A stretch of DNA of 21,585 nucleotides from Candidatus Hydrogenedentota bacterium (GCA_034408725.1 JAWXCN010000202.1:1-21585), one strand, 5' to 3'. Shown: positions 1 through 21,585, numbered from the stretch's first letter. Notes: a model not told the origin generated them from the letters alone. Translations and numbers: made by a program.

Positions 1-568
1 CATCTTCTCCGGGCGCCGTCGAGAAATGCACGGGCCTGCCGATGACTGCTTTCTCCACCGGTCTTCCGGCTTCGACATCGACAGCGTCTTTGATGCGCTG
101 GAGGATCATCGCGGTCAGCTCTTCGATCTGAAAGAGGGTGCCGAAAACTTCCGTACCCTTAAATTCGCGGTAGCGCAAACTGCTCTTGATCGATTGGAAT
201 AGCCGGCCCGGCGAGTTCACCTCCACGGTGGCGTGCGCGCGCACCGCCTCGCGTTTTTGGTCGCGGTCGTCGCGCGGGCGATAGCCCTCGGACTTGTCCG
301 GCTCGGAGGCCACATAGCCTTCAATTTCGATGCCCAGGTCCACCTGCTTCAGAATCACTTCCCGGTCCACGTTGCGGTCTATAAACGCATTCGCGGCGGC
401 CCGTCCCACGAGAGTTTCACCTTCGCGCGACATATACAGGAGTGAAGGGAGCGAGCGCGGGCTGTCGTTCTCCGCATCCAGGTCGAGCACGCGCACCCGG
501 GAATGGTCCGCCACGGCCACACTCGAGTTGGTGGTCCCGAAGTCGATGCCGCAGTAAAGCTCAGGCAT
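1..568 (-). CDS. Hsp70-family protein (YegD-like), running off the left edge of the window
   Basis: Manual translation from ATG at 568: MPELYCGIDFGTTNSSVAV... (Hsp70 phosphate-1 motif GIDFGTTNS), later LFQSIKSSL and AVIGRPVHF, typical of YegD-like Hsp70s. Absent from the ORF track because it has no stop in the window. Confidence 0.85.
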   Translation of the reverse strand, partial: MPELYCGIDFGTTNSSVAVADHSRVRVLDLDAENDSPRSLPSLLYMSREGETLVGRAAANAFIDRNVDREVILKQVDLGIEIEGYVASEPDKSEGYRPRDDRDQKREAVRAHATVEVNSPGRLFQSIKSSLRYREFKGTEVFGTLFQIEELTAMILQRIKDAVDVEAGRPVEKAVIGRPVHFSTAPGED

Positions 569-602
569 TACAGTTACTTTCCGAATCCGCGTAATTGAAG
601 GA

Positions 603-633
603 CGCTGCCCGGTCTAGCGGAGACCGGGCAGCG
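603..633 (-). terminator. Strong GC-rich hairpin upstream of the Hsp70 gene (possible terminator or attenuator)
   Basis: Perfect 13-bp stem CGCTGCCCGGTCT / AGACCGGGCAGCG with a 5-nt loop. Only a weak U-tract follows on the minus strand. Confidence 0.45.
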
Positions 634-875
634 CCTTGAGCACACATGGTTCAAGCCACGCGGTTTGGGTGCGTGGCTTTGATGGCACGAGTTTATCACA
701 AAAGCTGGCGAGTAGCGAGTGGGGAGCGGGGGAAGACAGTGAGACAGGAAGGCAGGAAGGTATGAGGTCCAGCAGGGGATATGGGCTTGGATATGGAAAC
801 AGGGGTCGGTGGATCGCCTGATAGCACCCTTACGTGGGGCTAACAATTGACGGAAGGCAGTCACATAACGGGTAA

Positions 876-905
876 ATTATAGTGGAAAGCCGTAGTTATC
901 TCGAA
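876..905 (-). promoter_or_regulatory. Putative sigma70 promoter divergent from nrdA
   Basis: Perfect TATAAT on the minus strand at 881..876; weak -35 (TCGAGA/TTCGAG) 17-18 bp upstream. Confidence 0.45.
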
Positions 906-914
906 AACCTCGTA

Positions 915-961
915 CCGCAAAGTTTTGTATTGACAGCAACCGCTACCACAGTATATTGTGT
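915..961 (+). promoter_or_regulatory. nrdA sigma70 promoter overlapped by tandem NrdR boxes
   Basis: TTGACA at 930-935 and TATATT at 952-957 (16-bp spacer). NrdR-box match CCACAGTATATTGTGT at 946-961 (consensus acaCwAtATaTwGtgt) and a degenerate box CCGCAAAGTTTTGTAT at 915-930, 31 bp upstream, the usual tandem spacing. Confidence 0.8.
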
Positions 962-1206
962 ACTTCACGCCGCAGAGGCCAGAAAACTGGTTGAAGCAAC
1001 GCAGGATCGCAGGGGCAGCCTGGTCTGAGGGAGCGGGCCCGGGCAAGCAGTGTTATCCTGGTTTTCACGTTCAGTTGAACGAACCGTGTGCGCCAGCCTT
1101 GTCTCTTTGGATAAGGAGGGCAGCGCCACATTTGCAACAAGGGGAATCGGCGTTAACACGAACTGGGTGGCGGCTTTAGCGGAAAAGCGAGCGAAGCGGA
1201 AGGAGG

Positions 1207-4053
1207 GTGTTGGGAGTGATTGAGGCGAAGCCAGCCCAGATTGTGACCAAGCGGGACGGACGCACTGCGTCGTTTGATGGGGAACGGATTCTTCGAGCAA
1301 TAGAAAAGGCCTTCAAGGCCGACCTCGCGCTTGGCCCCGACGGCCCGCTGGATGAAGTGACCATCGTTCGGGCGCGCGAGATATCCGACGCCGTAGTAGA
1401 TGAAGTGATGAATCGTGGCGCGGGCGGCGAACAGCTCGAAGTGGAATCCATTCAGGATGCCGTCGAACGGCACCTGATGAAGGCGGGGTACTACACCGTC
1501 GCGCGGCGCTACATCGTCTACCGTGAAGACCGTAAAAAAGCGCGCGCATTGCGCGGCGACACCACGCTCGGCGGTTTGCCGCAGGCCGAACTCCACGTGA
1601 CCTCGGCAGACGGGTCCCGTGAACGTCTCCAACCCAATCGCATTCGCCGTAAACTGATCGAGGCCGCCCAGGGCTATGAAGAACTGGTCGCCGTCGAACA
1701 GATGAACGACGAAGTGATCCAGACGCTGTACGACGGAATCTCCCCGCATGAGATCGCCAAGGCATGCATCTTTGCGGCAAAAGCGCGCGTCGAACGCGAC
1801 CCTGCCTATACCTATGTCGCGGCGCGGCTGCTGTTGAACGTAATCCATTCCGAAGTGTTGCCCGGCGGCGTCGAAGTTGGTTCGGTGGACGCGGTCCACC
1901 GTTCGCATTTCAAGCATTACCTCGCCGAGGGCGTGGCGATTGAACGGCTCAGCCCCGCACTGCTCGATTATGATTTGGAGCGGATCGCGGACGCGCTGGA
2001 CCTTGAACGCGATTTGCAGTTTACCTATATGGGATTGCAGACGCTTTACGACCGCTACCTGATTCATAACCGCGGCCGGCGGATCGAGTCGCCGCAGTAT
2101 TTCTGGATGCGCGTTGCGATGGGCCTCGCGATCAACGAGGGCGCGCAAAAAGAAGAGCGGGCGATAGCGTTCTACGAAGTGCTCTCGCGGTTCCTGTTCA
2201 CATCAAGCACGCCGACGCTGTTTAACGCGGGCACGCTGCATCCGCAGTTGAGTTCGTGCTATCTCTCGACGATTGAAGACGATCTCGAGCATATATTTAA
2301 GGTGATTTCCGACGACGCACGCTTGTCAAAGTGGGCCGGTGGTTTAGGGAACGATTGGACCAATGTTCGCGCGACTGGGGGCTACATCAAGGGAACGAAT
2401 GGACAAAGTCAGGGGGTCATTCCTTTCCTGAAAGTCGCGAATGATACGGCGGTCGCTGTGAACCAGGGGGGCAAACGCAAAGGCGCGATGTGCGCGTACA
2501 TCGAGACGTGGCACATGGACATCGAGGACTTCCTCGAATTGCGCAAGAACACGGGGGATGAACGGCGCCGCACGCACGACATGCATACGGCGAACTGGAT
2601 TCCCGACTTGTTCATGAAGCGTGTGTCGTCGGAAAGTCATTGGACCTTGTTCAACCCGCATGAGACGCCAGATTTGCATCATCTCTACGGCACGGCGTTC
2701 GAGAAACGCTACACCGAATACGAGGCGATGGCCGAGCGCGGCGAAATCAGGCAGCACAAGCGGATTGAAGCCGTTGTGTTGTGGCGGAAGATGTTGTCGA
2801 TGCTGTTCGAAACGGGCCACCCGTGGATCACGTTCAAGGACCCATCGAACATCCGTTCGCCGCAGGACCATGCGGGCGTGGTGCATTGCTCGAATCTGTG
2901 TACCGAGATTCTCCTGAACACCTCGAAGGACGAGACGGCGGTGTGCAACCTGGGTTCGATAAATCTCGGCGTTCACACGACGGCGGACGGACTCGACGAA
3001 GAACTGCTCGCGGGCACGGTTCGGACCGCGGTGCGGATGCTCGACAACGTGATCGACATCAATTACTACCCGACACCGGAAGCGGGCAACGCGAATCTCA
3101 AACACCGGCCTGTCGGCCTTGGCATCATGGGTTTTCAGGATGCGCTGTACAATCAGAACATCAGCTACGCGAGCCAGGCCGCAGTGGATTTCGCGGACCG
3201 CAGCATGGAGATGATTTCGTACTACGCGATCCTCGCGTCCACGGAGCTGGCCGCCGAGCGCGGGCAGTATCCGACCTATGAAGGATCGAAATGGAGCCGG
3301 GGTCTGTTGCCGATTGACACGGTGTCCCTGTTGAAGGACGAACGCGGTGGCGATTGCGATATGGATACGTCCGCGACGATGGACTGGTCTGTCGTGCGCG
3401 CGTCGCTCAAGAAAAACGGCATGCGCAACAGCAACACCATGGCGATCGCGCCGACGGCGACGATCTCGAACATAACGGGCGTAACGCAATCCATCGAACC
3501 GATGTACAAACACCTGTTCGCGAAATCGAACCTCAGCGGCGAATTCACCTGGGTGAATACCTATCTCGTCACCGATCTCAAAGCCCTCGGGTTGTGGGAC
3601 ACAGAGATGGTGGAAGACCTGAAATATTTTGACGGATGCCTGATGGAGATCGAGCGTATTCCAGAACACATAAAGCTAAAATATGTCACGGCGTTCGAGA
3701 TGGATTCGGAATGGCTCGTGGAATGCGCGAGCCGCCGGCAGAAGTGGATCGACATGGGCCAGTCGCTCAACCTCTATCTCGCGACGCCGAGCGGGAAGAA
3801 GCTCAACGACATGTATATGTTTGCATGGCGGAAAGGCCTCAAGACGACGTATTACCTGCGCAGCCTCGGCGCAACCCAAGTCGAGAAGTCTACGCTGGAT
3901 ATCAACAAGCGTGGCATCCAACCGCGCTGGATGAAGAACAAATCCGCGTCATCGAATATCACGGTGCAACGCGACGATAAAGACGCTGCCGAACCGGCGG
4001 TGTTTCCTAAAGCGTGTAGCATTACCGATCCGGATTGTGAGGCATGTCAGTAA
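1207..4053 (+). CDS. nrdA: Ribonucleoside-diphosphate reductase class I alpha subunit with two N-terminal ATP cones
   Basis: 948 aa. ATP-cone starts VTKRDG and [16 protein letters not shown]; active site [17 protein letters not shown]-terminal CEAC redox pair. RBS AGGAGG at 1201-1206; the true start may be 1210 or 1216. Confidence 0.97.
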
Positions 4054-4236
4054 GGCAATAGCGGTGTTAACGTTAGCATCAGCACGCAAGAATGTCGACC
4101 GATTCCAACGCCGAGACGAGTGCCCGCCGACTCATCGGGGTTATTGTTGTTTTGGCGATAGAAGCGCAGAATGAAGCCATGTCCCGTTTCGATTTCCGAA
4201 CGCCGTCCATAAGCTGGTCTGGCAAAGGACACCGGC

Positions 4237-4629
4237 ATGAAAAAGGTATTGCAGGCTTTGTGCGTTGCAGCACTCGTTTCTCTTCTCGCTTCATGCCCGC
4301 CGGCGGCCCTCCGGCTGAAAGTACATGTGGAGAATAATTCGGCTATTGAAGTAATAGAACGTGTCGTGCTTGGGAATCTCAATGGCCCCCAGATGTTTGA
4401 GGAAATCACAGAAAATCTGCTATCGGAACCTCTTGGGCCAGGCGACCAGAAAAACATTTTTCTTAGAGCCTCCGACGCGGCCGGCGCCAAGGGGATAACG
4501 GTACAATTGCCCGGCGGAAGTGTTTTCTCATCGAATCTGGTGGAAGAGTTTATGGACGGAATGACTGTCAACGCCGTGCTTGCGGACGGCGTGTCATTTC
4601 TCACGATCGATTTCACGGTGGAACCATGA
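4237..4629 (+). CDS. Small lipoprotein, array member L1
   Basis: Signal MKKVLQALCVAALVSLLAS-CP; family motifs VHVENNS, NLLSEPLGPGD, FMDGMTV; RBS AAAGGA. Confidence 0.8.
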   Translation: MKKVLQALCVAALVSLLASCPPAALRLKVHVENNSAIEVIERVVLGNLNGPQMFEEITENLLSEPLGPGDQKNIFLRASDAAGAKGITVQLPGGSVFSSNLVEEFMDGMTVNAVLADGVSFLTIDFTVEP

Positions 4630-5102
4630 GTGCATTTTCCCGCAGGCGCCAACAGCTGGTCAAAATGAAAATTTCGATGCGATTTCGGCGCTTCGGTTTT
4701 CGACAGCAGGGTTTCCTGCGACGCGCGCTATTGTGCGGAATTATGGCCGGTTGTCTGTCTTCGTGTCCTCCTGCAAGAGACGTCGTTACGCTCAATCTTA
4801 TGAATGATTCCGAGCATTGGATCATTGCGGAACTTGTCCTTCGAGACGAGGACACTGACGACGTAGGCGGTAACCTGCTGGCTTCGGACGTGCAGCCGGG
4901 TGGCAGGCGCACGTTTCGTTTATCGGAATCCGAAGTCGCTGGAGTTTTCGGTGTAGGCGTCGAAGTCTCGTATACGGTGAACAATTTTTCGCAAGGAATG
5001 GGTACCGGGCTCATGGAAGAATTTCAAATCGGAGAGCAGTACGACATCGTAGTTTTTGAGGGCGATGGCAATGTTCCGGGCCTCACGCTTGAAAAGCAGT
5101 AA
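4626..5102 (+). CDS. Small lipoprotein, array member L2
   Basis: Lipobox LSS-CP; motifs VTLNLMNDS, NLLASDVQPGG, FQIGEQY. Start uncertain: 4626 (ATGA overlap with L1) or 4665. Confidence 0.75.
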   Translation: MSAFSRRRQQLVKMKISMRFRRFGFRQQGFLRRALLCGIMAGCLSSCPPARDVVTLNLMNDSEHWIIAELVLRDEDTDDVGGNLLASDVQPGGRRTFRLSESEVAGVFGVGVEVSYTVNNFSQGMGTGLMEEFQIGEQYDIVVFEGDGNVPGLTLEKQ

Positions 5103-5136
5103 TGAAGGGAATTCAAAGTTGCAGGGAGGTTCAGAG

Positions 5137-5529
5137 ATGAAAACGCACCTGCGGGCTTTCATTCTGTTGTGCGCGTTCGCGATTGCGGGATCGCTTACCG
5201 GCTGTCCGCGCAACGTGTTTACGGTCCGCATCATCAACGACGCGGACACGGCGCGGGTCATTTCGCTATTGCTGGACGACACGGGAACGATGGGTTCCGA
5301 TTCGGTGGACCTGCTCGATCAGGTCATCGATCCAGGAGAGTCGGGAAGAATTGTCATAGACATTGCCGATGCGGAAGCGGTGAATGCGAACGCGGTCATC
5401 GTTGGATGCATTGAAGGCAGCGGCATTTCTGAAATCATTGATGGGACGGTGCCGGTCGCGTTTGCCGCGGGCGGCGAGATTACCGTGACGGTAACCGGCA
5501 CGGGAGAAATGTTGGTGTTTGATTTTTAA
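5137..5529 (+). CDS. Small lipoprotein, array member L3
   Basis: RBS GGAGGT then ATG at 5137; MKTHLRAFILLCAFAIAGSLTG-CP; FTVRIIND, DLLDQVIDPGE, FAAGGEITVTV. Confidence 0.8.
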   Translation: MKTHLRAFILLCAFAIAGSLTGCPRNVFTVRIINDADTARVISLLLDDTGTMGSDSVDLLDQVIDPGESGRIVIDIADAEAVNANAVIVGCIEGSGISEIIDGTVPVAFAAGGEITVTVTGTGEMLVFDF

Positions 5530-5607
5530 CGCCGCGCACAGGGCTAGCTGTGCGGGCGAGGAGGCAACGTTGCATGAGCAGTTGCCGCGAGTAAAGGAGG
5601 CCAGAGG

Positions 5608-6066
5608 ATGAAGCGCATTGGAAAAATCATCGCGACTTGCGCGCTCGTCGCAGTTTCCGTTACGCAGATGGGGTGCCCGAACGTAATCGAGCGCTTCACG
5701 ATTCGCGTGGTCAACAACAGCAGTGACATCTACGTCGTGTCCGTTTTTCTCGCGCAGCTTCAGGGGCAGAACATTACGGTTGTGTCGGACAACCTCCTCA
5801 ACGATGACGTAGATCCCGCCAATGAAGACGAGTTTAGTGTTCTGTTGTCGCTGGCTGATAGCGAAAACGCGAACGCCATCGGATTCAACCTCGAAGACCT
5901 GAATGGTAATTCGCTGGGCAGTAACGCCGTGTTGTCGGAGGGGTTTGTCGACGGCGTAACGTTTACGCTCACCATCGAAGGGAGCCACGAAACCCAATTC
6001 GATTTTTCGCTCGATCGGGAACTGGACAAAGCATTCGATGACTTTGATGCAGCGGACGAAGAATGA
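5608..6066 (+). CDS. Small lipoprotein, array member L4
   Basis: RBS AAGGAGG; signal ending QMG-CP; FTIRVVNNS, NLLNDDVDPAN, FVDGVTFTLTI; acidic tail. Confidence 0.8.
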   Translation: MKRIGKIIATCALVAVSVTQMGCPNVIERFTIRVVNNSSDIYVVSVFLAQLQGQNITVVSDNLLNDDVDPANEDEFSVLLSLADSENANAIGFNLEDLNGNSLGSNAVLSEGFVDGVTFTLTIEGSHETQFDFSLDRELDKAFDDFDAADEE

Positions 6067-6473
6067 AGATTCTCAGAAAGACTGTTTTTGCGATCATTAT
6101 GACGATGCCGGTCTTTTTGACCGGTTGCCCTTTGCTGGTCAGTTTTACGATTCGCATTGACAACAACGGCGAAAACATCGCGGTAACGGTGGTCCGGCTT
6201 GTGAATCTCGAATCACGGGACAATGTCACTGACAACCTGTTGCCGGTCGAGGTGTCGCCGGGTTCCACGCGCCGCGTGTTGGTGATGATGGATGATGCCG
6301 GCGACGCGGACGCGGTGAAGGTGCGGGTCGAGAGCGTGAACCCGCAACAGCCACTGAGTTTTTCGACTACGCGGGAAGTGGACGGCGGACTTGCCGCGGG
6401 AAAAACCATCGTTGTAACGGTGGAAGGCAGCCCGACGCAGAGCGTCAGCGTTGATGTCGAGGCAATCGAGTAG
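6063..6473 (+). CDS. Small lipoprotein, array member L5
   Basis: ATGA overlap with L4; lipobox LTG-CP; FTIRIDNN, NLLPVEVSPGS, LAAGKTIVVTV. Confidence 0.8.
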   Translation: MKILRKTVFAIIMTMPVFLTGCPLLVSFTIRIDNNGENIAVTVVRLVNLESRDNVTDNLLPVEVSPGSTRRVLVMMDDAGDADAVKVRVESVNPQQPLSFSTTREVDGGLAAGKTIVVTVEGSPTQSVSVDVEAIE

Positions 6474-6523
6474 GGGTAATTCGCGGGGAGCCGCAACCGG
6501 TCTTAGAATTACGGCCTGTATAG

Positions 6524-6686
6524 GTTGAAGCAAAGGGGCTTCGCGTGTCCGTAGAAACGAGGTTAGGGGGTTACGCGCGTGGTGGATGGCGGATTCGCCG
6601 TGGGCAAGACGGTTTTTGTGACGGTGGAAGGCAGTCCTACGCAGAGTGTGAGCGTTGAAGTCGAGGCGGAGGGAGACGAGGAATGA
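6524..6686 (+). pseudogene. Orphan 3' remnant of an L5-like lipoprotein gene
   Basis: 6573-6686 reads TRVVDGGFAVGKTVFVTVEGSPTQSVSVEVEAEGDEE*, 26/32 identical to the L5 C-terminus (6369-6464). In-frame stop at 6564, no signal peptide. A frameshifted upstream piece VEAKGLRVSVET resembles the family motif AKGITV/GNGLRV. Confidence 0.8.
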
Positions 6687-7105
6687 AGTTTTCATTAGAG
6701 CATCGTCGGCACCGGATCTTTGGGGCGTTGCTGGTCGTGCCGATTCTGGTGCTGTTCTCAGGGTGTCCGTTATCGCAGTCATTCACGATTATCGTAAGCA
6801 ACGAGACCGATCTCGTTGACATCACGCGGGTTTATCTTGTCAGCGAGGATTTGGAGGATCAGATCACGCAAAGCATCGTTTTCTTCCCGGTGACGTCCGG
6901 CGAAAGCCGGCGGATCGTTGTGTACTTCTCCAATGCCGGCGAAGCGGGCGGCATTGGGGTGGAATACCGAGAGAATGAGAACGGAGAAGAAGGGATTGCG
7001 ACCGCCGCTATCGACAGCGGATTTGATCCCGGGGACGAATTTGAGGTGACCGCCGAGGAAGTCAAGGAAGGAATTTTCGATTTCGTGATTCGGGAGATCG
7101 AATGA
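6683..7105 (+). CDS. Small lipoprotein, array member L6
   Basis: Lipobox FSG-CP; SFTIIVSNE, PVTSGESRRIV, FDPGDEFEVT; ATGA overlap with the remnant. Confidence 0.8.
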   Translation: MKFSLEHRRHRIFGALLVVPILVLFSGCPLSQSFTIIVSNETDLVDITRVYLVSEDLEDQITQSIVFFPVTSGESRRIVVYFSNAGEAGGIGVEYRENENGEEGIATAAIDSGFDPGDEFEVTAEEVKEGIFDFVIREIE

Positions 7106-7169
7106 TTCGGATAGGAGAACGCCGGTTCGCGACTTTTGCGTGACGTCGCGTCCGGCACTGTAGTTTCCA

Positions 7170-7235
7170 ATGTAATTGCAGCATTGCTCAGCCACGGGGA
7201 TGGCCATTCGTTGGATCGACGACAACAAACTCTAA
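7170..7235 (+). repeat. Decayed copy of the nrdB 5' end
   Basis: Exact 14-mer GCCACGGGGATGGC at 7191-7204, shared with 7803-7816 and 8334-8347. Reads M*LQHCSATGMAIRWIDDNKL* versus Nrd[21 protein letters not shown]. Confidence 0.65.
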
Positions 7236-7245
7236 AGGAGCCGAC

Positions 7246-7638
7246 ATGAAACTGCACGCATCAAAGCTGTGCATCGCACTGCTTGTATGCACGTTCTGCG
7301 CTTGCCCTCCGCGCGAATCATTCACGATTGTAGTCACGAATGAGTACACGTTACCAATAACAAGTTTGACTATTGGGACGGCAGGACCCGGTGGTATAAA
7401 CACAAGCTTCAATTTGCTCTCCGCCCCCCTGGCACCCGGCGAAACTGAGTCCGTTACGCTTAATGTGTCCGACGCGGGAAATGGCAACGGACTGCGTGTG
7501 ACGTATGGGCAGGGTGCGATGTTTAGTTTTGCACTGGGCCAACCGTTTGAACCGGGAATGACCATTTATCTGACAGTGATCTATGGTGGAAACTTCATGG
7601 GCGTCACGTATGCCGACTACGAAGTTGAAGTGGAGTAG
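7246..7638 (+). CDS. Small lipoprotein, array member L7
   Basis: RBS AAGGAG; MKLHASKLCIALLVCTFCA-CP; SFTIVVTNE, NLLSAPLAPGE, FEPGMTIYLTV. Confidence 0.8.
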   Translation: MKLHASKLCIALLVCTFCACPPRESFTIVVTNEYTLPITSLTIGTAGPGGINTSFNLLSAPLAPGETESVTLNVSDAGNGNGLRVTYGQGAMFSFALGQPFEPGMTIYLTVIYGGNFMGVTYADYEVEVE

Positions 7639-7770
7639 CGCTGTGCCTGGCAAACATCCAACGTATGAGAATCGAAGGTGTAGGTGAAAACGCCAATAAG
7701 ACAGTCAAAACGGACGAAAGCGCTTAATGCGCCGCGGTATATTGCACGAAGCATCAACGTTCCATAGTGC

Positions 7771-7847
7771 GAAGGAGAAGGACGATGTCAGCATGTTGCG
7801 CGGCCACGGGGATGGCATTACAGCCCTATGATCAAAAAAAACGAATG
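7771..7847 (+). repeat. Copy of the nrdB RBS and first ~21 codons
   Basis: GAAGGAGAAGGACGATGTCAGC... versus GAAGGGGAATCAGACGATGTCAGC... at 8300; peptide 16/21 identical to the NrdB N-terminus. Confidence 0.9.
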
Positions 7848-8231
7848 CTGCATTGCAGCATTGCCCTGTTGGCATGCATGATGTTGTCGTGCCCGGCGCC
7901 GCGCCGTTCGGTAACCATTAAAATTCAGAACGATTCAGTTGGGGTTACAATTACAGCGCTTTATATAATCATATTTGGCGGGCTCACTGAGCTGAGCCAG
8001 CACGTCACCGACGACCTGCTTTCCGCCGCTGTCGGGCCCGGCGAAGCTGACGAGGTCGTGGTTGCGCTGTCTCGCGTCGGCGATGGAGACGGCTTCGGGG
8101 TAGGTTTGGGCGGGGTACAAGCGTCCGAACAATTCGTACCTTTGAACAAACTCTTTGAAGGGGGCCAGATATTTAATTTAACGATTACCGGAGATGTGAA
8201 CAGCTATTCCATCGAGGTTGTCGAGGAATAA
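7785..8231 (+). CDS. Small lipoprotein, array member L8, fused in frame to the nrdB 5' copy
   Basis: MSACCAATGMALQPYDQKKR-MLHCSIALLACMMLS-CP; SVTIKIQNDS, DDLLSAAVGPGE, FEGGQIFNLTI. Alternative start at 7845. Confidence 0.75.
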   Translation: MSACCAATGMALQPYDQKKRMLHCSIALLACMMLSCPAPRRSVTIKIQNDSVGVTITALYIIIFGGLTELSQHVTDDLLSAAVGPGEADEVVVALSRVGDGDGFGVGLGGVQASEQFVPLNKLFEGGQIFNLTITGDVNSYSIEVVEE

Positions 8232-8315
8232 ATTCGCGTTTAAGGCCTGGCGTGATCAGGCCGATATAAGTTATGTGATTGATAGCGGGAATTGACGGGG
8301 AAGGGGAATCAGACG

Positions 8316-9380
8316 ATGTCAGCTTGTTGTACCGCCACGGGGATGGCGCCACAGTCCTACGATTTGAAGAAGCGGATCAATGCCGAAGATAAAAGCCTGT
8401 TGAACTGCAAACAGGTGGACGTGAACCAGCTCATGCCGTTGAAGTACCACTGGGCGTGGGAGCACTATCTGAATGGCTGTAATAACAACTGGCAGCCCAG
8501 CGAAGTGCCGATGCAACGCGATATCGAGCTATGGAAATCCGATGCGCTGAGCGACGCGGAGCGCCAGGTGATCATGCGGAACCTCGGGTTCTTCAGCACG
8601 GGCGAGAGCCTCGTTGGCAACAACATTGTGTTGGCGATCTTCAAGCACATCACGAACCCGGAAGCGCGCCAGTATCTGTTGCGGCAGGCGTTCGAGGAAG
8701 CCGTGCACACGCACACGTTCCACTACATCGTGGAATCGCTCGGGCTGGATGAACGCGAAATTTTCAACATGTACCACGAAGTGGACTCGATCGAGGGCAA
8801 GGACCAATTCGTCATGCGGCTCACCGCCGACGTGCTGCGCGACGGTTTCTCGACCGAGACCACCGAAGGCATCCAGCAGTTTCTGAAAAACCTCATCGGG
8901 TTTTACGTCGTGATGGAAGGCATTTTTTTCTACAGCGGCTTCGTGATGATCCTTTCTTTCCACCGGCAAAATCGCATGACGGGCATTGGCGAACAGTTCC
9001 AATACATCCTGCGCGATGAAACGACGCACCTGAATTTTGGTATCGATCTTATCAATGGCGTGAAGGAAGAAAACGCGGGCGTGTGGACGCCGCAGTTGCA
9101 GGAAGAAATCTACGACATGATCCGCGAAGCGGTGCAGTACGAGATCAAGTACGCCGAAGATTGTCTGCCGAAAGGAATTTTGGGCTTGAATGCGAACCTG
9201 TTCCGCGAGTATGTTCAACACGTGGCGGATCGGCGCCTTGAACGGATCGGGCTCCGGGCGATCTATGGATCGCGGAATCCGTTTCCGTGGATGAGCGAGA
9301 CAATCGATCTGAGCAAGGAAAAGAATTTCTTCGAGACGCGCGTGACGGAGTACCAGACGGCGGCGAGTCTTGAATGGTGA
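8316..9380 (+). CDS. nrdB: Ribonucleotide reductase beta subunit, class Ic (Mn/Fe, R2c) type
   Basis: Ferritin-like motifs [35 protein letters not shown]-terminus [11 protein letters not shown]. Phe at the radical-Tyr position and Glu as first metal ligand. ATG at 8316 follows RBS AAGGGG. Confidence 0.95.
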
Positions 9381-9421
9381 ATCCGGCCGAAATCGCGTAG
9401 GAGGCGACGACGGATCTGGCA

Positions 9422-9449
9422 GGGGGTTGCGGCGAAAGCCGCAGCCCCC
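9422..9449 (+). terminator. Hairpin after nrdB (terminator-like or mRNA stabiliser)
   Basis: GGGGGTTGCGGC-GAAA-GCCGCAGCCCCC, a 12-bp stem with a GAAA tetraloop; poor U-tract. Confidence 0.45.
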
Positions 9450-9492
9450 AAAATTATTTCCGCTGGCAATGAACGAGACAACGTAAGAAAAC

Positions 9493-10305
9493 ATGCTCAC
9501 TCTTCACCGCCTTTGCATCCACACCATGACGACCAAGCCGTGGCCGTTACGTGAGGCTATCGATGGATACGTGCGTGCCGGCGTGCCGGGAATCACCGTG
9601 TGGCGGCAGCATCTCGAGGGCGTTGGCCTCGATGAAGCAGCGAAAATGCTGCGCGATTCGGAATTGCGCGTGGTGAGCCTGTGCCGGGGCGGATTCTTTC
9701 CCGGTGTAACGATTGCCAAACGGCAATTCGCAATCGATGACAACAAGCGCGCGATCGACGAAGCGAGAGCGATCGGCGCGCCGCTGGTCGTGCTGGTGTG
9801 CGGCGCGGTGCCGCACATGCCGCTCGCGGAAGCGCGTAACCAGATTCTGCATGGAATTTCGTCCATCGTCGATCACGCGGCGCAGGCGCAGGTCAAGCTC
9901 GCAATTGAACCGCTCCACCCCATGTACGCCGACACGCGGTCCGCGGTGAACACCATGGAGCAGGCGAACAACATGCTCGCGGCGTTGCAGAGTCCGTGGG
10001 TGGGAATTACGGTGGACGTGTACCACGTGTGGTGGGACCCGTATTTACAGAATGAAATTCAGCGCGCGGGCAAGAGCATTTTTTCGTTTCACGTCTGCGA
10101 CTGGCGCGACCCGACGCGTGACCTGTTAAACGACCGCGGCCTGATGGGCGAAGGCTGTATCAACGTCCCGCAAATCCGCAAATGGATCGAGGACGCCGGG
10201 TTCGACGGGCCAATTGAAGTAGAGATTTTTTCGGATGAACACTGGGCTGGTGACCAGGCTGAATACCTCGAAAAGATCAAGGTGGCGTATTTGAAGCATA
10301 GCTAA
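9493..10305 (+). CDS. Sugar phosphate isomerase/epimerase (xylose-isomerase-like TIM barrel, AP endonuclease 2 family)
   Basis: 270 aa; metal motifs LAIEPLHP, VDVYHVWW, FHVCDW, DRGLMGEG, EVEIFS. Confidence 0.88.
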   Translation: MLTLHRLCIHTMTTKPWPLREAIDGYVRAGVPGITVWRQHLEGVGLDEAAKMLRDSELRVVSLCRGGFFPGVTIAKRQFAIDDNKRAIDEARAIGAPLVVLVCGAVPHMPLAEARNQILHGISSIVDHAAQAQVKLAIEPLHPMYADTRSAVNTMEQANNMLAALQSPWVGITVDVYHVWWDPYLQNEIQRAGKSIFSFHVCDWRDPTRDLLNDRGLMGEGCINVPQIRKWIEDAGFDGPIEVEIFSDEHWAGDQAEYLEKIKVAYLKHS

Positions 10306-10540
10306 TCGTGGTCCCCGGGCTGTCGGAAAAGCACACGCCGTTCCTACCGGTAGTAATCGTTGTTACGGGCGCCGTAATCGGAATTTAGCGCAAATTGAGA
10401 CCCTGCCGGGTCGGCGCGAGTGGCGCGGTCGAGAGACCGGCCACAACGGCCATGGGCCGCGCAGCCCCTAGCCTCGGCTCGGGATTGTGCGGCCCATAAG
10501 CGATATCAATCCTTCAGCGGCAGCACTGCCGCCGCGCGCG

Positions 10541-10720
10541 TCAGAATTGATGCATTTGGCTCGCGCAATTGACGTATACACTTTGGAGCAACTCGCGGAA
10601 AGCGGCGCTTGGGGCTGCCGGTGTGGCCGCATAGGCAACCGCGCTCGGCCCGAACAGCGTGATGGCGACGATGACGACCATAGCCCACATGACCCAATTT
10701 TTCTGAGTTAGCCATTTCAT
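10541..10720 (-). CDS. 59-aa predicted secreted small protein
   Basis: Manual translation MKWLTQKNWVMWAMVVIVAITLFGPSAVAYAATPAAPSAAFRELLQSVYVNCASQMHQF*. RBS GAAGAGG; Sec-type signal with an AYA cleavage motif; upstream TTTCAA-17-TATACT. Shorter than any ORF in the supplied track. Confidence 0.6.
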   Translation of the reverse strand: MKWLTQKNWVMWAMVVIVAITLFGPSAVAYAATPAAPSAAFRELLQSVYVNCASQMHQF

Positions 10721-10818
10721 GATCTCGTGTCCTCTTCCCAGTTGAATTTTCGGCGGAGGGATTCTCCTCCGTCGCCCTGCATGACCAGAGTATACGCGCC
10801 CACAACCCTATTTGAAAA

Positions 10819-11039
10819 CCAGTGTCATGAAGCCCAAATCCTTGGCAAAAATCACACGCATAATCCAATCTTCAATGTCCCCCTTTGAAGCGCGTTTCAT
10901 AATCCAATCTTCGATGTCCCCCTTTGAAGCGCGTTTCATAATCTAATCTTCAAAGTCCCCCTTTGAAGGGGGATTTAGGGGGATGTAAAGTCTGATTTCC
11001 AAACTTAGTATTGAACGAATCTCAAACTCAGGACACTAG
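10819..11039. mobile_element. MITE/REP-like non-autonomous element
   Basis: Imperfect terminal inverted repeats CCAGTGTCATGAA (10819) and CTCAGGACACTAG (11027-11039), 10/13 matching. AT-rich interior with the palindrome TCCCCCTTTGAAGGGGGA followed by TTTAGGGGGAT. Confidence 0.5.
10859..10968. repeat. 39-bp tandem repeat, about 2.8 copies
   Basis: CATAATCCAATCTTC(A/G)ATGTCCCCCTTTGAAGCGCGTTT at 10859 and 10898, with a partial copy at 10937; no spacers. Confidence 0.95.
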
Positions 11040-11173
11040 GCTACACGCCACCGGGATGCAACACACCGGGCCCATCTAACAAAGAATACGGCTCTTTCGC
11101 CGACGCGCTCTTTCCTCCTACCTAGCCTATGGAGGACTTGCTCCTTCCTCCTTCGCTGAAGCGGAATTCAGCG

Positions 11174-12247
11174 CTACGGAGCGGATGCTTTATGTTGCGG
11201 CAGCGCAATGATGCTGCTGAGGCTGTGGGCGGATTCCGTTGTTGCGTTCAGGCTTGGATTCGCGTCTTGCGGCGGGGCATGCGTCGATGTCGCGGCGATG
11301 GATGCGGCGTCCGGCGCGAGCGCGGGTTCGGACGCGACGGGAGCATTGGTAACGAGGGCTTCGGTATGCGAAGGCGCCAGCGTTTCAGCCGGCGCGTCTG
11401 GTGTGCTTACCGGGGCCGCCGACTCGGGTGCTTGATCGAGCGGTTCGTCCGTCGCCGGGGAATCCGATGAACCGATCATGGCATCGAGTGCATTTTCATC
11501 GTAAATCACGAAGTCGACGCGACGGTTTTTTGCGCGGCCTTCGGCGGAATCGTTTGACGCGACGGGCCGGTACTCGCCGTATCCGCTCGCGGAGAACAAT
11601 TGCGGCGGCAGCGCGCCATCCGTGATGAGCATCATGATGACATTCACGGCGCGCGCGGCGGACAACTCGAAGTTGTTGCGGAAGCGTCCGCTGCTGACGG
11701 GTACGTCGTCCGTATGTCCTTCGACGTGGATGTTGTATTGCCGCGCGCCGAGCACTTCGCCAACAGGCCTCAGGAGTTCGATCGCGGCTGGCGTGAGGTC
11801 GGCGCTGCCGGGTTCAAAAAGCAGGTTGTCGGCGAGCTCCATTACAAGTTTTGGTCCGCGCGGATCGACTTTCGTAGTAACCGATTGCGAAATGCCGCGC
11901 TGCGCCATTAACGAATCGAGGTCAGACTTGAGCGCCTGTATGCGGCGTTTTCGCAGGTCGCCATCCGCCTTCTGGTGGCGCGTGCCTTTACGCGCGTCGC
12001 CTTCAGACTTATTAGGCATTATCGAATTCCCGGCGATGGGTTGTCCGCCAACGCCGACCGCGCTGACCGCGGGTTTTCCGAATACCTGGGACAGGCCAGA
12101 GGCGAGCTGCTTGAATTTTTCCGCGTCGGTGCGGGACATCGAATACATGACGAGGAAGAACACCATGAGCAGCGTGATTAGATCGGCGTATGTGATCAGC
12201 CAGCGCTCGTCGTTCTCGTGCTCCTCGTGCGCCTTCTTCAGTTCCAT
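11174..12247 (-). CDS. motB: Flagellar motor stator protein MotB (OmpA-like peptidoglycan-binding domain, Ala/Pro-rich tail)
   Basis: ERWLITYADLITLLMVFF transmembrane segment with the conserved Asp; VEGHTDD, NFELSAARA, GYGEYRP, NRRVDFVI. Confidence 0.92.
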   Translation of the reverse strand: MELKKAHEEHENDERWLITYADLITLLMVFFLVMYSMSRTDAEKFKQLASGLSQVFGKPAVSAVGVGGQPIAGNSIMPNKSEGDARKGTRHQKADGDLRKRRIQALKSDLDSLMAQRGISQSVTTKVDPRGPKLVMELADNLLFEPGSADLTPAAIELLRPVGEVLGARQYNIHVEGHTDDVPVSSGRFRNNFELSAARAVNVIMMLITDGALPPQLFSASGYGEYRPVASNDSAEGRAKNRRVDFVIYDENALDAMIGSSDSPATDEPLDQAPESAAPVSTPDAPAETLAPSHTEALVTNAPVASEPALAPDAASIAATSTHAPPQDANPSLNATTESAHSLSSIIALPQHKASAP

Positions 12248-12272
12248 GCAGGGGGTCCTTCGCGCGGGTATG

Positions 12273-13043
12273 TTAGGCGGCTTTGGCCGTGGTCTTCGAT
12301 TTCTCGGACATGAACGACATCAGCTTCTGTTTGACGATGTGCGGGCTGTCGCCGCCGTAAAGGGAGAGCACGCCTTCTACGATCATCGTTCTGCTCATGG
12401 CCTCTTCCTTGGCAATGGTGGCGAATTTTTTCGATATCGGAAGGAAGACGAGGTTTGCAAAGGCGACACCGTAGAGGGTCGCGATGAACGCCATGGCGAT
12501 GGACGGCCCGAGCGAGTCCGGGTTAGAGAGGTTGCCCAATACGTGGATGAGGCCGATGACCGTTCCGATAATTCCCATGGTGGGCGAGAAACCACCGGCG
12601 GTTTTGTATACGTCGGATGAGGTCTTGATGCCCTCCTCTTCGACATAGATTTCTGTCATCATGATTTGCTTCACCAACTCGGGGTTGGTACCGTCGATGA
12701 CCAGTCGCAGGCCGCGGCGCAGGAAGGGGTGATCCACCTTGAGCTTTTGGTTCTCAAGTGCGAGTATGCCTTCCTTCCTCGCGATGGTTGCAAGCTGCAC
12801 GAACATGTCTGTGATCTCGCGCGGTTCGATGCCGGGTTTGCGAATCAGCAGCCCGGTTTTTTTCGCGCAATCCAATACCTGATGCAAGGTGTAGCAAGTG
12901 ACCGTCGAGCCAAAAGTCCCGCCGGCGATCAGCATGAGCGCCGAGGGCGCGAACAGCGAGCTGATATGCGCGCCTTCCATGAGGGCGCCGCCGATAATGG
13001 CTCCGATTCCGACAACGAGACCTATAATGGTCATTGGTTCCAT
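12273..13043 (-). CDS. motA: Flagellar motor stator protein MotA
   Basis: Start MEPMTIIG at 13043 with RBS AAGGAG; ARKEGILALE, GGFSPTMGIIGTVIGLI, AFIATLYGV. Confidence 0.92.
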   Translation of the reverse strand: MEPMTIIGLVVGIGAIIGGALMEGAHISSLFAPSALMLIAGGTFGSTVTCYTLHQVLDCAKKTGLLIRKPGIEPREITDMFVQLATIARKEGILALENQKLKVDHPFLRRGLRLVIDGTNPELVKQIMMTEIYVEEEGIKTSSDVYKTAGGFSPTMGIIGTVIGLIHVLGNLSNPDSLGPSIAMAFIATLYGVAFANLVFLPISKKFATIAKEEAMSRTMIVEGVLSLYGGDSPHIVKQKLMSFMSEKSKTTAKAA

Positions 13044-13240
13044 GTGCGCGAATCTCCTTGGTGCGCATGGTGCTAACGCATGCGTGCAGTTGTGGTTGCA
13101 CACGCGGCGATTTTAGCAGATAATGTCAATAATTTCTACATATTTTTCAACTGGCGTAACATAGTCATGGGCCTATAGTTAGAAAACGAACTGCGGGATT
13201 TGCGGAATTAACAAAAACATTAAACTCGGAGGATTTTAGC

Positions 13241-14044
13241 ATGTCTAGCTCCCACATCAAAACCCGCGTACACCAACAGTACTGGGTCGTCCAATTGGCA
13301 CGGCCCGAAAAGCGCAACGCGATTACATTCGATATGCTGATCGCGCTCGGCGACGCCGTGGCCGAGGTGGACCAGCATCCCGACTTGCGGGCGGTAATCG
13401 TCGAGGCGGAGGGTTCGATTTTTTCGGCGGGGGTGGACATCGGCTCATTGATGGAAATGCGCAGCGCGGCGGGAGAGGGCAATGTCGCGCGGTGGCTCCG
13501 GCGCGGGGCAGACCGGCTTCAACACGCGCTGCATCTAATCGAATCGACGGAGGTCCCCGTGATCGGGGCGCTGCACGGCCAGGTGATCGGGTTGGGGTTG
13601 GAAATTGCGCTATCTTTTGATCTGCGGGTTTGCACGCCGGACTGTTTGTTCAGCATACCCGAATCCAGGATGGGGCTGGTGGCGGACGTCGGCGGGACGA
13701 CGCGGCTAAGCCGCACAATAGGTCCATCGCGCGCGAAGGACATGCTGATGTCGGCGCGGTCCATAGACGCGGACGAGGCGCTTGCCTGGGGGCTGGTGAA
13801 CCGCATCGCGCCGAATGAAGACGCGTTCGCGGAGGCCGCGACTTTGGCGGAGCAAATCGCGCAAAATGCGCCGCTCGCCGTTGGCATGGCGAAACGCATC
13901 GTAGACCAGGGCGATGGGCTGGACAAGCATTCGCAAATGGCGATTGAACGTTGGGCGCAGAGCCAGCTCATCACGACGGATGATGTTACGGAAGCCGCAA
14001 TGTCTTTTCTCGAAAAACGGCCCGCGGACTTTAAGGGAAAGTAA
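13241..14044 (+). CDS. Enoyl-CoA hydratase/isomerase (crotonase family)
   Basis: RPEKRNA, FSAGVDI, GLGLEIAL, PESRMGL (both catalytic Glu present), FLEKRPADFKGK; RBS GGAGG. Confidence 0.92.
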   Translation: MSSSHIKTRVHQQYWVVQLARPEKRNAITFDMLIALGDAVAEVDQHPDLRAVIVEAEGSIFSAGVDIGSLMEMRSAAGEGNVARWLRRGADRLQHALHLIESTEVPVIGALHGQVIGLGLEIALSFDLRVCTPDCLFSIPESRMGLVADVGGTTRLSRTIGPSRAKDMLMSARSIDADEALAWGLVNRIAPNEDAFAEAATLAEQIAQNAPLAVGMAKRIVDQGDGLDKHSQMAIERWAQSQLITTDDVTEAAMSFLEKRPADFKGK

Positions 14045-14450
14045 GGCTACTCGATGCGCCCCGAAAGTGAGCCGGAGCACCCCGGCGCAGGCGCATGGCC
14101 TAACTGTTCGTTTCGCTCCGCCACCGCAGTCCCAATAGTCCCCTGTCCAAACGCCAAGTTTTAGGAAGAAGCCGATGCGCCGAGGTCCAGAGAAGATTTC
14201 TAGCCTGCCGGCTGGTCGCGCAACGGGGCCGATTCGCTCTCCTTTTTGAGCGGAGGGCATGTGATCGCCCGATATCCGCCGATGTGGTATTCTTCATTAC
14301 CTGTTTTTTTCGTTTAGCGTCGAACTCGTTCGTGGCGACAGCGCGCGTTTACTCGACGGCATAACAGTGTCCGGCGCAATACGTTTGGCGTTGCAGTTTG
14401 TGGGCGCCAACATGCGGGTATTTCGCGCGCCGGGCAAGGAGTCAAACACA

Positions 14451-15890
14451 GTGAACAGAGTGATGATAGCGGCGGCTTTTCTGCTGCTACCCCGGCTGGC
14501 CCTCGCGCAGCCGATCGACATGTCCACGTTGACCGGCGAAGACTGGTACGGCCTGTATTTGAACGGCCAGAAGTCCGGCTATTTGATGAGCGCGGTCGCT
14601 GTCGAGGCAGACGGCACCATCACGGTCGAGGAAGACGCGCGTTTCAAACTGATGATGCAGGCAGTGCGCCAGGACCTCCAAACCTATTCTAAACGGACTT
14701 ATGCCGCCGACGGTGCGCTGCTCCGGTTCGTGCAGGAAATCAAGGATATTACCGGCAAGTCGCGGTTTGAAGGGGCGATCGAGGGCGATCAGTTGAAGAT
14801 GGTTTCGACCATCGGCGGTACGCGCAAGGAAGAATCGATACCCGCGCCCAAGGAAAACCTGCGCGACGCGTTCAAACAGTCCATGCTCGCGAACCCGACC
14901 GCGAAAATTGGGGACAAGATTACGTACTCCTATTTCGAGCCACTGCTTTCGGCGGAAACCGGCGGGCGCTGTGAAATCGTCGCGGAAGAATCGCGGACGC
15001 TCGAGGGGGTGCCGACGAAAGTGTTCAAGATCGCCACGCACGACGATTTCACGGGCCTTGATACGGTGTCCTATGTGACGGAACATGGCGTGCTGCTTGA
15101 AGACATCGTTGCGAGCATGATCACTATGCGGCTCGAGTCCAAAGAAATGGCGCAGGACGTGAACTATGTGAACGACGTGCTGGTGTCGAACGCGGCGTAT
15201 GTGAACGCGCCGATCCAGCAGGCGCGCACGCGCGATATGTTGCGCCTTGTCGTGAAAGGTCCGTTGACCTCGGCCCATCTGTTCAACGACGAGCGGCAGT
15301 TCTTCACGCAAAAAGGCGATTCATTCGAGTTTACGGGCCGCGCGATTTCGCTGAATGGATTTACGCCCGCTCAACTGCCTATTGTCGAACCCAGTGTCGA
15401 GGAATGGCAGAAACCCACGCGGTTTGTCCAGAGCGACGATCCGAAGATTGCGGCAAAGGCAAAGCAAATCATCGGCGACGAGACGGACACCATGAAAATA
15501 ACTGAAAAACTTTCGTCATGGGTATACGAGAATGTGCAAACGACGTTTTCGGCGCGCCTGACGAATGCGCTCGAGGTGATGAACAGTCTCGAGGGGGATT
15601 GCACCGAACACAGCGTATTGTTTATCGCGCTTGCGCGCGCGGCGGGCCTGCCAGCGCGTGAGGTGGCTGGGCTGATCTACATGGAAGGTGACCGGCCTGG
15701 GTTTTACTTTCATCAATGGGCCAAGGTTTGGGTGGGAAAATGGATTGACGTTGATCCGACCTGGAACCAGCCTCTGGCGGATGTAACACACATCAAACTC
15801 GGTGAAGGGGACCTGTTTCAGCAGGCGCAATTGATTCCGATCATTGGGCGCATCCAGGTTGAAGTTGTCGAGGATGCCGCTGCAAACTGA
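14451..15890 (+). CDS. Secreted transglutaminase-like (TGc) domain protein
   Basis: GTG at 14451 after AAGGAG; signal peptide ending ALA-Q; catalytic triad motifs GDCTEH, FHQW, VDPT. Confidence 0.85.
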   Translation: MNRVMIAAAFLLLPRLALAQPIDMSTLTGEDWYGLYLNGQKSGYLMSAVAVEADGTITVEEDARFKLMMQAVRQDLQTYSKRTYAADGALLRFVQEIKDITGKSRFEGAIEGDQLKMVSTIGGTRKEESIPAPKENLRDAFKQSMLANPTAKIGDKITYSYFEPLLSAETGGRCEIVAEESRTLEGVPTKVFKIATHDDFTGLDTVSYVTEHGVLLEDIVASMITMRLESKEMAQDVNYVNDVLVSNAAYVNAPIQQARTRDMLRLVVKGPLTSAHLFNDERQFFTQKGDSFEFTGRAISLNGFTPAQLPIVEPSVEEWQKPTRFVQSDDPKIAAKAKQIIGDETDTMKITEKLSSWVYENVQTTFSARLTNALEVMNSLEGDCTEHSVLFIALARAAGLPAREVAGLIYMEGDRPGFYFHQWAKVWVGKWIDVDPTWNQPLADVTHIKLGEGDLFQQAQLIPIIGRIQVEVVEDAAAN

Positions 15891-15921
15891 TGTCTTCGAG
15901 CACACCACGCGGAGGGCGCGA

Positions 15922-16539
15922 ATGCGCACGTTTTGGACCTGCATGATCCTGGCCTTGGCCGTGAGTTGCGGCACGACGGGTTCTCTCAACGAGCAACAGG
16001 CGCCGCCCGTCGATCCCGTGGTCCTCTTGCAGGAGGTTGACGGCGCGCTGGATTACATCGCGGGTGGCGGAGCAGCGCTTCCGTCATCGTTATCAGAAGG
16101 CGCATCTGCACCCGAAAACGTGGAAGAGGCCAGGAAACTGACCGACGCCGCGGACGAGATGCGCGCGCGCGCCGCGGAAATCGCCGCGCTAAAAGCCGGT
16201 GGCGTGCTGGGCGAAGACAATCGCGGCTACCTGACCATCCGCAACGATGATCGTCTCGAGAATCCCGGCGAGAAAAACCAGTTGCAACAGATCATGGCGG
16301 CGGAAAACGGAAACCGAAAAGATTTCTATGGCGCGATGGCCAGATTGCGCAAAGACCAAGGACTAACGCACACACGCGTCGAACGGCTGTTTGCCGCGCG
16401 GCGCATCGCCCGGGCGCCGGCAAACACGATCATTCAGCTTCCACCCGATGGCGAAGAGTTTGCGCGCGTCAAGGCATCACCCCTCGGCGTCTCGCTGGGC
16501 GATCATTGCCAGCCGGGTGCGTGGGTCGAGACGCCCTAA
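15922..16539 (+). CDS. DUF1318 (YdbL-like) lipoprotein
   Basis: ATG at 15922 after GGAGG; lipobox AVS-CG; motif LKAGGVLGEDNRGYL...AENGNRK. Confidence 0.75.
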   Translation: MRTFWTCMILALAVSCGTTGSLNEQQAPPVDPVVLLQEVDGALDYIAGGGAALPSSLSEGASAPENVEEARKLTDAADEMRARAAEIAALKAGGVLGEDNRGYLTIRNDDRLENPGEKNQLQQIMAAENGNRKDFYGAMARLRKDQGLTHTRVERLFAARRIARAPANTIIQLPPDGEEFARVKASPLGVSLGDHCQPGAWVETP

Positions 16540-16575
16540 CGCGACGCATCGCCGCGCCAGCGTAAACACTTCGCC

Positions 16576-17781
16576 ATGCAGGATGATCCACCACCAACAG
16601 AGCCGGCGACATTCCCAAATGGAAATTTGGGAACGAGGGGTGAGACCGAGCCCGCTGCGTTCTCGAATGGAAATTCGGGAACGAGTGGCGAGCAGAGGGG
16701 CGTGCCGCCGCGTCCGATATCGCGCGCGGGCGCGGTGCGTTTCGTAATCCTGTTTCTGGTTCTGACTGCGGTGTTCCTGACTTTCGGCCGGTACGCGGTG
16801 AACACAGGGCCGATGAACTGGTATCTGTTCCAGGTCGCGCGGCAGACGTCATTTGTGCTGGGCGTATCCGGTCACTCTTGTTCGGTCGAGAACCCTGATC
16901 CTTATGCCGCGCGGGGCGACGCGTTGCGCGCGGAAACTGTTGCGTGGCGGAGCGGTGATGAGGAAGCAGCAACGGCGCTCGAAGGTGGCGTACCGCCGAG
17001 TTCCTACGAAGTGTGGAAGTATCGGGCGGCGAGGTTGGCGCGTGACCTGCGCCATGAACAACGCTACCTGGCCATGGCCGAACCGCTGCCGCGCCCCAGC
17101 GTCATGTCGCCGGAAGAACACATCACGCACATTCGCGCCAGCCTGGACCGGGTCGTCGCTTCGACAAAACGGGGCGTACCGCCACAGTCCAGCGAAGTCA
17201 TGGTGAAAGGACTGAAAGAAATCGTTGCAACCACCGAAGGAATAGTCGCAGCTTTGGAAAGTGGATCGCGTCCTTCCGGCGTTCCGATCGAGGAAGCTCT
17301 TGACCAACTCGAAGCGGAAGTCGAACGCGCGCGAGCGGGACAAGCCGCATTTCTGGGCGAACGGGTCGCCGCGCTGACAACGCAAGTTCAGGACAGGCTT
17401 GGTCCGTTGGTGATGTTTGTCGCGCGAGAAAGTGCGGATGCGCCGCGGCGCTTTAACTTCCACCTTGTGCCGGATTGCGGCGCATTGCCGTCGATGTCGA
17501 TCTACCTCGCCGCGCTGCTCGCGTTTCCCGCGACGTGGCGGCAAAGGCTGGTTGGAGTACTGATTGGCGCGCCGCTTCTGTACGCGGTCAACATTGCGCG
17601 GCTGGTATGCCTCGCGTTTATCGGCGCTTATGCGGAGAACACGGACGTATTCGAATTCGCACACCAATACGTCTGGCAGGCCGTTTATATTCTGATCGTT
17701 GTGGGCGTTTGGCTGCTTTGGGTTGAACTGATTGTGCGTCCGGGGGCCGTATGGTCCGGCAAAACAACATCCGGCGCGTAA
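16576..17781 (+). CDS. Exosortase/archaeosortase-family protein (XrtH-like) with a large soluble insertion
   Basis: Cys-Arg-His triad motifs VPDCGALPSM, VNIARL, FEFAHQYVWQ within multi-TM segments. Start uncertain (16576 or about 16702). Confidence 0.8.
   Translation: MQDDPPPTEPATFPNGNLGTRGETEPAAFSNGNSGTSGEQRGVPPRPISRAGAVRFVILFLVLTAVFLTFGRYAVNTGPMNWYLFQVARQTSFVLGVSGHSCSVENPDPYAARGDALRAETVAWRSGDEEAATALEGGVPPSSYEVWKYRAARLARDLRHEQRYLAMAEPLPRPSVMSPEEHITHIRASLDRVVASTKRGVPPQSSEVMVKGLKEIVATTEGIVAALESGSRPSGVPIEEALDQLEAEVERARAGQAAFLGERVAALTTQVQDRLGPLVMFVARESADAPRRFNFHLVPDCGALPSMSIYLAALLAFPATWRQRLVGVLIGAPLLYAVNIARLVCLAFIGAYAENTDVFEFAHQYVWQAVYILIVVGVWLLWVELIVRPGAVWSGKTTSGA
16597..16692 (+). repeat. Two 48-bp imperfect tandem repeats containing a REP-like palindrome
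   Basis: TEPATFPNGNLGTRGE / TEPAAFSNGNSGTSGE; palindrome TTCCCAAAT-GGAA-ATTTGGGAA at 16612-16633. Confidence 0.8.
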
Positions 17782-18308
17782 TATTGTTTGCGCTCCGGCT
17801 CGCGATCATTGCGCCAGCCGTCCTGGTGATCTGGGGGCTGTGTCTTCCCGCATACGCGTGGTTCATTGGGCAATGCGCGTCGATGGTCCTGAATATTTTC
17901 GGGCATGGGATCGAGCGGGTGGTGGTGGACGCGGAAGGGTTGCTGAACTCGAAAACGAAGATGGGGTTTGTTCTCGGCGAACGCATGCCGACTACGCCGA
18001 TCGCGCTTGTGGTGTCCAATATCGCGACGTTTGTCGCGCTGGTGTTGGCGACGCGCCGGCTAGGTTGGCGTGACCGGGGATGGGCGGTTGCGCTCGGGGT
18101 GGCGGTGCTTGCGGCTTCGCACGTAACACATGTCGTGGTATTTTTCGCGTTTGCGAAGGGGATTCAACAGCACCCGCAAGTTCCAACGGCGATTGCGCAG
18201 ATATTTATTTCGCTTCCGTTTTTGTTGTGGATTGCGCTGGTGTTTTTGGGGAGTTACGGGAATGATGGGACGGATGGGATACATGAGAGGGATGGAAAAG
18301 GGGCATGA
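17751..18308 (+). CDS. Exosortase-associated membrane protein (exosortase-like topology, no catalytic Cys)
   Basis: 185 aa with about 4 hydrophobic segments, overlapping the exosortase gene. NIATFVALVLAT...GWAVALGVAVL parallels SMSIYLAALLAF...LVGVLIGAPLL of the exosortase. Confidence 0.6.
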   Translation: MVRQNNIRRVILFALRLAIIAPAVLVIWGLCLPAYAWFIGQCASMVLNIFGHGIERVVVDAEGLLNSKTKMGFVLGERMPTTPIALVVSNIATFVALVLATRRLGWRDRGWAVALGVAVLAASHVTHVVVFFAFAKGIQQHPQVPTAIAQIFISLPFLLWIALVFLGSYGNDGTDGIHERDGKGA

Positions 18309-18332
18309 TGTCGTTTGCGGCGGTTCGCCTGA

Positions 18333-19214
18333 TCACAACGCCGGCCCAAGCCGACGGCCGTTGTCGGCCCAGTGATAGAATCCTTCGCCCGACTTTGCGC
18401 CCAGTTTGCCGTCTTTCACCAATTGCACGAGCAGCGCGGGCGGGGCCGACATCCGCTCCGGTTCGAGGTCGTGCATTACTTTGAACGCATTCAGCGCGAT
18501 ATCGAGTCCGGCGAGGTCGGCGATGCAAAGTGGGCCGACGCGTAGATTAAACCCGTCGCACATTCCTTGATCGATATCCTCCACCGTACCGACGCCTTCT
18601 TCCGCGAGGCGAATGGCCTCGCAGGTCATTGCGCCGAAGATGCGGTTCATGATGAACCCGGGAACGTCTTTTTTCACGAGCACGGGACTCTTGCCGAGTG
18701 CGCGCGTGAATGCGAGAGTGGCATCGACGACCGCAGCGGCGGTCGCCGGGTTGGGTATGATTTCCACGAGACGCATGAGCGGCACCGGACCGAAGAAGTG
18801 AATGCCGATGACGCGTTGTGGGTGCGCGGATGCGGTCGCGAGCGTGGTGATGGGGATGGTTGACGTGTTCGAGCCGATAATCGTATCTGGCCTGCAGATG
18901 CCGTCGAGCTTGCGCAGTGTTTCGAGTTTGACGGATGGGTCTTCGTACACGGCTTCTACAACGAGGTCCGCCTCACGCGCGGCGTTGTAGTCCGTTCCGG
19001 TTTTGATGCGTTTGCCGAGATTGCCGGCCGAAGATTGGAGTAGACCTTTTGATTCCAGTTTTTCGAGCGACCAATCAATGGCGCTACGCGCGCGTTCGAG
19101 CCGGGCCTCAGTGAGGTCAATGAGGGTTACGTGGAATCCGGCTTGCGCGCTGACTTGTGCGATGCCGCTGCCCATGAATCCCGCGCCGATGACTGCGATG
19201 TGGTGAATGGACAT
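18333..19214 (-). CDS. 3-hydroxyacyl-CoA (3-hydroxybutyryl-CoA) dehydrogenase
   Basis: ATG at 19214; VIGAGFMGSGIA Rossmann motif, VVEAVYED, SNTSTIP, IHFFGPV, PGFIMNR, ADLAGLD, GAKSGEGFY. Confidence 0.93.
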   Translation of the reverse strand: MSIHHIAVIGAGFMGSGIAQVSAQAGFHVTLIDLTEARLERARSAIDWSLEKLESKGLLQSSAGNLGKRIKTGTDYNAAREADLVVEAVYEDPSVKLETLRKLDGICRPDTIIGSNTSTIPITTLATASAHPQRVIGIHFFGPVPLMRLVEIIPNPATAAAVVDATLAFTRALGKSPVLVKKDVPGFIMNRIFGAMTCEAIRLAEEGVGTVEDIDQGMCDGFNLRVGPLCIADLAGLDIALNAFKVMHDLEPERMSAPPALLVQLVKDGKLGAKSGEGFYHWADNGRRLGPAL

Positions 19215-19324
19215 CTTAGATCTCCGTGTGAGAAGGATACTGGATCGGGCGCCGCGGACACACGGACGAACACGGACAGACACGGACAAGGATTGACGGG
19301 AAATGCGATCGGACGAATCTACTT

Positions 19325-19366
19325 TTTGAAAAGGAGGGAGCGGCGGGCCTTGGGAACCCGCCGCTC
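19325..19366 (-). terminator. Rho-independent terminator for a minus-strand transcript
   Basis: Perfect 10-bp stem GAGCGGCGGG/CCCGCCGCTC (19338-19366), followed on the minus strand by CCTCCTTTTC. Confidence 0.65.
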
Positions 19367-19375
19367 AGTGCGGGG

Positions 19376-19576
19376 AGTGCCTGGAAACCGTTTTTCCGTG
19401 TTCTTGGCGCAAGAGGGTCACGGTAATAGCGTACTAACCTGAAACCATTGGGCTGCGGTCGTTGGCCTCAGACGCTACGTAGCGCGTGTGGATCCTTAAC
19501 GGTCTGGGCTGCGGAACTGACTTCACGGTGCAATGAAATCGTTGACCAGATCCCCACCAAATTGGTTCCAGACACT
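19376..19576 (-). ncRNA. Rod-shaped ~200-nt ncRNA candidate (6S RNA-like architecture)
   Basis: 5' AGUGUCUGGAACC pairs with 3' GGUUUCCAGGCACU. Further nested stems (UGGUG/CGCCA, GGUCA/UGACC, UGAAGUCA/UGGUUUCA) flank a central bubble. Flanked by a promoter and a terminator; no convincing ORF. Confidence 0.55.
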
Positions 19577-19582
19577 GGAGGC

Positions 19583-19611
19583 ATCTTACCACAACATATA
19601 GGGGCTGTCAA
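19583..19611 (-). promoter_or_regulatory. Sigma70 promoter for the ncRNA candidate, with an NrdR-box-like site in the spacer
   Basis: Minus strand TTGACA (19611-19606), 17 bp, TAAGAT (19588-19583) with an extended -10 TG. CCACAACATATAGGGG at 19589-19604. Confidence 0.7.
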
Positions 19612-19810
19612 CAACTTTCTTTGGGGTGTCAACAAATTGTTTCTTGGATGATTTTGCCATAAGCTGTAGATTGATTGAGGAGTTGCGCCACAGGTTGGGG
19701 CAATTGTGAAATACTGCGCAAATTGTAGGTTTTTAAGCAATTTTGAATCGTCGACTAGATATAGTGGTTTGAAAGAACTGAAAAACCCGACATCTTCGAT
19801 CACCCTGTCC

Positions 19811-19839
19811 TTGCGGGCTTTTGACGCGTGTGCTACGAT
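19811..19839 (+). promoter_or_regulatory. Putative sigma70 promoter for the FmdB-family gene
   Basis: TTGCGG (19811-19816), 17 bp, TACGAT (19834-19839) with an extended -10 TG. Confidence 0.5.
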
Positions 19840-19892
19840 TAAGGAGTGCGGCTATTTCGCCGAATTCACGGGTTTGGGAGGTCCTTTCCGCG

Positions 19893-20111
19893 ATGCCCTT
19901 ATTTGGCTATATTTGTGAGTCCTGCGAGCAGGAACACGAACTATTGGTGCGGTCAGACGCGCTCCCCGATTGCCCCGATTGTGGGTCCGCGCAGATGGTG
20001 AAGCTCATGAGCGCGTTCGCGCCGAAGGCTTCAAACCGGATGGAATCAACGCCGTCGTCGTGTGGCGCAACGGTTTGTTGTGGCATGCGCAACGGCTGCG
20101 GTATGAATTGA
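19893..20111 (+). CDS. FmdB-family zinc-ribbon protein
   Basis: ATG at 19893 after GGAGG; MPLFGYICESC...CPDCGS...KLMSAF with a Cys-rich tail. Confidence 0.88.
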   Translation: MPLFGYICESCEQEHELLVRSDALPDCPDCGSAQMVKLMSAFAPKASNRMESTPSSCGATVCCGMRNGCGMN

Positions 20112-20545
20112 GAACGCCGGTGCCGCTACGACGTGAAAAAACCGATCCAGAGGCCGAGCGGTCTGCTTTCACCAAGCCGGCGATAGAAAAATCGTACCCG
20201 AATGAACCGAAGCAGTTGATGACGCTGGGCATGCACCTGCGGAAAGTCTTGAAGGACATGAACGCGCGCCGCCCGGTCAGTTTCTTTCTGTTGCTCGCGA
20301 TGATTATCGTGCTGCTGCTAGGCACGCAGATCGCCAACCACCGCGACGATCCGAAACAGTTCGCGCTTATCCTCAGTTGTCTCTTCGTGTTCTTTTTCGC
20401 GGCGATGGTATACGCCGTGCTGGATGCCGGCCAGATTGTGCGCGACCATCTGCGCGAGCAGCGGAAGGTGTGGCACACGACGCTTGGCGAGGAGGAATTT
20501 CTCGCGGAACTCGGTAAGCGCGTGCGCGAGAAGCGCGATTCCTAG
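20108..20545 (+). CDS. Hypothetical two-TM membrane protein
   Basis: Hydrophobic segments SFFLLLAMIIVLLLG and FALILSCLFVFFFAAMVYAVL. Start uncertain (TTG 20108 overlapping the upstream stop, GTG 20120 or ATG 20219). Confidence 0.65.
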   Translation: MRTPVPLRREKTDPEAERSAFTKPAIEKSYPNEPKQLMTLGMHLRKVLKDMNARRPVSFFLLLAMIIVLLLGTQIANHRDDPKQFALILSCLFVFFFAAMVYAVLDAGQIVRDHLREQRKVWHTTLGEEEFLAELGKRVREKRDS

Positions 20546-20584
20546 GCGGTCGCCGCACACCTTCATTCGCGGCGGCATTTTCCC

Positions 20585-21585
20585 ATGAAGCACCTGCTGG
20601 CACTGGTCCCGAACTGGGTGGGCGACGTGGCAATGTGTACGCCGGCGTTGCGCGCGCTGGCGCGGCGGTATCCCGAATCCGAATTGACGGTTGCCGGACG
20701 CAGTGTCGCGTGTGAATTGCTGGATGGGCTTCCTTACCTTCATCGTTTCGTCAAACTTCCTGCAAAACCGGGTCTCTTTGCCATGATCGAGGCCGCACGC
20801 GCATTGCGCCCGCATGCGCGCGATGCGGCAATCGTTTTTCCACATTCGGCGCGCGCCGCAATATTGGCACGGCTCGCCGGGGCACAGCGGCGAATCGGAT
20901 ATGCGCGCGGTAGAAGGGCATGGTTGTTAACGGATGCTGTCGAACCGCATCGGGTGAATGGGGTAATTGAGCCGGTCTACATGACGGCCGAGTATCTCGA
21001 TTTGCTTGCGCCACTCGATTGTACAGACGATGGCAACGGACTTGAACTTCACGCGAGCCAGGATGCGTTGGCGCGGGTTTCGCCCCATCTCGAAGGAGCA
21101 AGCTCCCTCGTGGGAATCGCGCCGGGCGCCGCGTTCGGGCCGAGCAAGCTCTGGCCCGCGGAACGGTTTGCGGCGGTGGCCGACGGCTTGGCGGAAAAAG
21201 CCGGGGCGCGCTGCGTATTGTTTACAGGTCCGGGCGAGGAAGCAACGCGGGACGCCGTGTTACGCCACGCCAGGCATCCGTTGGTTCAGTACGACGATGG
21301 CGCGCCTTCGATTGCGAAACTCAAGGCGGCCATTTCCAAGCTCGATTTGTTGGTCTGCAATGATTCCGGCACGCGGCACGTGGCGGTGGCTTTTGGCGTG
21401 CCGGTGGTGTGCATCATGGGGCCAACCTCGCCGAAGTATTCGTGCGGGCCCTATGAAAAGGGCGAGGTGCTGCGGGTCGATGTCGATTGCGGGCCTTGCC
21501 AGAAACCGGTGTGTACGACGGACCACCGGTGCATGACACGGGTGACGGCGGAGTGGGTGTTGGGTGTGGCGATGAGGGCTTTGGC
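20585..21585 (+). CDS. waaF: Glycosyltransferase family 9, LPS heptosyltransferase II-like (runs off the right edge)
   Basis: Manual translation MKHLLALVPNWVGDVAMCTPALRAL..., GIAPGAAFGPSKLWPAERFA, VCNDSGTRHVAVAFGVPVV, CGPCQKPVC...HRCM. Confidence 0.85.
   Translation, partial: MKHLLALVPNWVGDVAMCTPALRALARRYPESELTVAGRSVACELLDGLPYLHRFVKLPAKPGLFAMIEAARALRPHARDAAIVFPHSARAAILARLAGAQRRIGYARGRRAWLLTDAVEPHRVNGVIEPVYMTAEYLDLLAPLDCTDDGNGLELHASQDALARVSPHLEGASSLVGIAPGAAFGPSKLWPAERFAAVADGLAEKAGARCVLFTGPGEEATRDAVLRHARHPLVQYDDGAPSIAKLKAAISKLDLLVCNDSGTRHVAVAFGVPVVCIMGPTSPKYSCGPYEKGEVLRVDVDCGPCQKPVCTTDHRCMTRVTAEWVLGVAMRAL

Follow-up and report, generated by a model that had tools for sequence, protein, structure and literature searches.

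Stacked remnants of the nrdB 5' end in a variable lipoprotein array of a Candidatus Hydrogenedentota bacterium: probable scars of homology-facilitated illegitimate recombination

Why does the start of a housekeeping gene recur upstream of the gene itself, each time in front of a lipoprotein gene? The question arises from contig C202 of a 5.17-Mb, 280-contig assembly (G000) of a Candidatus Hydrogenedentota bacterium; this contig, 21,585 nucleotides in length, constitutes the window analysed here. In the window, nrdA and nrdB are separated by 4.3 kb, and eight lipoprotein paralogs (L1–L8) and no other genes lie between them. Outside the genus, the nrdA–nrdB gap is 70–478 nt in 11 of 12 loci (one is without upstream DNA, and two probably repeat genomes). 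A sequence-only reading of the window had described copies of the nrdB start within the array and had proposed that lipoprotein cassettes are serially captured at this gene. The genus relatives used for comparison are labelled G001–G004, L063, and L067. The features that frame the locus are as follows.

915..961, plus strand, two NrdR boxes, 31 nt apart, that overlap a sigma-70-type promoter (930-957)
1207..4053, plus strand, nrdA, large subunit of class I ribonucleotide reductase, conserved gene flanking the array on the left
4237..4629, plus strand, L1, lipoprotein paralog, not in the sister array (GC3 0.54)
4665..5102, plus strand, L2, lipoprotein paralog, open frame from 4626, not in the sister array (GC3 0.54)
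5137..5529, plus strand, L3, lipoprotein paralog, not in the sister array
5608..6066, plus strand, L4, lipoprotein paralog, 55% to its sister ortholog
6063..6473, plus strand, L5, lipoprotein paralog, 70% to its sister ortholog, the sole type in all five arrays seen
6683..7105, plus strand, L6, lipoprotein paralog, 74% to its sister ortholog
7246..7638, plus strand, L7, lipoprotein paralog preceded by an RBS of its own, 48% to an internally deleted sister ortholog (model pLDDT 93.5)
7785..8231, plus strand, L8, stub–lipoprotein fusion frame of 148 aa, body 38% to its sister ortholog
8232..8315, plus strand, spacer carrying the RBS of the working nrdB, with homology to the sister-species spacer (p=0.003)
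8316..9380, plus strand, nrdB, small subunit, conserved gene on the right flank and presumed homologous anchor
9422-9449, terminator-like hairpin behind nrdB

The NrdR box pair is the only pair within positions 1–9500 of the window and is also present 5' of nrdA in 4/4 genus relatives. The promoter that it overlaps scores 11/12, and an nrdR gene is present in the genome. Judged by these motifs, 915..961 is the probable control region of the nrdA–array–nrdB unit. Since the promoter and the NrdR pair precede nrdA and a terminator-like hairpin follows nrdB, the array is probably part of the nrdAB transcript. An additional NrdR-like site, which had been suggested at 7732, is at chance level: it is a lone box matching 5/6 key positions, and 0.6 equally good matches are expected in the array by chance. 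No partner box was found for it, and an NrdR site needs two 16-bp boxes located 15–16 bp apart, according to PMC13584703.

The L1–L8 products share 23–40% pairwise similarity, and the family consists of a signal helix followed by a small beta-sandwich, with a Cys residue that is invariant in 40/40 aligned members after the N-terminal helix. With a hydrophobic signal ending in this conserved Cys, they are predicted to be bacterial lipoproteins. None of the eight was named by Pfam above the cut-off, and a Foldseek search yielded no match at E 0.001. The best structural scores, those of the C-terminal domain of AlgF (Z 9.5, rmsd 2.7, 89 aligned) and the outer domains of PepT and HGSNAT (Z 8–9), give no function. 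GC3 is low at both ends of the array (0.54 in L1 and L2, 0.56 in L7, and 0.59 in L8) and host-like in the middle (0.66–0.71). No toxin–immunity pairs were found in the array. Family matches are present in 23 of 135 genomes of the phylum, and 17 other loci (~3.4 kb) contain one match each; among the loci seen, the tandem arrangement occurs only in this genus. Pattern scans returned seven metagenome loci and 10 genome loci among the matches listed, of which 3/7 and 4/10, respectively, were discarded as unrelated or due to chance; several of the remainder duplicate genomes already in the comparison. A second stub-fused lipoprotein was not found among three candidates, the two matches being the query itself and P0008. 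The latter joins an L7-type start to an L8 body (79% to L8) and is a paralog chimera from a close relative.

The number of lipoprotein genes in the nrdA–nrdB interval differs widely within the genus. Among the five complete intervals of relatives, G004 contains none, G001 and L067 contain one each, G002 contains two, and L063 contains five; L063 matches the two contigs of G003 by eye, and G003 is the sister species of the present genome (97% identity on nrdA and 85% on nrdB). The nrdB gene itself shows 84–89% nucleotide identity within the genus, and 81–89% to the genus relatives when followed along its length. The interval is thus a variable slot between two conserved genes, containing from 0 to 8 paralogous lipoprotein genes in the genus. 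The sister array has the order L4-L5-L6-L7-L8, the same as here, with identities of 55, 70, 74, 48, and 38%, respectively, and L1–L3 are missing there. The expectation that the nrdB-proximal gene is the most variable is partly borne out in this comparison with one sister species: L8 is indeed the most diverged ortholog (38%), but the nrdA end varies too, as seen in the absence of L1–L3 from the sister and the 55% identity of L4. None of the relatives has an interval in which L7 immediately precedes nrdB. The sister L7 (L063:3193-3474) has a large internal deletion, and P0030 looks like its intact form (75%). The G004 slot, which is without a lipoprotein gene, holds a short, apparently broken frame (L044:570-970), which we take to be GxxExxY-like.

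The remnants embedded in the 3' half of the array are listed below; the orphan L5 end had been overlooked by the sequence-only reading.

6572..6686, plus strand, orphan 3' end of a second L5 allele, an open frame with its stop overlapping the L6 start
7179..7222, plus strand, older nrdB stub, aligned to nt 5-55 of the gene across three gaps and fitting the G003 and G002 alleles best
7771..7832, plus strand, younger nrdB stub, comprising an RBS, a start codon (ATG, 7785) and codons 1-16, its frame continuing into L8
7833..7847, plus strand, inferred join, where nrdB codons 17-21 and the start of L8 share microhomology

The copy of the nrdB start at 7785 was confirmed: 16/21 residues are identical to those encoded from 8316, seven codon differences are synonymous and five are non-synonymous, and the RBS is similar. 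A 14-mer shared by the copies occurs three times in the 5.17-Mb genome (7191, 7803, and 8334), on every occasion in the array/nrdB region. When the genome was searched with a profile built from the nrdB starts of nine relatives, the copy at 7785 scored 58.4 bits and the third copy 25.9 bits. Over 10.3 million positions, only 7785 and nrdB itself reach 30 bits and seven positions reach 25 bits, so that the score of the third copy corresponds to p ~0.002 per 4.2-kb region; a shuffle test of the L6–L7 spacer, which holds this copy, gave p=0.0025. The homology reported at 7170 is real, but it lies at 7179–7222; the ATG at 7170 does not correspond in register to that of nrdB, the shared core being offset by one codon. 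As had been stated, each extra copy stands before one lipoprotein gene (L7 and L8, respectively), and the one at 7785 continues in frame into L8. The nrdB homology of both stubs stops at codons 17–19, and the copies are 77–80% alike. Fainter echoes described at about 5104 and 5573 are background; they score 10.1 and 12.2 bits, values that are reached by 1.4 and 0.36% of the genome positions, and their shuffle-test p values were 0.995 and 0.88, respectively.

In the five relatives, no stub was detected, the best score being 17.6 bits (only the nrdA-side contig was scanned in G004). Contrary to what had been predicted, the number of stubs does not track the number of lipoprotein genes: relatives with 0, 1, 1, 2, and 5 lipoprotein genes have 0 stubs, and the present genome has two stubs for eight genes. 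Two candidates from the sister lineage were rejected. A putative decayed stub before the sister L8 scored 13 bits at best, all of it from a KKR microhomology, and the spacer before the G003-type nrdB (p=0.0125) was one of 19 spacers and is not significant after 19 tests.

The younger stub does not resemble its own nrdB more than those of other species. Over codons 1–16, it matches its own nrdB at 39/48 nt and those of the five genus relatives at 38–41/48 nt. At the seven sites where the own and sister nrdB alleles differ, it agrees with the sister at four, with its own allele at two, and with neither at one, and it has none of the peculiar states of its own nrdB. Its 'synonymous differences' are thus largely changes between working alleles rather than the result of selection on the stub. 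Under the dS of 1.06 between the species, a neutral relic would be expected to retain ~58% identity to the sister, against the 41/48 seen (p 3e-5); this age test assumes neutrality and is void if the stub is constrained, and the 7785 stub is in frame with an RBS. The stub at 7179 scores 41 against the G003 and G002 alleles and 30 against its own allele.

The start of the working nrdB, in turn, differs in affinity from the rest of the gene, as had been anticipated for codons 1–21: nt 1–63 group with L067 (59/63), and the remainder groups with G003. Fisher tests of the two parts with three outgroups gave p values of 0.046, 0.049, and 0.004, which are post hoc, the partner L067 having been chosen afterwards; L067 also has short branches. 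In the best of five trees (bp-RELL 0.83), the stub is the partner of G003 and the working start is that of L067; the AU test on these 48 nt rejects none of the four others (p 0.06–0.19). The spacer before the working nrdB is sister-like, not L067-like; none of the sampled genomes is thus the donor. At the other end of the stub, the first 15 nt of the sister L8 have their best match along all of nrdB at codons 17–21 (11/15 in G000 and 10/15 in G003), and codons 17–21 of the 7785 copy fit the sister L8 start (10/15 nt) as well as they fit nrdB. We read this 15-nt match as the probable microhomology of an illegitimate join; alternatively, it may be the trace of an older fusion, which would favour duplication. 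No microhomology was identified at the other two joins.

The orphan L5 end is the clearest case, with the look of newly joined working alleles from different species, and the evidence that its two copies stem from different lineages is strong. It is 80% identical over 96 nt to positions 6368–6463 and aligns onward into L6 with L063. Compared with the intact L5, 13/24 synonymous sites and 6/69 non-synonymous sites are changed (dS 0.96, dN 0.09; Fisher p 1e-5). The frame is unbroken and equally far from the intact L5 (74/93) and the sister allele (75/93). This synonymously biased divergence, which bears the mark of purifying selection, together with the unbroken frame and the equal distances, points to the recent joining of two working alleles.

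The reading that we favour, with some reserve, is that the array bears the stacked scars of homology-facilitated illegitimate recombination (HFIR) anchored in the conserved nrdB gene, with donors bringing lipoprotein genes together with a new nrdB start. DNA of a related species containing one or more lipoprotein genes, a spacer and nrdB would pair with the host nrdB by homology, and the free upstream end of the donor would join the host at a short microhomology, using host RecA and no integrase. When the join falls early in nrdB, the RBS and the first 16–18 codons of the host would stay upstream as a stub and the donor would supply the nrdB start. At least two such events may have taken place, that at 7179 being the older and that at 7785 the younger, and one more event would have had its join inside L5, leaving the orphan at 6572. 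The younger stub would have been fused in frame, and now probably starts the translation of L8. If donors share the gene order, each event would add an nrdB-proximal suffix; loss of resident copies and regain would then keep the order L5-L6-L7-L8, and the last genes would turn over fastest. The long homologous anchor expected on one side is present in nrdB, the microhomology on the other is present at the L8 join, and the interval holds only the eight paralogs, without integrase or transposase. The displacement step in the sequence-only reading, i.e. that incoming DNA gives nrdB a new start and leaves the old one upstream, is supported: the 7785 stub is no closer to its own nrdB than to those of relatives, the two stubs stop within codons 17–19, nt 1–63 of nrdB and the remainder of the gene have different nearest relatives, and the most diverged ortholog is the nrdB-proximal one. 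Donor DNA may have entered by transformation; ComEC-family proteins are encoded in 5/5 genus genomes, and also in 10/14 control genomes, and are no proof of competence. Several points count against the HFIR reading. The sister already has L7–L8 in this order, so that extra losses of resident copies are needed; the AU test rejects no other tree, the L067 partner was picked post hoc and there is no sampled donor; and the synonymous bias at one of the comparable loci described below, C46, is weak (pS 0.32, pN 0.19).

Similar scars were found elsewhere in this genome. When 220 short repeat pairs were screened, four rows emerged, in three of which a 5' stub precedes a working gene (nrdB, C46, and C142); the fourth, C14, is out of register and was dropped. 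In a second screen of 166 pairs, 12 of the 38 rows listed were synonymously biased, and five of these 12 (C51, C142, C203 as read from its screen row, C225, and the nrdA–nrdB array) have an orphan second copy. No integrase or transposase families were detected in the 5/5 cargo frames scanned at four loci. On C142 (L126, G000:C142:5589-8800), the 5' part of an endonuclease/exonuclease/phosphatase gene recurs as a frameshifted copy (83%, pS 0.6, pN 0.04). It lies 2.9 kb upstream of the working gene, and the two copies enclose two genes of lower GC, one of which encodes a VWA domain. In a donor comparison with distant relatives, the C142 stub and the working copy matched one relative at 113/183 and 106/184 positions, respectively. 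On C225 (L128, G000:C225:8708-10007), an orphan 3' end of a Gfo/Idh/MocA oxidoreductase gene (85%, pS 0.32, pN 0.01) lies behind a low-GC gene, and the small gene that comes next is partly duplicated and fused to it. Further repeats of gene ends, each pair enclosing one low-GC gene that has no Pfam family, are present on C46 (L127, G000:C46:15716-17269) and C51 (L129, G000:C51:34008-35603).

Among other explanations, the one with the most substance is an old tandem duplication within one genome (a gene accordion), in which a unit of lipoprotein gene, spacer and nrdB start was duplicated twice to yield L7 and L8, the stubs were lost from the sister lineage by deletion, and the copy at 7785 was kept here as the start of L8. 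L7 and L8 have each other as nearest paralog at 38% global identity (clade support 67), the two stubs share an endpoint, as unequal crossing-over between stub and nrdB would give, and the sister L8 begins with an nrdB-like KKR motif. The RBS of the sister L7 resembles that of the stub (p=0.003, 1/171 pairs), and the P0008 chimera shows that recombination occurs between paralogs. We nevertheless regard the duplication as rather unlikely. The stub is better preserved than a neutral relic should be, and the changes private to it are non-synonymous, unlike the pattern expected under protein constraint; the spacers before 7785 and 8316 have no homology beyond the RBS; no decayed stub was detected in the sister spacers (p 0.46 and 0.74); and the selection-shaped divergence of the unbroken L5 orphan and the scars around unrelated cargo are left unexplained. 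Retention of the copies as a regulatory or translational element, such as a hairpin or binding site in the 14-mer that ties the lipoproteins to nrdB expression, is very improbable. The 14-mer, which has 4-base inverted arms, is identical in the three copies, and the 7785 stub is preserved better than neutrality predicts, but the predicted folds differ among the three regions, the 14-mer is absent before the other six lipoprotein genes and from the arrays of all relatives, the third copy had been discovered via the 14-mer itself, and the adjacent NrdR-like site is at chance level.

The strong form of the sequence-only reading, a polarised, age-ordered array in which stub–lipoprotein circles insert ~20 codons into nrdB, is improbable. 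It draws on the two stubs ending within codons 17–19, each followed by one lipoprotein gene and the upstream one being more decayed, and on the divergence from the sister, which grows towards nrdB (74% in L6, 48% in L7, and 38% in L8). Against it, there are no stubs in the five relatives and none before L1–L6, the nrdA end has seen gain or loss of L1–L3, whose GC3 is low, as is that of L7–L8, the 14-mer is broken in G001 and G004, no second stub-fused lipoprotein occurs among the three candidates, and two stubs for eight genes is not one repeat unit per cargo gene. In a similarly doubtful extension, the first ~18 codons of nrdB would serve as an entry point that needs no integrase and can be used again: once a stub exists, host recombination with the nrdB start would pop out a circle of lipoprotein gene, spacer and start that re-enters the nrdB start of relatives; if so, re-entry would build an age-ordered surface-protein array in which each new gene is given a ready translation start. 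In the four sequencing runs, for which contigs, with rare forms dropped, were available, we found no circle, back-joint or deletion joint. Use of nrdB as a cassette attachment site is also at odds with the sister array, where L7 and L8 stand in order without stubs. That the locus is an artefact of chimeric assembly of strains is scarcely credible. The genome is in 280 contigs and the assemblies of two relatives break inside the nrdA–nrdB interval, but L068 is 100% identical over 11,019 nt, among the matches listed (it may come from the same source sample), and contigs of four sequencing runs, of nine listed, cover 4881–7747 and 7792–8498 with zero differences. No contig piece among the matches listed bridges 7747–7792. 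The array showed no credible alternative joint in the contigs of the four runs, which drop rare variants; a joint of 5246 to 8913 in two runs was set aside, as one side of it measures just 21 nt.

HFIR-type gain, the reading preferred here, has precedents in the literature. The experimental work on this type of mechanism is summarized in PMC6382021. An anchor with an illegitimate join at the other end has been proposed for the serial T6SS immunity arrays of Vibrio cholerae, which are likened to integrons without an integrase (PMC5361080), and serial orphans occur in Acinetobacter cdi loci (PMC6336857) and in rhs loci (PMC2935791). As described in PMC5361080 and PMC6336857, displacement in T6SS and cdi loci resembles the nrdB array in having a homologous anchor at one end, an illegitimate join at the other and no integrase, and in producing serial arrays with remnants, in which older pieces are pushed away from the anchor. 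However, the anchor there is the 5' part of the effector locus and the orphans accumulate downstream, whereas the anchor here is an unrelated essential gene downstream, the remnants are 5' starts upstream, and no toxin–immunity pairs are involved as far as found. The array also resembles rhs C-terminal displacement in its repeats of a conserved piece, each beside different cargo and decaying with distance; in PMC2935791, the rhs fragments are near copies of their own working gene and circles are proposed, whereas the nrdB stubs are no closer to their own gene and no circle was seen.

Insertions with long target duplications, as treated in PMC2853133, similarly have cargo without mobility genes between direct repeats of >30 bp. 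At the array, the repeat is >30 bp and the insert <20 kb, and the relatives are without the stub; the insertions in that text, however, mostly have near-identical repeats and restriction-modification genes, whereas those of the array are 80% alike with a synonymous bias. As with SXT at prfC and the dusA islands (PMC8409611), a housekeeping gene receives a new start and N-terminus and its old start stays; those elements encode an integrase and use fixed att sites, none of which was found in the array, where the copies are 77–80% alike. With the lpl cluster of Staphylococcus aureus (PMC2568036) and the integrase-free hotspots flanked by core genes (PMC5635113), the array has in common variable tandem lipoprotein paralogs, paralog chimeras, units of change crossing gene boundaries, and conserved flanks that act as recombination handles. 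The lpl genes have a highly conserved central stretch, in contrast to the 23–40% similarity of L1–L8, and no relation to Lpl was found here.

The array is accordingly known in kind, the process having been described for rhs, T6SS, and CDI arrays and like scars being present at other genes of this genome, so that the proposal of a novel capture system is not upheld and no new mobile system is revealed on the present evidence. It is new in detail, as the 5' end of a housekeeping gene serves as a repeated anchor and an old start is reused in frame; within the limited literature set searched, there is no prior account of nrdB stubs or of such an array. If the HFIR reading is correct, three integrase-free gene-gain scars are stacked within 1.3 kb, the start of an essential gene has been replaced, and the old start now fronts a lipoprotein. 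Sequential displacement, argued so far for toxin/immunity loci, would then extend to a housekeeping 5' end in an uncultured phylum, and such scars could mark additive between-species transfer genome-wide.

Several other features were observed outside the nrdA–nrdB region of the window. The minus-strand segment at 11174–13103 contains what we take to be a motA/motB-like pair, and the window is otherwise without flagellar genes. Three head-to-tail 39-nt repeats (10859–10975) are located between sugar-isomerase-like and motB-like genes, and two 48-nt repeats (16597–16692) are located in the 5' part of a gene for a 401-aa membrane protein, which, together with 17751–18308, is presumably exosortase-like, as judged by eye.
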